Source of the DNA: Patescibacteria group bacterium
Lineage (GTDB): Bacteria > Patescibacteriota > Microgenomatia > Daviesbacterales > UBA10151
NCBI GenBank assembly: GCA_943356485.1
Contig: CALRFD010000006.1
Coordinates: 7,450 to 71,449 of the forward strand
DNA: 64,000 bases
Direction of reading: 5' to 3'
The notes beneath the pieces were generated by a model. It was not told the DNA's origin. It saw only the letters and a list, made by a program, of their open reading frames with translations, and ran no database searches. How positions within the stretch are numbered: the first letter of the stretch is position 1; every line of letters starts with the position of its first letter. Position numbers and translations under genes: made by a program. Positions 1 through 64,000 of the stretch are shown here, piece after piece.

Positions 1-1220
1 AATACTTTACCTCAGCTAGAGGAGCTCGTAAAGGAGTTGCAGATAAAGCTTTGAAAACAGCAGATGCAGGATACTTAACTAGACGTTTAGTTGATGTTGC
101 GCATGATGTGATTATCCGAATGGATGATTGTCACACGACAAAAGGGTTGGACTATGATATTTCAAAGAGTAATTTTACCAACGCGAGAGAAAAACTTTTA
201 GGAAGAGTGGCTTTGGAAAATATAACGGAACCAAAAAGCAGGAAAGTTTTAGTTAAGGCAGGAGTGATATTGATAGAAGAACATATCCAGGAAATTTTGA
301 AAAGTGGTGTGCAGGTTGTTATGGCAAGATCTACCTTGACTTGTGAAGCAAAATACGGAATTTGTAAAAGCTGTTATGGCTTTGATTTAACAACCAGAGA
401 GTTAGTCAAGATTGGTACTCCGGTTGGAGTTGTTGCCGCTCAAGCTATCGGTGAGCCTGGTACACAGTTAACCATGCGTACTTTCCATACCGGAGGTATT
501 GTTGGTCTAGACATTACGCAAGGTTTACCAAGAGTAGAAGAGCTATATGAAGCTAGAACTCCAAAAGTCGCATCCCCAATTGCCGAGATCGCTGGAAAAG
601 TTTCCGTATTAGAGACTGAGCTTGGAACCAGAATCAGAGTCAGAACAACTTCAAAGCCACATGAAGAAAGAGAATATGTTATTCCTGCAACTGCTACACT
701 GTTAGTTGAAGAAGGTCAGTTAATAGATGCGGGAACTATTCTCGCATCAGGACATATGGACGTCAAAGAGATCTTGAGAATTCAAGGTTTAAGGGCGGCG
801 CAAAGATATATTGTTGATCAGGTGAGACTTGTTTATGAATCTCAGGGAGTACCGATTAATGAAAAGCATTTTGAAGTTATTGTTAGAAAAATGTCTGACA
901 AGGTTAGGGTTGACTCTCAAGGTGACACCAATCTTTTACCGGGTGAGATTATTGATCAAATCAGGTTTGAAGATGAAAACAAAAGAGTCTTGGCAGGTGG
1001 TGGAGAGCCGGCAACAGCAGAGGTTGTGATATTAGGTATAACTAGGGCATCTTTGCAAACAGAGAGCTTCTTATCATCTGCTTCCTTCCAGGAAACAACT
1101 TCAGTCCTCTCGGATGCGGCGATTTCAGGAAAGTCTGATAGGTTAATTGGTTTGAAGGAAAATGTTATAATCGGCCGACTTATCCCGACTTCAGAAGAGA
1201 GAGCAAGAATAGAAGGGTAA
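1..1220 (+). CDS. rpoC: DNA-directed RNA polymerase subunit beta' (C-terminal part; 5' end outside window, reading frame opens at nt 3)
   Basis: Translation from nt 3 gives ...SARGARKGVADKALKTADAGYLTRRLVDVAHD..., the conserved RpoC C-terminal region; it continues the track ORF 51..1220 upstream to the window edge. Confidence 0.9.
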   Translation, partial: YFTSARGARKGVADKALKTADAGYLTRRLVDVAHDVIIRMDDCHTTKGLDYDISKSNFTNAREKLLGRVALENITEPKSRKVLVKAGVILIEEHIQEILKSGVQVVMARSTLTCEAKYGICKSCYGFDLTTRELVKIGTPVGVVAAQAIGEPGTQLTMRTFHTGGIVGLDITQGLPRVEELYEARTPKVASPIAEIAGKVSVLETELGTRIRVRTTSKPHEEREYVIPATATLLVEEGQLIDAGTILASGHMDVKEILRIQGLRAAQRYIVDQVRLVYESQGVPINEKHFEVIVRKMSDKVRVDSQGDTNLLPGEIIDQIRFEDENKRVLAGGGEPATAEVVILGITRASLQTESFLSSASFQETTSVLSDAAISGKSDRLIGLKENVIIGRLIPTSEERARIEG

Positions 1221-1237
1221 GAAGATAAATACATAAG

Positions 1238-1699
1238 ATGCCAACAATTAATCAATTAGTTAGAAAAGGCAGGAAAACTATCGTTAAAAAGATTAAAGCA
1301 ACTGCGCTAAGACGAAGCTTTAATGTAAAGAATCGAAAGTATACACAAAATTTTAATCCTCAAAAAAGAGGCGTGGTCACCTTGGTAAAAACGATGACTC
1401 CTAAAAAACCTAATTCAGCTCTTAGAAAAGTCGCCAGAGTAAGACTTTCAAATAGAGCTGAGGTTACAGCATATATTCAAGGTGAAGGTCATTCCTTGGC
1501 TGAGCACGGGATTGTTTTAGTTAGAGGAGGAAGAGTAAAAGATTTACCAGGAGTTAAGTATCATTTGATCAGAGGAAAGTTTGACTTAGCAGGTGTACAG
1601 GGAAGGAAAAAAGCCAGATCAATATATGGTACAAAGAAAGGTGGAGGTCTAGCTGCAAAGGTAGCTCCGAAAGCAGCTCCGGCAGTACCAGCTGCATAA
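1238..1699 (+). CDS. rpsL: 30S ribosomal protein S12 with ~25-aa Ala/Lys/Pro-rich C-terminal extension
   Basis: [13 protein letters not shown]... and the conserved PNSALRKV motif; 153 aa versus ~124 typical. Confidence 0.93.
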
Positions 1700-1705
1700 A
1701 ATATT

Positions 1706-2182
1706 ATGAGAAGTAAAAAAGCACCAGATAGAATATTGCCTCTTGATCCGATTTATGGTTCAAGGATACTCTCCCGTTTTATTAACAAAGTCATGAAAGA
1801 TGGTAAAAGATCAACTGCACAAAGTGTAGTTTACAAGGCCATGGAGGCAATTAAAGAGCAAAGTAAACAAGAACCATTAAGTGTTTTTGAAAAAGCTATT
1901 GCCAATGTTGCGCCTAAGATGGAAGTTAGACCCAGAAGAGTTGGAGGAGCTTCATATCAGGTGCCTGTTGAGGTACGCGGAGATAGAAAAGAAGCATTAG
2001 CTATCAGATGGTTAATTTCTGCCGCCAGATCAAGGTCAAATGCAGCATTTCATGGTTTTGATAAAAAATTAGCAGCAGAGCTTATGGATGCTGCAAATAA
2101 TGCCGGATCTGCCATGAAGAAAAAAGAAGATATGCAAAAAACAGCCAATGCTAATCGCGCTTTTGCTCATTTTAGGTGGTAA
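1706..2182 (+). CDS. rpsG: 30S ribosomal protein S7
   Basis: MRSKKAPDRILPLDPIYGS...VMKDGKRSTA... typical S7; canonical position after rpsL. Confidence 0.93.
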   Translation: MRSKKAPDRILPLDPIYGSRILSRFINKVMKDGKRSTAQSVVYKAMEAIKEQSKQEPLSVFEKAIANVAPKMEVRPRRVGGASYQVPVEVRGDRKEALAIRWLISAARSRSNAAFHGFDKKLAAELMDAANNAGSAMKKKEDMQKTANANRAFAHFRW

Positions 2183-2185
2183 TTT

Positions 2186-2401
2186 ATGGCTCATTCGCCA
2201 GAAGAAGATTCCGGCAGGATAATACCTTTTAGAAAATCTACAAAGCATTCTTCTTCGGGTTTAAATCCAGAACAAAGAAGTCAACTCTTAAGTGAAATTT
2301 TTCCGCAAAGAATAGAAGGAATAAGTGCTAGACAAATACCCAGGGTATGGGGTTTAAAAAGCTCAGGAGGCAAAATTTTATATTTTCCTAAGTCATATTG
2401 A
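2186..2401 (+). CDS. hypothetical small protein (71 aa)
   Basis: ORF starts 4 nt after the rpsG stop and is preceded by AGGTGG SD; no recognisable family. Confidence 0.3.
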   Translation: MAHSPEEDSGRIIPFRKSTKHSSSGLNPEQRSQLLSEIFPQRIEGISARQIPRVWGLKSSGGKILYFPKSY

Positions 2402-2444
2402 AAAAACCACTAGGTGGTAATAATCAATTTACATGATTGTGGTT

Positions 2445-2474
2445 GACTTTTAGGATCAGATTAATTAAGATTTA
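2445..2474 (+). promoter_or_regulatory. putative sigma70-type promoter (TTGACT-17-TAAGAT)
   Basis: -35 TTGACT, 17-nt spacer, -10 TAAGAT, directly upstream of the hairpin and the greA-NTD-like ORF plus fusA. Confidence 0.35.
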
Positions 2475-2478
2475 CAAA

Positions 2479-2504
2479 GTGACCTCCCAGAGGGGAGGTT
2501 TTTT
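2479..2504 (+). terminator. intrinsic terminator-like hairpin CCTCCC-AGAG-GGGAGG + T6 (possible attenuator in the fusA leader)
   Basis: GC stem followed by a T-run in the AT-rich intergenic region. Confidence 0.5.
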
Positions 2505-2524
2505 ATCGGAGATAAAGATATATT

Positions 2525-2752
2525 ATGATAGACGAAAAGCTGCGACAGGAAAAATTAAAGATGTGGAGAGAGAATCTGAAACAGTTGGAAAAACAACTGC
2601 AGGAGATTCTTATCAAAAAAGGCCAGGCTGCTCAAGAAGGGGATCTTTCAGAAAATGCAGCTTACACTATGGCAATTGAGGATTCAGAAACAGCTAGGGT
2701 TAGGATTGAAGAGATAAAGAAGATCATCCGAGAGTTGGAGGCAGGGAAGTAA
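2525..2752 (+). CDS. GreA/GreB N-terminal coiled-coil domain-only mini-protein (75 aa)
   Basis: ...[34 protein letters not shown] matches the GreA N-terminal finger domain (GDLKENAEYHAAKE...RI.EL); GGAG RBS; stop overlaps the fusA ATG. Confidence 0.45.
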
Positions 2753-4890
2753 TGGCTGTTACTAAAACCAAACGAGATTATCCTCTGGATAGAATCCGTA
2801 ATATCGGAATAATTGCACATATTGATGCAGGTAAAACTACGACTACCGAAAGGATACTTTTTTATACAGGAAGAACCTATAAAATCGGTGATATTGATGA
2901 AGGGACTACTACTACCGACTGGATGGAGCAAGAAAGAGAGCGTGGTATTACTATCGTATCAGCTGCCATCACGACCTTTTGGATTCCAAAGAGCGGACCT
3001 TTTAAAGATTTAGAGACCAGGATTAACTTAATTGATACACCGGGTCATGTTGATTTTACAGCTGAGGTAGAAAGATCATTAAGAGTTCTGGATGGCGGAG
3101 TTATTGTTTTAGACTCTTCTTCCGGAGTGCAATCTCAAACAGAGACTGTTTGGAGGCAGGCTAATAAGTATAAAGTCCCTTTGATTGCTTTCTCTAATAA
3201 AATGGATGTTGTTGGCGCAGATTTTTTAGGTACAATCCAATCTGCCAGAGATAGGCTTGGGGCAAATGCGATTGCTTACAATTTGCCAATAGGTAAGGAG
3301 AATGATTTTAAGGGAGTGGTAGATTTGCTTACAAAAACAGCTTTTATTTGGGAAGGTGATGAAACAGGGGCTAAATTTCATGCAGCTGAGATTCCTCAAG
3401 ATATGGTTTCGGAAGTTGACAGCCATAGAGAAAAATTAGTGGAGGAGATTGCCGGTTCAGATGATGTGTTAATGGAAAAATACCTTGGAGGTGAGGAGAT
3501 CTCAGTTGAAGAGCTAAAAGCAGCTCTTCGAAAAGCAGTTATCGACAATAAAATTGTTCCTGTTTTAGCCGGATCATCCTTGCGGAATAAAGGTGTGCAG
3601 TTAATGCTTGACTGTGTAGTTGAATATTTGCCTTCACCGCAAGATGTGAATGAATTCACCGGAATAAATCCTCAAACGCAGGAGGAAGAAATTAGAAAAG
3701 CTGTTGCCTCCGAGCCTTTAGGCGCTCTGGCTTTTAAAATTCAAGTCGATCCACATGTAGGAAAGTTAACCTATATCAGAATTTACTCAGGTACTTTAAA
3801 GAGCGGAAGCTATGTTTATAACGCCACAAAACAGATTAAAGAAAGAGTCGGCAGGTTGCTACTCATGCACGCTAATGATCGTGAGGAGATTGAAGAGGCC
3901 TATGCAGGGGAAATAGTTGCAGCAGTTGGGCTTAAAGATACAATCACCGGTGATTCACTTTGTGACGAATCTGCTCCTTTAATTTTGGAATCGATTTCTT
4001 TCCCTGATCCTGTTATCTCTCTGGCAATCGAACCAAAAACAAAGTCTGATCAGGAAAAGTTAGGTTATGCTCTGCAGAGACTGGCAGAGGAAGATCCGAC
4101 ATTTAGAGTCAAGTCTGATCCTGAAACACAACAAACAATCATTGCCGGAATGGGTGAGCTTCAACTGGAGATCTTAGTTGACAGGATGAAACGTGAGTTT
4201 AAGGTGGAAGCAAATGTAGGTCAGCCGCAGGTTGCGTATAAAGAAACGATTCAAAAAGAAGCTTTGGGTGAGGGTAAATATATCAGACAAACAGGAGGTC
4301 GCGGACAATACGGACACTGTTTGTTACGTATTGAGCCTCTTCCCAGAGGGCAAGGAAGAGAATTTGTATCAGCTGTTGTTGGCGGATCGATTCCAAGAGA
4401 ATTTATTGGACCGATTGAAAAAGGTGTTATTGAGAAAGAAGATACAGGATTATTAGCAGGTTATCCAGTAACTGACATTAAAGTAACAGTTTATGATGGA
4501 TCTTTCCATGATGTTGATTCATCTGAGATGGCATTTAAGATCGCCGGCAGCTTAGGTTTATCTGAGGCTTCTAAAAAAGCTGACATGATTCTGCTTGAAC
4601 CTATTATGAAGGTAGAAGTTACTACCCCGGATGAATTTTTAGGAGAGATAATTGGAGACTTGTCTTCAAAAAGAGCGCAAATTTTATCATCAGAAACTAG
4701 CGGAAAGGCTAGAGTGATAATTGCTTTGGTGCCTCTGGCTGAAATGCATGGATATGCTACAGCTATCCGGTCTATGTCGCAAGGCCGGGCTACTTACTAT
4801 ATGGAAGCAGATCACTATGAGCCTGTGCCAAGCAATATTACCCAAAAGATTATTGAAACCTCCGGCTTTACCGGACGTGTCGAACACTAA
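2752..4890 (+). CDS. fusA: elongation factor G
   Basis: [15 protein letters not shown]..., 712 aa, all EF-G domains present. Confidence 0.95.
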
Positions 4891-4902
4891 AAGTATTTCA
4901 GT

Positions 4903-5892
4903 ATGATATCTAAAGAGCAGTTAAACCTTGCGGTAGTGCCGGGTGGGAGTATGGGTCAAGCAATAGCTCTAATCGCTGCTCAAAAGGGTCATAATGTCAG
5001 GGTTTATCGAAGAGCGCATGAAGTTGACACCAGAGAAAGAGTTAATCTTCCTGATAATGTTAAAATATTTTCCTCATTGAAAGACACGGTTACGGGGGTT
5101 GATGTTCTTGTTCTAGCTCCGCCTACTCAAATTTTTGAAGAATTAGCCAGAGAGTCATTGTTTTATTTGAAGCGTGAGAGTTTAATTTTAAGCGCTTCAA
5201 AAGGATTACAAAAAGGAACTAATCATAGGCCCTCACAGATATTGGAAAACTTGGATCAGACTTTGCGGCCAAGAATAGCCGTTATGTCTGGTCCTAATTT
5301 AGCTTCAGGCATTCTAAGAGGTGATGAGACTGGAACGGTAATTGCTGCTTATAATTCTAAAGTTGCTAATTATCTTCGGGATAGGCTTGAAAATCCCAAA
5401 TTTATTATTCAAGCAGAGAAAGACCTTATAGGAGTAGAGTTGGGAGGAGCTTTTAAAAATTTAGTAGCCTTGGCTGCAGGTATGTTTGATGAAATAAATA
5501 TGTCAGCAAACACAAAGGCTTATTATATAACCAAGTTAGTAAGCGAATTAGTTGAAGTTGCCCTAAGGCAAGGTGCTAAAAGTTCAACATTCACCGGGTT
5601 GTCCTGGTTGGGGGATATTTTTTTGTGCACTACAGATAATGAAAGTAGAAACTATAGAGCTGGGGAGTTGTTGGTGAAAAATCCAAGGGCAGCTCAGGGT
5701 TTTTTGTCTGAAGATAAACCATGGTTAGCAGAGGGTGTGCATACTATTGCTCCTGCATACGCTTTGGCAAGAGTGAGCAATATAAATTCTACGCCTATAC
5801 TTGATTTGATTAATAACGCAGTATATACAGAACAAAGTCTTGAGGATGCTATTAATAGATTGGGGAATAATCGAGACTACCATGATTCTTGA
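4903..5892 (+). CDS. gpsA: NAD(P)H-dependent glycerol-3-phosphate dehydrogenase
   Basis: N-terminal Rossmann fold; ELGGAFKNLVALAAGMFDE...GLSWLGDIFLCTTDNESRNYRAG matches GpsA VGGALKNVIAIAAG...GLGDLVLTCTS..SRNRRFG. Confidence 0.75.
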   Translation: MISKEQLNLAVVPGGSMGQAIALIAAQKGHNVRVYRRAHEVDTRERVNLPDNVKIFSSLKDTVTGVDVLVLAPPTQIFEELARESLFYLKRESLILSASKGLQKGTNHRPSQILENLDQTLRPRIAVMSGPNLASGILRGDETGTVIAAYNSKVANYLRDRLENPKFIIQAEKDLIGVELGGAFKNLVALAAGMFDEINMSANTKAYYITKLVSELVEVALRQGAKSSTFTGLSWLGDIFLCTTDNESRNYRAGELLVKNPRAAQGFLSEDKPWLAEGVHTIAPAYALARVSNINSTPILDLINNAVYTEQSLEDAINRLGNNRDYHDS

Positions 5893-5924
5893 CAATGCAG
5901 TCTTGAACATGAGAGTCTTAAATT

Positions 5925-6905
5925 ATGGATCAAGTAAATAAAGCTAAAAATTCTTCACTACCACCAATAGGTCAGTTATTTAAAGAGGCCTGGAATACTT
6001 TTAAACGCAGTCTTTTGCAGTTAATTTTATTAAATATTTTAGGAATGGCAGTTTATTTTTTACTGGCTGCTTTGGCATTTGTTATTTTAGTATTAAGCGG
6101 TTTAGGATCCAGCATCCTGCAAAAAGGCTTAATGGGACTAAGTGCAATTACTCCATTATCCGGCATTATTTTTCTTGCAATAGGAGTTATCTCTTTAATT
6201 ATTGCTGCAGCAGCGCAGATTTGTGCAGTCTTAATTGTTAACGATAAAGCACAAACTAAACTAGTTGAGAAATTTAAAAAAAGCTTTAGTTATATCTGGC
6301 CTTTGTTTTTAATTAACTTAGTGACTGGTTTTTTGACAATAGGAGGGTCTTTTTTATTTGTCATTCCCGGAATACTTTTTATAATGCTTTTTTCCTATGT
6401 GCAATTTGAAGTAATTTTGAATAACCAGTTGGGCTTATCCTCCATAAAGCGCTCTGTTGGAATAATCAGTAAAAATTTTGGTGAGATTTTTATCCGGTAT
6501 TTGCTTCTAATTCTGATCTATTTTGGGATATCGATTGTACTTAGCATTTTTAAAAATATTTTGCCACAGGAATTAAAGTGGTTACCAAATATTATCTCCA
6601 GTATCATTCATATGTTCTGGGGTTGGTTTATGTTAGCCTTTAGTATTGTTTTATATAAACAGTCAAAAAGCGTAACAAGCAATGAGGAGGTCAGTAATAT
6701 TATCTGGATTTGGATAGTAGCTGTCTTAGGCTGGTTGATTGCTTTAAGTTTAACTATTATAACCTGGAAAGTGCTATACCCAGAGGTGTTGAAAGATGTA
6801 GAAACTAAACTTCCGCAAACTGTAATTTTAAACTCAGTAAAAGATTTTCCGTTATCAAGTGAGTCCTCGCCTTCAGCGAATAAAAAAACTTTCGGGAAAA
6901 ACTGA
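5925..6905 (+). CDS. hypothetical polytopic membrane protein
   Basis: 326 aa with ~8 hydrophobic helices; no recognisable family. Confidence 0.5.
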   Translation: MDQVNKAKNSSLPPIGQLFKEAWNTFKRSLLQLILLNILGMAVYFLLAALAFVILVLSGLGSSILQKGLMGLSAITPLSGIIFLAIGVISLIIAAAAQICAVLIVNDKAQTKLVEKFKKSFSYIWPLFLINLVTGFLTIGGSFLFVIPGILFIMLFSYVQFEVILNNQLGLSSIKRSVGIISKNFGEIFIRYLLLILIYFGISIVLSIFKNILPQELKWLPNIISSIIHMFWGWFMLAFSIVLYKQSKSVTSNEEVSNIIWIWIVAVLGWLIALSLTIITWKVLYPEVLKDVETKLPQTVILNSVKDFPLSSESSPSANKKTFGKN

Positions 6906-6924
6906 ATGCTGGCAATTGGTCTCT

Positions 6925-7025
6925 TGCATTTTGTTTACAAATGCGATATATTTATAACTACCAGCGAGAAAGAGCTGGATTTTAATGGCCTCTTGCATTA
7001 AAATGCAATTACCGTTAAAATAACA
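6925..7025 (+). promoter_or_regulatory. two tandem promoter-like units upstream of tuf (TTGCAT-17-TATATT and TTGCAT-17-TAAAAT)
   Basis: Repeated CTCTTGCATT -35-like boxes with 17-nt spacers and A/T -10 hexamers; palindrome TTGCATTAAAATGCAA. Confidence 0.35.
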
Positions 7026-7030
7026 AAATT

Positions 7031-8215
7031 ATGGCAGACGCAAAAAAGTTCGATAGAAGTAAACCACACGTAAATATTGGCACCATGGGTCATGTTGACC
7101 ACGGTAAAACAACTCTTACAGCAGCTATAACTACTGTGCTTGCTGGTAAAGGCATGGCAGAAAAAAGATCTGTTGATCAAATTGATAATGCTCCTGAAGA
7201 AAAAGCTCGTGGTATTACGATTAATATTTCTCATCAGGAATACGAGACAGCTAAAAGGCATTATGCTCATATTGATATGCCTGGTCATGCAGATTATATC
7301 AAAAACATGATTACCGGAGCTGCGCAAACTGATGGAGCTATTTTAGTTGTTTCCGCCCCAGATGGTCCTATGCCTCAAACAAGAGAACATTTGTTATTAG
7401 CCCGACAGGTTGGAGTTCCGGCGATTGTAGTTTTCTTAAATAAATGTGACATGGTTGACGACGCCGAACTGCTAGATTTGGTTGAAGAAGAGGTTAGAGA
7501 TTTGCTTAAGAAATATGAATATGATGCAAATTCTCCAATAATTAGAGGATCTGCTAAAAAAGCTTTGGAAGGTGACCCAACAGCTGTAAAAGCCATTGAA
7601 GACTTAATGGATAAGGTAGATGAGTGGATTCCAACTCCTGTTAGGGATAAGGATAAACCATTTTTAATGGCAGTGGAAGATGTTTTCTCTATTAAGGGTA
7701 GAGGAACAGTGGTAACCGGTAGAATTGAAAGAGGAGTAGTAAAAGTTAATGAAGAAATAGAAATTGTGGGAATTAGGCCAACTAAAAAGAGTGTTGTTAC
7801 TGGAATTGAGATGTTTCACAAATTATTAGATCAGGGTGAAGCCGGAGATAATGCCGGAATTTTACTTCGGGGTGTTGAAAAAGATGATGTTGAAAGAGGA
7901 CAAGTTTTAGCCAAACCAGGCTCAATTACTCCTCATTCCGAATTTGAAGCGGAAGTCTACATTCTTTCTAAGGAAGAAGGCGGTAGGCATACTCCATTTT
8001 TCAAAGGTTACAGACCACAATTTTATATCAGAACAACTGACGTGACTGGTGAAGTAACTCTTCCAGAAGGTGTTGAAATGGCTATGCCAGGCGATACAGT
8101 TAAAGTGGTTGGAAAATTAATTACACCGGTTGCTATGGAAGATGGTTTAAGGTTTGCTGTTCGAGAAGGCGGTAAAACTGTTGGAGCCGGAGTTATTACC
8201 AAGATAATTGCCTAA
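7031..8215 (+). CDS. tuf: elongation factor Tu
   Basis: [15 protein letters not shown]..., 394 aa. Confidence 0.96.
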
Positions 8216-8243
8216 CATTTTGGTTGCACATTGAAAGGACTAT

Positions 8244-8552
8244 ATGCCAAGAGGAAGAATCAGAGTAAAACTGAAAAGTTTTGATCACAGAGTGTTAGAT
8301 AACACCTGTGAGTCCCTTTTGGATACAGCCCTTCGAACCGGCGCTAAGATTGTTGGTCCAATCCCCTTACCTACAAAAAGAGAGATGATTACTGTTCTAC
8401 GTTCTCCTCATACAGATAAAGATGCAAGAGAAGCATTTGAGATAAAAACCCACAAAAGAATGATTGATATTATTGAACCAACCCAAAAAACTATTGATTC
8501 GCTGATGCACTTGGAGATTCCCGCTGGCGTTGACATTGAAGTAAAGATGTAG
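8244..8552 (+). CDS. rpsJ: 30S ribosomal protein S10
   Basis: IRVKLKSFDHRVLD...GPIPLPTKRE... typical S10. Confidence 0.93.
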   Translation: MPRGRIRVKLKSFDHRVLDNTCESLLDTALRTGAKIVGPIPLPTKREMITVLRSPHTDKDAREAFEIKTHKRMIDIIEPTQKTIDSLMHLEIPAGVDIEVKM

Positions 8553-8587
8553 TTTTTACATCAACTTGCTTAAAATTATCACTTCTT

Positions 8588-8818
8588 GCAATTTACGCAC
8601 AAGACTGTTAAAATTCCTTTTAGTGATGACCATTTCAAGTGGTTAATTAATATTTGATATTTTCAGTAGATCGCGTCCTTCGCTTCTAAGGCACAGACGT
8701 AGATACGCTCAGGATAAACTGGTCGGTATCTGCAATTTGTCCTGAGAAATAGAATAAGGAAAGAAATACTGAGTGAGTGTTCCCTAAAAAGGACTCACTC
8801 TTTTTTGTGCGTAAATAA
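8588..8818 (+). promoter_or_regulatory. structured 230-nt rpsJ-rplC intergenic leader closed by a 10-bp inverted repeat (ATTTACGCAC ... GTGCGTAAAT) and ending in a GAGTGAGTG...CACTCACTC-T6 hairpin
   Basis: Long-range complementarity bracketing the whole spacer plus internal hairpins. There is no room for a promoter between the hairpin and the rplC start. Confidence 0.35.
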
Positions 8819-8819
8819 T

Positions 8820-9647
8820 ATGATTAATACATTATTAGGTGTAAAAAAGAATATGACTTCAACTTATGACTCTCGTGGCCGTCGGGTTGGCGCAACTATT
8901 TTAGAAATTGCTCCAAATTTTATAACCCAAGTCAAGACTATTGAGGGAAAAGATGGTTATAATGCTATTCAAATTGGAACCGGAACTAAAAAGTCCATTA
9001 AAAAGCCTCAGCTCGGCATTGGAAAAAAAGCTGGAGTTGAAAAACCAATTAGATGGTTTAGGGAAGTCAGAATTATGGAAAATCCCTCGACTTCGCTCGG
9101 GACTTTACAGCCTGGAACAGAAATCAAACTGAACCAGGTTTTTTCAATAGGAGATGCCATAAAAGTAACTGGAATATCTAAGGGTAAAGGATTCCAGGGT
9201 GGAGTTAGAAGACATGGCTTTCATGGCGGATCTAGAACACATGGTCAATCCGATAGAATGCGTGCGCCGGGTTCTATTGGCTCAGGAACAACTCCAGGTA
9301 GAGTTTATAAAGGAAAAAGAATGGCTGGACATATGGGCATGGATACTGTGACCACTAAGAATCTAGAGGTAGTAGGAATTGATAAACAGAAAAATCTATT
9401 AATAGTTAAAGGAGCGATTCCGGGTTCAACAGGCGGATTAATTAAAATAATAAAGCTAGGAAGAATTAAAGGTTATACTCCTCCACCTGAAGAAAAACCA
9501 TCTGAAGAAGAAATTTCAGAAAACTCTGAAAAACTCGGAAAGCCAGAAAACCAGAATTCCGGTGAGTCTGATAATTCTGATAAATCCGGTGCACAGAGTC
9601 CTTCTGAGTCTTCTGAAAAAGAGGAGGTAGTACCAGATGCCAGTTAA
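8820..9647 (+). CDS. rplC: 50S ribosomal protein L3 with acidic Ser/Glu-rich C-terminal extension
   Basis: MINTLLGVKKNMTSTYDSRG... aligns with E. coli MIGLVGKKVGMTRIFTEDG.... The track ORF begins at TTG 8805 and the likely ATG is 8820. The ~55-aa tail ISENSEKLGKPENQNSGESDNSDKSG... is not part of canonical L3. Confidence 0.9.
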   Translation: MINTLLGVKKNMTSTYDSRGRRVGATILEIAPNFITQVKTIEGKDGYNAIQIGTGTKKSIKKPQLGIGKKAGVEKPIRWFREVRIMENPSTSLGTLQPGTEIKLNQVFSIGDAIKVTGISKGKGFQGGVRRHGFHGGSRTHGQSDRMRAPGSIGSGTTPGRVYKGKRMAGHMGMDTVTTKNLEVVGIDKQKNLLIVKGAIPGSTGGLIKIIKLGRIKGYTPPPEEKPSEEEISENSEKLGKPENQNSGESDNSDKSGAQSPSESSEKEEVVPDAS

Positions 9648-10452
9648 AAATCCAAAGATCAAAATTCAAAAGTCAAAAGTTGAAGAAAAAATTGAAAAAG
9701 CGCTGAAACCTGCTACAGCTAAAAAAGCTACAAATTTGTCTATACCTGCTTTTTCTTTGCTGGGAAAAGCAGATGGGACAATAGATTTGCCAAAGGAGAT
9801 CTTTGGAGTTTTAGTAAATAAAGCATTACTGTCTCAAACAGCCAGGGTTTATCTTAATAATCAAAAAACTATCACTGCTTCAACTAAAACCAGAGGTCAG
9901 GTTGAAGGATCCTCAGCTAAGATTTATGCTCAAAAAGGAACAGGTCGGGCAAGACACGGAAGTGTTAGGGCACCCATTTTTGTAGGTGGTGGTATAGTTT
10001 TTGGTCCAACTCCTCGAAAAGTAATAATGGAGTTACCTAAGAAGATGAAAAAAGCAGCTTTGATTTCTGCTTTATCTGATAAAGCAGCAGAGAAGAAAGT
10101 TTTAGGCTTAACAGGCTTAGATAAGACAACCGGTAAAACAAAAGAGATTGCTAGCCTTTTAACTAAATTATCTGATAAAAAGAAAAAGGAAAGCGTTTTA
10201 ATTTTAACTGATAAAAATACGGATAATGTTTTAAGAGCGGTGAGAAATCTTCCTACGGTGAGTGTCTTCTCGGTTGAGACAATTAATGCCTATGAAGTGC
10301 TGAAACATGATTTATTGCTATTAACAAAAGAGGCAGTTGATAAATTAGGCAAAAGAGAGTCAAGTGGCAAGAATGAAGAGTCAAGTGAAAAAGTAGAAAA
10401 AGCAAAAATAAAAGTAAAAACAAAAACAGGAAAGGAAAGTTCTAGACTCTAG
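9637..10452 (+). CDS. rplD: 50S ribosomal protein L4 with Lys-rich N- and C-terminal extensions
   Basis: Core ...AQKGTGRARHGSVRAPIFVGGG... typical L4; 271 aa versus ~205. Confidence 0.9.
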   Translation: MPVKNPKIKIQKSKVEEKIEKALKPATAKKATNLSIPAFSLLGKADGTIDLPKEIFGVLVNKALLSQTARVYLNNQKTITASTKTRGQVEGSSAKIYAQKGTGRARHGSVRAPIFVGGGIVFGPTPRKVIMELPKKMKKAALISALSDKAAEKKVLGLTGLDKTTGKTKEIASLLTKLSDKKKKESVLILTDKNTDNVLRAVRNLPTVSVFSVETINAYEVLKHDLLLLTKEAVDKLGKRESSGKNEESSEKVEKAKIKVKTKTGKESSRL

Positions 10453-10469
10453 CGACTAGCCACTAATTT

Positions 10470-10934
10470 ATGATTATTCTAAAACGACCGATTATAACTG
10501 AAAAATCAATGAGGCTTGCGTCCGCAGGACTCTATACTTTTGAGGTAGACAAAGACGCTACAAAGCCAATGGTTGCTCGAGCTGTGAAAGATAAATTTAA
10601 TGTGAGCGTTTTAAGCGTAAAAGTTATACGTATAAAGGGTCAAACAAAAACACAAAGAACAGTTCGGAAAAATTATAAAGCTAGTGATATTAAGAAAGCT
10701 TTGATTAAAGTGGGTATTGGTCAAAAAATAGCAATCTTTGAAACTCCAAAAGAAGAAGTAGTAGTTACAACAGCAGAAGGCGAGCCTATAATGCTTCGAG
10801 AAAAGAAAGATCTCTTAGGTAGAACCAAAGTAAAAGTTGAAAGAAGTCCTGCCCGCAATGCTTCGCAACGCGTTGCAGGTGGGGCAGTAGGGGCAGCTCC
10901 GACAACTCAAAGAAAGGTAATAACAGGGAAATAA
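10470..10934 (+). CDS. rplW: 50S ribosomal protein L23 (C-terminally extended)
   Basis: Typical L23 N-terminus; 154 aa versus ~95. Confidence 0.88.
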   Translation: MIILKRPIITEKSMRLASAGLYTFEVDKDATKPMVARAVKDKFNVSVLSVKVIRIKGQTKTQRTVRKNYKASDIKKALIKVGIGQKIAIFETPKEEVVVTTAEGEPIMLREKKDLLGRTKVKVERSPARNASQRVAGGAVGAAPTTQRKVITGK

Positions 10935-10938
10935 AGTC

Positions 10939-11703
10939 ATGAAAGTATTAAGTATCAAGAAGCCAAAAAATTTGAAACATTTGCTGAAGAAACATTCCGG
11001 TAGATCATCTGGTGGGATGGTGACTGTACGGGGTCAGGGTGGGAGACATAAGAGATATTATAGAGAGATTGATTTTAAAAGAGATAAATTTGGTGTTGAA
11101 GGTGAGGTTATGGCATTAGAATATGATCCAAACAGGAATGTAGATATAGCTTTGATTAAATATGCAGACGGTGAATTTAGATATATCCTGGCTCCAAAAG
11201 GATTAGGACAGGGAGAGAAGATAGTATCTGGTGAAAAAGTAGAGGTTAAATTAGGAAATGCTTTGAAGCTAAAAAATATTGCAATTGGAACTTTAGTGCA
11301 TAATGTGGAGTTAACTCCGGGACATGGAGGGCAAATTGGTAGATCAGCAGGAATAGGTATACAGATACTGGCAAAAGAAGGTGGATTTGCCCATTTGAAA
11401 ATGCCATCAACAGAGGTTAGAATGATACCCTTAGATTCTTTAGCTACTGTTGGGGTTTTGGGTAACGAAGAGATGAAGAGAATGGTGATTGGCTCGGCAG
11501 GTAGATCCAGACATATGGGTATTAAACCTACGGTTCGTGGTGTTGCTCAGGATCCGGATTCACATCCGCATGGTGGAGGAGAAGGCCGATCAGGCATAGG
11601 TCGTAAGAAGCCAATGACTAAATATGGCAGACCAGCAGTTGGAAAAACCAGAAAAAAGACTAAGCAAAGTAGCAAGTATGTCATAAAAAGGAGGAAACCA
11701 TAA
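10939..11703 (+). CDS. rplB: 50S ribosomal protein L2
   Basis: GRSSGGMVTVRGQGGRHKRYYREIDFKR... and conserved GSAGRSRHMGIKPTVRG. Confidence 0.93.
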   Translation: MKVLSIKKPKNLKHLLKKHSGRSSGGMVTVRGQGGRHKRYYREIDFKRDKFGVEGEVMALEYDPNRNVDIALIKYADGEFRYILAPKGLGQGEKIVSGEKVEVKLGNALKLKNIAIGTLVHNVELTPGHGGQIGRSAGIGIQILAKEGGFAHLKMPSTEVRMIPLDSLATVGVLGNEEMKRMVIGSAGRSRHMGIKPTVRGVAQDPDSHPHGGGEGRSGIGRKKPMTKYGRPAVGKTRKKTKQSSKYVIKRRKP

Positions 11704-11712
11704 AATAAAAAT

Positions 11713-11997
11713 ATGAGTAGATCTATTAAAAAAGGACCATATATTGATGAAAAATTAATGAAAAAAGTGATGATGCAAAAACAAGGTGGCTCTAAAAATG
11801 CTATCAAAACTTGGGCAAGAAGATCACAAATCCCACCTGAATTTGTTGGTGTAACATTTTTGGTGCATCAAGGTAAGAATTTTGTAACTGTATTCGTATC
11901 TGAATCAATGGTAGGCCATAGATTAGGTGAATTTGCACCAACAAGAACTTTTAGAGGTCATGGAAAGGTGACAGAGAAGAGTACATCAAAGACATAA
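11713..11997 (+). CDS. rpsS: 30S ribosomal protein S19
   Basis: [19 protein letters not shown]... typical S19. Confidence 0.93.
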
Positions 11998-12005
11998 AGG
12001 AAAAT

Positions 12006-12431
12006 ATGGAAGTACAAACTATACAAAGATATATCCACAGTAGTCCCCGTAAATTGAGGTTAGTTGCTGATATGGTTAGAAAGATGGCGCCTGTTAGCGC
12101 CTTGAGGATTTTGAGAATTACACCAAAGTATGCAGCGAAGGATCTCTCAAAAGCAATTGAGACAGTCCTGGCAAATGCAAAGCAGCAAGGTATTGATGAA
12201 AATGTTTTATCTTTCAAAAAGCTGGAGGTTGATGAAAGTGTTAAGATGCGAAGATTTCATGCAGGAACAAGAGGAAGGGTTAAGCCTTTCAAGAGAAAGA
12301 TGGCGCATATTAAGATAGTTGTCAGTGACCAGGTTACAGTTAACAGTAAAAAGCAAGTTTCAAATAAAAAAGTAAGTGTAGCTCCTGCTAAGGCAGTAGA
12401 AAAGCTTGAAGAAATAAAGGAGACAAAGTAA
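12006..12431 (+). CDS. rplV: 50S ribosomal protein L22 (Lys-rich C-terminal tail)
   Basis: Typical L22 core; the tail carries a KVSNKKV segment also present in L29. Confidence 0.9.
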   Translation: MEVQTIQRYIHSSPRKLRLVADMVRKMAPVSALRILRITPKYAAKDLSKAIETVLANAKQQGIDENVLSFKKLEVDESVKMRRFHAGTRGRVKPFKRKMAHIKIVVSDQVTVNSKKQVSNKKVSVAPAKAVEKLEEIKETK

Positions 12432-13073
12432 ATGGGACAAAAGATTCATCCAGTAGGTTTTAGAATGGGAATATCCTCGACATGGAAGTCCCGTTGGTTT
12501 GCTCAAGGGTTAAAATACCAGACAAACGTATTAGAGGATATAAAGATCCGGGATATTTTAATGAAGAAATTAAAGCCGGCTGGTATACATTCGATTGAGA
12601 TAGAGAGGGCAGTTAATAAACTGAAAGTAATACTTTTTGTTTCGCGGCCGGGAGTATTGATTGGTAGAGGTGGAAGCGGTTTAAGTGAGCTAAAGAAGTT
12701 TTTGATGAAAAGTTTAAAGATTAAAGAAGAAAATGCTCTAGAAATTATGCCAATGGAGATTAAATCTGCAGATCTGTCATCTTATTTAGTCGCACAAAAT
12801 ATAGCAGAGCAGTTAATAAGAAGGATGCCTGCGCAAAGAATTATGAATCAATCAATTGATAGAGTGATGAGAGCTGGAGCTAAAGGTGTTAGAATTGTCC
12901 TTTCTGGAAGAATTGGTGGGGCTGAGATTGCCAGACGTGAATGGAAAGCATCTGGTACAATGCCTCTCCATACTTTAAGAGCAGACATAGATTTCTCCAT
13001 CTACCCGGCGCTAACAAAGTCCGGATATGTTGGTGTAAAAGTTTGGATTAACAAAGGGGAGGTTAGTATATAA
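12432..13073 (+). CDS. rpsC: 30S ribosomal protein S3
   Basis: [14 protein letters not shown]... with KH and S3-C domains. Confidence 0.93.
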
Positions 13074-13074
13074 T

Positions 13075-13494
13075 ATGGCGCTGCTGCAACCAAGTAGAAC
13101 GAAGCATCGAAAAATGTTTAAAGGCAAAAGAACTGGTGTTGCAACCAGAGGTAGTGCAATCTCTTTTGGTACATTTGGGCTGAAGGCTATGGAATGCGGG
13201 TGGATTAGTGCTAGACAGATTGAATCAGCCCGCCGGGCTATGGCTCATTTTACACAAAGAGGCGGACGTATTTGGATTAGGATTTTTCCGGATAAACCTA
13301 TAACCAAACATCCGGCAGAGTCCAGAATGGGTTCTGGAAAAGGTGACGTTGAAGGTTATGTAGCAGTGATCAAACCAGGTCAGCTAATCTTTGAAATGGG
13401 AGCTGTCACAAAAGATATAGCAACAGAGGCATTAAGGCTGGCTGCGCATAAGTTGCCACTCGATACAAGGTTTGTAGAAAAAGGAATTAACTAA
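13075..13494 (+). CDS. rplP: 50S ribosomal protein L16
   Basis: [17 protein letters not shown]... typical L16. Confidence 0.93.
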
Positions 13495-13495
13495 A

Positions 13496-13798
13496 ATGAA
13501 GAAAAACGAATTTGTGATTATTAAAGGACTTAGTATAAAAGAATTAAAGCAAAAGGCTAAAATTTTTAAAAAAGAAATAGCAGATTTGAATATGGATAAA
13601 AATATGAAGAAACTGAAGGATTTAAAATCCATTGATAAAAAAAGAAAAGACTTAGCTCAGGTTCTAACTGTGTTGAATCAAAAAGAACTTTTAGCAAAAT
13701 TGGAACCGAAAGCAGTGTCAAGTGAAGAGAAAAAAGTGTCAAATAAAAAAGTAGCAAAAATAAAAACAAAAGTAGGAAAGGAGAGTACTAGTCTCTAG
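13496..13798 (+). CDS. rpmC: 50S ribosomal protein L29 with Lys-rich C-terminal extension
   Basis: L29 N-terminal helix; 100 aa versus ~65; the tail and 3' junction duplicate the L4 tail. Confidence 0.8.
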   Translation: MKKNEFVIIKGLSIKELKQKAKIFKKEIADLNMDKNMKKLKDLKSIDKKRKDLAQVLTVLNQKELLAKLEPKAVSSEEKKVSNKKVAKIKTKVGKESTSL

Positions 13799-13823
13799 AC
13801 TCTAGCGACTAGCCACTAACTAT

Positions 13824-14303
13824 ATGACCGGACGAGTAGTATCAATAAAATTAAAAAATACAGCAACTGTTTTAGTCAGCAGAATAGCTATGCATCCTTT
13901 GTACAAAAAGACCTATGTTCGAACTAAAAGATTTTTGGTTGATGATCAAATTGGGGTTAAAGATGGGGATATTGTTGAGATTATAAAATGTAAACCAATA
14001 TCTAGGAATAAGCATTGGAGAATAGTTAAGGTTACCGGTGCAAATTTACAAGAGATAGCAGAAGCTAAACTAAAACAGGCAGCTGCAGAGGTCATCTCTG
14101 AAGCCATGCCGGTAGAGAAAAAAATGACAAGTGTCCCGCCTGTCGGCAGGCAGGTAATGCCAAAGGAAAAAATTTCAGAAAACTCTGAAAAACCGGGAGA
14201 GTCAGAGGATCAGAACGTCAGTGAATCTGATAGTTCTGACAAATCTGATACACAGAGTCATTCTGATAAGAAAAAAACCGGTAAAAAGAAAGAGATAAAA
14301 TAA
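13824..14303 (+). CDS. rpsQ: 30S ribosomal protein S17 with ~70-aa acidic C-terminal extension
   Basis: S17 OB-fold core (...[10 protein letters not shown]...); the tail [25 protein letters not shown]... is homologous at DNA level to the L3 tail. Confidence 0.88.
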
Positions 14304-14304
14304 T

Positions 14305-14673
14305 ATGGTTCAACACAGAACAATGTTAAATGTTGCGGATAATTCAGGAGCCAAAATTTTGATGGTGATACAGCCACTGGGAGGATCAGGTAAACGTAAG
14401 GCGACTTTGGGTCAAAAAGTAGTTGCAGTTGTTAAAGGAGCAAATCCAAATGGTCAGGTAAAAGATCATGAAGTAGTCAAGGTTGTGATAGTTAGATGTA
14501 AGAAAGAGTTGAGACGTGACGATGGCTCATATATAAAATTTGACGATAATGCCGGAGTTGTTATTGATAATGATGGAAATTTGCGCTCAACTAGAATTTT
14601 CGGGCCAATTGCCCGTGAGGTTCGTGACAGCGGATATACGAAGATCGTATCCCTAGCACAGGAGGTATGGTAA
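14305..14673 (+). CDS. rplN: 50S ribosomal protein L14
   Basis: ...NVADNSGAK... typical L14, 122 aa. Confidence 0.93.
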
Positions 14674-14677
14674 AAAT

Positions 14678-15010
14678 ATGAATTTAAAAATGAACATTGT
14701 AAAAACAAAACTAAAAAAAGGGGATAGTGTTAAAATCCTTCTTGGAAAAGATAGTGGAAAAACAGGGAAAATAGAAAAAGTTTTGAATAAGAATGGGAGA
14801 GTTTTTGTTGGAGGGGTGAACCTGTATAAAAGGCATGTAAAGAAAATGGGAGATATGGAAGGTGGGATTATAGATTTGCCAAAATCCCTGCAGTTATCAA
14901 ATGTAGGACTAATTTGTCCTAACTGCAGCAAGGTAACAAGAATTGGCCTTAAGATGGATGGAGCCACAAAGGTGAGATTTTGCAGAAAATGTAAAAAGGA
15001 GATTAAATAA
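14678..15010 (+). CDS. rplX: 50S ribosomal protein L24 with C-terminal CxxC...CxxC zinc-ribbon
   Basis: KOW domain (KKGDSVKILLGKDSGKTGKI) plus CPNCSK...CRKCKK. Confidence 0.88.
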   Translation: MNLKMNIVKTKLKKGDSVKILLGKDSGKTGKIEKVLNKNGRVFVGGVNLYKRHVKKMGDMEGGIIDLPKSLQLSNVGLICPNCSKVTRIGLKMDGATKVRFCRKCKKEIK

Positions 15011-15014
15011 TTAT

Positions 15015-15566
15015 ATGAACAGATTAAAAGAAAAATATATAAATGAAGTTGTTAAGAAGCTACAGGATGAACTTGGCTTAAAAAATAAGCTATCGGTGCC
15101 AGCTATAAAAAAGGTTGTTATTAGTATGGGGTTGGGGGAGGCAAAGGATAACGCTTCAGTTATAGATAAGGCAAAGATCTATCTAACAGCTTTGGCTGGT
15201 CAAAAACCAATGGTAACTGTAGCTAAGAAATCTATAGCCGCCTTTAAAGTAACTCAAGGTCAACCTATAGGTATGATGGTGACCCTAAGGGGTGATAGAA
15301 TGTATTCTTTCTTAGATAAATTAATAAACGTAGTGTTGCCGAAGGTAAGGGATTTTCGAGGGATTTCAGACAAGTCATTTGATGGTTTCGGTAATTTAAA
15401 CATGGGATTTAAAGAACAAACTATTTTTGCAGAAGTTGATTATAAGACAGTTGATAAAACTAGAGGTATGGCTATCACTATTACAACGACAGCTAAAAAT
15501 AAGGATCAGGGTAAAAAATTGCTGGAAGGTTTGGGCATGCCGTTTACAAAAGGAGGTATATCGTAA
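15015..15566 (+). CDS. rplE: 50S ribosomal protein L5
   Basis: Typical L5, 183 aa. Confidence 0.93.
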   Translation: MNRLKEKYINEVVKKLQDELGLKNKLSVPAIKKVVISMGLGEAKDNASVIDKAKIYLTALAGQKPMVTVAKKSIAAFKVTQGQPIGMMVTLRGDRMYSFLDKLINVVLPKVRDFRGISDKSFDGFGNLNMGFKEQTIFAEVDYKTVDKTRGMAITITTTAKNKDQGKKLLEGLGMPFTKGGIS

Positions 15567-15628
15567 ATAGTATATTGCACATCGTTTTAACGATTAACCA
15601 TAAACTATATACAATAAACTAAAAAATT

Positions 15629-15808
15629 ATGGCAAAAGTATCAAATGTAGTAAAAACAAAAGTTAAATTTGAGGTTCAAAAAAAGAGTAGATGTAAAAGA
15701 TGCGGTAGAGCCCATGGGTACATCAGAAAATTTGGACTGTGTAGACTTTGTTTTAGAGAGTTAGCTCACGAAGGGCTATTGCCCGGTGTGAAGAAAGCGA
15801 GTTGGTAA
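15629..15808 (+). CDS. rpsZ: 30S ribosomal protein S14 type Z (zinc-binding, 59 aa)
   Basis: Hand translation: [59 protein letters not shown]. Not in the ORF track because it is under 60 aa. Confidence 0.9.
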
Positions 15809-15812
15809 AGTT

Positions 15813-16187
15813 ATGGATCCAGTAGCAGATGCATTAATAAGAATAAAAAATGGTTACAATGTTGGTAAAGTTTCAGTAGAAATTAAATTTTCTAATCTGA
15901 TCTTAAAATTGATGGAAGTATTAAGAGAGTCAGGTTATATTGGAAAGATTGAGAAACAGGATAGACAAATTATAGTTGAACTGCGGTATGAAGCAAGGAA
16001 GCCTGCCTTAACTGATGTCAGACGAGTTTCAAGACCATCTCTGAGGATTTATAAAGGAGTCAAGAGTCTGCCGAGGGTTTTGAATGGTTTAGGAATTGCA
16101 GTCATCTCAACACCTAAAGGTTTGATGACAGATAAGCAAGCACGAAAACAAAGATTAGGAGGAGAGGTATTAGCCCTCGTATGGTAA
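15813..16187 (+). CDS. rpsH: 30S ribosomal protein S8
   Basis: MDPVADALIRIKNG... typical S8. Confidence 0.93.
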   Translation: MDPVADALIRIKNGYNVGKVSVEIKFSNLILKLMEVLRESGYIGKIEKQDRQIIVELRYEARKPALTDVRRVSRPSLRIYKGVKSLPRVLNGLGIAVISTPKGLMTDKQARKQRLGGEVLALVW

Positions 16188-16188
16188 T

Positions 16189-16749
16189 ATGTCGAGAATA
16201 GGAAATGCACCAATATTAATACCGGCTTCCGTTTCAGTAGAAAAGACTGAAAGGGAAATTTCGGTGACCGGATCAAAAGGCAGTTTAAAGATGGAATTTG
16301 ATCAGTTAGTTGATGTCCAAATTGCAGACGGAGTAGTTAATGTTAAAAGAAAAAATGATCTGAAAAAAGTTAAATCTCTACATGGTTTAACAAGAAGTCT
16401 AATTGCAAATATGATAAATGGTGTAACTACTGGTTGGGATAAGACTTTGGAGTTAGTAGGAGTTGGTTTCAGGGCGCAGGTTAATGGTAATAAATTAGTT
16501 TTAAATGTAGGTTTTTCTCATCAGGTTGAGATAGAGGCACCTGAAGGAATAAAATTTGAAGTAATAGATAATGTAAAACTTAAAGTGTCTGGAATTGATA
16601 AACAATTGGTAGGGCAGATAGCTGCAAACATTAAAAAAGTTAGGATTCCAGATGTGTATAAAGGTAAGGGCATAAGATATTCAGGTGAATATATCAGGAA
16701 AAAAGTTGGAAAAAGCGCTAAAGTTGGTGCAACAGGAGGAGCTAAGTAA
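16189..16749 (+). CDS. rplF: 50S ribosomal protein L6
   Basis: MSRIGNAPILIP... typical L6. Confidence 0.93.
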   Translation: MSRIGNAPILIPASVSVEKTEREISVTGSKGSLKMEFDQLVDVQIADGVVNVKRKNDLKKVKSLHGLTRSLIANMINGVTTGWDKTLELVGVGFRAQVNGNKLVLNVGFSHQVEIEAPEGIKFEVIDNVKLKVSGIDKQLVGQIAANIKKVRIPDVYKGKGIRYSGEYIRKKVGKSAKVGATGGAK

Positions 16750-17081
16750 TGGAAAAATTAAGTAGAGTTAGACGACATAAAACAATAAGAAAGCATCTGA
16801 TTGGTACGAGCGATCGTCCAAGGCTCGCAGTCTTTAGATCTAATCAACATATCTATGCACAGATAATTGATGACAGTCTTGGGAAGACTTTGGTATCAGG
16901 TTCTGATATGAAACAAACAGGGACTAAAAAGCAAAGAGCATATAATTTAGGTAAGAGTTTAGCAGAGAAAGCGCTAAAATCTCAAATCAAAACAATAGTT
17001 TTTGATAGAGGTGGTTTTTTATATCAGGGTAGAATTGCAGAAATTGCCAGAGGTGCCAGAGAAGGAGGGTTATTATTCTAA
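16749..17081 (+). CDS. rplR: 50S ribosomal protein L18
   Basis: ...[20 protein letters not shown]... typical L18. Confidence 0.93.
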
Positions 17082-17581
17082 TGAATATAAATAATCAACG
17101 TGACCAACAATCAGAATATTTTGAAAGGGTGGTTCAGGTTAATCGGGTTTCGAAAAAGACTAAAGGTGGGGATAAAAGATCATTGTCCGTTTTAGTGGTG
17201 GTGGGAGATAGAAAAGGAAAGGTGGGAGTTGGATTAGGTAAAGCCGCAGAAGTGCAATCAGCTGTTCGTAAAGCCACGAGCTATGCTAAAAGGCATATGA
17301 TAGATGTGCCGCTTCGAGGTACAACTATTCCTCATCAGATTTTAGTTAAAAGCGGGGCAGCTATTGTATTGCTTAAGCCCGCTCCTCTTGGAACCGGAGT
17401 CATTGCAGGCGGTGCCGTGAGAGTAGTAGTTGAGGCAGCAGGAATACATGATATTGTTTCTAAATCTCTAGGAACAGAAAACAAAGCCTCAAATGTATAT
17501 GCAACAATGGAGGCTTTATCTAAACTAAAGAAAGTAGTGATAAAGGCTGAAACTGGCGATAAAAAGGATAAGAAAGACTAA
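17081..17581 (+). CDS. rpsE: 30S ribosomal protein S5
   Basis: ...[14 protein letters not shown]... typical S5. Confidence 0.93.
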
Positions 17582-17584
17582 GTT

Positions 17585-18022
17585 ATGAAACTACACACTT
17601 TAATTAAAAGTAAAACAGGTATGAAGAAAAGAGTTGGAAGAGGAATTGGCTCTGGTCTTGGGAAAACTGCCGGAAGGGGGACGAAAGGTCAAAAGGCAAG
17701 AGGTAGCGTTCCAGCTGGATTTACCGGTTCCGGTTTACCTTTGTATAAAAAACTACCTCTAAAAAGAGGTTTGGGAAATACAGTCCTAGCTAAAAAATTA
17801 ATCCCTGTAAATCTCTCAAGTTTGAATGTTTTCAAGGATAAGACTGTAGTGGATATGGATTCTCTGTTAGGTGCAAACATTATTAATAAAAAAGATCTTA
17901 AAAAAGGAGTGAAGATTTTAGGTCATGGTGAACTCAATTCCGCGTTAACTATCAAACTGCCGTCTTCTGCAAGTGCTCGAAAGAAGATAGAAAAGATAGG
18001 CGGAAAGGTTGTAGATGTCTAA
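17585..18022 (+). CDS. rplO: 50S ribosomal protein L15 (no L30 gene between rpsE and rplO)
   Basis: ...[26 protein letters not shown]... typical L15. Confidence 0.92.
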
Positions 18023-19307
18023 TATATTATCTCCCATAATATCTGCGTTTAAAATTAAAGAATTAAGAAATAAAATCCTCGTAACAACACTCATTATAAT
18101 AATTTTTAGAATAGCCTCACACATACCGGTTTCAGGAGTTGATTTAGCTGCCCTGCAGCAGCTTTTTTCCTCAAATCAATTTTTAGGACTTCTGGATATA
18201 TTTTCCGGGGGAACGCTGGCTAATTTTTCAATTATATCCTTAGGACTTAATCCCTACATTAATGCCTCGATAATATTTCAGCTCTTAACAATGATTATTC
18301 CCTCCCTTGAGGCTCTGTCAAAAGAAGGTCAGAGCGGAACGGAATTAATTAACCAGTATACAAGATATTTGACAGTTCCTTTAGCAGTACTACAATCCAT
18401 AGGTATGTTTGTACTGCTTAAAAACCAGGGGGTATTAAGTCAGGTTACTCCAATTCAAATTGCGGCAATAATAGTTGGCATGAGTGCAGGTACAATATTT
18501 TTAATGTGGCTTGGGGAACTAATTACAGAGTATGGAATTGGTAACGGAATATCATTGATAATATTTGCCGGAATTATAGCCAGAGTTCCGGTGGTATTTA
18601 CGCAGACTGCTTCACTGCTCGACCAAACCCAAATTTTAAATATCTTATTTTTTGTAGCAATGGCTATTTTAGTTATAGCTGGGGTGGTATTTGTAAATGA
18701 GGGAAGAAGACAAATTACAGTCCAATATGCCAGAAGATTTATCGGAGGAAGGGAAGTAAAAGCCGGAGCTCAAACATATATCCCACTGAGAGTTAATCAA
18801 GCCGGAGTAATCCCAATTATTTTTGCTGTATCACTTGTTTTAGTGCCGTCTTTTGCCGGAACATATTTGGCACAACTTCCTCAACCTCAACTCTCAGCTA
18901 TAGGCAGACTTTTAGCTGCAAATTTTAATCCGGGAAGCATTACTTACAACATAATTTATTTTATTCTGGTAGTTGGTTTTACGTTTTTTTATACGGCAGT
19001 GATATTTAATCCAACAAAGGTATCCGATGAGATTAAAAAATACGGCGGGTTTTTACCCGGGATCAGGCCAGGTGAGCAGACGGCTGCTTTTTTAAATTAC
19101 GTAATGGTCAGAATCACTTTGGCCGGGGCTTTATTTTTAGGAACGATTGCAATTTTACCTTCTATTGCTTCGCAAATAACCGGGATTAAAACGCTTATTT
19201 TAGGTGGAACAGGACTATTAATCGTTGTGTCAGTTATTTTGGACACCGCCAAGCAGTTTGAGTCTAAATTGATTGAGAAAAGTTATGAGGTATTTGCAAG
19301 AAGATGA
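18015..19307 (+). CDS. secY: protein translocase subunit SecY
   Basis: 10-TM protein, 430 aa, canonical position after rplO. Confidence 0.93.
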
Positions 19308-19834
19308 TGCGCAGAATTTTACTTATTGGTCCGCAAGGAAGCGGGAAGTCCACTCAAGCCGACTTACTGTCTCAATTTTTAAATATTCCAAAAATCTCTA
19401 CAGGGGATATTTTCAGAGATCTATCGAAGGAAAATAGTGAGCAGGCTGCAAAAGTAAAAGAGATTTTGGATCAAGGAAGATTGGTCGATGATACTCTAAC
19501 AGCCACAATTGTCAAAAATAGGCTGCAAGAAACAGATTGTCAGAATGGTTTTATAATGGATGGGTATCCAAGAAATATTCATCAGGTGCAGTTGTTCGAC
19601 CCAGGGTTTCAAAAGATAATTTATTTAAAAACCCCCAAAGAAGAATTACTTAAAAGGCTTATGGCAAGAGGTAGGGCGGATGATACAAGGGAGGCAATTA
19701 ACACCAGGTTGGATTTATATTTTAGTCAGACGCAACCCTTGCTAGATTATTATAAAAACCAGGGAATATTAGTGGAAGTTTCGGGAATAGGGGATGTAAG
19801 TCAAATACAAAATGAAATCAAGAAATCGATATGA
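19304..19834 (+). CDS. adk: adenylate kinase (short-lid type)
   Basis: P-loop [18 protein letters not shown]...; 176 aa. Confidence 0.88.
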
Positions 19835-20591
19835 ATTAAATTTAATGAGAAAAAGCGGGGAAATTGCAGCCGCGGCTTTGAAAAAAGCTATGGAATCTAT
19901 TAATATCGGTGTAACTGAGGTAGAAGTTGACAGGGCAGTTGAAAAAGAGATTTATCGACTGGGAGGGGATTTATCATATAAAACAGTTCCCGGGTATAAG
20001 TATGCAACCTGTATAACGGTGAATGAAGAAGTTGTGCATGGCATTCCGACTGAGAGAAAGTTTCAGGCAGGAGATTTAGTATCTGTAGATTTAGCGGTGA
20101 TGTATAAAGGCTGGCATACAGATTGTGCATGGAGTGTGTTAGTAAAGGGTAAAGGGGAAAGCGTTAAGGGGAAAGAATGGGGGGAGAAGAAGAAATTTTT
20201 GGAAGTAGGGCAACAGGCTCTGTGGGATGGAATAACTCAAGCTGTGGAAGGAAATAGAGTTGGGGATATCTCTTTTGCAATTCAGCAAAAAGTAGAAGAA
20301 GAGGGATATAAGGTGGTACATTCCTTAGTAGGTCATGGGGTTGGAAAGAGCTTACATGAAGATCCTGAGATACCGGGTTACGGAAAACCAGGAACAGGCT
20401 TGGTTTTAAAAGAAGGAATGACACTGGCAATAGAGGTCATCTATGCTAAAAGTTCGTCTGAAGTTGTTTTAGCTTCTGATGGTTGGACCTATCTTTCTAG
20501 TGATGGATCTTGGGGAGGGCTTTTTGAAATGAGTGTAATAGTGGGCAAAAAAGAAGCTGAAGTCTTAACCCGCCTGCCAAAGACTGGCTAG
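19812..20591 (+). CDS. map: methionine aminopeptidase type I; last codons (RLPKTG*) contributed by a GC-rich palindromic insert
   Basis: Pita-bread fold motifs (VHGIP, HSLVGHGVG); the 3' end overlaps repeat family A. Confidence 0.9.
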   Translation: MKSRNRYELNLMRKSGEIAAAALKKAMESINIGVTEVEVDRAVEKEIYRLGGDLSYKTVPGYKYATCITVNEEVVHGIPTERKFQAGDLVSVDLAVMYKGWHTDCAWSVLVKGKGESVKGKEWGEKKKFLEVGQQALWDGITQAVEGNRVGDISFAIQQKVEEEGYKVVHSLVGHGVGKSLHEDPEIPGYGKPGTGLVLKEGMTLAIEVIYAKSSSEVVLASDGWTYLSSDGSWGGLFEMSVIVGKKEAEVLTRLPKTG

Positions 20592-20640
20592 CCCGCTTGC
20601 CGAGCAAAGCGAGGCAGCCAGGGGCACTGGCGGGCAGGCA
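20568..20640. repeat. GC-rich palindromic element family A, long copy (CCCGCCTGCCAAAGACTGGC-[36 nt]-CACTGGCGGGCAGGCAG) at the map 3' end
   Basis: The 20-mer CCCGCCTGCCAAAGACTGGC is identical to 56558-56577; the terminal arms are inverted repeats; locally ~70% GC in a ~36% GC genome. Confidence 0.7.
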
Positions 20641-20696
20641 GATTGGAGAAAAATAGGTAATTAGATACGTCTAATTTAGCTTTGTAATTATGGGTT

Positions 20697-20725
20697 GTAT
20701 TCTGAAGCTAGTTTTGCTAAAATAC
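20697..20725 (+). promoter_or_regulatory. putative promoter for infA (TTGTAT-17-TAAAAT)
   Basis: Hexamer spacing consistent with sigma70. Confidence 0.3.
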
Positions 20726-20738
20726 TCAAAGCCATTTT

Positions 20739-20978
20739 ATGGATGAAGTTATTGAGGTAGAAGGTAAGATCCTGGCGGTTTTGCCTAATACCTTATTTAG
20801 AGTAGTAATTGATCGGTCTGATAAACTGCCTGAAGTTGTAGGTAGAGTGCTTTTATGTCATATCTCAGGTAAAATGAGAATGCACTATATCAGATTGTTA
20901 GAAGGCGATAGGGTGAGAATCGAGATGAGTCCTAGATATGATTTGGACAAAGGAAGAATTACTTTTAGGTTAAAATAA
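20739..20978 (+). CDS. infA: translation initiation factor IF-1
   Basis: S1-like OB fold, 79 aa, typical IF-1. Confidence 0.92.
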
Positions 20979-20982
20979 AAAA

Positions 20983-21099
20983 ATGAAAGTAGCAGCAAGC
21001 ATTAAAGTTAGATGTAAATTTTGTAAGGTTATTAAGCGTGAAGGCATATTATTTGTCATATGTCCTCGTGATCCGAGGCATAAACAAAGGCAAGGATAA
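20983..21099 (+). CDS. rpmJ: 50S ribosomal protein L36 (38 aa)
   Basis: Hand translation [38 protein letters not shown]; below the ORF-track size cutoff. Confidence 0.9.
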
Positions 21100-21101
21100 T
21101 T

Positions 21102-21497
21102 ATGGCAAGAATAGCAGGAGTTGATTTACCGGAAAATAAAAGAGTAGATATCGGATTAACTTATATCTTTGGTATAGGTAGATCAAATGTAGTCAAAATT
21201 ATTAAAGAGGCAAATGTTTCGGATTCAAAAAGAATTAAAGATTTAACAGATGATGAAGTAGGAAGGTTGCAGAAGTCAGTTGATAAATTTAAAGTTGAAG
21301 GAGACTTGAGGCAGGATATAGAAAGAGATATAAAGAGATTAGAAGAAATAGGAAGTTTTAGAGGACTAAGACACAAAAAGGGCTTACCGGCAAGAGGTCA
21401 GAGAACACGTTCGAATGCCAGGACAAAAAGAGGTAAGAGGAAGACAGTTGGTACGGTTAGAAAAGAAGTTGTAGCAAAGACAGGAGACTCTAAATAA
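21102..21497 (+). CDS. rpsM: 30S ribosomal protein S13
   Basis: [10 protein letters not shown]... typical S13. Confidence 0.93.
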
Positions 21498-21512
21498 TTT
21501 TAGGGATTAAAT

Positions 21513-21905
21513 ATGGCTAGTAAAAAAATACAAATTAAAAAACAAAAGACAGAACGTAAGGTTACAAGCGGCCGAGTTTATGTTACAGCGACTTTTAACA
21601 ATACTCTAGTCACCTTAACAGATGCAGCCGGGAATGCTCTAACTTGGGGAACGTCAGGGGCATCAGGATTTAAAGGGGCTAGAAAAGCGACTCCTTTTGC
21701 TGCTATTTCTGCGATGGAAACGGTAGCGAGTAAAGCAAAAGAGATGGGTATGATCTCAGTTGAAGTTTATATAAAAGGTCCAGGACCTGGAAGAGACGCA
21801 ACAGTTAAGGCGCTTAGAGGATCCGGCATAAACATTACTATGATTGCAGATGTAACTCCAATTCCACATAATGGTCCAAGACCGAAGAAAAGGAGAAGAG
21901 TTTAA
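21513..21905 (+). CDS. rpsK: 30S ribosomal protein S11
   Basis: Typical S11 core. Confidence 0.93.
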   Translation: MASKKIQIKKQKTERKVTSGRVYVTATFNNTLVTLTDAAGNALTWGTSGASGFKGARKATPFAAISAMETVASKAKEMGMISVEVYIKGPGPGRDATVKALRGSGINITMIADVTPIPHNGPRPKKRRRV

Positions 21906-22507
21906 TGGCTAGGTATACAGGTCCTAAAAGAAGATTATCAAGGAGAGAGGGTTTACCGCTAACTTCTAAAGATATAAAGTATATGGAGAAAAAAGGTACT
22001 ATTCCTCCAGGTCAACACGGGGTTAGAATGAGAAGAAGAGTTTCTGAATATGGAACTCAACTTAGAGAAAAACAAAAGGCAAAAAGATTGTATGGAATTT
22101 TGGAGAAACAGTTTAAGAATTATTATGAAAAAGCTTCAAAAATTAAAGGTTCAACCGGACTTAGCCTTTTGCAGCTTCTGGAAACTAGGTTAGATAATGT
22201 AGTTTACAGATTAGGATTTACTAAAAGCAGGTATGAAGCCAGGCAGTTTGTATCACATGGACATATCCAGCTTGATAATCAAAAAGTGACTATTCCATCA
22301 GCTAAGGTGTGTATTGGGCAGACTATTGCATTATCTGAAAAAATGAGAGATAATACACAGGTTAAAAAGACTTTAGAAGGTCTTGAGGATCTGCCGGAAT
22401 GGCTTGAGCGAAAAGCCACAGTAGGTAAGATTTTAAGAATTCCTAACAGGGATGAAATGGAACAGTCAATTGACGAACAAATGATTGTTGAGTATTACAG
22501 CCGTTAG
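21905..22507 (+). CDS. rpsD: 30S ribosomal protein S4
   Basis: MARYTGPKRRLSRREG... typical S4. Confidence 0.93.
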   Translation: MARYTGPKRRLSRREGLPLTSKDIKYMEKKGTIPPGQHGVRMRRRVSEYGTQLREKQKAKRLYGILEKQFKNYYEKASKIKGSTGLSLLQLLETRLDNVVYRLGFTKSRYEARQFVSHGHIQLDNQKVTIPSAKVCIGQTIALSEKMRDNTQVKKTLEGLEDLPEWLERKATVGKILRIPNRDEMEQSIDEQMIVEYYSR

Positions 22508-22534
22508 TGGAGTTCGCTCATTCGAGATAAAAAT

Positions 22535-23446
22535 ATGATTAGATTTAAAGTTACAAATGAAATAGAAAAAGATAACTATGCACAAATAGTTATTGAACCC
22601 TTGGAAGCAGGCTTTGGTCATACCCTGGGAAATAGTATTAGAAGAGTTCTCCTAACCTCTCTACCTGGTTCTGCAGTAACCTCTATTAAAATAGACGGCG
22701 TATCACATCCTTTTTCCACAATGGATGGAATTTTAGAAGATGTTATAGAAATCATGCTGAATGTTAAAAAGATTCATCTTAAAGTTGGCTCAGATAAAGA
22801 AATAAAATTGACAGTAAAGGCCTCAGGTAAGAAAACAGTAACCGCAGGTGATTTTGAAATAGAAGGAGATGGGGAAGTTATGAATAAAGATCAACATATT
22901 GTGACTTTGACTGATGCCAAGTCTAAATTTAATATGGAAATGATTGCTCAAAAAGGTAAAGGTTATTCAATGTCAGAAGAGAGAAAGACAAACGAAATTG
23001 GGTCAATCACAGTTGATGCTCTATTTTCACCTGTAATAGCTGTTAACTATACTGTAGAACCAACAAGAGTTGGAAGAAGCGCAGACTACGATAAATTAAT
23101 TTTAGATATAACTACAACCGGAATTATGACTCCTCTTGAAACTGTAAATGAAGCATCCAGAATATTATCAGATGCTTTCCATAAAATTTATGAGCCAGAA
23201 GCAGAAGAAGAGGTTATTGAAAAAGGTTCAACTATTTCTGAGGAAGTTTTGAAATTAACAATAGAAGAGTTAGACTTACCTGTTAGAATTACAAATGCGC
23301 TTAAAGCGATTGAATTAGATACCTTAGAAGATTTAATAAATGTCCCAAGACAAGATCTTTTAAAAGCGAAAAACTTAGGGACAAAGTCTTTGAGTTTAAT
23401 ATCAGAAAAACTTTCTGAGAGGGGGTTGTCTTTGCGTGAGGCATAG
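22535..23446 (+). CDS. rpoA: DNA-directed RNA polymerase subunit alpha
   Basis: NTD and CTD motifs; 303 aa. Confidence 0.92.
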   Translation: MIRFKVTNEIEKDNYAQIVIEPLEAGFGHTLGNSIRRVLLTSLPGSAVTSIKIDGVSHPFSTMDGILEDVIEIMLNVKKIHLKVGSDKEIKLTVKASGKKTVTAGDFEIEGDGEVMNKDQHIVTLTDAKSKFNMEMIAQKGKGYSMSEERKTNEIGSITVDALFSPVIAVNYTVEPTRVGRSADYDKLILDITTTGIMTPLETVNEASRILSDAFHKIYEPEAEEEVIEKGSTISEEVLKLTIEELDLPVRITNALKAIELDTLEDLINVPRQDLLKAKNLGTKSLSLISEKLSERGLSLREA

Positions 23447-23921
23447 AGTTTATGGTAAGAAACTTGGAAGAAATAAAAACGAACGCACTAGACTTTTTAA
23501 GGGTTTAGTTCAAGAGTTATTTCTTCATGGTAGTTTAATTACTTCAGAGACTAAAGCTAAGTCGATAAAAGGCTTAGTTGATAAAATTATTAACTTGGCA
23601 AAAAATAAAAATAGCCAAAGATTACTTCAGGCATATTTTACCAACAAAGCGTTAGAAGAAAGAGTATCTGGCGAGATTGCTCCAAAGTTAGATGGTAGGG
23701 TTTCCGGATATACCTCCATGATACGTTTAGGAGTGCAGGAAGGGGATCGAACAACACTTGTTAAAATGAGTATTATTGGTCAGGAGGAATTAAAACCTTT
23801 AGGAAAAAAAGAAGTTAAAAAAGAAACAGTAACAGTTCTCAAGGTAAAACCTGAATCCAAGAAAACAGGGGAATCAAAGGAGAAAAAGACTACTAAAGTA
23901 GCTAAGAAAGTTAAAAAATAA
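23436..23921 (+). CDS. rplQ: 50S ribosomal protein L17 (Lys-rich C-terminal extension)
   Basis: MRHRVYGKKLGRNKNERTRLFKGL... typical L17. Confidence 0.9.
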   Translation: MRHRVYGKKLGRNKNERTRLFKGLVQELFLHGSLITSETKAKSIKGLVDKIINLAKNKNSQRLLQAYFTNKALEERVSGEIAPKLDGRVSGYTSMIRLGVQEGDRTTLVKMSIIGQEELKPLGKKEVKKETVTVLKVKPESKKTGESKEKKTTKVAKKVKK

Positions 23922-23924
23922 TTT

Positions 23925-24353
23925 ATGAGTACTACATCTGTTTCATCAAAAGATATAAAAAGGCAGTGGCATTTAATAAATGCAGAGGGGAAAATTTTAG
24001 GTAGACTGGCAACAGAGGTAGCAACTATTTTAATGGGCAAGAAAAAACCTTCCTTTGTTCCTTACTTAGATATCGGAGACTATGTGGTAGTAACTAACGC
24101 TAGCAAAGTTCAACTCTCTGGCAAAAAGATGCAAAACAAAACATATACCCGTCACTCAGGTTATCCGGGAGGGCTTAAAGTAGAAACCTTTGATAAGTTA
24201 ATTGTCAGAAGACCGGAAAAGATTATCGAACATGCAGTTGCCGGTATGCTACCAGGAAATAAATTAGGCAAAGCGATGATAAAAAAATTAAAAGTTTTCG
24301 CCAGCTCAGAGCATCCTTATGTTAAAGAAATAAAAAAGGAGACTAAAGAATAG
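23925..24353 (+). CDS. rplM: 50S ribosomal protein L13
   Basis: Typical L13. Confidence 0.92.
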   Translation: MSTTSVSSKDIKRQWHLINAEGKILGRLATEVATILMGKKKPSFVPYLDIGDYVVVTNASKVQLSGKKMQNKTYTRHSGYPGGLKVETFDKLIVRRPEKIIEHAVAGMLPGNKLGKAMIKKLKVFASSEHPYVKEIKKETKE

Positions 24354-24355
24354 TT

Positions 24356-24775
24356 ATGGAAACAAAAGTTAAAAAAACAAAAAACAGTGATACTATTTCT
24401 GTTGTAGGAAGAAGAAAAGAAGCAGTTGCCAGAGTAAGAATTTCTGTCGGAGCAGGAGAGCTAGCGGTTAATGGTAAGCCAATAGCTGAATATTTTCTAG
24501 GCGCTTTATACCAAAAGAAATACCAAAGGCCAATAGAGGTAACTAAAACTGAAGGAAAATATAATATTTCTGCTAAAGTTGTTGGCGGAGGGGTTGTTTC
24601 CCAAGTTGATGCGTTTGTACACGGAGTTGCCAGGGCAATTGCTAAGATTGATCCCTCTTTGCGGACACTTTTAAAAAAAGATGGGCTTCTAACCAGGGAT
24701 GCCAGAGTTAAAGAGAGAAGGAAATATGGTAATGCCCAAAAAGCCCGTGCAAAGAAACAGTCTCCAAAGCGTTAA
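24356..24775 (+). CDS. rpsI: 30S ribosomal protein S9
   Basis: Typical S9 with C-terminal ...KRKYGNAQKARAKKQSPKR. Confidence 0.92.
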   Translation: METKVKKTKNSDTISVVGRRKEAVARVRISVGAGELAVNGKPIAEYFLGALYQKKYQRPIEVTKTEGKYNISAKVVGGGVVSQVDAFVHGVARAIAKIDPSLRTLLKKDGLLTRDARVKERRKYGNAQKARAKKQSPKR

Positions 24776-24858
24776 ATTTAAAATTAACCTGATATAATCT
24801 ATTGTATTCCAGAATAATTCATGCTACATTTCCAGGTATATTCTGCCTAGAAGGATAA

Positions 24859-25290
24859 TTGTTTATGTCAGCAGAGGCTTCTCAGTGGGATCATGGTGCA
24901 CACAAAATAAATGGTAAGTCAGTATTTGATATAGGTGAAGGAGCAGTTGCTTCCAGATTGCACTTAGTTTCATTTTCGGAAGCAGTAGAAGAAGAACAGA
25001 TCAGAGATCTTGTTAACAAAAGACAACTGCGTGGGTTAACTGAGGATGAATGGAATGCATTTGTTGCAACTACCCCCAGACAAGCCTTTGCAGAACTTGA
25101 TTTTTCTATAGCCTTAATGTTTACCGCGCAACGCGATGATACAGAAGCTCATCTTTTAGCGACTGTAGTTTATAATCCCCGTAAGAATATGATAGAGATT
25201 ATTTCTAACTGGATCAAAAGAAGTTGGTCCTGCGACTTTGCATTTATGTTTTCAGAGAAAATCGTACCTAAAATTCCACCTCCCCATTAA
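24859..25290 (+). CDS. hypothetical protein (143 aa)
   Basis: ORF with slightly elevated GC; no recognisable family. Confidence 0.4.
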   Translation: MFMSAEASQWDHGAHKINGKSVFDIGEGAVASRLHLVSFSEAVEEEQIRDLVNKRQLRGLTEDEWNAFVATTPRQAFAELDFSIALMFTAQRDDTEAHLLATVVYNPRKNMIEIISNWIKRSWSCDFAFMFSEKIVPKIPPPH

Positions 25291-25391
25291 ACATTAATAA
25301 GTATTTTCCCTATAAACTTTTCAGCAATTTGTGGTAAAATATTAAAGTTATGAAAATTTTAAATAATAATCTTTGGTTTCACTTTGGCTAT

Positions 25392-25482
25392 CCTCTTAAA
25401 AAGGGAGGCGTTTTTGTGGTTTAAGATAATTTTTAATTAAATAATCGATCCACAAGTAACCTCCCAATTGGGAGGTTTTTTT
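25392..25482 (+). promoter_or_regulatory. leader with two tandem SD-like hairpins (CCTCTT-N-GGGAGG-CGTTTTTGTGG and CCTCCC-AATT-GGGAGG-T7-GTGG) upstream of the 25506 ORF
   Basis: Two terminator-like stems whose 3' arms are GGGAGG; TTTGTGG after hairpin 1 can pair with CCACAAG before hairpin 2 (alternative structure). Confidence 0.4.
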
Positions 25483-25505
25483 GTGGTTGGAAGGAGGTGA
25501 ATATT

Positions 25506-25919
25506 ATGAAAGAAGAAATAAAAAATACAGGAATTGATCTTAGGTCTCAAGTTGCTGTTTTAACTAACAGCCTATTAGAGGCTAATAAAACAAAAGACTT
25601 AAAATTGCAATTAACATCTATGCAAAGTTTGACTGATTTATTGGCAAATACTCCTGGTGCAATAAATGCTTTAAGCCAGCTGCAAGAAAATAGAGATGTC
25701 TTGATAGATAAAAAAGTCTTATTATCACGCAACTCAAGAAAACTAATAAGCAGAGCGGTTGTATTAGGAATTGAGTCGACTGATTTAAAAGCAGAACTGA
25801 CAAATAAGGTAGAGGATGCTAAGAAAAAAGGGAGAGATAGACTAACCCGTGGAGATTTAAAAGATCTTGCTCAGGATGTTAAATCTAGACTAATTCAAAG
25901 GAGGCCTGTCCTTGTCTAA
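25506..25919 (+). CDS. hypothetical protein (~137 aa)
   Basis: GGAGGTG RBS 6 nt upstream of ATG 25506 (track ORF starts at GTG 25497); no recognisable family. Confidence 0.5.
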   Translation: MKEEIKNTGIDLRSQVAVLTNSLLEANKTKDLKLQLTSMQSLTDLLANTPGAINALSQLQENRDVLIDKKVLLSRNSRKLISRAVVLGIESTDLKAELTNKVEDAKKKGRDRLTRGDLKDLAQDVKSRLIQRRPVLV

Positions 25920-26008
25920 AAAATCTAGCGGTTGGGTTATATAAAGCGCGCGCTCAGCCGCTAGGGTGTAAATCTTGCATTGGTCTGGTAAAATACTTTA
26001 TGTACTAA

Positions 26009-27406
26009 ATGGATAAGCAAACACCTCAGGAAAAGATTTTTAAAAGCTACGATATCAGAGGTATATATCCAGAGGAAATTAATGAAGATTTTGCTATTCC
26101 TATAACTAAAGCTATTTATAAACTTCTGCAAACTCAACTGGAAACTACAGAACCTTTAACAATTGCAGTGGGGCGGGATATGAGGCTTTCATCTCCGGCT
26201 ATCTTTGAAGCAGTTTCTAAAACCCTGGTGGAATTGGGTGCACAGGTGATTGATTTAGGGATAGTTTCTACCCCGACCTTTTATTATGCAGTTTATAAAA
26301 ATGGCTTTGACGGGGGGGTGCAAATTACAGCTTCTCATAACCCGGGGGAATATAACGGGATAAAAATTGTCAGAAAATCGCCAACTGGACTGGTAAAGAT
26401 TGGTAAGAGTACAGGAATGGATGATATTAAAAAATGGAGCATAGAAGGAGCAGGTCTTTCTCAGATTGATGGAGGTACTATCACTGAAAAAATGGGAGTT
26501 GTGGTTGAGGAGGTACAAAACGCTTTAAGAATTGCCGGAAACCCAAAACTTAATAAATATAAAATTGTTGCAGATGCTGCAAATGCGCTGGGTGCTTTAT
26601 ATATAGAAGAGCTTTTTAAACATATTCCAGGCGAGCTTGTCAAAATGAACTTTGAGCTGGATGGAACTTTCCCCTCCCATCAGGCAGACCCTTTGCAAAA
26701 AGAAACACTGGTTGATCTGCAAAAAAGAGTGGTTGAAGTAAAGGCAGACTTAGGTTTGGCTCCTGATGGGGATGGGGACAGATTATTTTTTATTGATGAA
26801 AAAGGAGGGATTGTCCCGCCATCAATTATTACCGCCTTAGTGGCCAGAGAACTTTTAAAAAAGCATAAAGGTGCAACGGTTTTAGGGGATATTAGATATA
26901 TTATGACTCCTAAAAAAATAGTAGAAGAATTAGGCGGGACTTTTGTGGTAACAAAAGTAGGTCATTCTTTTATTACAGAAAAACTGCATGAGACCGGAGG
27001 AATTTTTGCCGGAGAATCCTCCTCACATTATTTTTTTAAAGAAACAGGTAATGCAGAGTCACAAATTCCAATGATTTTAATAGTTCTTAAAGTAATGACA
27101 GAGGAAGGTAAAAAACTTTCGGAGATTGTTGATTTCTTAAAAAGATCGCATGAGTCAGGTGAATATAATTTTAAAGTAAAAAATGCTAAAGAAGTAATGG
27201 AGGCGGTGAAAGGCGAATTTCCAGAAGGTGAAGTCTCGGAGTTAGACGGGGTTTCAATATCTTTTGCAGATTGGAGATTATCACTTAGAACCTCAAATAC
27301 CGAACCGCTTTTAAGGCTTAATATAGAAGTGGATATAGATGGAAACATTGAAGAAAAGAAAGATAAATTAATAGGGCTTATCAAAAAACATGGTATTTTT
27401 GAATAG
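26009..27406 (+). CDS. phosphomannomutase/phosphoglucomutase family protein
   Basis: Active-site TASHNPGEYNGIKI and metal-binding GDGDRLFF motifs of alpha-D-phosphohexomutases. Confidence 0.85.
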   Translation: MDKQTPQEKIFKSYDIRGIYPEEINEDFAIPITKAIYKLLQTQLETTEPLTIAVGRDMRLSSPAIFEAVSKTLVELGAQVIDLGIVSTPTFYYAVYKNGFDGGVQITASHNPGEYNGIKIVRKSPTGLVKIGKSTGMDDIKKWSIEGAGLSQIDGGTITEKMGVVVEEVQNALRIAGNPKLNKYKIVADAANALGALYIEELFKHIPGELVKMNFELDGTFPSHQADPLQKETLVDLQKRVVEVKADLGLAPDGDGDRLFFIDEKGGIVPPSIITALVARELLKKHKGATVLGDIRYIMTPKKIVEELGGTFVVTKVGHSFITEKLHETGGIFAGESSSHYFFKETGNAESQIPMILIVLKVMTEEGKKLSEIVDFLKRSHESGEYNFKVKNAKEVMEAVKGEFPEGEVSELDGVSISFADWRLSLRTSNTEPLLRLNIEVDIDGNIEEKKDKLIGLIKKHGIFE

Positions 27407-27439
27407 ATAGAAGTTTTTAGTTTGACTATTGTCAAAGTA

Positions 27440-27596
27440 GTAAACATATGGTTTACTAGTACTGCATTAAGAGTGCCGCTTAAAAAGCGAGCCGGCAACC
27501 GTAAAGTTACGGTGCCAAATCCTTGAGAGAGGAAGATGCGCCCGCCTTTGGCGAGGAAACTTGAAAGCCTCTCTGATGAGAGGTTTTTTTGAATTT
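27440..27596 (+). ncRNA. SAM riboswitch (SAM-I/IV clan) with intrinsic-terminator expression platform
   Basis: Core motifs GAGUGCC ... GCCGGCAACC ... GGUGCCAAAUCC, then antiterminator GAGAGAGG, terminator CCTCTC-TGATG-AGAGG-T7 and the metK ATG. Confidence 0.7.
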
Positions 27597-28709
27597 ATGG
27601 CAAATATCATAACAACATTTACATCTGAATCAGTTTGCTCAGGCCATCCGGATAAAATTTGTGATGCAGTTTCCGATGCTATAGTAGATGCAGTATTGAC
27701 TCAAGACAAACACGGCCATGTTGGGGTTGAAACCATGGCTGCTTTTGGTAAAGTGATTATTGCCGGTGAGGTGAAAGCAAAGGGCAAAACTATTAACTAT
27801 GAAAAAATTGCCAGGGAACAAATTAAAAGACTGGGATATACTGATCCAAAATTTAATTTTTATTATGATTCACCGGTAGCCATGCATGTACACCAGCAAT
27901 CTCCGGAGATTGCTGTGGGAGTAGATAGTGATGGAGCCGGAGATCAGGGAATGATGTTTGGATACGCATGTACAGAGACAGAAGAGCTAATGCCTCTTCC
28001 GATAACTTTGGCGCATCAGTTGGCTAGAAGAATAGATCATGTTAGGGAAGATAAAATTTTAGATTATCTTCGTCCGGATGGAAAAACTCAGGTTACAGTT
28101 GAATATAAAAATGGTAAACCGGTGGCGGTAAGCCATGTAGTAGTTGCTGTTCCTCACAAGGAAAATATTGGCTTGGATCAGGTTAAAAAAGATGTTTATG
28201 AAAAAATAGTTACACCAGTTTTGGCAAAGTATGGCTATAAAGTTTCAATTAAAAATTTAATAGTAAACGGTACTGGTGTTTGGCATAACGGCGGACCAGC
28301 TGCAGATTGTGGTGTAACGGGCAGAAAAATTGTAGTGGATGGATATGGCGGATATGCTAGGGTTGGGGGGGGAGCGTTTTCCGGCAAAGACCCGACAAAG
28401 GTAGATAGATCAGGTGCATACGCCGCCCGTTTCATTGCAAAAAATATTGTAGCTAATAAGTTGGCGAAAAGAGTAGAAGTTAGACTGGCATATTTTATCG
28501 GAGCTAAAAAGCCATTAATGCAGCAAGTCGAAACTTTCGGTACCAATAAAAAGAGCCAGAAAATAATAGATAATTTTGCCGCCAAAATTCTGGATACTTC
28601 AGTAACAGGTATTATAAAAGGGTTGGATTTGTTAAGGCCAATATATTTACCAACTGCTGCCTATGGTCATTTTGGCCGGGATGAATTTCCTTGGGAAAGA
28701 ATTGTTTAG
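27597..28709 (+). CDS. metK: S-adenosylmethionine synthase
   Basis: MANIITTFTSESVCSGHPDKICDAVSDAIVDA...; the track ORF starts upstream at 27561 but the conserved N-terminus and riboswitch terminator place the start at 27597. Confidence 0.9.
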   Translation: MANIITTFTSESVCSGHPDKICDAVSDAIVDAVLTQDKHGHVGVETMAAFGKVIIAGEVKAKGKTINYEKIAREQIKRLGYTDPKFNFYYDSPVAMHVHQQSPEIAVGVDSDGAGDQGMMFGYACTETEELMPLPITLAHQLARRIDHVREDKILDYLRPDGKTQVTVEYKNGKPVAVSHVVVAVPHKENIGLDQVKKDVYEKIVTPVLAKYGYKVSIKNLIVNGTGVWHNGGPAADCGVTGRKIVVDGYGGYARVGGGAFSGKDPTKVDRSGAYAARFIAKNIVANKLAKRVEVRLAYFIGAKKPLMQQVETFGTNKKSQKIIDNFAAKILDTSVTGIIKGLDLLRPIYLPTAAYGHFGRDEFPWERIV

Positions 28710-30265
28710 CCAAACATTATCCAGTATCTATCAGTTTGCATGAATCTTGCTAGCGGAGTTAAGTTGTTTAGATTTATACCAATTATTTTTGCAAGTAATT
28801 CCATGTCTACATTTTTTCTAACGATATCTGCTAAATGGTTATATTCTTCTCCAGCTTTCATATTTTCCTCCAGCGGTAATACTACGCCTTTTTGTCTGGC
28901 TATATTTTCTAAAATGATTCTTCTGGGGCCTTGATTTTGAAGTATGCCATGGTAATAAGTGCCGATAACTGCTTTGTCGACTGATAGGCTAATTGTTTCT
29001 ATAGGAGATCCGTCGATCATTTCCGTTGTGGCCATGTGAATTTCATATCCTGTGATGCTCATGTCTTTTGCCCCCTGTAATAATCCATAATCGCGAGTTA
29101 TTCTGCTCATTGTTTGCTGTGTTATTTTTTCTTTTCCTTTTTCAAATTTTGTGATTACAGGTAAAAGATCTAAGCCTCTTACTTCAGCTTGTCCTGATTC
29201 AACTCCTTCAGGGTCTAAGATAACTTTTCCCAGCATTTGAAACCCTCCGCAAATCCCGATTACTGCTTTGCCATCCAGGGCATGTTTTGTTACTAAATCT
29301 GCCAGTCCCTTTACTCTTAACCAGGTTAAGTCTGATACAGTGCTTTTGCTTCCACCCAATAAAACTAAGTCAGGATTTCCAAATTCTTCCTGTCTATCAA
29401 TAAAACGGACTTGTACCCCCGGGGTTCTAACTAAAGGATCAAACTCGTCAGAATTTTGCAAAGAGGGTGTCCTTAAAACAACTGCATCCAATACAGCATT
29501 TTCTTTAAGTGTATTTTTCCTTGATAATTTATATGTATCTTCATCCGGAATACCATGATCTTCCATAAATGGAATAACACCCAGTATTGGAACTCCTGTA
29601 ACTTCGATTAACTCCTGTAGAACAGATTCCAGATATTTTCTTTCACCTCTAAATTTATTAATAATTAAGCCTTTAATTAACTCTCCAGCTTTTGGATCCT
29701 TTCTTCTGATAATATTCACTGTTCCTTCAAGGGATGCAAAAACTCCTCCGGGATCGATATCTCCTACTAAGATAATTGGAGCTTTTGCATATTTTGCCAT
29801 TCGCACGTTTGCTATATCTGTGTCCATTAAATTTGGTTCAGCAGGGGAACCAGCTCCCTCCATAATAACGACTTCGTATTGGGAAGCAATAATATCAAAG
29901 CTTTCCGTGGCAATAGACCAGAGTCTATCTTTGTAATATTGTTGTTTTAGCTCCTCAGTTGCAACTTTCCCCCGAACAATTAGTTCTCCTCCTACTTTGC
30001 CGTCGGGTTTTACTAAGATTGGTTGCATATCAACTGTTGGCTTAACTCCCGCTGCAATAGCTTGCACAATTTGTCCTCTGCCAATTTCTCCCCCATCTTC
30101 GCTAACTCCTGAATTTAGACCAATATTTTTTGCCTTAAATGGAGCAACAGAAAACCCATCCTGGTATAGAATTCTGCAAAGTCCGGTTGCAACTATACTT
30201 TTCCCTACATTAGAAGCAGTGCCGAGTATCATTATTGATTTGATTTGTTTTCTTTCGGCGTTCAT
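28706..30265 (-). CDS. cobQ: cobyric acid synthase CobQ-like amidotransferase (CobQ/MinD-type ATPase domain + GATase-3 domain)
   Basis: N-terminal [11 protein letters not shown]...PFKAKNIG...DGGEIGRGQ and C-terminal [10 protein letters not shown]...GYEIHMA match CobQ/CbiP. Confidence 0.7.
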
Positions 30266-30408
30266 ATATTTATCTTTTCTCCTTCATAAGTTGTAAAGCG
30301 TTTGCCGCATTTTAGACATTCGCGCCTTCTTCTTATAAGATTTTTATTTTTAACTGTTCTGGTGTTAACAGCTTTTGTTTGGTTTACTCCGCAATATGTG
30401 CAACGCAT
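30262..30408 (-). CDS. NrdR-like zinc-ribbon-only mini-protein (48 aa); stop overlaps the cobQ start (ATGA)
   Basis: Hand translation [48 protein letters not shown] resembles the NrdR N-terminal zinc ribbon (MxCPFC...RRRREC..C..RFTTYE) but lacks the ATP-cone. Confidence 0.5.
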
Positions 30409-30539
30409 AATTTTTATCGAGATGAGGGGAGTAGTATAAAAAACATCTCCTTTGACTCGAAGGATCAGTAAAGCCTTTAAAGTTAGGTCCGACTACAACG
30501 GTTGCGGCACAGTTCTGAGTTTCACAGTATTCAAAACTT

Positions 30540-30620
30540 TAAGAATTAGTTTTATTGAACTAAGGTCTAAGATAGCAGTTATGAAAAATAGGGTCAATAT
30601 ACTGTATGCAGTATACGAGT
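30540..30620 (-). promoter_or_regulatory. putative promoter (TTGACC-17-TATCTT) overlapped by perfect palindrome TATACTGCATACAGTATA
   Basis: The 7-bp-arm palindrome abuts the -35 box upstream of the nrdR-like/cobQ leader, operator-like. Confidence 0.3.
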
Positions 30621-30622
30621 AA

Positions 30623-31558
30623 TCATTTCTGTTTATTTCTGCTTAGAAAAATTACACCAAAAAACATTGGGACAAAGGCAAGCAATTGATATATAGTGGG
30701 AGTTTTTTGTAAAAGTATAAATGCAAAAATTAATGTTATTAAAGGAGCAATGCTGCCAAGGGCAGTTGCTTTCATTACACTGATTCTATGAATTCCCTCT
30801 ACCCAAAGAACTTTTGAAAGACCTAATACAAGTACACCGTTGATTAAGAGAAAAATCAAAGAGGTATTAAAACTGTCATAAGAAAAAGAATTCTGAAATA
30901 GGAATGCAAGAAAGAAAACTACGATAGAACTGAGGAAACTCCTAATAAAAAGAATAGTTTCGCTGCTTACTTTAGATCTTGCTCTTTTTTGATAAAAATT
31001 ACCAAATGGGGCAATAAACGCTCCGGTCAATACTAACAGATCACCAATTTGGAAACTGTGAATACTAGGATAGAAGATGATGACGACACCTATAACTATT
31101 AAAATAGCACCAACAATATGTTCTCTAGGCAGGTCATCTTTTTTCCAAACATGAAAATATAAGTAACTAAAAAATATTTCAGATAATGCAATAATACTGG
31201 CGTTTCCTGGACTGGTGTAACGTAATCCAAAAAAGAACAAAAGATAAAACAGAATACCCAGAATTGTGGTGGCAATAAGTATATCTGCTAAAGCAGAGGT
31301 ATTTCTTAACTCCTGCCATTTATGTTTATAAATAATGATTGAACCAAAGAAGATACAGGAAAATAAAGTACTAAATCCAAGTGAAATAAGAGAGGGTAGC
31401 TTGTTTTGCGACAGAGTTGTCATTATAGGAAATAATCCCCAAAGTATGGCTTCAAAAAAAATAAGAAGTTCCCCAACTCTGTCTTTACCGATTTTCATAT
31501 ATTGAGAGGTATAAGAAACAATGTCGGGGATGGGAGGATTAAACTCCCGACTCCGCAC
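30623..31558 (-). CDS. DMT-superfamily (EamA-like) transporter, 10 TM
   Basis: Two EamA-like repeats. The true start is probably the internal Met at ~31495 (MKIGKDRV...) because the 5' end of the track ORF overlaps a tRNA-like element. Confidence 0.6.
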   Translation of the reverse strand: MRSREFNPPIPDIVSYTSQYMKIGKDRVGELLIFFEAILWGLFPIMTTLSQNKLPSLISLGFSTLFSCIFFGSIIIYKHKWQELRNTSALADILIATTILGILFYLLFFFGLRYTSPGNASIIALSEIFFSYLYFHVWKKDDLPREHIVGAILIVIGVVIIFYPSIHSFQIGDLLVLTGAFIAPFGNFYQKRARSKVSSETILFIRSFLSSIVVFFLAFLFQNSFSYDSFNTSLIFLLINGVLVLGLSKVLWVEGIHRISVMKATALGSIAPLITLIFAFILLQKTPTIYQLLAFVPMFFGVIFLSRNKQK

Positions 31559-31594
31559 CCCCAGCGCGGCGTGTTATCACTATACTAATCCCCG
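31526..31594 (-). tRNA. tRNA-Pro(GGG)-like element with degenerate D-arm and non-canonical T-loop (possible pseudogene/remnant)
   Basis: Minus strand: CGGGGAU-UA-[no D stem]-CCGCG-CUGGGGG-UGCGG-AGUC-GGGAG-UUUAAUC-CUCCC-AUCCCCG. 7-bp acceptor, anticodon GGG with U33/R37; the 3' half resembles bacterial tRNA-Pro. Confidence 0.35.
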
Positions 31595-31722
31595 AAGATT
31601 AATTTTATCAGGTTCAAGGATAATACTCTACTCTGCAAACTATTTATTTATGTATCCATACAGTAGAACAGGATTAATTTTGGGGTATTGACCTTAGGGG
31701 TTTATTTGGGTAAGTTAATAGT

Positions 31723-32790
31723 ATGGCACAAAACAACGATGCTAGAAATGCTGCAGTTTCAGCAGCTATGGCGCAAATTCAAAAAGCTTATGGAAGCGGT
31801 TCTATCATGCGTCTTGGTGAAAGGGTTGAAAAATTCGCAACAGAAGTTATCCCCACAGGATCTATTGCTTTGGATTTGGCACTTGGTGTAGGGGGTTTGC
31901 CAAAGGGTAGAATTATAGAAATCTATGGTCCTGAGGCAGGAGGGAAAACTACTGTTTGTCTGCATGTAATTGCTGAAGCTCAAAAAAAAGGTGGAGTTGC
32001 TGCTTTTATTGATGCAGAACATGCACTGGATCCACAAAGAGCTCAGAAAATTGGTGTTAATTTAGACGAACTGCTAATCTCACAACCAGATACCGGAGAG
32101 CAGGGGTTAGAAATTGCCGAAAGTTTAATCAGATCCGGTGGAATTGATGTGGTAGTCATAGATTCTGTGGCAGCTTTAGTTCCCAGGTCAGAGTTAGAGG
32201 GTGAAATGGGAGACTCTTCAATGGGAGTACAGGCAAGACTCATGTCTCAAGCCTTGAGAAAACTTACTGGTGCAGTTTCTAACACTAATACAATAGTTAT
32301 CTTTACCAATCAATTGAGGCAGAAGATTGGAGTAATGTTTGGAAACCCTGAAACAACCACCGGTGGCTTAGCGCTCAAATTTTACTCCTCTATTAGATTG
32401 GATGTTAGAAAAATTGAAAACATCAAACAAGGTGATATGGTTGTAGGATCAAGGCACCGGGTTAAGGTGGTAAAAAATAAGGTCGCTCCCCCATTCCGGA
32501 TTGCCGAATTTGATATGGATGAAAACGGTATTTCTCATGAAGGAGAGTTGTTGGATGTAGGTATAGAACTAGGGATTCTAACAAAGAGTGGAGCATTTAT
32601 TAAATGGAATGAAAAGATGCTTGGTCAAGGAAGGGTTGCAGCAGCCAGTTATTTGAAAGAAAACAAAAAAGAGGCATTGATTTTAGAAAAAGAGATTAGA
32701 GATGCTTGGGGTAAGCAAAAGGATGGTAAGGAAAAAATTGTAGTAGGTACTGATAATGGTGAAGAAGGTGCTGTTGAAGAAGCGGTATAA
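31723..32790 (+). CDS. recA: recombinase RecA
   Basis: Walker [11 protein letters not shown]1/L2 loops; 355 aa. Confidence 0.96.
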
Positions 32791-32807
32791 TAATACCCCA
32801 TACTTTC

Positions 32808-33467
32808 ATGCCAAAGATTTCTTCTGTTGAATCACAAAAGAACCCGCATAGATTTAATATTTTTCTAGATGGTGTTTTTGTTTTTGGGGCAGATGAGGAT
32901 TTGGTGGTTGATCAACGTTTAGTCATCGGGAAAGAGATTGCGCCAGGCGATTTAGAAAAACTGCTCTTTGAATCTGCGGTGGGAAAATTAATGGAACGTA
33001 TGTATACGCTCTTTAATATTCGACAGAGATCCGAAAAAGAAATTAGGGATTATTTAAAGAATTTATCTTTTAAAAGAAAAGTTAAAGACCAGGATGAACT
33101 TTCAGAGGCAGCAGTGGAATTATTAATCATTAAGCTTAAGCAAAAAGGATTGTTAAATGATGGCGAATTTGCCAAATCCTGGGCGGCGGCCAGAAGAAGA
33201 AGTAAACAAAAAGGGAAGAGACTACTGCAGTATGAATTAGCTCAGAAAGGTATAGCCAAAAATATTATTGACCAGGTACTGGAAAAAGGGTCAGAAGACT
33301 ATAGTGAAGAAGGTCTGGCAACGGTGGCACTGCAGAAAAAGCTGAAACTTTGGCAAAAATTACCTGAACTCGAATTTAAAAAAAAGACTTATCAGTTTTT
33401 AGGAAGAAAAGGTTTTGATTTTGAAACAATCTCGGCTGTAATTGAAAAATTCTTGGAAAAAGAGTAA
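32808..33467 (+). CDS. recX: regulatory protein RecX
   Basis: Position directly after recA; helical repeats with ...RSEKEIRDYLKNLSF.... Confidence 0.6.
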   Translation: MPKISSVESQKNPHRFNIFLDGVFVFGADEDLVVDQRLVIGKEIAPGDLEKLLFESAVGKLMERMYTLFNIRQRSEKEIRDYLKNLSFKRKVKDQDELSEAAVELLIIKLKQKGLLNDGEFAKSWAAARRRSKQKGKRLLQYELAQKGIAKNIIDQVLEKGSEDYSEEGLATVALQKKLKLWQKLPELEFKKKTYQFLGRKGFDFETISAVIEKFLEKE

Positions 33468-33581
33468 AATTAAAAAGTAGTCAGAAGATTTAAGGATAAA
33501 TCTATGAAGATTAAAAATCTTACATTTTCAAATCCTCAAAGCCGAATTTAATTTGGTTTATTTTTTTGACTCATTTAAAAA

Positions 33582-34289
33582 ATGCAACATTCATTTAGTC
33601 CTAAAAATTTTAGCTCACAGCAGTCACCTACAACTAATGATGAACCTGTGACTATTTCATCCGGAGGAGACCTGCCCGCTAGTGCTTCGCAACAAGCGAT
33701 GCAAGCGGGTTTAGCCAAAAGAGAAGGAATTTTAGAAGAAAGAGAAAGACAAATTGCTGAGAAACAAAGGTTAGTCGAAGAAAAGCTCGAAAGTTTAGAA
33801 AAACTTCGAAGAGACCTGGTAGAAAAATTAGAAAAAGTATCGAAATTTTCGGCGGAGGATGCTAAAAAGATTCTTTTAGAAAATCTGGACAAAGATTTAA
33901 GCGCAGAAATCTCCAAAAAGGTTAGAGAGGCAGAAAATGAAATAAAGTTGCAGGCTGATGATAAAGCAAAGAATATTTTAGCCGATGCAATAATACATGG
34001 AGTTACTGATTATGTTTCTGAATTCACGACTTCAAAAGTTAGACTTCCGGATGAGGATATGAAGGGTAAGATAATTGGAAAAGAAGGTAGAAATGTTCGT
34101 ACTTTTGAACAAGTTACGGGAGTTGACGTGGTAATGGATGATGAGATTCCGGATACTTTAATCCTATCCTCATTTGATCCTATTAGGAGGGAGATTGCTA
34201 AAGTCTCCCTAGAGAGATTAATTGAGGATGGCAGGATTCAACCGCAAAGAATAGAGGAAATCGTTGCAAAAACGCAAAACAGATATTAA
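33582..34289 (+). CDS. rny: ribonuclease Y, N-terminal part (coiled-coil + KH domain); broken from the HD part by a frameshift
   Basis: ...[70 protein letters not shown] matches the RNase Y KH region. Confidence 0.8.
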
Positions 34290-34971
34290 TAAGATAATGC
34301 GTTATGCAGTTGAAAAATTATGTCACGATGTGGGAGTATATAATTTACCGGTGGAATTGATTGATCAGTTAGGTCGTTTTAAATACAGATATTCATATGG
34401 ACAAAACTTAATATTGCATACTCAGGAAGAAACGCAGATAGGTGTAGCTTTGGCTCATATGCTTGGGGCAAACGTGAATACTGTCAGACTCGGTTGTTTG
34501 TTTCATGATATCGGTAAAATAGTGGCTGATGAAGAAGGCTCACACGTTGATAAAGGTGTGGCTTTAGCAAAGAAGTTTGGTTTACCGGAAGAAGTTATTA
34601 ACTGCATTGCCGAACATCATGAAGATAAGCCCTTTTCTTCGGTTGAATCAATTATCGTTTGTATTGCTGATTCAATCTCTGGCGGAAGACCAGGGGCAAG
34701 ACATGAAAACGTCCAGGATTATATAAAAAGGTTGTCAGATATTGAAAAGATCGGGATGTCTTTTGAAGGTGTAGAAAAATGTTTCGCTGTACAAGCCGGA
34801 AGAGAGGTTAGAGTTATTGTTACCCCTGAGAAAGTATCCGATGATGAACTGCCTAAATTAACCCATGATATTGCAGATCGAATTTCTAAAGAAGTTATGG
34901 TTCCCGGGACTGTTAGAATTACTGCTATTAGAGAAACAAGAGTCAGTGAAAGTACGAACTCTGTTCAGTAG
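34264..34971 (+). CDS. rny: ribonuclease Y, C-terminal part (HD domain) in +1 frame
   Basis: ...[21 protein letters not shown]...LFHDIGK...AEHHED... matches the RNase Y HD domain; the frame opens at 34255. Confidence 0.8.
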
Positions 34972-35073
34972 CGAGAATTGTTCCCTGAAAGATTAACGAA
35001 TTTTTGTCGATATTTAACATTTAGGTCTTTACAATAGATGGGACATTTGGTAATTTATCAGCACAATACTTTT

Positions 35074-35346
35074 ATGACTAAAAATGAATTAATTGAAAAA
35101 GTCGCCAAGAAATCTAATTTAACAAAAAGAGCAGCGGTTGATAGCGTAAATACAACCTTTAACTTAATTAGAGATGGTTTAATCAGAGGCGAGAAAGTTG
35201 TGATTACCGGATTTGGTACTTTTCTCATTAGATCCAGAGCAGCTAGACGAGGCAGAAATCCGCAAACAGGAGAAACGATTCAAATCCCAAGTAAAAAAAC
35301 TCCTGGTTTCGCCGCAGGTAAAACTTTAAAAAGACTTATTAAATAA
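35074..35346 (+). CDS. hup: DNA-binding protein HU
   Basis: MTKNELIEKVAKKSNLTKRAAVDSV...GFGTFLIRSRAARRGRNPQTGETIQIP typical HU/IHF; the track ORF 35038 has a 12-aa N-terminal overcall. Confidence 0.88.
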   Translation: MTKNELIEKVAKKSNLTKRAAVDSVNTTFNLIRDGLIRGEKVVITGFGTFLIRSRAARRGRNPQTGETIQIPSKKTPGFAAGKTLKRLIK

Positions 35347-35402
35347 TTACAATACCCAGAAGTCCCCTTACAATATCCTTTTAAATATTCTAAAATGACC
35401 TC

Positions 35403-36386
35403 ATGTCAGATTCAATTATTCAAGTTAAGGGTTTAAAGAAGTACTACTCCCTCCAGCAAAAAGAACCCGGGCTGTTGTCTTCCATAAAATCGGTATTTAA
35501 TAGAAAGTATAAAGATATTAAAGCTGTAGATGGAATTTCTCTTGAGATAAAGACAGGAGAGTTGGTTGGATTTATCGGGCCAAACGGAGCAGGCAAAACA
35601 ACTACCTTAAAACTTTTATCCGGTCTTTTGTATCCAACTTCAGGAAACATAAGGGTTTTAGGAAAGGAACCTTTTAAAAGACAAAAGGAATTTCAAATGA
35701 ATATTTCTCTAATAATGGGACAAAAGAATCAACTTTGGTGGGATTTGCCTGCTTGGGATAGTTTTGTATTAAATAGAGAGATATACGAAATAGACGAGGA
35801 AACCTTTAATAGAAATATTAAAAAACTCTCCAAAATGTTGGATGCAGAAGATATATTAAAAGCCCCAGTTAGAAAATTGTCGCTAGGACAAAGGATGAAG
35901 TGTGAGCTAATCGCAGCGCTTTTGCATAACCCGAAAGTATTATTTTTAGACGAACCTACCATAGGATTAGATGTTATAGCACAACAAAATATGAGGGAGT
36001 TTATAAAATCTTATAACGAGGAATTTAATGCGACTATTATTTTAACTTCTCACTATATGGGAGATGTTAAAGAGCTTTGTAAAAGAGTCATCATTATTAA
36101 TGAAGGAAAAATTATTTTTGATGGGCTTCTGGAAAATATAGTTAATAAGTTTGCTCCGTTTAAATTGATAAAAGTAGATTTTGAAAAGGAAGTTAGTTTA
36201 GAAAGATTGGGGGAAATAGGTATTGTAGAGGATTATAATAAGGTTCATGCAACAATACAGGTTAAAAAAAGTGAAGTAGCGTCTAAAGCCAGTAAATTGT
36301 TATCTGATTTTGATGTTTTAGACTTAACGATAGAGGATCCGGCAATTGAAGGAATAATTCGAACGATATTTGCCCAGAATGTGTAA
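35403..36386 (+). CDS. ABC transporter ATP-binding protein
   Basis: Walker A GPNGAGKTTTLKLLSG, signature LSLGQRMK, Walker B LFLDEPT. Confidence 0.9.
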   Translation: MSDSIIQVKGLKKYYSLQQKEPGLLSSIKSVFNRKYKDIKAVDGISLEIKTGELVGFIGPNGAGKTTTLKLLSGLLYPTSGNIRVLGKEPFKRQKEFQMNISLIMGQKNQLWWDLPAWDSFVLNREIYEIDEETFNRNIKKLSKMLDAEDILKAPVRKLSLGQRMKCELIAALLHNPKVLFLDEPTIGLDVIAQQNMREFIKSYNEEFNATIILTSHYMGDVKELCKRVIIINEGKIIFDGLLENIVNKFAPFKLIKVDFEKEVSLERLGEIGIVEDYNKVHATIQVKKSEVASKASKLLSDFDVLDLTIEDPAIEGIIRTIFAQNV

Positions 36387-36441
36387 AACTGGTTTCGTTT
36401 TTTTGACATTTGAGTTTTAAATTTGTTACGCTATTTCTTAA

Positions 36442-36726
36442 GTGTCAAAACCAATAAAAGATAATGATATAAATATACCAGGAGATATACTAAAAGATTT
36501 ACTGACTCAATCAGAAATTAGGATGTTAAAAAACAGGTGGCATATTATTAAACTTCTGGACGAAGGCCTATCTATTAGGGCAGTAGCTGCGCAATTGAAG
36601 GTGGGAACAGATACGGTAGTTAGGACTATTAGAATGATCGAAAAAAGTAATATTTTATCTAAATTTGTTAAAAAGGAAGTAAAAGTAAATCCATCGACAC
36701 CTTGGGTATTTGGTAAATCAGAATGA
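36442..36726 (+). CDS. TrpR-like/YerC-YecD family HTH protein
   Basis: LTQSEIRMLKNRWHIIKLLDEGLSIRAVAAQLKVGTDTV typical of the YerC/YecD Trp-repressor-like family. Confidence 0.6.
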   Translation: MSKPIKDNDINIPGDILKDLLTQSEIRMLKNRWHIIKLLDEGLSIRAVAAQLKVGTDTVVRTIRMIEKSNILSKFVKKEVKVNPSTPWVFGKSE

Positions 36727-36732
36727 ATTTTA

Positions 36733-37527
36733 ATGAGTAAATATTGGGAGATTTTTAAAGTTTCTTGGCAACAAAACTTAATATACAGATTTAATTTTTT
36801 TCTTTGGCGGGTCAGGAATGTAATGCAGCTCTTGTTGGTTTATTTTATCTGGTGGACAGTTTTTCAATCACAAAATTCGATCTTTGGTTATACCACCTCT
36901 ATGTTATTTACATATATTCTAGTCGCGGCATTAATCAGAGCAATTGTATTGTCAACAAGAGTAACAGATATGATGAATCAAATAAACGATGGAAGCATAG
37001 TTAATTTTTTAGTTAAGCCTTTAGGGTTTGTCAGATATTATCTTGCAAGGGATGCTGCAGATAAACTTTTTAACATTTCATTCTATATTGTAGAAGTAAC
37101 TCTCTTAGTTTTAATCTTAAAACCAAGAATATTTATTCAAACAAACGCCTTAGTTATCATACCTTTTTTTACGGCTATAATAGGTGGGTTAATAATCTAT
37201 TTTTGTATAAATTTTATTATTAGCTTAACTTCTTTTTGGGTTGAGAGTTCCTGGGGGCCGCTATTTTTAATGTCTGTATTTTTGGAAGGACTAGGTGGAG
37301 GGATGTTTCCGATAGATATTTTACCAAAGCATATTTTTAATATTCTAATATTAACCCCGTTCCCCTACCTTATTTATTTCCCGTCTAAAATATACTTAGG
37401 AACCTTAGGTAATTATGAGATGGTGCAAGGCTTTAGTATAATATTTATTTGGGTAGTAGTTTTACTTTTTTTAATGCGAATGGTTTTAAAAATGGGCTTT
37501 CGCCATTATAGTTCAGGGGGAAACTAA
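36733..37527 (+). CDS. ABC-2 family transporter permease
   Basis: 6-TM membrane protein following the ABC ATPase. Confidence 0.7.
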   Translation: MSKYWEIFKVSWQQNLIYRFNFFLWRVRNVMQLLLVYFIWWTVFQSQNSIFGYTTSMLFTYILVAALIRAIVLSTRVTDMMNQINDGSIVNFLVKPLGFVRYYLARDAADKLFNISFYIVEVTLLVLILKPRIFIQTNALVIIPFFTAIIGGLIIYFCINFIISLTSFWVESSWGPLFLMSVFLEGLGGGMFPIDILPKHIFNILILTPFPYLIYFPSKIYLGTLGNYEMVQGFSIIFIWVVVLLFLMRMVLKMGFRHYSSGGN

Positions 37528-37546
37528 TATAAAAAAATATATAAGG

Positions 37547-38311
37547 GTGTGGTGGTTATTTACAATCAACTCGTTTAGAATTCAATTAAATTTTAGATGG
37601 GGCTTATTCTTATTTCTGTTTGCGAAAATTCTAAGGTTCACAACTTTCAGTTTCTTTTTGATAATTTTATTAAATAATACTAAAGTTTTGGCAGGATACA
37701 GTCTAAACCAAACGATTTTATTTTTTCTAACCTTTAATCTTTTGGATATTTGTTCCCAACTATTCTTAAGAGAGGTTTATAGATTTAGACCAGCAGTATT
37801 ATCTGGTGTTTTTGATTTTTACCTGATTAAGCCGCTGAGTCCATTATTTAGAAGTTTATTTACGGGTGCGGATTTATTAGATTTAATAACTCTGTTTCCG
37901 CTTATTTATGCAATTATATTTTTTATTATTAAAATGAATTTATTAAACTTATCTAATATATTAATGTATTTATTGATGCTGATCACAGGACTTATAATCG
38001 GTTGTTCTTTTCATATTTTTGTTCTTTGTTTGGGGATCTTAACAACGGAGGTAGATAATGCAATTATGTTATACAGAGATATTATGAATATGGGAAGAAT
38101 GCCAGTAGATATTTATACGGAGCCGATCAGAGGATTAATAACATTTATTATACCTGTTGGGATCATGATGACATTTCCGGCAAAAGCACTTATGGGTATA
38201 CTTAGTCTACAGTTTTTAATCTACGCTATATTTTTTTCCTTACTTTTATTTTATTTATCTATAAAATCATGGCAGTATGCTTTAAAAAACTATTCCTCAG
38301 CAGGCGGCTAA
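37547..38311 (+). CDS. ABC-2 family transporter permease (second subunit)
   Basis: 6-TM membrane protein. Confidence 0.7.
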   Translation: MWWLFTINSFRIQLNFRWGLFLFLFAKILRFTTFSFFLIILLNNTKVLAGYSLNQTILFFLTFNLLDICSQLFLREVYRFRPAVLSGVFDFYLIKPLSPLFRSLFTGADLLDLITLFPLIYAIIFFIIKMNLLNLSNILMYLLMLITGLIIGCSFHIFVLCLGILTTEVDNAIMLYRDIMNMGRMPVDIYTEPIRGLITFIIPVGIMMTFPAKALMGILSLQFLIYAIFFSLLLFYLSIKSWQYALKNYSSAGG

Positions 38312-39519
38312 AAAGGGTTCTTTGATAAATTGCTTAAGAAAAAAACGTTAACCCACATTTTAGGTAAAGGTATTCCCGTTAAGAACGGGAATATTAATAT
38401 AAATGAAATAACAATTAAAAAAAGTAAAATAACCATCTCTTTTTTATACCCTGCTTTTTTAATTTCTGTTAATTGATGTCCTAGAGAGATACAAAGAAAA
38501 GGTACTGAAGGACTGAAGTGGTATAAAAACATAATTCTGGGAGAGATGGACCAGGGGAGCCAGAAAATTATAAAACCTAAACTTAAGACAATTAAATTAA
38601 GCGATCTTTTTTTAATTGTTTGCCATAAAGTTAATATCATCGCAATACTTCCGATCCAGAATACAGGTGGATTTCCGGAAGCAAAAATATTTGCAACTTT
38701 ATCTTTTTGGTAATCTACAAAGTACCAGATGGGATATAAATTAAGCGGCCAAGACCACCAGGGAGATGAATAAGGATGAGTTGCTTTGAGGTGCGTTTGA
38801 TACCACCAAATCTGTCTATGAAGTTCAATAAAATCGCTCCATTTGTATCCAATTAAAAAATATGGTGTATAGCTTAAAAGATAAATCAGTGGAGGGATAA
38901 GAAAGAAATAAATTAAACTTTTAAGTCTTCTTTGGTACACAAGAACCGGTAAATACATTAAGATCAAAAAGATTCCCGGCCATTTAGTAGCCATAGCTAT
39001 CCCCATGAACAATGAAGATAGAAGGTATTTTTTTTGAACAAATAAAATAACGCTAAGGAGGACAAATGCTACCAGATAAATATCATTCATACCTGTTCTG
39101 GATTGAACAAAGACTAATCCATCAACAGAAAAAATAAAAGCAGAAAGCAGACTGGTAAGTTCATTTTTAAAAAGTAGAAACGCTAACTTATAGACTAAGA
39201 ATACTGATAAGATACCGAGTAATGCTCCGGGTATTCTCCAGGCCCAGGCGTCTGTAGTTTTCAAAATAAACATAGAAGATGTCATAATCTCCTTTTCAAT
39301 AGGAGGATGAAGCCACTCAAGAGCAACTCCGGGTTCAGATTTACCCCAGGGACTCCAGGCATCCTTATTCCCTTTTAGGTACTCCTTGGCTGTATAGGCA
39401 TGATAAACTTCGTCAAAGACATATTTGTCTGGAAAGTCCAATCTATATAGACGTAAAATAACTGTAACTAATAAGATTAAAATTAAGATTTTTTTTGTGC
39501 TAATTCTTTTCATATGCAT
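38308..39519 (-). CDS. GT-C membrane glycosyltransferase, family 39/PMT-like
   Basis: N-terminal loop FDEVYHAYTAKEYL (DE motif of GT39/PMT) plus ~10 TM helices. Confidence 0.65.
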   Translation of the reverse strand: MHMKRISTKKILILILLVTVILRLYRLDFPDKYVFDEVYHAYTAKEYLKGNKDAWSPWGKSEPGVALEWLHPPIEKEIMTSSMFILKTTDAWAWRIPGALLGILSVFLVYKLAFLLFKNELTSLLSAFIFSVDGLVFVQSRTGMNDIYLVAFVLLSVILFVQKKYLLSSLFMGIAMATKWPGIFLILMYLPVLVYQRRLKSLIYFFLIPPLIYLLSYTPYFLIGYKWSDFIELHRQIWWYQTHLKATHPYSSPWWSWPLNLYPIWYFVDYQKDKVANIFASGNPPVFWIGSIAMILTLWQTIKKRSLNLIVLSLGFIIFWLPWSISPRIMFLYHFSPSVPFLCISLGHQLTEIKKAGYKKEMVILLFLIVISFILIFPFLTGIPLPKMWVNVFFLSNLSKNPF

Positions 39520-40717
39520 CGTTTAATTTTAATATATTAATACTAATCAAGAAAAATATTAAGGTTGAAAAAAATGAAATTAAAGGTATGTTTTTATCTG
39601 CAAAATTATATATAGAAGCATAGTATATAGTCTGGGGTATTTTTAGATAGAATTGATTATAATAAATATAGACATAATATAAATCTAATAAATGGAGACT
39701 GCTTAATATTATCGTTAAAGATGTAAGAATTTTAGACTTTTTAAGGATTGAAAAAATAATCATAAACACTAGAGCTGGGTAGAGATATCTTTCATGCATT
39801 CTTGTTAATAAAAAGAAAAAACTCAAAGTAGATAAACTAGATAAAGTAAACAAAGAAACTTTCTTGCTAAAATAGAAAAAACCGGTTATCACCCAAAAAA
39901 TTACTAATAAGATAAAACCTATATTTTGATAACTTATATCCAACCATTTTTTATTATCCGGTATCCAAAATCCAAAAATACCCCAAAAATTATAAGCAAA
40001 TATAGAACCATAAGGATAGTAGTCCAAAAGATTAGTTATTAGATCTATTGGTCCCTTGATTGGATTGAAAATAAAAAATGGAAAAAATCCAATAAATATT
40101 GTTAACAAGAAGGGAAAGCTAAGATAAAGTAAATTTTTTGGAGAAAAGTTTTTTAAAATGTACAGGAAAAATACCGGAGATAGAATAATAGCCTGAGGTT
40201 TCAGCAGAAAAGATATTGCCCAAAAAATTGCAGCGAAAATAATTCTCTTTTGAGTTAAAAAATAAATTGATACTACTAAAACTAAACTAAATAAACCATC
40301 AAATTGTCCAAAAATTGCACTATTAAATATGAAGGCAGGATTTAAAATTACAAGAAATAGCGATAGCTTTTTCCAGATGCTATATTTATCCGGAATGATT
40401 TGATAAATAATAGCCCCAAGTATTATTTCTGCAATTATTGATGGAAGCTTAAGAACTATATAAAAATTTGAATCACTAATTTGAAATAAATTTTTTATAA
40501 AGCCTAACAGAGACAATATATATAAAAATCCGGGTGGATATCCAGTCCAAATCTTATCAGAATAAAAGCTTAGAAATCCTACCTCATGCAATCTTTGAGC
40601 CCAGGCAAACCAGGTATCAACATCAAACTTGAAACCTGGGATAGGAGTAAGGATAAGTCTCGTTGAAAGTCCAAGTAGTAAAGACAGAATTAAGAAACGA
40701 TCTTTAAAAATATTCAT
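39500..40717 (-). CDS. GT-C-fold membrane glycosyltransferase (DUF2029/Gpi18-like)
   Basis: FDVDTWFAWAQRL first-loop motif and polytopic topology. Confidence 0.5.
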   Translation of the reverse strand: MNIFKDRFLILSLLLGLSTRLILTPIPGFKFDVDTWFAWAQRLHEVGFLSFYSDKIWTGYPPGFLYILSLLGFIKNLFQISDSNFYIVLKLPSIIAEIILGAIIYQIIPDKYSIWKKLSLFLVILNPAFIFNSAIFGQFDGLFSLVLVVSIYFLTQKRIIFAAIFWAISFLLKPQAIILSPVFFLYILKNFSPKNLLYLSFPFLLTIFIGFFPFFIFNPIKGPIDLITNLLDYYPYGSIFAYNFWGIFGFWIPDNKKWLDISYQNIGFILLVIFWVITGFFYFSKKVSLFTLSSLSTLSFFFLLTRMHERYLYPALVFMIIFSILKKSKILTSLTIILSSLHLLDLYYVYIYYNQFYLKIPQTIYYASIYNFADKNIPLISFFSTLIFFLISINILKLNDAYEKN

Positions 40718-40746
40718 TTGTAATAATTAACAATACTTTTGTTATT

Positions 40747-41901
40747 TTAAAATAAAACATTTATAAAATATATATTTATTAGAAATGTGACTACGGATAA
40801 GATAATAAACTTATAGGAAGCATCTTTTTTAAAGGAGTTTACTAAGATTATAAAAAGAAAAGGGTAGAAATCAATGGCATATCGGAAGCCATATTGCCAC
40901 GATCCATGAGTAAAACTTCCACAGATTGCAACCATCATAATTAAAAATGTAATGGATGCTGATTTTACTTCTAACATTTTCCAATTACTAAATAAAATCC
41001 AAATAAAAATAAAAGATGTGAAAAAAATACTTAATCCTGAACCATCTATCTTTAAATATGGAAACTGCATAATTTCTGTACCAGGAATAAATATAGGTTC
41101 GGGCATTTTTAAAAACAGGTAGTAAAGATTGGTAGCAAAATGAATAGGACTCCAGAGTCCAAATGCTCTGCTAGCGTTAACTGGCCCCTCCAGATATTGC
41201 TTAGAATAGCCAGTTTCTAAAGGATTACCAAATCTAGCATAATTGTAGAAGCCTATTATTAGGATTGATATTATTATTGGTACTACCAGCAAGATAAAGT
41301 TCTTAATTTTTTTCCTTTTAGTTAAATCACAGTAAAGTAAGTTGAGTATAAAAAATAATGTTGTAAAAATTAATGAGACTCTGGTAGCGTAAGCCAGAGC
41401 GATAAGGATTCCTATAATTAACCATGACCTTCTAAAAAAATAAGTCTCTAAACTTAAAAGAATTAAGGTAAAACCAACAACTTGAGCGTAGTACCAAGAC
41501 CAAGGTATAAGGGCTACTCCCAAATATGCGCTGGAAAATAAGATAGCGAAACTTATGGCAACAGAGTTAGTAAGATTGCCGGTAATTTTTTTAGCAATTC
41601 TAAAAAGTAGAAAAACATTTAGAATATTTAAAAAAAATAACAAATATCCTTGTTTCATTAAATTGCCAAATATATAAACAAAAGGCATTAGTAAAACTGC
41701 AGGGAATGGACCTAGTGGCCAATAATAATGACCGCCACTTACGGCAGCATCAAAAGTGTTTGATAGGAAGTAAAGTTTGCCTTGTAAGAAAGAAGAAGCA
41801 AGGCTCACAAATTGTTCTTGTTGAGAGGGTTTAAAGAAGTCATAGTAAACAAATAAAACACCCCCCAAAATATAAAAGAATGATATTATAATCCTCTTCA
41901 T
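40747..41901 (-). CDS. GT-C-fold membrane glycosyltransferase (ArnT/PMT-like), third in a row
   Basis: Polytopic protein with a GT-C-like helix pattern. Confidence 0.45.
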   Translation of the reverse strand: MKRIIISFFYILGGVLFVYYDFFKPSQQEQFVSLASSFLQGKLYFLSNTFDAAVSGGHYYWPLGPFPAVLLMPFVYIFGNLMKQGYLLFFLNILNVFLLFRIAKKITGNLTNSVAISFAILFSSAYLGVALIPWSWYYAQVVGFTLILLSLETYFFRRSWLIIGILIALAYATRVSLIFTTLFFILNLLYCDLTKRKKIKNFILLVVPIIISILIIGFYNYARFGNPLETGYSKQYLEGPVNASRAFGLWSPIHFATNLYYLFLKMPEPIFIPGTEIMQFPYLKIDGSGLSIFFTSFIFIWILFSNWKMLEVKSASITFLIMMVAICGSFTHGSWQYGFRYAIDFYPFLFIILVNSFKKDASYKFIILSVVTFLINIYFINVLF

Positions 41902-42865
41902 GAATAAAGTATTAGTTATTTTAGGTTCGACTGCAACAGGGAAGACGGATCTGGCTCTTCAACTTGCAGGTAAGTTTCAGGGTGAACTTATTTCTTGTGA
42001 CTCTAGACAGGTTTATAAGGATTTAGATTTAGGAACTGGTAAATTACCTGGCGGAAAAGTATCAGTCCAAAAGGGGATAGGCTTTTGGATTTTGGATGGA
42101 ATTAAAATTTGGATGTATGATGTGATAAATCCAAAGAGACAATACACAGTTTTTAATTATGTAAAAGATGCAACTTTAGCAATAGAAGAAATTCAAAAGA
42201 AAGGTAAATTACCAATAATAGTTGGTGGAACGGGTCTTTATCTTAAGGGATTACTGTATGGCTTTTCTAATTTGGAAATTCCGTTAGATAAAAAGCTGCG
42301 AAGTGATCTAAGCAAACTATCGTTGAATGAATTACAAAAAAAACTCCAAAATCTATCAATTAAAAAATGGGAGAGTTTAAATTTATCTGATCAGAAGAAT
42401 CCCAGAAGATTAGTTAGGGCAATAGAACTAGAGATTTCACCTCGGAGGAGTCCATCCGACCACCTCCGAGGTGGTATGGCAACAGATAACATTTTAAAAA
42501 TAGGGTTAAATGCACCGAAAGAAGTTTTGTACCAGAGGATTGATGAACGGGTGATTTCTAGAATTGAGCAAGGTATGGTAAATGAAGCAGGAAAACTATA
42601 TAAAGATGGACTAAGCTTGAAAAGAATGCGACAGCTGGGACTCGAATATGGAGTGCTGGCAGATTATCTCGAGAAAAAGATTGATGAGGACGATTTAGGT
42701 CAAATTATGCAGAGAAAGATTCATAATTATGCTAAACGGCAAATAACCTGGTTTAAAAAAGAACAAGATGTAAATTGGTTTGATATTACAGAAGAAAAAT
42801 ATTACAACGAGTTGGAAAAACTAGTGGCTAAATGGTATTATTCTTCTGATGCCTCGCAAGATTGA
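41900..42865 (+). CDS. miaA: tRNA dimethylallyltransferase; carries an in-frame palindromic insert
   Basis: P-loop ILGSTATGKTDLALQLA and CDSRQVYKDLDLGTGK typical of MiaA. Confidence 0.9.
   Translation: MNKVLVILGSTATGKTDLALQLAGKFQGELISCDSRQVYKDLDLGTGKLPGGKVSVQKGIGFWILDGIKIWMYDVINPKRQYTVFNYVKDATLAIEEIQKKGKLPIIVGGTGLYLKGLLYGFSNLEIPLDKKLRSDLSKLSLNELQKKLQNLSIKKWESLNLSDQKNPRRLVRAIELEISPRRSPSDHLRGGMATDNILKIGLNAPKEVLYQRIDERVISRIEQGMVNEAGKLYKDGLSLKRMRQLGLEYGVLADYLEKKIDEDDLGQIMQRKIHNYAKRQITWFKKEQDVNWFDITEEKYYNELEKLVAKWYYSSDASQD
42438..42474. repeat. GC-rich palindromic element family B (CACCTCGGAGG-N12-CCTCCGAGGTGG) in-frame inside miaA
   Basis: 11-bp perfect inverted-repeat arms identical to those at 54854-54909 in cca. 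Confidence 0.7.
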
Positions 42866-43817
42866 TATTTCTCATAAAACAGTAATTTTTATAACCCTCT
42901 TTATTTTGGGTCTTTGGGTTATATATTTAATCAGGGATTTATTAATTATTTTGTTTATTGCGATTATTTTAATGTCTGCTTTAGAGCCGCTGGTAATCTT
43001 TTTTAATAGGTTAAAAATTCCCAGGGCATTGGGGATTGCAATAACCTATATTACAATAATAGCCATAGTTCTAGGTATTTTGGCGGCTATCTTACCTCCT
43101 TTGGTCGAACAAAGCAGCAGGCTTATCGTAAGTTCCCCTGCTCTTTTAGGACAAGTATCGAGTTTCACTAATATAGACAAGTCTGTATTCCAGTCAGAAA
43201 TAACATCTTTATCTAAAAACCTATTTTCTGTAACTCTGGCAGCCTTTGATAATTTCCTGACTGTAATATTTTTACTTGTAATTACTTTTTACTTATTACT
43301 TGAGAGAAGAGATCTAGAAAATAGAATATCAGGATTATTCATAGGAAATGAAGATCGCTCAAGGCAATTGATGACTAAAATTCAAGAAAAATTAGGTTCC
43401 TGGCTTAGAGGACAAATTTTTTTAAGTATAGTGATTGGAAGTTTATCCTACTTAGGGCTGGTAATATTAAATGTGCCTTTTGCTTTGCCGCTATCGCTAG
43501 TTGCAGCAATAATGGAAGTTGTGCCAGTCATTGGTCCGATAATTTCGGCTGTTCCTGCTATTTTTGTAGCGCTGACTATCTCCCCAATTTTAGGGGTAGG
43601 AGTTGGCGTAATGTATTTTATAATTCAGCAAATGGAAAATCATTTTATAGTTCCACAAGTTATGAAAAAAGCTGTCGGCTTAAATCCTCTGGTAGTAATT
43701 TTAACTATTGCAGTAGGTAGCAGAATATTAGGTTTTTCCGGGGCGCTGCTGGCAGTCCCAATAGCCGTAGTCTTACAAATCCTTGTGACTGAGGTTATTG
43801 AGCAAAGAAAAGTTTAA
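42849..43817 (+). CDS. AI-2E family transporter (PerM/UPF0118)
   Basis: 8-TM protein with AI-2E family topology. Confidence 0.7.
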   Translation: MPRKIDISHKTVIFITLFILGLWVIYLIRDLLIILFIAIILMSALEPLVIFFNRLKIPRALGIAITYITIIAIVLGILAAILPPLVEQSSRLIVSSPALLGQVSSFTNIDKSVFQSEITSLSKNLFSVTLAAFDNFLTVIFLLVITFYLLLERRDLENRISGLFIGNEDRSRQLMTKIQEKLGSWLRGQIFLSIVIGSLSYLGLVILNVPFALPLSLVAAIMEVVPVIGPIISAVPAIFVALTISPILGVGVGVMYFIIQQMENHFIVPQVMKKAVGLNPLVVILTIAVGSRILGFSGALLAVPIAVVLQILVTEVIEQRKV

Positions 43818-43872
43818 TCTCTAAAAGATAATAGTTTGTGTTTTTAGGGCTTTTAACATAAAATTTCTATAA

Positions 43873-44271
43873 ATGACAGAAAATATATTATCAGCTGAAA
43901 AGCCTCAGGTTACAAGAGAACAGGTAATTGATACTTTTAGAAAATTTCCGGAAAAAGGTATTACTCATCCTGATGATCTGTCTCTTGATGATCCAGACGT
44001 GATATCAGCTAATGGACTTCTCCATGATTGGGCTAATCAACAGGAAGTCAAAGCTCGAGAACTTAATACTCCCAAAGCTAACCTGGAATATCAACTTAAT
44101 AGAAGTACTATTTATGTTGATGCAGGCTTTTCAGATCCTGATTATCTGGATGAGGTTGCCAATGATTGGTTAGCACAAGATTTGCAGGAAGCGGAAGATG
44201 TCGGTTTGACAGAGATGGTAGATCGTATTAAGGCTAAAATAGAAGAGATAGAATCAAAGATTGCTAAATAA
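43873..44271 (+). CDS. hypothetical acidic protein
   Basis: 132-aa ORF; no recognisable family. Confidence 0.45.
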   Translation: MTENILSAEKPQVTREQVIDTFRKFPEKGITHPDDLSLDDPDVISANGLLHDWANQQEVKARELNTPKANLEYQLNRSTIYVDAGFSDPDYLDEVANDWLAQDLQEAEDVGLTEMVDRIKAKIEEIESKIAK

Positions 44272-44279
44272 TATTTGTG

Positions 44280-44598
44280 CCTAGGAAGCTAGTAAGCCAG
44301 ATTCTGTTATTAGATGATAATTTATCTAATGCTCTTGATTTCGATCGTATGGCGAACAGCCTGATCGGTTCTAAGATTGCAGCGGGGAGGATTGCCCCTC
44401 GCTACGCTCAGGATAAACCCTCTACATAACGAGTACCCATTAGCTTGGTAGTTTCACTTGGCGCAACCCAAATCTTCACTGTTGCTCTAAACTGGGTCTT
44501 ACGACCTCCGTCTTACAACGGACACCCTTGTTCTATGCTGTCTGGACTTTCCTGAGCGTACCGCATGGTACACCCTAATCATCCTTCTTCCTAGGCAG
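44280..44598 (-). ncRNA. rnpB: RNase P RNA (minimal bacterial type, ~320 nt)
   Basis: Minus strand: P1 CCUAGGAAG/CUUCCUAGG closes the ends; P3 hairpin GUACC-AUGC-GGUAC. P4 5' strand CAGGAAAGUCCAGAC pairs with 3' strand ACAGAAUCUGGCUUA; relative to E. coli GGAAAGUCCGGGC/ACAGAACCCGGCUUA the changes are compensatory. CAUAGAACAAGGGUGUCC and GUGAAACUACC resemble the M1 RNA P5/P10-12 regions. GC-rich island in an AT-rich spacer. Confidence 0.85.
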
Positions 44599-44632
44599 AT
44601 GTATTTTACTATATAATGGGTTTAAGGTTCAA

Positions 44633-46168
44633 ATGCTCTCAAAAGTTTTAACAGGAGCAAATATTGGTTTGGATGCTGTCTCTATCACTTGTGAAGTAGA
44701 TATCACAAAGCAGGGATTACCCTCTTTTGTTATTGTAGGGCTTGCGGATAGAGCAGTTGAAGAAAGTAAAGACAGAGTAAGATCTGCTATTAGAAATTCC
44801 AACGCCCAGTTTCCTCAACATAAAATAATTGTAAATTTAGCGCCGGCTGATTTACCAAAGATGGGACCTATTTTTGATTTGCCTATTGCTTTGGGATTAC
44901 TTTTAGCTTCAGGACAGATTAGTAATCAATCATCCTCAACTATTAATTTAGACAAAACTTTAGTTTTAGGTGAGTTATCTTTGGACGGAACCCTTAGAAA
45001 ATCTGCCGGTGTTCTACCTCTGGCGCTTTTAGCAAAACAAATGGGAATGGAAAATATTATCGTACCTAAGGAAAACGGGAAAGAGGCGGCGATAATTGAA
45101 GGCATAAAAGTTTTTGCGCCTAATTCACTTCAGGAGATCATTAAAGCGGTGCTGGGACAAAAAGATCTGGAAGTAGTCAGGAGAACAGCACTAGATTTAG
45201 AAGAAGATTTAGAGTATGAATATGATTTTTCTCAAATAAAGGGTCAGGAACAGGCAAAAAGAGTAATGGAAATTGCTGCTGCAGGCGGACACAATGTTCT
45301 ATTAAAAGGCCCTCCTGGAGCTGGAAAAACCTTATTGGCTAGAGCTTTTCCTTCTATTCTACCCCCGCTTGAATTTAGTGAGGCAATAGAGGTAACTAAA
45401 ATATATTCAATTATTGGTCAGTTAGATGCAAGAGGAGCTCTTATTAGAAGGAGACCTTTTCGCGCCCCTCACCATAGCGCTTCACATGTTGGATTGATTG
45501 GAGGAGGAAATAATATCCGCCCGGGAGATATTTCTTTAGCTCATAGGGGAGTTTTGTTTTTAGATGAGGTTGCAGAATTTCCGAGGCATGTTTTGGAAAG
45601 TTTAAGACAGCCGCTGGAAGATCATCAGATTACAATTTCTAGGGCGTCCGGTTCGCTAACTTTTCCGGCAAAGTTTATTTTAATTGCTGCGCAAAATCCT
45701 TGTCCCTGCGGATTTTTAGGTGATAAAAAGAGAAACTGTAGCTGTATGCCTGGGCAAATTGCCAAATATAAGAGAAGAATATCAGGCCCTTTACTCGATA
45801 GAATTGATCTTTATCTTGACATGCCGGCTGTAGAGGTAGAAAAATTAGTAGTTGACGCAACAGTGGAAAGCTCAGTTGTTATCAGGGAAAGAGTTGCCTC
45901 TGCCAGAAAAAAACAGCAGGAACGTTTTAAAGGAGAGCCTTTAACTAATTCCGAGATGACAAATACTGAGATCAAACAATTTTGCAGTATTACTCAAGAT
46001 GGATTAGACCTTTTGAAGATGGCAATATCCTCACTTAACTTATCTGCCAGAGGTTACCATCGGGTGTTGAAGCTATCTAGGACTATTGCTGATTTAGCAA
46101 AAGCTGAGAATATTACTTCCGAACATATTGCTGAAAGCTTGCAATATCGTGTTAGGGAGGAAACTTAA
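44633..46168 (+). CDS. comM: YifB/ComM family Mg-chelatase-like AAA+ ATPase
   Basis: N-terminal Lon-like domain then AAA+ domain (LLKGPPGAGKT...); 511 aa. Confidence 0.9.
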   Translation: MLSKVLTGANIGLDAVSITCEVDITKQGLPSFVIVGLADRAVEESKDRVRSAIRNSNAQFPQHKIIVNLAPADLPKMGPIFDLPIALGLLLASGQISNQSSSTINLDKTLVLGELSLDGTLRKSAGVLPLALLAKQMGMENIIVPKENGKEAAIIEGIKVFAPNSLQEIIKAVLGQKDLEVVRRTALDLEEDLEYEYDFSQIKGQEQAKRVMEIAAAGGHNVLLKGPPGAGKTLLARAFPSILPPLEFSEAIEVTKIYSIIGQLDARGALIRRRPFRAPHHSASHVGLIGGGNNIRPGDISLAHRGVLFLDEVAEFPRHVLESLRQPLEDHQITISRASGSLTFPAKFILIAAQNPCPCGFLGDKKRNCSCMPGQIAKYKRRISGPLLDRIDLYLDMPAVEVEKLVVDATVESSVVIRERVASARKKQQERFKGEPLTNSEMTNTEIKQFCSITQDGLDLLKMAISSLNLSARGYHRVLKLSRTIADLAKAENITSEHIAESLQYRVREET

Positions 46169-46195
46169 AATTTTTAGCCGATCTGAAAAACGAAA

Positions 46196-46232
46196 AAGCC
46201 CCTAAAGATTAGGGACTTTTTCGAAAATGGTT
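46196..46232 (+). terminator. intrinsic terminator after comM
   Basis: AAAAAGCCCCTAAAGATTAGGGACTTTTT hairpin with T-run. Confidence 0.5.
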
Positions 46233-46274
46233 GCTCCTCAAAATAATTGAGGATCCATAAAAGTTTAAGATAGG

Positions 46275-46412
46275 TTAACCGCCGATCTTAAACATAGAAG
46301 TGCTACAAACTGGGCAAGTTCCTCTGTTTGCTTTTTTACCATTTTTCATGGTAACTTCTTGTACGTTTTCAGCATCTCTCTTAGCTCTACATTTAACACA
46401 GTACATTTGCAT
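46275..46412 (-). CDS. small C4 zinc-ribbon protein (45 aa, DUF5679-like)
   Basis: Hand translation MQMYCVKCRAKRDAENVQEVTMKNGKKANRGTCPVCSTSMFKIGG; strong GGAGGTG RBS; below the ORF-track cutoff. Confidence 0.6.
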   Translation of the reverse strand: MQMYCVKCRAKRDAENVQEVTMKNGKKANRGTCPVCSTSMFKIGG

Positions 46413-46800
46413 GATGTTTTCACCTCCTCTCAAAATAAGTTAAAATTCAAAATATGGTTTTGTAATAAATGATATAGAATTATCTGTGTTCCGATTGCAA
46501 GAGTTGAAAAGAAAAATATTTTTAATAGATCCTGTTTTAAGTAAACTATATCTGAGGTTGAAACTTCTGTTTGTCGACGATAATTCTGATTCTCTGACGC
46601 ACTGATTTGCGGTGCTGCAGACTTGCCATAAACTTGATAGCGTAGGAGTTTTAAACGTTTTTCTAGATTGGATTGTTTTTTGGAAAGTTGGATAGACATG
46701 CTTGAATACGCACAATTGAGCCTAGCACGTTCAAAACAGAGTGTCAAGGATCAAGTGAATAAAGTTAAAAATAACTCATTATTTTGTTATAATTTTTGTT

Positions 46801-47472
46801 GTGAGTGTAAATGTTGTAATGGTCAAAAATAAAATAGATGGTTCAAGAAAAGCTTTAGATTTGTTAAAGAAAGTAGTAAGTAAAGATACATTATTATTGC
46901 TATCAGGCGGCAGCTCCCCAACTCATTTATATAGGTTGATTGCAGATGAGAAAACCCTAAAACCTGGCGGGGTTGTTTTAATTGACGAAAGATACGGATT
47001 GTTAATGCATGATAAGAGTAATGAAAAAATGATAAAAGACTCAGGTTTGCTTTCTTATTTAAATAATGAAGGAATACCTTTTTGTGGAATTTTGGAAGAT
47101 TTAAGTTTGCAGGAAACCGTAAAACAGTTTGAAATAAAATTGGGTCAAATATTAAATAAATTTCCAAAAAAAGTGGCAATTATGGGTATTGGAGCTGATA
47201 GCCATACTGCAGGCATTAAGCCCGATTTAGAATATGATCATTTCGATTTGGTTACCTGTTTTGATGATGAATTAGGATATTTTGGCAAAAGGGTAACTAT
47301 TACTTTTGAAGGTTTAATGAAGATAGATAAATTTATCTTGCTTGTATTTGGAGACAATAAGAAGCAAGCTTTGCAAAATATATTCAAAAAAGAAGACCAA
47401 AAACATTTTCCGGCAGTTTTTTACGCTAAGGCATCAGCCGAAGTTACGATTATAACCGATATAAGCGTATAA
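46801..47472 (+). CDS. 6-phosphogluconolactonase/glucosamine-6-phosphate deaminase family protein
   Basis: LLLSGGSSP... and GIGADSHTAGI motifs of the NagB/Pgl/SOL family. Confidence 0.65.
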   Translation: MSVNVVMVKNKIDGSRKALDLLKKVVSKDTLLLLSGGSSPTHLYRLIADEKTLKPGGVVLIDERYGLLMHDKSNEKMIKDSGLLSYLNNEGIPFCGILEDLSLQETVKQFEIKLGQILNKFPKKVAIMGIGADSHTAGIKPDLEYDHFDLVTCFDDELGYFGKRVTITFEGLMKIDKFILLVFGDNKKQALQNIFKKEDQKHFPAVFYAKASAEVTIITDISV

Positions 47473-47519
47473 TTGTGGTTGACAAAATTTACCAACATGT
47501 TATATTTAAAGAGTAACTT

Positions 47520-47981
47520 ATGTATTCGGCCTGGGGCGTATTGGTTGGTATTTTTTTTATTTGGGCTGGAGGATTAAGTTTTCTTATTTGGCAGCAAAAT
47601 AAATTTTTAAGATCTGTTTTTCCAAAAAATGGAGAAAGAGATATTAGAAAGAAGTTCGAAGAAATTTTGGGCAGTATCTTAGGATTTGAGGAAAGATTAG
47701 CTGATCTAGAAAAAAAAATTAATGAATTGGGGATCGATGGATTAAAGCATATCCAAAAAGTGGAGTTAATGCGGTTTAATCCTTATGATGATACAGGTGG
47801 TGATCAGAGTTTTGCCGTTGCGCTTTTAGATCGTAACGGAACGGGGGTGGTAGTTACAAGTTTACATGCAAGGTCTGGAACAAGGGTTTTTGCAAAAGGT
47901 GTTATAGAAGGAAAACCGGATAAATATCAGTTTTCAGAGGAAGAGAAAAAAATAATTAAAAAAGTATTAAATGAAAAATGA
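47520..47981 (+). CDS. DUF4446 family protein
   Basis: N-terminal TM then ...RFNPYDDTGGDQSFAVALLDRNGTGVVVTSLHAR... characteristic of DUF4446. Confidence 0.6.
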   Translation: MYSAWGVLVGIFFIWAGGLSFLIWQQNKFLRSVFPKNGERDIRKKFEEILGSILGFEERLADLEKKINELGIDGLKHIQKVELMRFNPYDDTGGDQSFAVALLDRNGTGVVVTSLHARSGTRVFAKGVIEGKPDKYQFSEEEKKIIKKVLNEK

Positions 47982-49165
47982 ATAACATTATTAAAATATT
48001 CCAAAATTTAACTAATATACAAAAGGTTTTAGTTCTCATAATCTTAGCAACTATTTTTTACGGTTTTTCAACCAGCATAGCTTATTCCCTATTTAGTAAA
48101 GTTTCATTTACCTCGCAAACTAAAACTTCAACCTCTGGTGCTTCGGTGCCTGCTCCTGCAAGTGTAGTTATGGAAGATCCAAATGAGCCAAAGACTGAAA
48201 GTTGTCCTTTGAATGGGTCGCTGCATACAAAAAGAGCTAAAGACTCTTGGGATCAAAGAAGACCTTTGGCTGTTATGATTGAAAATCATTCAGAAGCAAG
48301 GCCTCAGTCAGGACTATCCAGTGCAGATGTTGTTTATGAAGCTGTTGCAGAAGGTGGAATAACTAGGTTTATGGGGCTTTTTTATTGTAATCTTTCTGAT
48401 ATACAGGTAGGTCCTGTAAGATCAGCGAGAACTTATTTTGTTGACTGGTTAAGTGAATATAATGCTCTGTATGCTCATGTGGGTGGAGCAAATACTCCTG
48501 GTCCAGCTGATGCTTTAGGTCAAATTATTAAATATGATATTAAAGATTTGAACCAATTTAGCATTGGGTTTCCTGTTTATTGGAGGGACTACCAAAGATT
48601 AGGTCATCCGGTTGCAACAGAGCATACGATGTATTCAACTACTCAAAAATTGTGGGAGGTTGGTAGCAAGAGAGGCTGGACAGCAACAGATTCAGCTGGC
48701 ATAAAATGGGATGTAAAATTTACTCCCTGGAAGTTTGCTAAGGATGAAAAAGGTGGTGGTACAACCAGCAAAATCACTGTTAACTTTTGGGAAAGTCAGC
48801 CTGAATATGCTGTTGAGTGGAACTATGATTCTGCCTCAAATACTTACAAAAGAAAAAATGGAGGTGCCGCCCATATGGATTTGGATAATAATATGCAACT
48901 TTCACCTAAGTCAGTTGTTATTCAATTTGAGAAAGAAGCTAATGCTAATGACGGATATCCGGGGAACGTACATTTATTATATGGAACTATTGGTAGCGGT
49001 AAAGCCTTATTTTTCCAAAACGGAACTGTGGTTGAAGGTAAGTGGAATAAATCATCAAGACTCGCGAGAAGTAAATATGTAGATTCAGCTGGCAAGGAGA
49101 TTGAATTCGATAAAGGGCAAATTTGGATTCAAACTGTCCCGGAGGGATCCAAGGTAAGTTATTAA
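47978..49165 (+). CDS. DUF3048 domain-containing exported protein
   Basis: RPLAVMIENHSEARPQSGLSSADVVYEAVAEGGITRFMGLF matches the DUF3048 N-terminal domain; N-terminal TM/signal. Confidence 0.65.
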   Translation: MNNIIKIFQNLTNIQKVLVLIILATIFYGFSTSIAYSLFSKVSFTSQTKTSTSGASVPAPASVVMEDPNEPKTESCPLNGSLHTKRAKDSWDQRRPLAVMIENHSEARPQSGLSSADVVYEAVAEGGITRFMGLFYCNLSDIQVGPVRSARTYFVDWLSEYNALYAHVGGANTPGPADALGQIIKYDIKDLNQFSIGFPVYWRDYQRLGHPVATEHTMYSTTQKLWEVGSKRGWTATDSAGIKWDVKFTPWKFAKDEKGGGTTSKITVNFWESQPEYAVEWNYDSASNTYKRKNGGAAHMDLDNNMQLSPKSVVIQFEKEANANDGYPGNVHLLYGTIGSGKALFFQNGTVVEGKWNKSSRLARSKYVDSAGKEIEFDKGQIWIQTVPEGSKVSY

Positions 49166-49219
49166 ACAAATCTTTATAAGGGTTTGTTTCATTGATTGCC
49201 TGCCTGAAAGGAGGTAGCA

Positions 49220-49810
49220 ATGCTGGAAGAACTATTTGTTTCAAGAGTCCGGGTAAAAATATTACAACTTTTTTTGACTGCTCCACAAGAATCTCTATTT
49301 CATGTTCGTGAGATTGTGCGTAGAGTTTCTGAAGAGATAAACGCCGTTCGTAGGGAGCTTGCACGGATGGAAAAGTTTGGCGAAGTTACTTCAGAATGGC
49401 GGGCGAACAGAAGACTATATAGATTTAGAAAAGATTACGTTTACTACAAGGAATTACTCTCGCTTGTAGCAAAATCTACCGGATTGGGCGGTAATTTAAT
49501 TAAGAATAAAAATAAACTTGGTAAAATTAAGTTTGCTTTTGTCTCAACTCTTTTTTTAAAAGGGGTTTCTTCCTCACAAGGTGATATTGATTTGCTGGTT
49601 GTAGGAAGTATCGTTTTGCCAGAGCTTCAAGCAATTATCGCAGATGAACAGGCGAAAAGGGAATCCGAAATAAATTATTCCTTTATGGATGAGGCAGAAT
49701 TTAAGTTTAGAGTTAAGAGAAGAGATCCTTTTATATTGCATGTATTAATACAGCCTAAAGTAATGCTGATAGGTGATGAAGATGAGTTATTAGAAGGAGT
49801 AATGGTATAG
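49220..49810 (+). CDS. hypothetical winged-helix regulator-like protein
   Basis: Predicted wHTH N-terminus (..VRVKILQLF....HVREIVRRV...); C-terminal domain of unknown function. Confidence 0.4.
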   Translation: MLEELFVSRVRVKILQLFLTAPQESLFHVREIVRRVSEEINAVRRELARMEKFGEVTSEWRANRRLYRFRKDYVYYKELLSLVAKSTGLGGNLIKNKNKLGKIKFAFVSTLFLKGVSSSQGDIDLLVVGSIVLPELQAIIADEQAKRESEINYSFMDEAEFKFRVKRRDPFILHVLIQPKVMLIGDEDELLEGVMV

Positions 49811-49886
49811 CTTTAAAATCTATCGTCTGGATCACTTATCGCAAATCATGATATTGTTAACTAATCTTAAGGTTTAATATTAATAT

Positions 49887-51173
49887 ATGAAAAGCAACCC
49901 AACAATTTGGTTTATTTTATTTTTAGTGTTTGTTGCTTTAGTAATAGATTTTCCAACAATACCCAGATTTAAGATATTAGGAAGAAGTGTTGAATTAAAA
50001 TTTAACTTAAAGCTAGGTTTGGATTTACAAGGAGGCTCACAACTTATTCTGCAGGCCGAAACAGATAAATTAAAGATTGAAGATCGCGATGATGCTTTGG
50101 CATCAGTAAGGGAAGTTATCGAAAGAAGGGTTAATAATTTTGGGGTTTCAGAAAGTAGGGTTCAAACCTCAAAAATTGGCGAACAAAGAAGGGTGATAGT
50201 TGATTTACCCGGATTAAAAGACTCAACAGCAGCAGCAGAGTTAGTAGGCAAGACTGCCAAGTTGGATTTTCGTGAATTACCGGCAACTCTTTCTGCCCAG
50301 GCTACGGGGTCAGCGATAATTGCTATTTTGGAATCTGTACCGACCGGTTTGACAGGAGCGGATTTGATTAAAGCCAGCCCAACTTTTGGAGGTGGCCGAA
50401 GCAGTGGTCCTCAAATTGGTTTAAAATTTAATGATGAGGGGGCAAAAAAGTTTGAAGCCATTACTAAAAGAAACATTGGAAAACCGCTAGCAATATTCCT
50501 AGACGATCAGTTGCTTGAAGCTCCGACTGTTCAAGGAGAAATCATAGGCTCAGATGCAGTTATTACAGGTAAGTTTACAATAGATCAGGTTAAAACAATC
50601 GCTACCCAATTAAATGCAGGAGCCTTAAAAGTCCCGGTTAAAATTATTGATCAGCATTCTATTGGTCCGGAATTAGGACAGCAGTCAATCAACAAAAGTT
50701 TGGCTGCTGGAGTTATAGGACTTAGTATAGTTATGTTTTATATGGCTTTTAACTATGGTTTTTTTGGAATAATTGCAGATGTTGCATTAATTATTTATTC
50801 AATTTTAGTTTTGGCAATTTTTAAAACAGGATTGTTTATCTTACCACCAATAACCTTAAGTTTATCAGGAATTGCCGGGTTTATTCTATCAATTGGAATG
50901 GCAGTTGATGCTAATATTTTGATTTTTGAGAGAATGAAGGAAGAAAGAAGATGGGGAAAGAGTCAATTATTAGCCTTGGAGCTAGGTTTTAAAAGAGCCT
51001 GGTCTTCTATTTGGGCTTCAAACGTCTCTTCACTTATTACTGCAATCATTTTATATAGTATGGGTCAATCTTTAGTTCGTGGCTTTGCGATAACGTTAGC
51101 TATTGGAGTTCTGGTGTCAATGTTTACGGCAGTTGTAGTAACAAAGACTCTTTTAAAATTAATAGTTAGATAA
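49887..51173 (+). CDS. secD: protein translocase subunit SecD
   Basis: N-terminal TM, periplasmic domain, C-terminal 6-TM bundle; ...LGLDLQGG... motif. Confidence 0.88.
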   Translation: MKSNPTIWFILFLVFVALVIDFPTIPRFKILGRSVELKFNLKLGLDLQGGSQLILQAETDKLKIEDRDDALASVREVIERRVNNFGVSESRVQTSKIGEQRRVIVDLPGLKDSTAAAELVGKTAKLDFRELPATLSAQATGSAIIAILESVPTGLTGADLIKASPTFGGGRSSGPQIGLKFNDEGAKKFEAITKRNIGKPLAIFLDDQLLEAPTVQGEIIGSDAVITGKFTIDQVKTIATQLNAGALKVPVKIIDQHSIGPELGQQSINKSLAAGVIGLSIVMFYMAFNYGFFGIIADVALIIYSILVLAIFKTGLFILPPITLSLSGIAGFILSIGMAVDANILIFERMKEERRWGKSQLLALELGFKRAWSSIWASNVSSLITAIILYSMGQSLVRGFAITLAIGVLVSMFTAVVVTKTLLKLIVR

Positions 51174-51184
51174 AAGTTGGAAAT

Positions 51185-52060
51185 ATGCAATTTATAAGTA
51201 AAAAACCTGAATTTGAATATTTAAAAAACAAATGGGGTGTTCGTCAAAAAAAAGCCCAAAATAATTTTTGGGATAAACATGCAGATGCATTAAAACATAT
51301 TGCGCTAGGATCCTTAGGTGGATTGATCTTACTCTCCCCTCCTTCTCAGATTCAGATACCGGAACATAATTTATTGGTCAGCAGTGATGATATTATAAAG
51401 GGTTTTGATAAAAATATACTTTTAGCTAAAGTTTTATCTGATAAATTACCTGAGCCGGTTGCTCCACTGGATTCTAAATTAGAGAAAGATATTACTGATA
51501 TTTTATCTTCCCAATTTGGTTTTAAAGTTACGTCAGAGTTAGATAATATTAAACTAAACAGAAACTATGGATTTATAGGGGGAGAACAGCATTTATATCG
51601 GTATCCGGGAGATAATCTATATGCTCACGCTGAAAATGCGATTGATTGGGCAAAATATGGCGATGCGGGAGTGGCGCCTGGTTTAGGAGCATGGGGGTAT
51701 TTTGCTACCTCCAAAGAAGCATTTACAAAGCAAGATCAACAGAGAGAGCGTTATTATTTAGCAATTCAAACATTTTTAGCACCAGGATTTTCTGAAAATG
51801 TTGATAGGTATAGGGATTTTTTTAAGTTTAGAAAAATGCTGGTAGTTAACCCTATAACTGGACAGGCGGTTGTTGCGGTAATAGGGGACGCTGGACCAGC
51901 TGAATTTACAGGTAAGCATTTAGGAGGATCTCCTGAAGTTATGGATGCACTAGGTCTTGCGACAGGATCCAGAAAAGGTGCAGTATTGTATTTTTTTATC
52001 GATGATTATGAAGATAAAATTCCACTGGGGCCTGTTAAAGTAGCAGATACAAAGGCTTAA
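51185..52060 (+). CDS. membrane-anchored hypothetical protein with C-terminal RlpA-like double-psi beta-barrel-like segment
   Basis: TM near the N-terminus; C-terminal VVAVIGDAGPAEFTGKHLGGSPEVMDALGL resembles the RlpA/DPBB signature (D.GP...G...S.A...LG). Confidence 0.35.
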   Translation: MQFISKKPEFEYLKNKWGVRQKKAQNNFWDKHADALKHIALGSLGGLILLSPPSQIQIPEHNLLVSSDDIIKGFDKNILLAKVLSDKLPEPVAPLDSKLEKDITDILSSQFGFKVTSELDNIKLNRNYGFIGGEQHLYRYPGDNLYAHAENAIDWAKYGDAGVAPGLGAWGYFATSKEAFTKQDQQRERYYLAIQTFLAPGFSENVDRYRDFFKFRKMLVVNPITGQAVVAVIGDAGPAEFTGKHLGGSPEVMDALGLATGSRKGAVLYFFIDDYEDKIPLGPVKVADTKA

Positions 52061-52094
52061 GGTGAAGTGTTACGATATAAAAATTAATTAAAAT

Positions 52095-52454
52095 ATGAGT
52101 CTTTTTTATAGTCATTTAATTGAGATAGAATCTATAATCGTAGAATTAGATCAGATGGGTTTAAGCTCCCGGGAAAAAACGCGCCTAGCAGCTATTTTAG
52201 ACGATTCACTGCACCACACAATTTTAGATGCAATATTTACTCAACTAAGTGATGAGGATAAAAAAGTTTTTGTAATGCATTTATCTAAAGGTTCGCATGA
52301 TAAGATCTGGGATTTTTTAAACAAGAAGATTGATCATGTTGAAGATAAAATTAAAGCTGTAGCAGAGGAGTTGAAAAAAGAGCTTCATAAAGATATATTG
52401 GAGGCTCGTAAAAGGCGAAGTTCGGTGGAGGCAACAAAGAAAACAAATGATTAA
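52095..52454 (+). CDS. hypothetical protein (119 aa)
   Basis: ORF between secD and secF that overlaps the secF start; no recognisable family. Confidence 0.4.
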   Translation: MSLFYSHLIEIESIIVELDQMGLSSREKTRLAAILDDSLHHTILDAIFTQLSDEDKKVFVMHLSKGSHDKIWDFLNKKIDHVEDKIKAVAEELKKELHKDILEARKRRSSVEATKKTND

Positions 52455-53334
52455 TCTGATGCGTTTTAAGGTTTTATATTTTGTTTTTTCTTTATTAATT
52501 ATACTGCCTGGCTTATACTATCTTCTAACTTCAGGATTAAAATTAGGGATAGATTTTACAGGTGGGGCGTTAATTGAATACAAATTTAATAAAAATATAA
52601 GCATAGAAGAATTAAAACAAGCCATAACAAAAGATGGTGTTGAAGTTGGTGGTATTAGCTTAACTGATAGCAAGACTTATATTATAAGGACAAAACCAAT
52701 TGAGCAAGCAAAGATCAATTCCTTAAAGGTTAATTTAAGCAGTAAGTTTGGTAATGTTGAGGAAAGAAGAGTAGAAAATGTAGGTCCTGTGATAGGGTCA
52801 GAATTAAAACAAAAAGCAACCTTAGCCCTAATATTATCTTCCTTGGCGATAGTTTTGTATATAGCATTTTCTTTTAGAAAAATACCAAAGCCAGAGTCTT
52901 CTTTACGGTTTGGTATAGCCGCAGTTGTTGCATTAATTCATGATATTTTGGTTGTAGTAGGAATTTTTGCTATTTTAGGAAAATATTGGGGAGTTGAGAT
53001 AGACACACTTTTTGTAACAGCATTACTAACTATAGTTGGTTTTTCAGTACATGACACCATTGTTGTTTTTGATAGAATCAGGGAGAACTTAACAAAAAAT
53101 ATTGGGAAAAAATTTATTGATGTGGCAAATATTTCTGTGGTACAAACCTTAGGCAGGTCTTTGAATACCTCCTTAACAGTTATTTTTGTTCTTTTAGCAT
53201 TACTACTTTTTGGAGGTGAAACCATAAAATGGTTTGTCTTTGCCCTTTTAGTTGGAATTATCTCTGGGACTTATTCCTCAATTTTTAATGCTACAGCTTT
53301 ACTGGTTTGGTGGGAAGAAAAATTAGGTCATTAA
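52447..53334 (+). CDS. secF: protein translocase subunit SecF
   Basis: ...LGIDFTGGALIEY... and 6-TM bundle typical of SecF. Confidence 0.88.
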   Translation: MINLMRFKVLYFVFSLLIILPGLYYLLTSGLKLGIDFTGGALIEYKFNKNISIEELKQAITKDGVEVGGISLTDSKTYIIRTKPIEQAKINSLKVNLSSKFGNVEERRVENVGPVIGSELKQKATLALILSSLAIVLYIAFSFRKIPKPESSLRFGIAAVVALIHDILVVVGIFAILGKYWGVEIDTLFVTALLTIVGFSVHDTIVVFDRIRENLTKNIGKKFIDVANISVVQTLGRSLNTSLTVIFVLLALLLFGGETIKWFVFALLVGIISGTYSSIFNATALLVWWEEKLGH

Positions 53335-53426
53335 TTAGAATCAAGCTACTAGAATTTAGAATTAAGCTTTTGGTTCAATAAATTCTTTTGAACCTTTAAT
53401 TAAACCATTTATTAGTTTGTTTACTT

Positions 53427-53750
53427 CTATTGTTTGATTGGCAATCTCAAGGAATTTTCATTGCTAATATACCCTACGTCTCTTGAAACAAGCAGTTGGT
53501 TTTGTAGCTCAGTGGAAGAACCCAGAGACATGTAGTAGAACTGAACCTTTTCTTTAAAAGATTTACGAGAAAATCCTTCAGCAATATTACTTGTAATTGA
53601 GATTGCACATCTTCGCATTTGGTCTACTAAAGAATATATTTCTTCTTTTGGAAATGACTTAGTGACTACATAAACAGATAAAACTAACTGATGAGCTTTT
53701 TGCCACGTAATTAAATCAGTGAATGATTTAATTTTCAAAGCTTGATTCAT
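53427..53750 (-). CDS. four-helix-bundle protein (TIGR02436 / 23S rRNA IVS-protein family)
   Basis: ITWQKAHQLVLSVY..TKSFPKEEIYSLVDQMRRCAISITSNIAEGFSRKS signature. Confidence 0.7.
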   Translation of the reverse strand: MNQALKIKSFTDLITWQKAHQLVLSVYVVTKSFPKEEIYSLVDQMRRCAISITSNIAEGFSRKSFKEKVQFYYMSLGSSTELQNQLLVSRDVGYISNENSLRLPIKQ

Positions 53751-55132
53751 GATTCTAAATTCTCGATTCTAGCTAAAAGATAATCGCGATTATTTTTAGC
53801 TGAATTCTCTTGTACTTCCTCAAAAAGTTTTTGTAGCATTTCTCCCACTTTTCGTCCGGGTTTTATGTTTAAAGTTTCCATCACGTCTTTTCCGTTTACT
53901 TTTAGATCAGAGATAGAAAAAGGCTTTTTTAAAACCTCCTGTATTCTTTCTTTAAATTTTTCCATTCTCCAAGAGACTGCATTTTGTGTTCCTCCGCCCA
54001 GTCTATCTGCAACTCTGACTGCCATCATATCATCTATATTCTCTGTCCCTACATTTTTGATAAATCTGCGGATGGCTGAATCTGTTTGTTTCTCATCTAG
54101 GGTAAACATATGCCACCTTACTAACTTGTATAACTTATCAGTTTCTTTTTTAGACAGGTTGAATCGTCTGGCGATATTTAAAACAATTTTCCCGCCTACA
54201 AAATCATGGTTATAGAAAGTTACATTTTCATCTGCTTGAGTTTGAACGGTGTCCGGTTTACCTATATCATGAAGTAATGCAGCGAGCCGTACTAAAGGAT
54301 CAGAAGAAGGGCAGGTTTTTAAAGAAAGAAACGAATGCTCGCCAATATCATATATTCTATCGTGTTTTGGTCCTTCCTGTTGCAGTCCAAAACATCTTTC
54401 AAGTTCCGGTAATATAATCTGCAGAATCCCTGTTTCTCTAAGTTTAAGGATACCTTCATAATGATTTTCAGAGGCAAGGATTTTAAAAAGTTCATCCCTG
54501 ACTCTTTCGCTGGCAATATCTTTAATTAAGGTAACATTTTTTGCGATCGCATTTTTTGTTGCCATTTCAATTTCAAAGTTTAATTTTGCAGCAATCCTGA
54601 TAGCTCTGATAAGACGAAGAGCATCTTCCTGAAAGCGGGTATCAGGATTTCCTACGCATCGAATAATTTTATTTTTAATATCATTTTGACCCTTAAAGGG
54701 ATCAACTATTTTTTCATCAGAAGACAGAGCGATCGCATTTACTGTAAAGTCGCGCCTGGCTAAATCTTCCTCAATTTTATCTGTCCAGGAAACTTCCACT
54801 GGATGACGATGATCTTTATATATGCCTTCTTTCCGCATGGTTGTTATCTCATACACCTCGGAGGAGGGTTTACTCGAGAGTTCAACGGACTCACTCCCCT
54901 CCGAGGTGGTTTTTACTGGTATTCCAACTGTGCCAAATTTATTATCATTAAAGGCATCCGGGTATAGTTTTAAAATTTCCTCAGGTTTGGCATCAGTGGA
55001 AAAATCCCAATCAGAAACGGGTTTACCCATTAAAAGATCACGAACAGCTCCTCCAACAATATAAATTTGGAATTTTTCTTTTTCAAATTTTTCTAAAATA
55101 TTTCTTACTGCTTCAGGTAGTGTATAATTCAT
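53747..55132 (-). CDS. cca: CCA-adding tRNA nucleotidyltransferase with HD domain; carries an in-frame palindromic insert
   Basis: PolyA-pol head IVGGAVRDLLMGKPVSDWDFST and HD motif LLHDIGKP. Confidence 0.88.
   Translation of the reverse strand: MNYTLPEAVRNILEKFEKEKFQIYIVGGAVRDLLMGKPVSDWDFSTDAKPEEILKLYPDAFNDNKFGTVGIPVKTTSEGSESVELSSKPSSEVYEITTMRKEGIYKDHRHPVEVSWTDKIEEDLARRDFTVNAIALSSDEKIVDPFKGQNDIKNKIIRCVGNPDTRFQEDALRLIRAIRIAAKLNFEIEMATKNAIAKNVTLIKDIASERVRDELFKILASENHYEGILKLRETGILQIILPELERCFGLQQEGPKHDRIYDIGEHSFLSLKTCPSSDPLVRLAALLHDIGKPDTVQTQADENVTFYNHDFVGGKIVLNIARRFNLSKKETDKLYKLVRWHMFTLDEKQTDSAIRRFIKNVGTENIDDMMAVRVADRLGGGTQNAVSWRMEKFKERIQEVLKKPFSISDLKVNGKDVMETLNIKPGRKVGEMLQKLFEEVQENSAKNNRDYLLARIENLES
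54854..54909. repeat. GC-rich palindromic element family B (CACCTCGGAGG-N33-CCTCCGAGGTGG) in-frame inside cca
   Basis: Same 11-bp inverted-repeat arms as the miaA copy at 42438-42474. Confidence 0.7.
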
Positions 55133-55155
55133 AGCGTAATTGTAACTAATGTACT

Positions 55156-56805
55156 ATGAAATGGAAAGTGGCTCCGAAATCTTCTGATGATATTGTAGAA
55201 CAAATATTAATAAATCGTGGAATAAAAACTTTGGAGGAACGTGAAGACTTTTTTAATCCTAAAATATCCGATTATGAAAAAGATATGCAGATACCAGGAA
55301 TTGAAAAAGCATTAGAAAGAATTAAAAAGGCGATAGAAGAAAAAGAGTTAATAATTGTTTTTGGAGATTATGATGTTGATGGGATCTCTGCCTGTGCAAT
55401 TTTATATAAAAGTTTAACTTCAATTGGAGCAAAGGTGCTACCCTATATTCCACACCGGGAAAAAGAAGGTTATGGTTTATCCAGACAAGGATTGGAATTT
55501 GCCAAAAGTTCCGGGGCACAAGTAGTAATCACTGTAGATAATGGAATTGTAGCAATAGAACAAGCAAAATTTGCAAAAACATTAGGGCTGGATTTAATAA
55601 TAACTGATCATCATCTGCCTTTGGATAAACTACCTGAGGCTTATGCCATAGTTCATTCTACCAAAATGTGTGGGGCAGCGGTGGCCTGGTGCTTGATAAA
55701 AGACTCAATAAGTAAAGACCTAGCAAAAGAGCTTCTGCAGTTTGTGGCCATTGCCACAGTTTGTGATTTAATCCCGCTAATTGGTTTAGGAAGAGCGTTT
55801 GTTTTTGAAGGGTTGAAGCTATTAAATAAAACTAAAAATTTAGGGCTAATTGAATTAATAAATGAATCAGGAATAAAAGGAGAGATCGGCTCCTTTGAGA
55901 TAGGGTATATATTAGGACCAAGATTAAATGCGATTGGCAGACTAGAGCATGCCATTGATGCTTTAAGACTGCTTTGTACAAAAGATTTAACCAAAGCCCG
56001 CAAATTAGCAAAAGTTTTATGTGAGGTCAATATCCAGCGGCAAACTCTAACTAAAACTGCCATAGAGGAAGCGAAATTATTAATTTCCAAAGATAAAAAG
56101 ATACATGTTTTATTCAGTAAGGATTGGGCATCAGGGATAATTGGACTAATTGCCGGCAAAATTGCTGAAGAATATTCTAGGCCGACAATTGCCATATCTG
56201 TTGGAGAAACCTTCTCTAAAGGTTCAGCCAGGTCAGTGGCTGGAGTTAATATTGTGGAGCTGATCAGGGAATTTTCTGATATCTTAGTTGACGTAGGTGG
56301 ACATCCGGGTGCAGCGGGATTTTCTATAGAAACAAAACATCTAGCAGTTTTTAAATCCAGAATAGAAAAAAGCGTTTTATCCCTACCGGATGGGGCAGAA
56401 CAGATTTTGGAAGTAGACGCACTAGTTGACACTAATCAATTAAACAAGAGTCTGGTGGAAAGTTTACAAAAATTTCAACCCTTTGGTTTTAAAAATCCCA
56501 GACCAATACTAATAACATATGGGGTAAGAATTTCAGATATAAAAACAGTGGGTCAAGCCCGCCTGCCAAAGACTGGCACTGTCGGGCAGGGCAAGCATTT
56601 AAAATTTAAAGTTTCCCCTCCTGTCATCCTGAGTGGAGCACAGCGAAGCGAAGGATCTATAGATTGTATTGCTTTTAATATGGGTCAACTGCAGGGTAGT
56701 CTGCAAAAAGCTCATGAGATTGATCTGGCATATACTCCAGAAATTGATAGCTATAATGGTTTTGAAAAACTGCAGTTAAAAATTAAAGATATAAAAATTA
56801 AATAA
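55156..56805 (+). CDS. recJ: single-stranded-DNA-specific exonuclease RecJ; carries an in-frame palindromic insert near the C-terminus
   Basis: DHH motifs (VFGDYDVDGISA, ITDHH) and DHHA1 domain; 549 aa. Confidence 0.88.
   Translation: MKWKVAPKSSDDIVEQILINRGIKTLEEREDFFNPKISDYEKDMQIPGIEKALERIKKAIEEKELIIVFGDYDVDGISACAILYKSLTSIGAKVLPYIPHREKEGYGLSRQGLEFAKSSGAQVVITVDNGIVAIEQAKFAKTLGLDLIITDHHLPLDKLPEAYAIVHSTKMCGAAVAWCLIKDSISKDLAKELLQFVAIATVCDLIPLIGLGRAFVFEGLKLLNKTKNLGLIELINESGIKGEIGSFEIGYILGPRLNAIGRLEHAIDALRLLCTKDLTKARKLAKVLCEVNIQRQTLTKTAIEEAKLLISKDKKIHVLFSKDWASGIIGLIAGKIAEEYSRPTIAISVGETFSKGSARSVAGVNIVELIREFSDILVDVGGHPGAAGFSIETKHLAVFKSRIEKSVLSLPDGAEQILEVDALVDTNQLNKSLVESLQKFQPFGFKNPRPILITYGVRISDIKTVGQARLPKTGTVGQGKHLKFKVSPPVILSGAQRSEGSIDCIAFNMGQLQGSLQKAHEIDLAYTPEIDSYNGFEKLQLKIKDIKIK
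56558..56590. repeat. GC-rich palindromic element family A, short copy (CCCGCCTGCCAAAGACTGGCACTGTCGGGCAGG) in-frame inside recJ
   Basis: 20-mer identical to the map 3' end (20568-20587); stem CCTGCC/GGCAGG; encodes ARLPKTGTVGQ. Confidence 0.7.
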
Positions 56806-56816
56806 TTTGAAATACC

Positions 56817-57179
56817 TCAATATTTTCTACCATTTCTTTGTTTTATTAATTCACGTCTTTTCCTGCTAATTATTGCTTCTACTTCCACCATTAAATCTAC
56901 AACCTCTTCAATTCTTTTCTGTGTTTGGTTTAATGTGTTGGCTAAAGTATTCAAATTAAGGTCTTCTCTAAATATTTCAGGCTGTCCTTCCGGTAGAACA
57001 AAAGACATTATAGTTCCCATTTCCCTTGCTAAATTTAATCTACCTTCCGTATCATCAGGTGCTAACCCTCTTAATATTCCAGTCTCAATCCATTGTTGAG
57101 TATAACTAAAAGGATTCGTTGCTGCTTGTTCAAATCTTTCAACCCAGACTTGCTGATGTGTTTTTACTTCTACTGCCAT
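56817..57179 (-). CDS. hypothetical protein (120 aa)
   Basis: ORF with its own leader hairpin, U7 tract and mini-uORF; no recognisable family. Confidence 0.45.
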   Translation of the reverse strand: MAVEVKTHQQVWVERFEQAATNPFSYTQQWIETGILRGLAPDDTEGRLNLAREMGTIMSFVLPEGQPEIFREDLNLNTLANTLNQTQKRIEEVVDLMVEVEAIISRKRRELIKQRNGRKY

Positions 57180-57356
57180 ATTTATCCGCCCTCTTTCTTA
57201 ATCATAAAAAAACCTCCCTTTAGGGAGGCTTGTCGCTTGGGTAATTTATTTAAAACTACCTGAACAAACCTCCCCTTCGTGAGGTAATAATAATTCCAAT
57301 AATTTGTATTGTCTTTGTTAGCATTTTTCTATAATACTACAAAGATTGTACAAAGT

Positions 57357-57743
57357 CTAGTTTTTTTCTTTCTTGCCTGTTAGTTCTTCTAGTCTTGATT
57401 GCATATGCTGAGATAGACTAGTTGCAATAACCAATGCTTTTTGTTGTAGCGAATTGTTACTGTGATTAACCATCGCTGTTAGATGGTCTGTTAAAAATCT
57501 TGCTTGTTCCGTTGCATAAGATTCTCTAGTTTCAGCATCTGGATCATATACAGATTGATCTGAGATAGTCCTCTCTCCCCCAGCTCTTCTTGCCATAATA
57601 GCAGAGTAAGCACTTTGTCTGGAAAGCCTGGTAACAGTGCGAGCCCCATACGGTTCTATTTGAGCAAGATCTGTCATTAGCCCATGTAAGGCGTCTACTA
57701 TTTGCATAGGTGCAATTTTTGTTTCTGTTGTCATTTTATTCAC
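57357..57743 (-). CDS. hypothetical protein (~125 aa)
   Basis: Likely start is ATG 57734 (MTTETK...), 9 nt after AAGGAGG; the track lists GTG 57743. Confidence 0.45.
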   Translation of the reverse strand: MNKMTTETKIAPMQIVDALHGLMTDLAQIEPYGARTVTRLSRQSAYSAIMARRAGGERTISDQSVYDPDAETRESYATEQARFLTDHLTAMVNHSNNSLQQKALVIATSLSQHMQSRLEELTGKKEKN

Positions 57744-57750
57744 CTCCTTT

Positions 57751-57838
57751 CATATTTTTTCCATAAAAAAACCTCCCATTTCGGGAGGTCTATTCCTTTC
57801 TCTTTTAGATTTTAATTAATCTAAAAAGACCTCCCTAA
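57751..57838 (-). repeat. 88-bp leader element, copy 1 (identical to 58505-58592): terminator/SD-sequestering hairpin + U7 + AUG mini-uORF, with upstream competing GGGAGG
   Basis: Exact 88/88 match. Minus strand reads UUAGGGAGGUCUUUUUAGAUUAAUUAAAAUCUAAAAGAGAAAGGAAUAGACCUCCCGAAAUGGGAGGUUUUUUUAUGG. Confidence 0.85.
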
Positions 57839-57952
57839 CGTTATCCCCCAAAAGGAGACTTTGTGTAAGAAGGCTAAGTAATAAGTTAAAATTTAGTTTT
57901 AAAGTTTTAATCATAAGATTGAATATATATTTAAATCATTTAATTGTCAAGT

Positions 57953-58507
57953 TTAAAAACAAGCAAATTGTCTTTCTAAATCTTTAATACTATTTATTCC
58001 AGGGACAACCCTGGGTTGTTTTCCTGTAGCAATTTGTTTAAAAGAAGATAGTGTTTCAGCTGAAGCTCTAATTAAATCTTGAACTAAAGCATCTGTAGAA
58101 AGTGGGTTACTATCACCATTTTCTCTTAATGCATCAATTACTTGTTCCGGTGTTGCTATTAGGCATGGCAGGTTACTAATACGAAATTTTCCAGAGTATC
58201 TTGCTCTATGATGACCATCAATAATAAATAATTGTATATTTTTGTTAGGAATAGCACAGACTAGAATAGGATTTTCATTCAAGTAGTTTATGCCTTGTTG
58301 AGCTAACCTTCGTTCTACCGAGGATCTTTTGCAACCGTCGTATTCCTCTCTAGTTTGAATTCCAAAAAGATGTATTCTTGGAATTAACAATCTAGGTGTC
58401 TTTGATTCTAAACTTTCTTTTAATTTATTCCCCTCTACGAATTGAAAGCTAGAGCAAGATAGCTGTCGTCTATCAATAATAGGTTTTTCCATTTCTAAAT
58501 AATTCAT
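57953..58507 (-). CDS. ParB/sulfiredoxin-fold (ParB-like nuclease domain) protein
   Basis: ...NPILVCAIPNKNIQLFIIDGHHRARYSGK... has the DGHHR-type motif of the ParB/Srx superfamily; 184 aa. Confidence 0.5.
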   Translation of the reverse strand: MNYLEMEKPIIDRRQLSCSSFQFVEGNKLKESLESKTPRLLIPRIHLFGIQTREEYDGCKRSSVERRLAQQGINYLNENPILVCAIPNKNIQLFIIDGHHRARYSGKFRISNLPCLIATPEQVIDALRENGDSNPLSTDALVQDLIRASAETLSSFKQIATGKQPRVVPGINSIKDLERQFACF

Positions 58508-58592
58508 ATTTTTTCCATAAAAAAACCTCCCATTTCGGGAGGTCTATTCCTTTCTCTTTTAGATTTTAATTAATCTAAAAAGACCTCCCTAA
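58505..58592 (-). repeat. 88-bp leader element, copy 2 (identical to 57751-57838); its uORF MEKI* overlaps the ATG of the ParB-like gene (ATGA)
   Basis: Exact duplicate; upstream promoter-like TTGACT-17-TACAAT at ~58700. Confidence 0.85.
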
Positions 58593-58752
58593 ATAACCAC
58601 CTGAAATGGTGGCCATAATAAGATGGAGGACGTATTTAATATTATTGATTTGATTTACTTTTAACATATATTTAAAAAAACTACAGACCTAAAGTCTATA
58701 GAATATATGAATTGTAATCCTAAATATTATAAAAGTCAAATTTGAAAAATAT

Positions 58753-59922
58753 TTATAGTAAAACTAATCTGCTGCTATGGCTTTTCAATTCATCAATTGC
58801 CTCGCCCTGTTTTAAGTGATTGTTTGTGGCAAAAGATAAATAAAAAGCATATTCGCCTAACATTCCGGTAGCCAAAGAATCTATTGCTATTAAATCTATA
58901 CCTCTTGTATGGAAAGGTTTTATCGCATTTTTTAAACTCCCGACAGTATCTCTTAGTGTAAAAACTACAGTTGTTTTATCCTGGTATTTTGTCCCATTAA
59001 TTACTCCACCTCTAAGCTTTTCTACGATTTCTTCCATGTTTAATTCCCAAGGTATACTTGGTGGTAAATACTGTGCAATTGGATATGAACCAGCAGATCT
59101 AATTCCTACACCCTGTTTATATAATCCGCTTAGAGCTTTTATTAATGGCCGATCCTCCTGATGTCCTAATAAATCCATCCAGATGGTTTCAAAACCTCCA
59201 ACTTCGCCCAGAGACTTTATTCTTGAGAGGTTTATTCCCTCGTCTGTTAAAACTTCAAGAGCTGAAAATAAGCCGCCAGGTCTGTTTGGTATTTGAGCGA
59301 TTAAGGTTGATTTACTTTCTCCTTCATGTGGGTTTGTTTCTCCATTTTGAATACCAACAACTGCAAAGCGGGTAGTATTTAAGGCGTTGTCTTGTTGGTT
59401 ATTTAATTGTTGTAAAATATCGGTCAATTGATTTATAGCTCCTGCCATGCTTGGGCCAACCCCAGCAAGTTTTGGATTTCCTGCTGCTTCCAGGATTGCA
59501 GCTACTGTACTATCTCTATCTTCAAACTTAGCATTAGGAAAGTTTTTATTGGCGTTTTTTCTAACCTGTCCTAGTGCTGTATCTTTGGATGCAACAATTT
59601 CGATTTCTTCCCTAGGGACGCCTTTTTGCCAATAAATACTTTGACTAATTGGATGGTTTATCTCGCGGATGATTCTAAAAGGAATATTTTTAAAAGCAAT
59701 TAAAGCATCATTAACTGCTCCTTCAGTAGAATTTTCTATTGGTACTATTCCCTGTTGAGCTTTTCTCTCGAATACCGCCTGACAAACTAAAGCGATATTG
59801 GAGCATGGAATTAGAGTTGTATTCTTGTATTCAGAGCCGGAGAGCCTTACTCCGGTAGCTACCTCATAGGAGAAGGATCCTTCTGGACTTAAGTATGCTA
59901 ATGTTTCTATTTGTTTATTCAT
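58753..59922 (-). CDS. pheA: prephenate dehydratase-like protein (PDT domain + tandem ACT domains)
   Basis: YLSPEGSFSYEVA..., VPIENSTEGAVND..., ...TTRFAVVG..., ACT region STLIAQIPNRPGGLFSALEVLTDEGINLSRIKS; extra C-terminal ACT-like domain. Confidence 0.7.
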   Translation of the reverse strand: MNKQIETLAYLSPEGSFSYEVATGVRLSGSEYKNTTLIPCSNIALVCQAVFERKAQQGIVPIENSTEGAVNDALIAFKNIPFRIIREINHPISQSIYWQKGVPREEIEIVASKDTALGQVRKNANKNFPNAKFEDRDSTVAAILEAAGNPKLAGVGPSMAGAINQLTDILQQLNNQQDNALNTTRFAVVGIQNGETNPHEGESKSTLIAQIPNRPGGLFSALEVLTDEGINLSRIKSLGEVGGFETIWMDLLGHQEDRPLIKALSGLYKQGVGIRSAGSYPIAQYLPPSIPWELNMEEIVEKLRGGVINGTKYQDKTTVVFTLRDTVGSLKNAIKPFHTRGIDLIAIDSLATGMLGEYAFYLSFATNNHLKQGEAIDELKSHSSRLVLL

Positions 59923-60060
59923 ATATTTTTCTCCCTGTCCGCAACGACTTCGTAAACTCGTCTTGCGTGTCGGGCGGGCATAAAAAAACCTCCGGTATAA
60001 AACGGAGGTAAGTTGATTTTCACAAAAACCAACCTCCGTTTAAACGAAGGTAAAAAAGAA
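59923..60060 (-). promoter_or_regulatory. pheA-like leader: two SD-like hairpins (CCUUCG..CGGAGG; CCUCCG-UUUUAUAC-CGGAGG-U7) then AUG of a 20-codon uORF whose UGA overlaps the pheA AUG
   Basis: Same grammar as the 88-bp element; uORF MPARHARRVYEVVADREKNI*. Confidence 0.45.
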
Positions 60061-60144
60061 ATTAAAGTTTTCTCTTTGGTTTTGCATGTAGGTTAATTTA
60101 TCAAAGATTCTTCATCTTGTCAACTATTATCTTTAGCTGTTATT

Positions 60145-61497
60145 ATGCAATGGATGAAAGATCGGACATTAATTTTAGATTGTAAAAATGAAATTGGAAA
60201 GCAGGTCAATATTTATGGCTTTGTGCAGGTTAGGCGCGACCATGGCAAAATTCAGTTTTTAGATGTTTCAGACAGAACCGGAATTATGCAGGTTGTTTTG
60301 GGTGGGGGGAAGGGGACTGATATCAGGGCGCAAGATGTTGTTAAGATCTTAGGACAGGTTAACAAAAGGCCGGAGCATTTAGTTAATAAAAACATTCCAA
60401 CCGGTGAGATAGAAATTTACTCTGAAGAATTTGAAGTCTTATCAAAAGCTGAAGAGTTGCCTTTCGATATGGGGGGGAAGGATTTAAACCTGCAACTACC
60501 AACCTTATTAGACTTTAGGCCGCTAACTTTAAGACATCCAAAAGTTAAACAGATATTTAAAGTGCAAGAGGCTATTATTGATGGATTTCGAAGAACCTGC
60601 CAAAGTTTAGGTTGTACAGAAATAGTTGTTCCTACAATAGCTGCATCATCTACAGAAGGAGGAGCTGAAGTTTTTAAGTTAGATTACTTTGGTCACAAAG
60701 CCTTTATGACTCAAAGCCCCCAGCTTTACAAACAGATGCTAATTCCTGTATTTGAAAGAGTCTATACAATTTCTCATGCTTATCGTGCAGAGCCGTCTGT
60801 AACAACAAGACACCTGACAGAGGTTACTCAGATGGACTTAGAATTTGGATTTTGCGAATTTCCAGAGTTATTAGATCTTTTAGAAAAAGTTGCAACAGAC
60901 ACTTTGAAATATGCCGAAGATCAAAATGAAAAAGCTCTGAAGGAATTTGGTATAGAAAAAATAGCTTTTGGCTCGCCTCGTGGCGAAGCGGGGAGTATCC
61001 CCAGACTTACTTTAAGGGAAGCACAGGAGTTAATTTTAAAGGAATTTGGGCGGGATAATAGAAAGGAAAAAGATTTAACTCCGCAAGATGAGCTAGATTT
61101 ATGTAAGTGGGCTTTAGAAAAACATAATAGTGATTTTGTAACTGTGACCCACTTTCCTACAAAAGCTAAACCTTTTTATACAAAACCAGATCCAAAAGAT
61201 CCTGAATATTCCTTGAGCTATGATTTGTTATTTAGAGGTGTTGAAGTTTTGAGCGGTAGTCAGAGAATTAATGATTATAAGCAGTTAGTGGAGAGTATTA
61301 AATTAAGAGGTATGGATCCTAAGGAGTTTGAGTTATATCTGATGGCTTTCAAATTCGGAATGCCTCTTGAGGGTGGATTTTCATTTGGGTTGGAAAGATT
61401 AACTATGCATATGTTAAATTTAGCTAATGTTAGAGAAGCAAGTCTTTTTCCAAGAGACATGGAGAGGGTAGATATCAGGTTAAATAAAAGTTCCTAA
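60145..61497 (+). CDS. aspS: class IIb aminoacyl-tRNA synthetase, archaeal-type AspRS/AsnRS (~450 aa)
   Basis: N-terminal OB anticodon-binding domain; class II motifs (FRGVEVLSGSQR, GGFSFGLERL). Confidence 0.8.
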   Translation: MQWMKDRTLILDCKNEIGKQVNIYGFVQVRRDHGKIQFLDVSDRTGIMQVVLGGGKGTDIRAQDVVKILGQVNKRPEHLVNKNIPTGEIEIYSEEFEVLSKAEELPFDMGGKDLNLQLPTLLDFRPLTLRHPKVKQIFKVQEAIIDGFRRTCQSLGCTEIVVPTIAASSTEGGAEVFKLDYFGHKAFMTQSPQLYKQMLIPVFERVYTISHAYRAEPSVTTRHLTEVTQMDLEFGFCEFPELLDLLEKVATDTLKYAEDQNEKALKEFGIEKIAFGSPRGEAGSIPRLTLREAQELILKEFGRDNRKEKDLTPQDELDLCKWALEKHNSDFVTVTHFPTKAKPFYTKPDPKDPEYSLSYDLLFRGVEVLSGSQRINDYKQLVESIKLRGMDPKEFELYLMAFKFGMPLEGGFSFGLERLTMHMLNLANVREASLFPRDMERVDIRLNKSS

Positions 61498-61505
61498 CTG
61501 TAATA

Positions 61506-62423
61506 ATGAGATATTATTTTTATTCAATTGGTATAATTATTTTTGCATGCTTTTTAGCAACGGTATTACCAATATTCGCAAATTCTATCGATGAGAATCT
61601 AGTCTCACTAGAAATACCTAAAAACAACTCTGCGATAGCAGGGATTCAAAAATATAACATACCCCCTATTAGTAAAAACATAGAGGTACCTCAACTCTCC
61701 GCCAGGGCAATCTTTGTTAAGGATTTAACTACAGGAACTATACTTTATCAAAAAAATGCTACAGATCAGATCCCTATAGCCTCTACTACAAAAATTATGA
61801 CTGCCTTAGTTGCGAGCGAATACTTTAATCAAAATTCGCTTTTGGTGATAAAGCAATCAGCTCAAACTCCCGGTTCAAAGGTGGGTTTAAATTTTGGTGA
61901 GAGTTTATCTTTTCGATCTTTGCTTTATGGTATGCTGCTTAACTCCGGTAATGACGCTGCTTTTGCTATTGCAGAAAATTATCCAGGTGGAGTTTTAGGG
62001 TTTATTTCAGCGATGAATAAAAAAGTTATGAGTTTAGGATTAAAAAATACCCATTTTGATAATCCTGCAGGATTTGATAGTCTTAGCCATTATTCATCTG
62101 CAAAAGATTTAGATGCAATCACGGAAGAGGCACTAAAGTATGATCAATTGGCCAAAATTTTTGCAACAAGAGAAACAAATATCGTCTCTGCCGATAAAAA
62201 ATACACACACCAGCTAACTAATTTGAATAAATTGCTGACATCAGTAAAAGGAGTATTAGGAGTAAAGACAGGATATACGGATATAGCTAAGGAAAATCTT
62301 GTGACTTTGGTTGAAAGAAATGAGCATAGGATATTAACAGTAGTTTTAGGTTCGGACGATAGATTTACAGACTCAACTAAATTAATTGAATGGGCGTATG
62401 TAAACTTTTTTTGGCCTTCATAG
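61506..62423 (+). CDS. D-alanyl-D-alanine carboxypeptidase (S11 family, PBP5/6-like)
   Basis: SxxK (ASTTKIMT), SGN (LNSGNDAA) and KTG motifs; N-terminal signal/TM. Confidence 0.8.
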   Translation: MRYYFYSIGIIIFACFLATVLPIFANSIDENLVSLEIPKNNSAIAGIQKYNIPPISKNIEVPQLSARAIFVKDLTTGTILYQKNATDQIPIASTTKIMTALVASEYFNQNSLLVIKQSAQTPGSKVGLNFGESLSFRSLLYGMLLNSGNDAAFAIAENYPGGVLGFISAMNKKVMSLGLKNTHFDNPAGFDSLSHYSSAKDLDAITEEALKYDQLAKIFATRETNIVSADKKYTHQLTNLNKLLTSVKGVLGVKTGYTDIAKENLVTLVERNEHRILTVVLGSDDRFTDSTKLIEWAYVNFFWPS

Positions 62424-62430
62424 CTTACAT

Positions 62431-63480
62431 TTACTTAGACGAATCAGTAAAATCATCAGAGATTGCAGGAACATATGCTAAAAAACCCTGACCTTCAAAT
62501 ACATAGATAGGCTGCAGATATGGGGTATAATTTTCAGGTAGGTAGTATCCTAAATAGATCGATGAAATAGAAACCTGAGCTTTATTTGGCTCTGAAATAA
62601 TAACTCCTTTCCCACCCTTTAAGTCAGCGTAGGCAGATTCTGTTGTTTTAATTGGATAGGTCGCACCAGTTGTTATATCTATTGGGAAGTAAATATATTG
62701 TAATGACAGATAATTTTCTAAATTTTCAGCAGACTTTACAACTATGGCGCTGACTAAGGCTTTGTTAAAATCCGGTGTAAATATCGACTTGTTATTTATA
62801 TTTTGTGGCCAAATAGATATTTGTACTGCTTGAGCTTCTGTTCTTAATTTTGTCTGAATAAAATCTTTGCCGTCAATTTTAAGCAGAGTTATTTTAGTTC
62901 TGCCTTTTTTAAATTCGTCTTTTAATACACCTAACGTACTCAAAACGTTTTCAAAATCTGTGATCAGTTTATCATCATTGTCTAAAGCTTCGTGTCCGGA
63001 AACAGTTGCATCTTTTGTATATAAAAAATTTCCTGTATCCAGGTTTATGCTTAGTGTTTTATCCTGGATTTGGAATTTATATTCTGTTTCGGATAAAATT
63101 TTAGGATCAAGGCTTATTCCAAATTTATCAGCCAGGTTTTGTGATTTTTCAGGCGAGAGTAAGGTAGCAAAAGATTTTGATACGTAATAGACCTTCATGA
63201 TTTTATCAAATCCAGGATCAGTGCCTATTTTGGGAAGAATTCCGGTTGAGGTGTCTATTGAATATGAAAAATTCGAGCTGGATACTGAGGATGTGGGTAG
63301 ATCAGGGTGAGGGAGTAAACCAAATTTTAGGTCTGGTTTTTCTTCAATCGGAGGCAGGTGAGCAATATAATATGCGTGCCATATTTTATATCCACTAAAG
63401 CTGATTGTGCCTAAAAAAGACATGACTAAAAAAATTGCAATTACTCTTTTTGTTAAGGCAGCAGTTTGAGTCAGAGTCAT
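62431..63480 (-). CDS. hypothetical exported/membrane-anchored protein (349 aa)
   Basis: N-terminal TM helix; Ser/Thr-rich; no recognisable family. Confidence 0.45.
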   Translation of the reverse strand: MTLTQTAALTKRVIAIFLVMSFLGTISFSGYKIWHAYYIAHLPPIEEKPDLKFGLLPHPDLPTSSVSSSNFSYSIDTSTGILPKIGTDPGFDKIMKVYYVSKSFATLLSPEKSQNLADKFGISLDPKILSETEYKFQIQDKTLSINLDTGNFLYTKDATVSGHEALDNDDKLITDFENVLSTLGVLKDEFKKGRTKITLLKIDGKDFIQTKLRTEAQAVQISIWPQNINNKSIFTPDFNKALVSAIVVKSAENLENYLSLQYIYFPIDITTGATYPIKTTESAYADLKGGKGVIISEPNKAQVSISSIYLGYYLPENYTPYLQPIYVFEGQGFLAYVPAISDDFTDSSK

Positions 63481-63530
63481 ATTCGGAATACTATTATTAT
63501 ACTAGAATGGACAGTATAATATGAGCATCT

Positions 63531-64000
63531 ATGAATATTAGAACTAGAATAGCTCCTTCTCCAACAGGTGAAGATCTGCATATTGGAAATATCTATACAG
63601 GATTAATTAACTGGACTTTTGCAAACAAAAATAAAGGTCAGTTTATTATCAGGATTGAAGATACGGATAGAACCCGCTTGGTTGAAGGCTCGGAACAAAG
63701 AATACTAAACTCTCTCAAAAAATTTGGTTTAAATTATAACGAGGGTCCGGATATTGGAGGGGAATATGCTCCGTATAGACAATCAGAAAGAAAAGAAACT
63801 TATAAAAAATATGCGGAAGAGTTAGTAGAAAAAGGAGCAGCATATTATTGTTTTTGCTCAAAAGAGAAATTAGAAGAGATTAAGTCAAAAGAACAAAAGA
63901 AAGGAGATTTTAAAAGACATATTTTTTTATGTGAGGAATTTGATAAAAATTTGATTAAAGAAAAAATAGAAAATAAAGAAAGTTTTGTAATTAGGTTAAA
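63531..64000 (+). CDS. gltX: glutamyl-tRNA synthetase (N-terminal fragment; continues past window end)
   Basis: MNIRTRIAPSPTGEDLHIGNIYTGLINWTFA...IIRIEDTDRTR (HIGH-region motifs); TATAAT at 63514. Confidence 0.85.
   Translation, partial: MNIRTRIAPSPTGEDLHIGNIYTGLINWTFANKNKGQFIIRIEDTDRTRLVEGSEQRILNSLKKFGLNYNEGPDIGGEYAPYRQSERKETYKKYAEELVEKGAAYYCFCSKEKLEEIKSKEQKKGDFKRHIFLCEEFDKNLIKEKIENKESFVIRL

Follow-up and report, generated by a model that had tools for sequence, protein, structure and literature searches.

The 64-kb stretch of DNA analysed here (the window) belongs to an uncultured Candidatus Daviesbacteria genome (Microgenomates, CPR), hereafter W, whose nearest uL3 genes in the GTDB species collection come from Daviesbacteria MAGs at 58–78% identity. 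Its + strand carries an S10-spc ribosomal protein (r-protein) cluster that runs from tuf, rpsJ, rplC, rplD and rplW to secY, adk and map, a gene order common to the window and 31 relatives. Of the genomes sampled, L001 is closest to W (83% identity across 1657 residues of the core), whereas L002, with 70% core identity, is one of the most distant. Some items carry two names (L002 = P0123; L170 = P0003; L169/L083 = P0092/P0001), and the window's own proteins are listed as P0122 (uL3) and P0002 (uS17). Two genes of this cluster, rplC and rpsQ, have a piece of DNA in common near their 3' ends, which we call the module:

8820..9647, + strand: rplC, encoding uL3, 275 aa (open reading frame list; PF00297, E=7e-13)
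9507..9607, + strand: uL3 copy of the module, codons 230–263, EEISENSEKLGKPENQNSGESDNSDKSGAQSPSE (self-BLAST, codon shuffles)
13824..14303, + strand: rpsQ, encoding uS17, 159 aa (PF00366, E=1e-18, residues 3–69)
14121..14160, + strand: GC-rich palindromic in-frame insert in uS17, core CCCGCCTGTCGGCAGGCAGG at 14135–14154 (sequence, alignment of relatives)
14166..14266, + strand: uS17 copy of the module, codons 115–148 (self-BLAST, hairpin folding)

Both hosts are genuine ribosomal proteins, as their Pfam domains (PF00297, PF00366) and conserved operon positions attest. The uL3 core ends at GYTPPPEEK (residue 226) and is followed by a 49-aa acidic tail (14 D+E, 4 K+R), and the rplC stop overlaps the rplD start (ATG 9637). 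uS17 is made up of an OB-fold core (residues 1–72), a helix (75–94) and a tail predicted to be unstructured; an AlphaFold2 run on an 81-sequence alignment gave pLDDT >90 for residues 1–70 and 48–62 for residues 100–159, with no secondary structure after residue 94. In this protein the module is followed by the basic end typical of the family (11 residues). In both genes it is preceded by Pro-Glu-Glu-Lys / GAA-rich sequence, and its 34 residues include 9–11 acidic, 3 basic and 2–3 hydrophobic ones. We propose that the encoded peptide, acidic, disordered and rich in Ser, Asp and Glu, would serve as a spacer at the surface of the ribosome, its exact sequence barely selected; its function is probably generic and, we infer, not sequence-specific.

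The original prediction described the tails as appended to otherwise canonical proteins. The proteins are indeed uL3 and uS17, but tails pre-exist in Daviesbacteria. In a survey of 31 relatives of W, every Daviesbacteria uL3 examined had an acidic tail of ~20–70 residues after the invariant GYTPPPEEK, ending in E.NAS* (encoded by the rplD Shine-Dalgarno sequence and start codon), and the uS17 proteins examined had the helix, EVMPEEK, a variable stretch and a terminal basic run such as KKKETK. Since such tails are general in Daviesbacteria, the module lies inside hypervariable tails that were already there. Alignment with sister genomes, suggested earlier as a check, showed that L001 lacks the module in both genes and that the tails themselves are general across relatives. 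When filled sites were compared with empty ones (L001 and others), the tail alignments were too poor to define insertion boundaries.

Self-BLAST of the window aligns 9507–9607 with 14166–14266 over 101 nt without gaps at 81.2% identity (E=6e-19), and comparison of the operon DNA with itself thus recovers the rplC/rpsQ tail duplicate. Both copies are in the host reading frame and the alignment is ungapped across 34 codons. The identical run noticed earlier is real, although its length is 24/24 (9511–9534 = 14170–14193) rather than 23/23. The sequence is built of TCAGA/TCTGA words and is biased in composition, and two Ser/Glu/Asp-rich low-complexity tails with a common codon bias might converge by chance, or an assembly might create the likeness. 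Against chance, the best ungapped score was 63 for the real tails and 11.0 on average (sd 1.7, maximum 25) in 2000 codon shuffles of the uL3 and uS17 tails, none of which (0/2000) reached even 40% of the observed score; codon bias of Ser/Glu/Asp-rich sequence therefore does not explain the match. Against an artefact, a Logan assembly of run ERR5863124 (L081, 12,024 bp, containing both copies) and an ENA assembly piece (L082, 2.1 kb) are each 100% identical to the window, and genomes obtained in unrelated studies carry homologous modules at both of these positions. We rejected a chance or artefactual origin on the strength of the shuffles and the identical assemblies, and give it almost no credence. 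The match exceeds what chance, codon bias or low complexity would produce, and the earlier observation of an extended alignable DNA block common to the rplC and rpsQ tails stands. Judged from the aligned DNA, a block must have been copied between these two genes.

It had also been suggested that a palindrome in uS17, labelled 'family-A', mediated the transfer. This is the GC-rich insert listed above, which is flanked by a diverged duplication, ATGCCGGTAGAGAAAAAA / ATGCCAAAGGAAAAAA (MPVEKK / MPKEK; ATGCC..GA.AAAAA). The palindrome is single-copy in the window when up to 3 mismatches are allowed, and the uL3 copy of the module has none alongside. In relatives, the insert (AVPAGRQVMPEEK) occurs at the same site without the module in the uS17 of L015, P0010, P0011, P0014 and P0020, and the module directly follows EVMPE without the palindrome in the uS17 of L020, P0003, P0092, P0044, P0111 and L172. 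Palindrome and module are independent of each other, and the proposed mediation is therefore not supported; we rejected the palindrome as mediator. Its distribution indicates that it is unrelated to the module and no part of it.

The module is itself a long imperfect palindrome, a feature the original prediction had missed:

9514..9536, + strand: 5' arm of the palindrome, TTTCAGAAAACTCTGAAAAACTC, 23 nt, pairing with 9596–9618 (83% complementary)
9596..9618, + strand: 3' arm of the palindrome, GAGTCCTTCTGAGTCTTCTGAAA (repeat search, RNA folding)

The 5' arm encodes SENSEK and the 3' arm SESSEK. An exact reverse complement of the 5' arm would encode SEFSE; this is the 3'-arm reading in less-changed copies and is still present in L008, P0129 and P0210. 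The ends of the dyad symmetry coincide with those of the shared block. In uL3 the 3' arm ends 2 nt before the rplD Shine-Dalgarno sequence GAGGAGG (9621–9627), and the cassette probably runs on to ~9620, including the SESSEK arm. RNAalifold folded four copies into one long hairpin of 28 pairs. The RNA minimum free energy (MFE) of each copy, with z taken against codon shuffles, was as follows:

W-uL3 hairpin: MFE -32.9 kcal/mol, z -2.9
W-uS17 hairpin: MFE -31.6 kcal/mol, z -4.4
L083 hairpin: MFE -32.8 kcal/mol, z -3.6
L002 hairpin: MFE -25.4 kcal/mol, z -1.7 (weak)
L020 hairpin: MFE -18.3 kcal/mol, z +0.25 (fold lost)

These folds raise the alternative that what is conserved is a hairpin, in mRNA or DNA, acting at the cistron junction, in translational coupling or mRNA stability of rplD and rplN, with the peptide as a by-product. 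Long hairpins of about -32 kcal/mol in three copies (W-uL3, W-uS17 and L083) are what it would predict, as are the standard pairs found in 88.5% of pair cells across six copies (against 22–41% with slid partners) and the equal conservation across codon positions. The placement is also suggestive: both copies stop 30–39 nt before the next start codon, the uL3 hairpin abuts the rplD Shine-Dalgarno sequence as described, and a second duplicate in the operon, between uL4 and uL29 (see below), includes a stop codon, an intergenic region and a Shine-Dalgarno-like GGAAAGGAG. However, covariation across the six copies did not rise above shuffled controls (129–140 of 500 shuffles reach it), the fold is lost in L020 and weak in L002, and most relatives lack such a hairpin at the rplC/rplD and rpsQ/rplN junctions. 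An Rfam search of the whole window returned a single tRNA and no match for the module. We consider a hairpin function rather improbable and, because covariation is no better than in the shuffled controls, regard the palindrome as inherited with the cassette rather than as a structure shown to be under selection. If such hairpins did act on the polycistronic mRNA, r-protein operons of CPR bacteria would have a further, new level of control.

Beyond W, the module belongs to a wider family, which is frequent in the uL3 tails of Daviesbacteria and less so in those of uS17. Full-length type-1 copies were found as follows:

uL3: W, L002, P0125
uS17: W, L020, L170, L169/L083, P0044

A second type, of the form SENSENS..Q.V...SD.SD.SGTPSNSE(S/F)SEK, is present in about ten more uL3 proteins and in the uS17 of P0111 and L172. 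By protein counts, at least 13 of the 120 nearest uL3 carry the family (type 1 in P0122, P0123 and P0125; type 2 in about 10), as do six of the 120 listed uS17 (P0002, P0003, P0092, P0044, P0111 and, by DNA, L020), the uS17 of L172 being a further copy separate from those 120. Module-like remnants remain in deep-branching genomes, in the uL3 of L008, L031 and L005 and the uS17 of L016 and L031. Every copy keeps the reading frame of its uL3 or uS17 host, and the 64-kb window contains two, both in r-protein tails. The distribution is patchy: module-bearing uL3 genes are scattered over the uL3 core tree, the cassette is confined to uL3 in L002 and L171, and in L020 a copy in uS17 has no clear counterpart in uL3.

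No module was found outside uL3 and uS17 tails in the 1.87 Mb examined, which comprised the window, 31 Daviesbacteria operon loci (~20 kb each), about 50 loci from metagenomes and some further sequence; Daviesbacteria account for about 1.2 Mb of the total. Wider searches were similarly sparse. A module profile (A4) had one match (P0001) in a 5.8-billion protein database, a weak negative given that it missed the window's own uL3; a W-only profile (A8) had no matches among 1.84 billion representative proteins; a metagenome scan with module patterns gave 296 pattern matches, none of them confirmed; and viral contigs yielded no match for the module DNA pattern and none for P0001.

How old are these copies? 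The two in W differ at ~20% of sites (dS 0.47, dN/dS 0.38), with substitutions over all three codon positions (identity 0.79/0.85/0.76). W-uL3 is identical to W-uS17 at 82/102 positions, to the L002 uL3 at 82/102 and to the L170 uS17 at 81/102, and each W copy is as close to copies elsewhere (uL3 of L002; uS17 of L020, L170 and L169) as to its partner. Five ungapped copies from four genomes are 70–82% identical pairwise regardless of gene or genome, and of their columns 55 are invariant, 30 are singletons, 12 are doubletons in conflict with one another and 5 are multi-state, a pattern that is essentially a star with conflicting splits. Because of this star and the 70–82% identities, the W pair is not a private recent duplication, and the suggestion of a recent intragenomic duplication gives way. 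The 24-nt identical run was considered as a conversion tract and rejected (P~0.08 at 80% identity by our own estimate); no conversion tract between the W copies is statistically demonstrable.

Selection on the peptide is weak (dN/dS 0.4–0.9): between copies, dN/dS was 0.38–0.86 and dS 0.29–0.60. Third-position identity of the module was 0.74–0.76, compared with 0.42–0.58 in the core r-proteins, whose third positions are saturated at that level even between W and its sister genome. When codon identity was matched for amino acid, four of six pairs had a higher value in the module than expected from the core (P=0.002–0.02). The copies look younger than the species splits, unless a constraint acts at the nucleotide level.

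These values bear on a simple vertical account, in which a single duplication in the ancestor of Daviesbacteria was passed on by descent, retained where selected and eroded elsewhere, so that the present similarity reflects constraint. The module-like remnants in deep branches (uL3 of L008, L031 and L005; uS17 of L016 and L031) are what such an account would leave behind, and all uL3 and uS17 of the family have tails with conserved ends. Yet neither the uS17 copies nor the uL3 copies cluster together, uS17 copies carry their own genome's uL3 variant type (see below), and dN/dS is 0.4–0.9, with third positions at 0.74–0.76, against 0.42–0.58 in the cores. Further, the columns (55 invariant, 30 singleton, 5 multi-state) fit a young star and not a saturated plateau. 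We regard an ancient duplication as improbable. Vertical descent with intragenomic conversion alone is also insufficient, because synonymous sites are unsaturated and L001 lacks the copies; the star-like, patchy pattern calls for a degree of lateral tail exchange among Daviesbacteria or else for constraint at the nucleotide level.

The main rival to copying within the operon is a non-autonomous mobile palindromic element, comparable to a MITE or to the Rickettsia palindromic elements (RPEs), that inserts in frame, targets GAA-rich sequence after PEEK and spreads between genomes and genes. RPEs are in-frame palindromic MITE-like insertions in protein-coding genes of Rickettsia (PMC10969869). 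Like them, the cassette is an imperfect palindrome of similar size (about 100–125 nt, RPEs and cassette together spanning about 100–150 bp) with dyad arms at the ends of the shared block; its arms are 83% complementary, with three copies folding well (z -2.9, -4.4 and -3.6) and two weakly or not at all. It likewise keeps the host frame in every copy, adds a surface peptide and is patchy in related genomes, being scattered on the uL3 tree and absent from the sister L001. The star-like relations of five copies from four genomes, and synonymous sites that are unsaturated in host genomes that are saturated, would also suit a mobile element. In contrast, RPEs occupy dozens of unrelated genes and intergenic DNA, and this cassette two r-protein tails in the data examined: many dispersed copies in unrelated genes or intergenic DNA were not found in the 1.87 Mb (~1.2 Mb of it Daviesbacteria), and the window holds two. 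The viral contigs, the metagenome scan and the 1.84 billion representative proteins gave no match, no confirmed match and no match, respectively. The cassette encodes an acidic disordered peptide in a C-terminal extension, whereas RPEs lie in internal loops, and it has no known transposase partner. Flanking direct repeats are uninterpretable here; the flanks of the uS17 module are A/G-rich (AAGGAAAAAA / AAGAAAAAAA), and their likeness is inseparable from low complexity. Finally, unlike the situation with RPEs, unrelated non-palindromic tail segments of the same operon are shared in the same way (see below). Overall, we find a mobile element unlikely.

A second comparison is with PARCELs, tandem arrays of a 25-residue amphipathic motif in membrane and surface ORFs of unknown function (2010, PMC2996958). 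As in PARCELs, the coding DNA is dyad-symmetric, both arms encode similar peptides (SENSE / SEFSE-SESSE), the distribution is punctate, and intragenomic shuffling together with HGT has been proposed. Unlike PARCELs, the cassette is a single, non-amphipathic acidic unit (2–3 of 34 residues hydrophobic) in essential ribosomal proteins, and no tandem amphipathic array is present in the window sequence. Rickettsia RPEs (PMC10969869) and PARCELs (PMC2996958) are the nearest analogues.

We return to copying between the tails themselves. In a matrix of uL3-tail versus uS17-tail scores for 26 genomes, scores between genomes had a 99th percentile of 23, which the within-genome scores of W (63), L021 (37) and L031 (24) exceed. 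Three genomes have a uS17 copy that agrees with their own uL3 variant: W has type 1, with ISENSEK in both copies; L172 has type 2 (SENSENS..QNV), its uL3 and uS17 tails being 71% identical over 144 nt (E=2e-15); and in L021 the two tails share an unrelated module, SEQATGDSEQSE, at 72.5% identity over 102 nt. Other gene pairs behave alike, beginning with the second duplicate in the window:

10352..10473, + strand: uL4 tail, stop, 20-nt intergenic motif CTCTAGCGACTAGCCACTAA and rplW start (partner 13709–13827)
13709..13827, + strand: uL29 tail, stop, intergenic motif and rpsQ start (partner 10352–10473; 76% identity, 26-nt identical block)

Elsewhere, uL29 and uS17 share tails in L002 and in L004, where a stretch of about 170 nt that takes in the stop codon and the intergenic region is identical as far as the following ATG; uL22 and uS17 share a tail in L016, as do uL4 and uL2 in L024; and a number of further peptide modules turn up again in other r-proteins of other genomes. 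Since palindromic cassettes are a minority among these other shared segments, recombination is favoured over transposition. Copying of 3'-end segments between neighbouring r-protein genes is thus recurrent in Daviesbacteria.

Our preferred explanation, which we hold to be somewhat better than an even bet, is that the disordered, E-rich tails of uL3 and uS17 have repeatedly exchanged a hairpin-forming cassette by ectopic copying. The cassette is a 100–112-nt in-frame coding unit with dyad symmetry, located in C-terminal extensions that are predicted to be disordered. The uL3 tail, which lies 4.7 kb upstream within the operon, was probably the source, and the uS17 copy would derive from it by non-reciprocal ectopic copying. 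As to mechanism, we infer gene conversion or template switching, which may have been primed by GA-rich microhomology and hairpin-prone sequence, and the uL3/uS17 copying would have been repeated within Daviesbacteria. Several observations speak for ectopic copying: the match beyond chance and the confinement of the module to uL3 and uS17 tails in 1.87 Mb; the matching of own-genome variants in W, L172 and L021 along with the tail sharing in other operon pairs; and the dN/dS of 0.38–0.86, the predicted lack of structure in the uS17 tail and the agreement between dyad and block limits. Others speak against it, namely that the W copies are no closer mutually than to copies of other genomes (the star with conflicting splits), that synonymous positions have diverged less between species in the module than in core genes, that L001 lacks both copies, and that L002 and L171 have the cassette in uL3 only and L020 has a clear copy only in uS17.

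Ectopic gene conversion, or concerted evolution, keeps paralogous segments of bacterial genomes alike, for example tuf genes and rRNA operons. The tails resemble that process in that copying would be non-reciprocal and the variant type of one copy tracks that of the other in the same genome. They differ from classic conversion in that the hosts are non-paralogous, a short tail segment only is involved, and the copies are about 80% identical, not near-identical.

A broader version is that Daviesbacteria keep a pool of exchangeable r-protein 3'-end cassettes, copied within the S10-spc operon and passed between species, which would let the solvent-exposed face of a CPR ribosome evolve in modules, possibly with selection for matching tails on uL3 of the large subunit and uS17 of the small subunit. 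Such a pool would include acidic hairpin cassettes, basic tails and units made of a stop codon plus an intergenic RBS. We offer this version tentatively, as possible rather than probable.

CPR r-proteins often have clade-specific terminal regions that lack Pfam domains, according to the portions of Tsurumaki et al. (bioRxiv 10.1101/2022.01.07.475337) that we consulted, which describe length differences in, for example, S19, L1, S13 and S15 and a tendency of L3 to be smaller in CPR; those portions do not report Daviesbacteria uL3 or uS17 tails or sequence sharing across r-proteins. A literature search found no published description of cassette sharing between uL3 and uS17 tails.

Ribosomal protein genes are a standard example of vertical, conservative evolution and serve as markers for CPR phylogenies. 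The tails described here show that the 3' ends of such genes can be mosaic and can recombine, possibly with lateral exchange as well, with consequences for how r-protein alignments are trimmed and a bearing on the origin of lineage-specific ribosome extensions. Repeated copying of tail pieces among r-protein genes is an unusual route of evolution for core proteins, and it raises the question of whether palindromic coding elements, as in Rickettsia and Mollicutes, have also shaped essential proteins of ultra-small bacteria.

One module-bearing sequence, L083, was considered as a phage with a captured uS17 tail on account of a tail-fibre-like ORF (PHROG E=6e-9) and a 202-aa ORF with IMG/VR relatives. 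We rejected this as evidence for a vehicle because the rplN start follows and the fragment is 99.5% identical to the normal uS17–uL14 junction of L169. The junction on the upstream side of L083 may reflect a chimeric assembly or the insertion of a mobile element.

In the window, the tails of uL4 and uL29 duplicate one another, and the duplicated unit runs through the tail and stop codon and across an intergenic motif, CTCTAGCGACTAGCCACTAA, to the following ATG:

10352-10473, uL4 tail to the next ATG
13709-13827, uL29 tail to the next ATG

The two copies are 76% identical, contain an identical 26-nt block and encode tails with the common pattern ..K.K.KTK.GKES..L*. An SD-like GGAAAGGAG precedes the motif, ~40 nt before the ATG, with CTAG-based mini-hairpins located between it and the start codon. 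The same motif with its SD-like sequence recurs behind various r-protein genes in other loci:

L004, uL29/uS17
L012 and L014, after uL22
L031, after uL4
L091, three junctions

Together the two elements look like a portable cistron-junction cassette.

Other Daviesbacteria carry intra-operon tail duplications of their own, each between different r-protein genes (the pairs being uL29/uS17, uL22/uS17, uL4/uL2 and uL3/uS17), at the following loci:

L004, 14769-14979 and 15234-15446
L002, 14800-14921 and 15240-15357
L016, 6387-6480 and 8232-8325
L024, 4803-4922 and 6097-6224
L021, 3297-3390 and 7720-7819

Moreover, several tail peptides (GGKQTKVVVDNLA.., LSVLSGQLS..KTDNRK) reappear in different r-proteins of different genomes.

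The r-protein genes of the window also contain short in-frame insertions that are GC-rich against a genome of 36% GC:

14121-14160, uS17, 11-residue peptide flanked by duplicated MPVEKK/MPKEK
10849-10884, uL23, PARNASQRVAGG, where relatives have VEKSAVGAAPTT
~9083-9118, uL3, NPSTSLGTLQPG

Because the uS17 and uL23 inserts form GC-rich hairpins, and peptides resembling the inserts (FDSAQDK, ARLAEASAKRA, PVKDEARQRRQ) are present in other Daviesbacteria r-protein tails, these data suggest REP/RPE-like in-frame palindromes.

Upstream of rplC, the spacer from rpsJ (8553-8819) is unusually long at 267 nt, and includes two features:

~8709-8747, inverted repeat CTCAGGATAAA...TTTGTCCTGAG
~8771-8801, terminator-like hairpin, then a T-run

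In relatives, rpsJ and rplC lie anywhere between ~150 nt and 4.6 kb apart, and this junction therefore seems to accept insertions.

Phage-like genes or a transposase gene lie beside rpsQ sequence in two contigs of one population, L083 (1-1283) and L169 (1-1589), from GCA_041643075.1 / GCA_041643055.1. Upstream of the module-bearing uS17 3' end, L083 has a tail-fibre-like ORF (PHROG 5795, E=6e-9) and a second phage-like gene, a 202-aa ORF with IMG/VR relatives, while in L169 an IS110-family transposase immediately precedes a complete rpsQ with the module in its 3' end. The contigs have 210 bp in common at 99.5% identity, and their breakpoint falls inside an A-run; the junctions reflect either chimeric assembly or the presence of mobile elements right next to rpsQ.

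Finally, comparison of the window with itself revealed further dispersed repeats of 100-240 nt at 67-73% identity, which have no relation to the r-protein tails:

57749-57984 and 58503-58728
25421-25529 with 57161-57274 and 57711-57835 (inverted)
2437-2537 and 25414-25518

Follow-up and report, generated by a model that had tools for sequence, protein, structure and literature searches.

The two related blocks at the L4/L23 and L29/S17 boundaries of the window (the whole 64,000-nt stretch of DNA analysed) are, on sequence comparison, copies of a small cassette known only from the S10-spc operons of some Candidatus Daviesbacteria. This junction element is real and not a chance duplication, because relatives keep the cassette far better than neutral sites, and its role is probably translational. 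The reading preferred here, to which a probability of about 0.4 is given, is that of a copied junction cassette in which a predicted hairpin would loop out the insert and so form a split ribosome-binding site resembling that of phage T4; the mechanism is inferred. The features concerned are the following, in the order of their positions.

10352-10441, + strand: coding part of the first cassette (A), which is the C-terminal tail of L4 (rplD), rich in Lys, Ser and Glu and homologous to that of L29.
10429-10437, + strand: SD-like motif GGAAAGGAA within the end of L4, with its last GGAA 12 nt short of the L4 stop and 32 nt short of the L23 AUG.
10438-10457, + strand: predicted RNA hairpin A (AGUUCUAG-ACU-CUAG-C-GACU), which leaves 12 unpaired nt before the AUG.
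10442-10469, + strand: heptad array A (CTAGACT, CTAGCGA, CTAGCCA, CTAATTT), which includes the L4 stop TAG (10450-10452) and all 17 nt of the L4-L23 spacer.
10470-10472, + strand: ATG of L23 (rplW), with no SD 3-13 nt upstream; the start is confirmed by the N-terminus MIILKRPIITEKS, conserved in relatives.
12355-12374, + strand: L22 tail segment (AAGTTTCAAATAAAAAAGTA), 19 of 20 nt of which are common to the L29 tail at 13734-13753.
13709-13787, + strand: coding part of the second cassette (B), the C-terminal tail of L29 (rpmC), which is homologous to that of L4.
13775-13783, + strand: SD-like motif GGAAAGGAG, whose end is separated from the L29 stop by 12 nt and from the S17 AUG by 40 nt.
13784-13817, + strand: predicted two-tier RNA hairpin B (AGU.CUAGUC.CUAG-ACU-CUAG.GACUAG..ACU), which has the L29 stop in its apical stem and is followed by 6 unpaired nt up to the AUG.
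13788-13823, + strand: heptad array B (CTAGTCT, CTAGACT, CTAGCGA, CTAGCCA, CTAACTAT), which spans the stop TAG of L29 (13796-13798) together with the 25-nt spacer between L29 and S17 and closes all three frames.
13824-13826, + strand: ATG of S17 (rpsQ), with no SD 3-13 nt upstream.

The core of the repeat is an exact identity of 26 nt, TCTAGACTCTAGCGACTAGCCACTAA, located at 10441-10466 (L4/L23) and 13794-13819 (L29/S17) and nowhere else in the 64 kb. The 25-mer CTAGACTCTAGCGACTAGCCACTAA, which is this block minus its leading T, was matched in the 64-kb window solely at 10442-10466 and 13795-13819 with up to three mismatches allowed, and was not matched in 100 dinucleotide shuffles, the chance expectation being 0. 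The block of about 70 nt that the first-pass annotation had reported at the two boundaries was recovered around this core, and consists, as reported, of the ends of the Lys-rich tails, the stop codons and the entire spacers with their CTAG repeats. The cassette similarity is longer than this and reaches about 100 nt upstream of the exact block. Comparison of the whole cassettes (10352-10472 with 13709-13826) showed 96 of 109 aligned bases to be identical, coding and non-coding sequence both being spanned, and the local alignment of 10352-10452 with 13709-13798 reached a score of 73, as against 22.9 ± 3.9 for shuffles (0/300 reaching 73). The encoded tails end in ...KIKVKTKTGKESSRL for L4 and ...KIKTKVGKESTSL for L29, each followed by the stop. 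L4 homologues that lack the module stop some 30-40 residues sooner, and most L29 homologues have 73-80 amino acids and no tail.

The likeness of the L22 and L29 tails, noticed at first as a common KVSNKKV segment, holds at the DNA level (19/20 bases), with a score of 37 compared with 19.5 ± 2.9 for shuffles, none of 300 attaining it. The tails within the operon thus exchange pieces, a further case being a 101-nt repeat between L3 and S17 (81% identity). An assembly artefact was ruled out by the identical L29 protein on record from 3 contigs of three sources and by the same module in independently sampled relatives. Inspection also led to the dropping of a synthetic stop-linker, diverged versions being present in independent samples, and of a diversity-generating retroelement, the copies differing by indels and not at A positions alone.

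The CTAG repeats were found to be tandem 7-nt units of the form C-TAG-NNN, three followed by CTAATTT in copy A and four followed by CTAACTAT in copy B, so that the TCTCTAG insertion recorded in copy B corresponds to one additional unit of the array. In both copies the autocorrelation of tail plus spacer peaks at a lag of 7 (z = 4.4), again at 14 (z = 2.1-2.5) and again at 21 (z = 3.5-4.5). With the L4 stop of array A taken as frame 0, the +1 and +2 frames are closed 7 and 14 nt after it. The same anatomy was seen across contigs: an SD-like GAAAGGAG inside the upstream gene, the array, a last unit CTAA-N2-4 and the next AUG. The arrays contain three to six C-TAG-NNN units, rarely C-TGA-NNN, the upstream frame is usually closed at the second unit, and stops in three frames occur within 14-21 nt in 11 of 14 modules. 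Conservation is position-specific, with TAG in the internal units and TAA in the last one. Translational bypassing or programmed frameshifting was dropped by inspection, since after a CUC-to-CUC hop the next codon would again be UAG.

The search for the motif in relatives, which had been suggested as a check, yielded 17 modules (one cut by a contig end) on 11 Daviesbacteria contigs, namely the window and 10 others; the alternative outcome, with no relative and no other copy and a single chance duplication as the explanation, did not occur. The modules occupy the L4/L23, S19/L22, L22/S3, L29/S17, S17/L14 and L5/S14 junctions, all of them in one orientation, on the coding strand. No further copies were detected by the covariance model R1 on either strand of the 64-kb window or of 502 kb of loci, and the CTAG-array clusters of the window number two, both in the S10-spc operon. 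In a scan of a genome collection by L4 alignment, which meets universal peptides, two Daviesbacteria were among the matches listed; a metagenome scan with L22 was more useful. Among viral contigs the core 18-mer had one match, in the opposite orientation on an unrelated phage-like contig, and counts of CTAG arrays there (at least 120 at period 7, at least 120 at period 6 and 113 at period 8) are uninformative on period 7. Rfam, r-protein leaders included, gave no match at E <= 5 in 10300-13900, which covers both modules, and nothing in the S10-L3 gap either, a tRNA being the only match in the window at the gathering score.

Module cores from different genomes have 59-94% identity, and the orthologous L22/S3 copies of three genomes agree at 86-88% of positions, as against saturation (25-49% identity) at the four-fold degenerate sites of the neighbouring S3. 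Selection on the protein might be considered here, the Lys-rich C-terminal tail serving as an rRNA-binding extension and the spacer being carried along in tail copying: the copied block in the window does include about 90 nt of tail, and L4 tails of the type ...KE(K/Q/S)xS(L) occur in 4 of 120 homologues. Two copies, however, are read in another frame, that of L29 on contig L090 (tail ...ERRIVPRL) and that of S17 on L004, which points to a constraint on the nucleotides and not on the peptide. Moreover, on L090 and L088 the homology between copies begins at the SD-like motif, with no tail in common, and the most conserved part of the module is its non-coding 3' half. The change of frame and the tail-less modules largely refute this explanation, which on the sequences compared would be very improbable.

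The genes that follow the modules are essential ones placed about 17-51 nt beyond the previous stop: L23 and S17 in the window, and S3, L14, S14 and L22 in relatives. The remaining junctions of the window operon are tightly packed (-23 to +9 nt), three larger gaps excepted. An SD-type tetramer 3-13 nt before the AUG was found at none of 11 module junctions, compared with 91 of 144 other junctions. S17 possesses a normally spaced SD in all five relatives without the module and in none of the six contigs with an L29/S17 module, the six being five flagged by script plus the degenerate copy on L004. An AAGGA/GGAG-type motif is located at the matching position in all aligned modules. In the window copies it has the form GGAAAGGAR and ends 12 nt 5' of the in-frame stop; a GGAG/GGAA motif 11-17 nt before that stop is present in 12 of 14 modules, at exactly 12 nt in 6 of 14. 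The linear distance from the SD-like motif to the AUG is 32-48 nt in 16 modules, above the functional range. The claim that the block is a functional intercistronic element, and not coding drift, is thus supported in its general part by the recurrence of the module at r-protein junctions of 10 other contigs, by a core conserved despite saturation, by the change of frame and by the lack of an SD at the starts; a specific function, be it coupling or protein binding, is only suggested.

A termination-reinitiation cassette would be one way to use this arrangement. The anti-SD paired to GGAG, which lies 12 nt upstream of the stop and hence 9 nt from the P site, would tether the post-release ribosome, reinitiation would follow at the SD-less AUG 17-32 nt on, and the all-frame stops would funnel ribosomes frameshifted off the A-rich Lys tail to one release point. 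The SD-like-to-stop spacing quoted above, the three-frame stops, the downstream genes without SD and the tight packing of the other junctions are all consistent with this. Reinitiation, however, drops by 40-80% at +14 nt and is nearly abolished at about 20-38 nt in Escherichia coli and Haloferax (PMC10666635). The collapse at about 20 nt means that more than plain coupling would be needed, and plain termination-reinitiation over the 17-32 nt of the module spacers is unlikely. An SD-tethered ribosome would, in addition, have to let go to reach an AUG 32-48 nt off, and the palindromic CTAG units and the constant unpaired last CTAA would be left unexplained. The tethered version is considered possible, though on the unlikely side.

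A hairpin-bridged split ribosome-binding site would deal with the distance directly. On this reading the cassette has been copied between operon junctions by ectopic recombination or gene conversion, in the window with about 90 nt of the Lys-rich tail carried along, and the array would split an otherwise normal SD from its AUG by 32-48 nt. The self-complementary CUAG units may then pair with one another, so that most of the insert is looped out as a hairpin and the SD-like motif and the AUG are left about 6-14 single-stranded nt apart. The all-frame stops would confer tolerance of the gain or loss of 7-nt units, because the upstream protein would still terminate within a few codons, and selection for the translation of L23, S3, S17 and other downstream genes would hold the sequence constant. 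The precedent is the split site of phage T4, in which 22 nt are cut to 5 and 27 nt to 11 (PMC3014915). The resemblance to T4 genes 38 and 25 (the 26-25 junction) extends to an SD and AUG linearly too far apart (22/27 nt in T4, 32-48 nt here), to a hairpin between them, in the module a predicted one, leaving 5/11 nt in T4 and 6-14 nt here (one at 21), and to an intercistronic position, with the SD inside the upstream gene, confined to a sub-clade of relatives. In contrast, the T4 hairpin has its role from mutation and probing, whereas that of the module is predicted, without covariation; and the insert of the module differs in being a heptad array with all-frame stops, the upstream stop inside it and several copies per operon.

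RNA structure around the downstream starts, which the first-pass annotation had suggested testing, was examined by folding. In each of the 16 complete modules a single hairpin was predicted to lie between SD-like motif and AUG; the unpaired nt left over number 12 at the median (6-14, with one module at 21), and the stability of the hairpin exceeded that of dinucleotide shuffles in 16 of 16 (z from -0.2 to -4.3). Hairpin A, calculated with the SD and AUG held unpaired, is the weakest of the family (dG -3.9 kcal/mol, z = -0.2 against dinucleotide shuffles), while hairpin B reaches -12.1 kcal/mol (z = -2.2). The divergent CTGA-type modules (L004, L005) keep a hairpin in the matching place with the two-tier shape, as the decayed L29/S17 copy of L004 keeps a hairpin in its matching place. 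No covariation was found: the predicted pairs are invariant CTAG:CTAG and the RNAalifold consensus is only -2.1 kcal/mol. Shuffle and slide controls for conserved RNA structure were unremarkable, and folding of larger windows (71-126 nt) gave z of about 0, values below 0 being obtained solely for the SD-to-AUG segments. The unpaired remainder was not shorter than in dinucleotide shuffles for single modules (P(eff <= observed) = 0.29-0.97 per module), and the idea that the hairpin cuts the spacing beyond chance is unsupported against them; taken jointly, 15 or more of 16 modules at 14 or fewer unpaired nt has p of about 0.03 against shuffles. Against the split-site reading it should also be said that 11-14 nt is the long end of workable SD-AUG spacing. 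At the L5/S14 junction of L088 the unconstrained fold pairs the SD-like motif itself. The flank and loop bases (ACU, CGA, CACUAA) are conserved as strongly as the stems, a conservation that a simple hairpin model does not require. Complementarity to 16S rRNA, for which CACUAAYUU and CUAGCGACUAG would be the stretches concerned, was dropped as an idea, the sequence available containing no rRNA gene. In favour of the split-site reading, the order at other SD-less junctions (S3 of L001 and L005, L14 of L088) is SD, an unrelated small hairpin, 9-10 nt and ATG.

Three complete operons of relatives (L085, L092, L094) lack the module, which, to judge from these, is dispensable, and this makes a partly selfish or neutral history possible. 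It could be a slippage-prone heptanucleotide array or a REP/MITE-like mini-element spread by gene conversion and tolerated only since each unit has a stop and the array self-folds, the likeness of the copies reflecting recent spread and homogenisation. Such a history would suit the patchy distribution over junctions that differ from genome to genome, the variation of unit number from 3 to 6 and the exchange of other tail segments described above. It would also suit the genome-specific variants, both window copies having CTAGACT and both copies of the closest relative CTAGATT. Across this pair of genomes the four cassettes are 83-91% alike throughout and do not cluster by orthology. Copies within one genome have a mean core identity of 0.77, and copies at the same junction in different genomes one of 0.73. 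The conservation of the orthologous L22/S3 modules against saturated synonymous sites speaks against it, as do the single orientation and restriction to S10-spc junctions (64-kb window and 502 kb of loci) and the position-specific internal TAG and last TAA. A selfish or neutral repeat is viewed with some scepticism, as a possible account on the unlikely side.

REP sequences are imperfect palindromes present in tens to hundreds of copies, in both orientations and genome-wide, and the mycobacterial MIRUs are 46-101-bp units whose ends overlap the stop and start codons of flanking genes. Like REP/BIME and MIRU, the module is a short repeated element between co-transcribed genes; unlike them it has 28-50 nt, one orientation, 7-nt units and S10-spc junctions only. 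The high copy number and both orientations of REP/REPIN-like palindromes were not seen, R1 matching solely r-protein junctions, all on the + strand, in 502 kb. An internal promoter or terminator was rejected, with no consensus site at either module on either strand.

Comparable in form are the direct repeats of the heptamer TAACTGA known from marine Beggiatoaceae, Cyanobacteria and Bacteroidetes, for which post-transcriptional roles have been proposed and a function has not been established (MacGregor 2015, PMC4679880); that heptamer arrays before SD-less starts exist elsewhere without proven function is a further point for the selfish account. As in the module, tandem stop-containing 7-nt units stand a few nt before SD-less starts, including some within r-protein operons, and may overlap the end of the upstream ORF by a few codons. 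They differ in that the module unit (CTAGNNN/CTGANNN) is imperfect with a palindromic core, whereas TAACTGA is exact and predicted to be unstructured. Furthermore, 169 sets are spread genome-wide there compared with 2 in 64 kb here, both in one operon, and the module array is preceded by a conserved SD-like motif.

The arrays can also be written as UAG-N4 three or four times and then UAA, which gives three or more UAG/NAG triplets evenly and closely spaced, as in a HutP-type site. (UAG-N4)x3-4 plus UAA might then be a platform for an oligomer of the HutP/TRAP type or for a ribosomal protein co-regulating the cistrons. In HutP sites 4 nt separate the triplets, which is the spacer that the strict 7-nt period gives here; the conserved bases outside the putative stems and the confinement of the modules to one operon point in the same direction. 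Each surface of HutP binds three XAG motifs (PMC2425495). The hut leader of Bacillus resembles the module in its runs of three or more NAG/UAG triplets, but has two sites with a 12-17-nt linker flanking a terminator stem, whereas the window modules have a single run and no terminator to antiterminate. CTGA-type variants lack UAGs, the CTGA-type S17/L14 modules having the same architecture with few of them, the module is missing from close relatives, and we know of no HutP in the module-bearing lineage. Such a binding site is held to be improbable.

Comparison with sister lineages, which had likewise been proposed, revealed heptad-periodic spacers in other Microgenomates S10-spc operons (L006 of Levyibacteriota; L014 and L016 of Roizmanbacteria), homology to the Daviesbacteria module not being established, since R1 gave no match to them. 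They resemble the module in occupying the same operon and positions, in a stop that opens a run of 7-nt units (TAGCGTC and similar), in an SD-like motif 5-14 nt before the stop at many junctions, not all, and in SD-less downstream starts; those of L006 contain TCTAGCGACTAGT. Unlike it, they have 60-90 nt in two arms with stems of up to 16 bp and occupy 8-10 junctions per operon. Their 7-nt period continues over the full length of the 60-90-nt spacers (lag-7 z of 14.6 and 9.9), beyond the needs of a hairpin, and this counts in favour of protein binding.

Tightly coupled, overlapping cistrons have their textbook example in the ribosomal-protein operons. It is tempting to speculate, although we regard it as decidedly doubtful, that Microgenomates (Daviesbacteria, Levyibacteria and others) possess an undescribed class of heptad-periodic, stop-phased intercistronic elements replacing the overlapping S10-spc stop/start junctions, read by a dedicated periodic RNA-binding factor or by the ribosome itself to set the output of single r-proteins relative to one another, with the CTAG cassette as the minimal form. 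In practical terms, gene callers mis-start module-preceded genes, L23 of L001 being called 39 nt too far downstream, and the module is a convenient marker for Daviesbacteria lineages. A binding platform, if such it were, would add a new level of control over r-proteins in organisms whose ribosomes are reduced. If the split ribosome-binding site is the true reading, a design known from one phage junction would have been reused repeatedly in the cellular operons of CPR bacteria, and would show how a slippage-prone array can be inserted harmlessly into an essential junction.

The tuf-S10-spc ribosomal-protein cluster of the window is located on the plus strand, from tuf (7031) to map (20591). One database entry matches its L4 exactly; the relatives that carry a name belong to Candidatus Daviesbacteria (Microgenomates, CPR). 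L15 follows S5 directly (17081-18022), so that no L30 gene is present in the operon, an absence usual for CPR bacteria. The stop codon is TAG for S10 and at the L4/L23 and L29/S17 junctions, and TAA at nearly all other junctions of the operon.

The first-pass annotation had reported a block duplicated at the L4/L23 and L29/S17 junctions and a likeness of the L22 and L29 tails, and both were confirmed. The 25-mer CTAGACTCTAGCGACTAGCCACTAA occurs exactly at the two junctions and nowhere else in the window when up to three mismatches were allowed, the chance expectation being none, and 19 of 20 nt are common to the L22 and L29 tails. Cassettes A (L4/L23) and B (L29/S17) are identical at 96 of 109 aligned bases over their full length, and the homology of the L4 and L29 tails reaches about 100 nt upstream (score 73 against 22.9 +/- 3.9 for shuffles).

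10442-10466, plus strand: 25-mer of cassette A, rplD/rplW
13795-13819, plus strand: 25-mer of cassette B, rpmC/rpsQ
10352-10452 and 13709-13798, plus strand: homologous tails of L4 and L29
9507-9607 and 14166-14266, plus strand: 101-nt block common to L3 and S17

The L3/S17 block (81% identity) is a second, independent instance of tail exchange inside the operon; it encodes acidic, Ser-rich C-terminal tails (...ISENSEKxG...NSDKS...) and has an internal periodicity of 9 nt, not 7. On sequence grounds, the L4/L29, L22/L29 and L3/S17 homologies indicate that the C-terminal tails of the operon are a mosaic of swapped pieces.

Each module consists of an SD-like motif in the upstream gene, tandem 7-nt units C-TAG-NNN (rarely C-TGA-NNN), a last CTAA unit and an SD-less AUG. 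Copy B was read in register as GGAAAGGAG-AGTA-CTAGTCT-CTAGACT-CTAGCGA-CTAGCCA-CTAACTAT-ATG, and copy A has one unit fewer; the 7-nt difference noticed earlier is present, but it is a change in heptad number and not a plain insertion. Autocorrelation of the copies peaks at lags 7, 14 and 21 (z = 4.4, 2.1-2.5 and 3.5-4.5). Since 3 does not divide 7, the array has TAG in all three frames. CTAG itself is slightly depleted across the window (observed/expected 0.72), where clusters of at least three within 30 nt occur in copies A and B only. Counted from the end of the closest SD-like motif, the upstream stop lies 12 nt further on and the AUG 32 or 40 nt.

Relatives were gathered by homology searches with L4 and L29, by looking up contigs and from a single metagenome scan.

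Table. Modules in operons of relatives (L handles denote compared contigs)
Closest relative (sample SRR22388239; S3 94% amino-acid identity): L4/L23, L29/S17, S17/L14
L002, L003: one each, L4/L23
L096: one, L29/S17
L086: one, L22/S3
L088: L22/S3, L29/S17, L5/S14
L090: S19/L22, L22/S3, L29/S17
L004: decayed module at L29/S17, CTGA-type module at S17/L14
L005: CTGA-type module only
L085, L092, L094: operons complete, no module found

A covariance model, trained on 11 modules and run on both strands of 502 kb (the window and 50 CPR loci), recovered every listed module, including five left out of the training; its real matches were all at junctions and on the coding strand, and no further module was matched in these 502 kb. 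The L5/S14 spacer of the window (15567-15628, 62 nt) is AT-rich, with neither an SD before S14 nor CTAG heptads; in L088 this junction has a CTAG module. On the relative's contig L001 the automatic L23 call (1068) lies 39 nt (13 codons) downstream of the true ATG (1029), likely because the latter stands behind a module without SD. An unrelated, GC-richer phage-like contig (L097, IMG/VR IMGVR_UViG_2599185211_000002) carries CTAGCGA CTAGCCA CTAACCA CTAGCCA at 6981-7010 between two co-directional minus-strand genes; it shares an 18-mer with the window, which on this contig is oriented the other way with respect to the genes.

Identity between the compared genomes is only 25-49% at the four-fold degenerate sites in S3, which are hence saturated; it is 59-94% for module cores and 86-88% for the three orthologous L22/S3 modules. 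The module is read in another frame in L29 of L090 and S17 of L004, and in L090 and L088 the likeness between copies starts only at the SD-like motif, which argues that a nucleotide sequence of ~45-55 nt, and not a peptide, is conserved. There is modest evidence for homogenisation within genomes: the variant CTAGACT is shared by both window copies and CTAGATT by both of the relative's, and mean core identity is 0.77 within genomes versus 0.73 between orthologues. No clear clustering is seen among the four cassettes that the two closest genomes carry. A selfish repeat, spreading for its own sake, is a live alternative here.

SD-type tetramers located 3-13 nt upstream of the AUG were found at 0 of 11 module junctions versus 91 of 144 other junctions of the same loci (chance probability 0.37^11, ~2e-5), and S17 has an SD at normal spacing in 5/5 genomes whose L29/S17 junction lacks a module and in none of those that carry one there. 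By eye, a GGAG-type SD is missing within 20 nt upstream of the ATG at L4/L23, L29/S17 and L5/S14 of the window operon, seven further junctions of which also fail under the stricter tetramer rule (3-13 nt). Termination-reinitiation, by which ribosomes ending one gene would start the next, is another live alternative; in its plain form it is unlikely for L23 and S17, because coupling is by experiment nearly gone once the gap reaches ~20 nt (PMC10666635), and these spacers measure 17-32 nt.

In 16/16 complete modules a single hairpin is predicted to lie downstream of the SD-like motif and upstream of the AUG. In it the CUAG units pair 1:4 and 2:3, the in-frame stop is near the apex, and the SD-AUG distance of 32-48 nt would shrink to 12 unpaired nt (median). 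The anatomy, distribution and conservation of the modules are observed, and their mechanism is inferred: the preferred reading, with a probability of about 0.4, is that the copied heptad insert is a hairpin-bridged junction (split RBS). The predicted hairpins are stabler than dinucleotide shuffles in all 16 modules (z -0.2 to -4.3), and unconstrained folds gave z < 0 in 11/13 (mean ~-1.5). CTGA-type modules take the same two-tier predicted shape from AGUCU/AGACU and AGCU/AGCU, and the decayed L004 module keeps a 10-bp predicted stem with three of four CTAGs lost. Against a split RBS, however, RNAalifold found no covariation across modules, predicting only invariant CTAG pairs, the hairpins leave no fewer unpaired nt than dinucleotide shuffles do, and loop and flank bases are as strongly conserved as stems.

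A periodic protein-binding site is a third live alternative, the UAG-N4 spacing of the module being like that of HutP sites. Each HutP surface binds three XAG motifs (PMC2425495); unlike the HutP target, the module has neither a two-site architecture nor a terminator. A hairpin-bridged junction has its closest mechanistic parallel in phage T4, where the split RBS of genes 38 and 25 (26-25 junction) shortens 22 nt to 5 and 27 nt to 11 (PMC3014915). Descriptively, the TAACTGA heptamers of Beggiatoaceae come closest, stop-containing 7-mers of unknown function just before SD-less starts, some in ribosomal-protein operons (PMC4679880). Rfam gave no match to the module, and no description of such junction elements in CPR bacteria was found in the literature searched.

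Several SD-less junctions without heptads have a similar layout with unrelated small hairpins, e.g. GGACAGAAUUGUCC, coding the recurrent tail ...GRTELSK. A distinct recurrent design comprises an SD-like motif, a small hairpin with a GAAU or CAAU loop (e.g. GGACAGAATTGTCC, coding ...GRTELSK), 9-10 nt and ATG; it was seen at S17/L14 and L22/S3 (L088 7280-7311; L001 2995-3027; L005 8672-8705). GRTELSK-type tails occur on several L29 homologues (P0129, P0179, P0184, P0193, P0197).

Two other features of the window were observed.

8553-8804, S10-L3 gap: conserved promoter-like CTTGCA-N17-TGTTAAAAT, then a conserved leader CAGTAGATCGTGCGTC ... GATACGACGATTGA ... ACTGAGTGAG-loop-CTCACTCTTTT, whose 3' end is a terminator-like hairpin immediately 5' of rplC
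57749-57838 and 58503-58592: perfectly identical 90-nt copies, 754 nt apart, each with a terminator-like CCTCCC...GGGAGG hairpin and a start-codon region
57953-58507, minus strand: ORF with a DGHHR motif, bracketed by these copies

The promoter-like site and leader have counterparts in L004 (4899-5090), L005 (4848-5099) and L094 (1814-2010) and no Rfam match at E <= 1; the region may be an undescribed ribosomal-protein leader or attenuator. The ORF and its flanking copies together may represent a short gene cassette that was duplicated or inserted.

Lag-7 autocorrelation in ribosomal-protein-operon spacers differs strongly between lineages.

Table. Autocorrelation of spacers
L006 (Levyibacteriota): lag-7 z 14.6, lag-14 z 10.9
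L014: lag-7 z 9.9, lag-14 z 6.9
L016 (Roizmanbacteria): lag-7 z 3.1, lag-14 z -0.2
Other CPR loci: lag-7 z 2.6, lag-14 z 1.9
264 spacers, non-CPR loci: lag-7 z -0.3, lag-14 z 0.0

Spacers of 60-90 nt made of 7-nt units (TAGCGTC..., TGACGAT..., NNNGATT; L006 6998-12205, L014 5866-11995, L016 8975-9036) occupy 8-10 junctions of the same operon, with predicted stems up to 16 bp, and precede SD-less starts; in L006 and L014 the upstream stop opens the elements, whose predicted stems are long. The duplication in the window is real and beyond chance, and belongs to a conserved family of junction cassettes that moves between junctions.

Follow-up and report, generated by a model that had tools for sequence, protein, structure and literature searches.

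A 64-kb stretch of DNA from Candidatus Daviesbacteria (hereafter the window) carries two copies of a short GC-rich palindrome, designated here family A, in two unrelated conserved genes, map (methionine aminopeptidase) and recJ (Table 1). An earlier note on this DNA had described a 20-mer shared by the two genes and suspected a CPR-like lineage, which the assignment to Daviesbacteria bears out. The 20-mer, CCCGCCTGCCAAAGACTGGC, is indeed identical in both genes and occurs exactly twice in the window (56558-56577 and 20569-20588, the latter originally placed one position off); none of 100 shuffled sequences contained a match, and the chance expectation is 0.

Table 1. Positions, within the window, of the genes and elements considered here
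Feature	Position	Strand	Remarks
Mini-palindrome GTCCCGCCTGTCGGCAGGCAG (VPPVGRQ) in rpsQ (S17)	14133..14153	+	different family, similar arms
map (methionine aminopeptidase) ORF as now read	19812..20591	+	PF00557 homologues
Family A long form, 70 nt, near 3' end of map	20569..20638	+	excision restores orthologue consensus
5' half of map copy, CCCGCCTGCCAAAGACTGGC	20569..20588	+	supplies codons RLPKTG; identical to 56558-56577
Nested 37-nt hairpin cargo, TAGCCCGCTTGCCGAGCAAAGCGAGGCAGCCAGGGGC	20589..20625	+	between ACTGGC/ACTGKC hexamers of loop
3' half of map copy, ACTGGCGGGCAGG	20626..20638	+	
Relic of native map C-terminus, DWRKIGN* (GAT TGG AGA AAA ATA GGT AAT TAG)	20641..20664	+	
recJ ORF, 549 aa	55156..56805	+	typical orthologues 524-526 aa
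Family A short form, 33 nt, CCCGCCTGCC-AAAGACTGGCACT-GTCGGGCAGG, in recJ	56558..56590	+	encodes ARLPKTGTVGQ
Second GC-rich recJ element, SPPVILSGAQRSEGS, unrelated to family A	56614..56658	+	hot spot 8 codons downstream of family A

Family A and its copies in recJ and map

The family A unit has a constant length of 33 nt and consists of two imperfect 10-nt GC-rich arms, CCCGCCTGCC and either GGCGGGCAGG or GTCGGGCAGG, flanking a 13-nt loop, AAAG-ACTGGC-ACT. Copies start with CCCG at one side and finish with CAGG at the other, between variable flanks, and an ACTGGC repeat is built into every one of them. Both copies in the window run on after CCCGCCTGCCAAAGACTGGC (in map, after an internal segment) as ACTG[G/T]CGGGCAGG, the inverted arm already reported to end each of them, and their GC content (0.70-0.71, against 0.362 for the window overall) agrees with the first estimates of about 70% and 36%. 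The GC-rich 33-mer is open in all six frames. We considered and rejected coding adaptation as the reason: the same holds for 27% of shuffles matched in composition, so the open frames are a by-product of GC richness. The sortase-like motif LPKTG comes from just one of these frames and is not followed by the hydrophobic segment and charged tail that complete a sorting signal; Map terminates in ...LPKTG*, and in recJ the motif is internal to a cytoplasmic nuclease. It is accidental, as had been supposed. A search of the whole window against Rfam at the gathering threshold returned only one tRNA, while the best matches to the element itself at E <= 10 were miRNA models (E >= 0.44) of no relevance, and full-text literature searches, including by the sequence itself, yielded no description of family A.

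In recJ, the element is present in its short form, as the earlier note had it. Its 11 residues are absent from 118 of 120 RecJ orthologues in our alignment (120 relatives were collected for each of RecJ, Map and S17), and excising the 33 nt leaves ggtcaag|gcaag, encoding GQGK, with no target duplication and with the consensus TVGQ|GKHLKF restored. With a length divisible by three and no stop codon, this copy is an in-frame insertion, and its sequence matches the consensus seen in other phyla. In the AlphaFold2 model of RecJ, pLDDT drops below 50 exactly at residues 468-478, which constitute the insert; the model shows it as a disordered loop that connects two beta-strands. Another RecJ (P0045, locus L071) has a family A copy, 32/33 identical, at the same nucleotide, and each of these two recJ alleles has at least eight closer relatives without family A. 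The second recJ element marks a further insertion site: 30 of the 120 orthologues bear one of at least four element types there, with a patchy distribution, and pLDDT is again below 50 at the corresponding residues (491-499).

The map copy is a 33-mer with a 37-nt hairpin (not 36 nt, as first counted) nested in its loop. It was inserted seven codons ahead of the native stop, and the stop now in use is the TAG formed by the first three bases of the cargo (20589-20591), so the element does supply both the RLPKTG codons and the stop codon. As 70 nt is not a multiple of three, the claim of an in-frame insertion does not extend to map; here the element truncates the protein, and the relic of the native tail now lies downstream of the stop in the +1 frame. 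Excision of the 70 nt gives GTCTTAA|CAGATTGG, encoding VLTDW as in the orthologue consensus, the commonest Map C-terminus being ...EVLTDWRK[AVI]. Many orthologues stop two residues past EVLT, indicating that the seven-residue tail is dispensable. The predicted hairpin is upheld by folding in map, where the structure is a strong nested one (-45.1 kcal/mol, z = -3.55) directly upstream of infA, but not in the recJ copy by itself, for which stability was not significant (z = -1.1).

Five Map alleles carry the element, all after TTAA and scattered among the orthologues. The recJ and map sites are both occupied in non-sister Daviesbacteria, a pattern that points to repeated acquisition at identical positions. 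In the L072 allele, the element is 69 nt long and is read through without a stop, and the equivalent tail, DWRKAP, is still translated. The map copies of the window and L072 are ~87% identical, having changed at about the rate of their surroundings. The alleles in L072, L074, L075 and L076 form a series of decay or collapse, with collapsed copies at the L076 site; fresh copies have the exact consensus.

A segment of S17 had been interpreted as a remnant of the same element. Most S17 orthologues read AEVMPEEK and 5 of 120 read AE-AVP[AV]GRQ-VMPEEK; judging from this alignment, the segment is a lineage-specific insertion, as had been thought. Its DNA, which we compared with that of L073, falls in a 22-nt palindrome family, GCCGTGCCTG[C/T]CGGCAGGCAGG, also present in L025, L060, L064 and L073, and derivation by collapse of family A was rejected in favor of this separate family.

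Copies in other genomes

Outside the window, the 33-mer was found nearly unchanged at 17 loci in 13 other assemblies and at 27 metagenome loci or contigs; these copies were gathered by exact patterns and barely vary. The 13 assemblies span five CPR lineages, Bdellovibrionales, Gammaproteobacteria and Desulfobacterota, an identity across phyla that is partly an ascertainment effect of the exact-pattern searches. Near-identical copies in several unrelated phyla identify family A as a real element. The earlier note had conceded that its reading would fail if there were no further copies and if orthologues carried the same residues; the searches and the RecJ and Map alignments gave the opposite result on both counts. 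Diverged copies are present on the same contigs as exact ones. Copy number seems low: the window has 2 copies in its 64 kb, and each species-representative genome with the element gives 1-3 exact matches.

The short form has 33 unique sites, of which 12 fall within ORFs of 200 aa or longer (in four of the six frames) and 21 outside long ORFs. Copies elsewhere occupy several reading frames as well as intergenic DNA. Genes with intragenic copies include those for GatA, Fpg, a TatD-like protein and an EpmA-like protein, among others; at the element, GatA of a gammaproteobacterial MAG has ~23 extra residues relative to a solved GatA, and Fpg of a Saccharibacteria MAG has ~59 extra residues.

Other hairpins harbor some family A copies in their loops, and 5 of 34 sites are hairpin apices, compared with 4% of random positions (p = 0.01). 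Four pairs of filled and empty sites (recJ, map, L009 and L022) show no duplication. In L009, the filled site is a palindrome, aatgttcca|cgtggaacaatt, of which an empty copy lies ~100 nt away; in L022, it is the loop of a REP, ggggA|TAAAcccc, whose intact form is ggggATAAAcccc. The latter locus, a Desulfobacterales contig, also has cargo similar to that of the map copy between the same arms (L022:5305-5379). Direct repeats flank four sites, those in L018 (5 nt), L063 and L020:3960-3992 (7 nt each) and L024 (14 nt, in the EpmA-like gene). Sequences on the 5' side are varied (TTAA, CAAG, TCCA, TTCG and GTCG, among others).

Larger vehicles were also sought. A search of 0.57 Mb of loci for long-cargo or autonomous versions found none, since no two arms were paired at a spacing above 130 nt. 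L057, with two inverted copies 3.4 kb apart, was considered as a composite transposon and rejected, the genes between the copies being ordinary ones (for a pilin-like protein, an M48 peptidase and a DHH protein). A search of viral contigs with an 18-mer gave 0 matches and thus no evidence for a phage vehicle.

Probable mobility of family A and alternative explanations

Family A is very probably a mobile insertion element, and the best explanation of the data as a whole, which we consider likely, is a non-autonomous mobile hairpin of the REP/RPE type. The data show that it is copied into fresh locations as an exact 33-nt unit with no duplication of the target, that it enters the loops of other palindromes at a frequency above chance, and that its own loop can take in further hairpins, as in the 70-nt map form. 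In genes, it persists only where the protein tolerates it (modelled as a disordered loop in recJ, replacing a dispensable tail in map), and older copies decay or collapse. We infer that it may travel as single-stranded hairpin DNA mobilized in trans by an IS200/RAYT-type Y1 (HUH) transposase, in which case the consensus shared by CPR bacteria, Bdellovibrionota, Gammaproteobacteria and Desulfobacterota might reflect horizontal spread together with constraint from the mobilizing machinery.

Mobilization by an IS200/RAYT-type Y1 transposase has been proposed for REPs, which typically border their cognate RAYT gene. For family A, the assignment of this role to a Y1 enzyme is tentative. Two loci have a PF01797 (Y1) ORF at a distance of ~3 kb from the element, namely L022, where GTAG REPs flank the ORF (E = 1.7e-7), and the CPR-like L056 (E = 9.7e-11), and a GTAG-headed REP-like module, GTAGTCCACGAAGTGGTCG, adjoins many copies (Woykebacteria-type loci). 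However, such a gene is nearby in only 2 of ~35 loci, the L022 (161 aa) and L056 (215 aa) proteins are just ~28% identical to each other, and the Y1 mechanism does not predict the direct repeats at four sites; the REPs flanking the PF01797 ORFs also differ in sequence from family A. By tblastn, there is no transposase gene in the 64-kb window, and an IS200 match in L046/L049/L065 proved spurious, as it overlaps a gene for a YchF-like GTPase on the opposite strand. A far-reaching version of this scheme, which we regard as improbable, would see in family A a horizontally spread, cross-phylum family of 33-nt hairpins, accompanied by sister families such as those in S17 and at the second recJ site, that recurrently homes to the same nucleotides in conserved genes and to hairpin loops. 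It would be shared by ultra-small CPR bacteria and their possible hosts (Desulfobacterota, Gammaproteobacteria and Bdellovibrionota), would move by a single-strand DNA mechanism and build nested "Russian-doll" palindromes, and a small subset might be skipped by ribosomes.

The alternative that survives best, although still unlikely, requires no dedicated enzyme: host replication and repair (hairpin template switching, microhomology-guided copying) would create the inserts, and homologous recombination would pass insert-bearing alleles between coexisting populations. Such recombination could also account for the patchy allele distributions, a point against mobility. Consistent with this alternative, the host DNA 5' of the recJ insert (the TVGQG codons) resembles the 3' arm of the element, ACTGTCGGGCAGG, at 9 of 13 positions in the window (ACAGTGGGTCAAG) and 11 of 13 in L071 (ACAGTAGGGCAGG), and this spot has received two independent insertions; the variable length of flanking repeats (0, 5, 7 or 14 nt) and the lack of a transposase in the window point the same way. 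In contrast, the flanks in map, L009 and L022 have no similarity to the element ends. Rolling-circle or microhomology priming would explain the TVGQ duplication in recJ, but copying from a circle or tandem array predicts permuted boundaries, whereas those of family A are constant, and we rejected it. Synonymous sites flanking the recJ insert have diverged at many positions between the window and L071, so that no recent allele transfer took place there, and host repair alone leaves the same consensus in distant phyla unexplained.

We think it quite unlikely that family A is instead a recruited functional signal kept by selection, for instance a protein-binding site or, between map and infA, a stabilizer of the mRNA 3' end, a terminator or an attenuator. 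The very stable structure that ends map, a short way ahead of infA, would suit such a role, as would the 21 of 33 unique sites outside long ORFs and an 87-nt multi-hairpin composite that recurs downstream of two genes in L057, and REPs are known to play such roles (PMC3733652). Yet the map hairpin is followed by AGATTGGAGAAAAATAGG, with no T-run, and a terminator scan called nothing there; the recJ copy is inside a gene, the map copy keeps pace with its surroundings in rate of change and has collapsed in other alleles, and Rfam gave no match.

The byps of Magnusiomyces mitochondria are mobile GC-rich inserts that are bypassed in translation, and in principle family A could be bypassed likewise, or in the manner of T4 gene 60. 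On the sequence, ribosomes in map might hop from ACT GGC (followed by TAG and the hairpin) to the second ACT GGC 43 nt later, giving GQADWRKIGN*, and in recJ from CAA to CAG, giving TVGQ|GKHLKF. The take-off and landing hexamers match, the stop directly follows the take-off codon, a strong hairpin fills the gap, and the native map tail is intact in the frame to which a hop would return; known bypass elements are, moreover, mobile GC-rich inserts (10.1101/2022.08.31.505936, gene 60). We nonetheless judge bypass highly improbable, since the Map tail is dispensable, the L072 allele reads through the element, the TAG is not conserved, and all copies possess the ACTGGC repeat as a built-in feature; for the open recJ copy, with its length a multiple of three, ordinary translation suffices. 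Finally, an origin of the segments as ancestral coding sequence or assembly artifacts, for which nothing speaks beyond their location in ORFs, can be given almost no credence: it is refuted by alignments in which the great majority of orthologues lack them, and their presence in independent assemblies from many projects and pipelines and a GC content of 70% in a 36% genome also count against it.

Significance and comparison with known repeats

Genomes of CPR/Patescibacteria are generally regarded as streamlined, with little mobile DNA. In Daviesbacteria, genes for ribosomal proteins, repair and translation harbor, at recurrent hot spots, very small GC-rich inserts of several families. These inserts alter protein lengths and create spurious motifs such as LPKTG, which can mislead annotation, alignment and phylogeny, and they offer a natural series for studying how new protein loops arise. 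Where elements are shared, they may also serve as a record of DNA passing between CPR cells and neighboring or host cells. With a 33-nt unit that is cross-phylum, duplication-free and loop-preferring, the movement of elements of the REP, RPE and GC-cluster types becomes a testable question, and candidate Y1 transposases on the same contigs are available for tests of mechanism.

The earlier note had likened family A to the Rickettsia palindromic elements (RPEs). The comparison holds in that both are palindromic repeats translated and tolerated in-frame in unrelated housekeeping genes (for family A, recJ here and, elsewhere, the four genes named above and others), and both have hosts that are host-dependent bacteria with small, AT-rich genomes. 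RPE families proliferate and then decay (PMC10969869), much like the series at the map site. In size, it fails: RPEs are ~100-150 bp, encode ~30-50 aa and are confined to Rickettsia, whereas family A is found in several phyla and is far smaller, with 33 nt encoding 11 aa, or 70 nt when it carries cargo. Nesting in hairpin loops is likewise a trait of family A not described for RPEs. By the traits compared, family A is set apart from RPEs in size, host and nesting.

MITEs and IS200/IS605-derived elements resemble family A in being non-autonomous, with terminal inverted arms able to enclose variable cargo, and the absence of target duplication fits IS200/IS605. However, IS200/IS605 elements insert 3' of a conserved tetra- or pentanucleotide, whereas no such fixed sequence is found among the heterogeneous 5' flanks of family A, which also has one hairpin rather than two subterminal ones; no parent IS with family A ends was found in 0.57 Mb of loci. 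Classical MITEs make duplications of fixed length, in contrast to the 0 nt in four pairs and 5, 7, 7 and 14 nt elsewhere seen here. Yeast mitochondrial GC clusters and related coding palindromes are short GC-rich palindromes in AT-rich genomes (PMC8811140, PMC6649704) that, like family A, insert into each other and into coding regions with no known dedicated enzyme. They are organellar or eukaryotic and differ in sequence, and some are bypassed by ribosomes, for which there is no evidence in family A.

In its dimensions, family A is REP-like, an imperfect GC-rich palindrome of 20-40 nt that forms a stem-loop and occurs singly or in mosaics. Some REPs are also intragenic, repair genes being a notable case, with related species sharing the position, and the known REP superfamilies are tagged GTAG or CGTC at one end (PMC3733652), a tag missing from family A itself. 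REP families are species-specific and vertically inherited, whereas the family A consensus crosses phyla, its copy number seems low, and a third of its sites are intragenic. Family A is apparently an undescribed relative of the selfish palindromic repeats of Rickettsia and Escherichia coli.

Family A insertions in recJ and map

The window, which RecJ homologues assign to Candidatus Daviesbacteria (Microgenomates, CPR), contains exactly two copies of the 20-mer CCCGCCTGCCAAAGACTGGC, one in map (20569-20588) and one in recJ (56558-56577); 100 dinucleotide-preserving shuffles yielded no match, even at three mismatches. The earlier note had recognized this identity, although it placed the first copy one base too low, at 20568, and gave the internal segment of the map copy as 36 nt rather than the 37 nt measured here. 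The estimated GC contrast of ~70% against ~36% was accurate (70-71% for the elements and 36.2% for the window). Of the hairpins expected of both copies, the one in map folds as a strong nested RNA structure (-45.1 kcal/mol, z = -3.55), but the recJ copy shows no significant stability by itself (z = -1.1). No Rfam family matches family A. The 33-mer is open in all six frames, as are 27% of composition-matched shuffles, making this a by-product of GC richness. The sortase-like LPKTG is, as had been supposed, an accident of one reading frame, the remainder of a sortase signal being absent.

Features of the window and putative transposase genes at other family A loci
Feature	Location	Size or E value	Context and sequence
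Family A, long form	20569-20638	70 nt	in map; 37-nt internal segment precedes ACTG[G/T]CGGGCAGG
Family A, short form	56558-56590	33 nt	in recJ; ACTG[G/T]CGGGCAGG directly after the 20-mer
map	19812-20591		end of the ribosomal-protein/secY/adk/map/infA cluster; holds the long form
recJ	55156-56805		holds the short form
Second GC-rich recJ element	56614-56658		eight codons downstream of family A; SPPVILSGAQRSEGS; GTCATCCTGAG...CGAAGGATC
PF01797 ORF	L022:5580-6065	E = 1.7e-7	flanked by classical GTAG REPs
PF01797 ORF	L056:2566-3213	E = 9.7e-11	CPR-type contig

Where 118 of 120 RecJ orthologues read ...DIR-TVGQGKHLKF..., the window protein reads DIK-TVGQ-ARLPKTGTVGQ-GKHLKF, confirming that the segment is an insertion and that the short form encodes ARLPKTGTVGQ. 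Excision of the element from the recJ DNA joins ggtcaag to gcaag (GQGK), so the insertion added exactly 33 nt and left no target-site duplication. A second RecJ, P0045 (encoded in L071), carries family A at the identical position (32/33 identical), with many synonymous-site differences from the window in the codons on both sides; each of the two proteins has at least eight closer relatives without the insert. The TVGQG host codons directly 5' of the insert resemble the element's 3' arm, ACTGTCGGGCAGG (9/13 in the window, ACAGTGGGTCAAG; 11/13 in L071, ACAGTAGGGCAGG), and the protein consequently reads TVGQ-ARLPKTG-TVGQ. This repeat could stem from microhomology-guided integration; an equally good reading is that selection favoured inserts that rebuild the beta-strand they displace. 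When the window RecJ was modelled with AlphaFold2 from a 56-sequence alignment (mean pLDDT 84), just three segments scored below pLDDT 50, among them residues 468-478, exactly the family A insert, and residues 491-499, inside the second recJ element. In the model, beta-strands of the C-terminal OB-fold domain border both of these segments, which predicts that the family A insert behaves as a surface loop. The second site is itself a hot spot: 30 of the 120 orthologues have a GC-rich element there, patchily distributed and of at least four other types; these read VILSGAQRSEG, VIPANAGI, DPERSEG and SRHPE.

The commonest Map C-terminus among 120 relatives is ...AEVLTDWRK[A/V/I] followed by a stop. 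The window gene runs GTCTTAA, the 70-nt element and then CAGATTGGAGAAAAATAGGTAATTAG; removal of the 70 nt gives GTC TTA ACA GAT TGG AGA AAA ATA GGT AAT TAG and restores VLTDWRKIGN and its stop, so here too the segment is an insertion, interrupting map seven codons before the native stop. As proposed, the element supplies RLPKTG and its own stop, TAG (20589-20591), but at 70 nt it is not in frame, and the old tail is an untranslated relic at 20641-20664. That tail is dispensable, because many Map orthologues stop two residues after EVLT. In L072, whose Map is 82% identical to that of the window, a 69-nt insert at the same nucleotide is read through (T-RLPKTASLLAESSEAARGTDGQS-DWRKAP); its ~87% identity to the window copy, at a shared position, indicates common descent followed by drift. 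Decayed or collapsed elements occupy this nucleotide in L074 (TTAA/CCTGCCTGCCGAAGACTG...GCA/GATTGG), L075 (TAA/CCCGCCTGCCGGATACTAATTAG) and L076 (TTAA/CCCGCCTTCGGCGGG). The map alleles are thus a proliferation-and-deterioration series, as described for Rickettsia palindromic elements (RPEs), and those with an insert are dispersed among nearest neighbours without one. Recurrence at the recJ and map sites reflects either site-preferential insertion or allele recombination between populations.

Other GC-rich repeats

The S17 segment, previously taken for a collapsed family A copy, is indeed a lineage-specific insertion: most orthologues read ...IAEVMPEEK and 5/120 read AE-AVP[A/V]GRQ-VMPEEK. Its membership of family A did not hold. 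The window DNA GTCCCGCCTGTCGGCAGGCAG (14133-14153) matches GCCGTGCCTGTCGGCAGGCAA at the same site in L073, and the 22-nt module GCCGTGCCTGCCGGCAGGCAGG recurs at L025:6103, on a contig of gammaproteobacterial origin, and, nested within another hairpin, in L060 and L064; the segment is therefore an inserted palindrome of a separate family. Only the CCTGCC/GGCAGG motif is common to the two families. In other lineages different elements occupy the S17 site (SPEGGQGGP, PSSAEASE or QPEADGPLAQ). Across 14093-14177 the window mini-palindrome lies between two similar host segments (AMPVEK...VMPKEK), a flanking duplication of ~24-30 nt that is absent from the L073 orthologue.

Tail-coding segments also seem to have been duplicated between ribosomal-protein genes. 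A ~100-nt 3' segment, 81% identical and encoding an acidic Ser-rich tail (ISENSEK.G..E.QN..ESD.SDKS..QS), is common to rplC (L3; 9507-9607) and rpsQ (S17; 14166-14266), and 56 nt at 82% identity are common to the ends of rplD (10410-10465) and rpmC (13756-13811). GC-rich islands with CCTGCCCGCAATGCTTCGCAACGCGTTGCAGG-type sequence at 10845-10904 (rplW; ARNASQRVAGG in L23) and 33661-33690 look like a third element family; over its first 14 nt this sequence exactly matches the outer palindrome (PARNAKHSVA) enclosing family A in the L025 GatA. Two minus-strand ORFs, one at 57357-57743 and the other, with a ParB-like IIDGHHR motif, at 57953-58507, share a perfect 90-nt direct repeat at their 5' ends (57749-57838 and 58503-58592); both copies contain a AAACCTCCC...GGGAGGT hairpin and reach from the first few codons into the upstream DNA.

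Distribution and anatomy of family A

Scanning one genome per species for an exact 18-mer returned 43 loci, 17 of which, in 13 assemblies, carry the whole element. The remaining 26, which lack the 3' arm, were rejected: they match either by chance, for the most part in GC-rich genomes, or inside a conserved gene. Whole elements occur in the CPR (two Woykebacteria assemblies, Levybacteria, Paceibacterota, Parcubacteria and Saccharibacteria, with three copies in one saccharibacterial MAG), in Bdellovibrionales (144-kb contig), in two Gammaproteobacteria of low GC (in one of them within an EpmA-like gene on a 307-kb contig) and in four Desulfobacterota. A stricter pattern found 27 metagenome loci, and viral contigs held no family A loci. 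Because the searches needed exact matches, identity across phyla is partly an ascertainment effect; even so, the sharing of the 33-mer between phyla at 30-33 of 33 positions is real. A profile search of 0.57 Mb of locus sequence turned up further, diverged copies on contigs that already carry family A, at L009:6858-6889 and L020:3960-3992. Among the 33 unique short-form sites, 12 are inside ORFs 200 aa or longer, in four of the six possible frames. Aligned to solved structures, a gammaproteobacterial GatA has ~23 extra aa at the element, and a saccharibacterial Fpg ~59, with further GC-rich modules. Together with the RecJ and Map alignments, these copies bear out the proposal of a selfish palindromic element inserted in unrelated genes, and we regard family A as very probably a mobile insertion element.

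The two arms, CC-CGCC-TGCC on one strand and CC-TGCC-CGCC on the other, are quasi-symmetric, and the loop holds a tandem hexamer, ACTGGC-ACTG[G/T]C. The map cargo sits exactly between the two hexamers; other cargos within the same arms occur at L022:5305-5379 (closely resembling that of map), L014:525 and L045:5882 and 5993, and as a tRNA-Val in L053. In that tRNA gene cluster (L053, 100-240) the arms directly flank tRNA-Val(UAC), as CCCGCCTGCC-ATA-tRNA-GCG-GCGGGCAGG, and a complete short form lies between two tRNA-Leu genes.

Family A often stands at the apex of a larger palindrome (L009, L047/L050/L051/L069, L014/L022/L045, L066 and L057); by a strict score this holds for 5/34 sites, against 4% of random positions (p = 0.01). 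L009 and the loop of a short palindromic repeat (REP) in L022 supply two more filled/empty pairs without duplication. Insertion is precise, duplication-free and hairpin-seeking, and is followed by decay. No conserved target tetranucleotide was found among the sites, and direct repeats flank four of them (5, 7, 7 and 14 nt). The 14-nt repeats, TCATAAATCTAAAA, are perfect and enclose family A in the EpmA-like gene (L024, 3729-3789); the resulting 33 + 14 = 47 nt do not divide by three, though the ORF is open on both sides. In the Bdellovibrionales contig L009 (~5600-6900), a 587-aa O-antigen-ligase-like ORF includes the palindrome AATGTTCCACGTGGAACATT many times over, translated as MFHVEQ or NVPRGT; one family A copy is central in such a palindrome, and a second, diverged copy adjoins a half-copy (gtggaac). 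L057 carries an 87-nt five-hairpin composite with family A twice (2393-2479 and 5883-5969; 95% identical, inverted), each time in intergenic DNA 3' of a plus-strand gene, and its predicted fold is multi-branched (-58 kcal/mol, z = -4.7).

Mobilization and relation to known elements

The absence of duplication, the targeting of loops and the REP-like form suggest, tentatively and with the balance somewhat against it, that an IS200/RAYT-type Y1 transposase working on single-stranded hairpins would mobilize family A. PF01797 ORFs lie ~3 kb from a family A copy in two loci, one of the GTAG REPs in L022 has in its loop an element with family A arms, and a GTAG-headed REP-like module adjoins many Woykebacteria-type copies. 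This reading is weakened because the window has no PF01797-type gene, the L022 and L056 proteins are distant from each other, the GTAG/CGTC tag is absent from family A and some sites have direct repeats; its main rival is spread by enzyme-free template switching or recombination. That the map copy serves as a translational bypass site is highly improbable: the layout is formally that of such a site, with ACT GGC before a TAG and a strong hairpin and a second ACT GGC, in the frame of the native tail, 43 nt further along, and a hop from CAA to CAG in recJ would give back the native sequence, but the L072 allele reads through and the Map tail is dispensable.

Like RPEs, family A consists of in-frame, tolerated and decaying inserts (PMC10969869), but these are a quarter the size of an RPE and occur in more than one genus. 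In appearance family A is REP-like, and a mechanism may be common to both; intragenic REPs in repair genes are documented, and a GTAG/CGTC tag defines the known REP superfamilies (PMC3733652), whereas family A lacks this tag and is not species-specific. With mitochondrial GC clusters it shares the invasion of AT-rich DNA and nesting in other elements. Our literature search found no paper on such elements in CPR; family A is a real and apparently undescribed phenomenon, yet conceptually continuous with REP and RPE biology.
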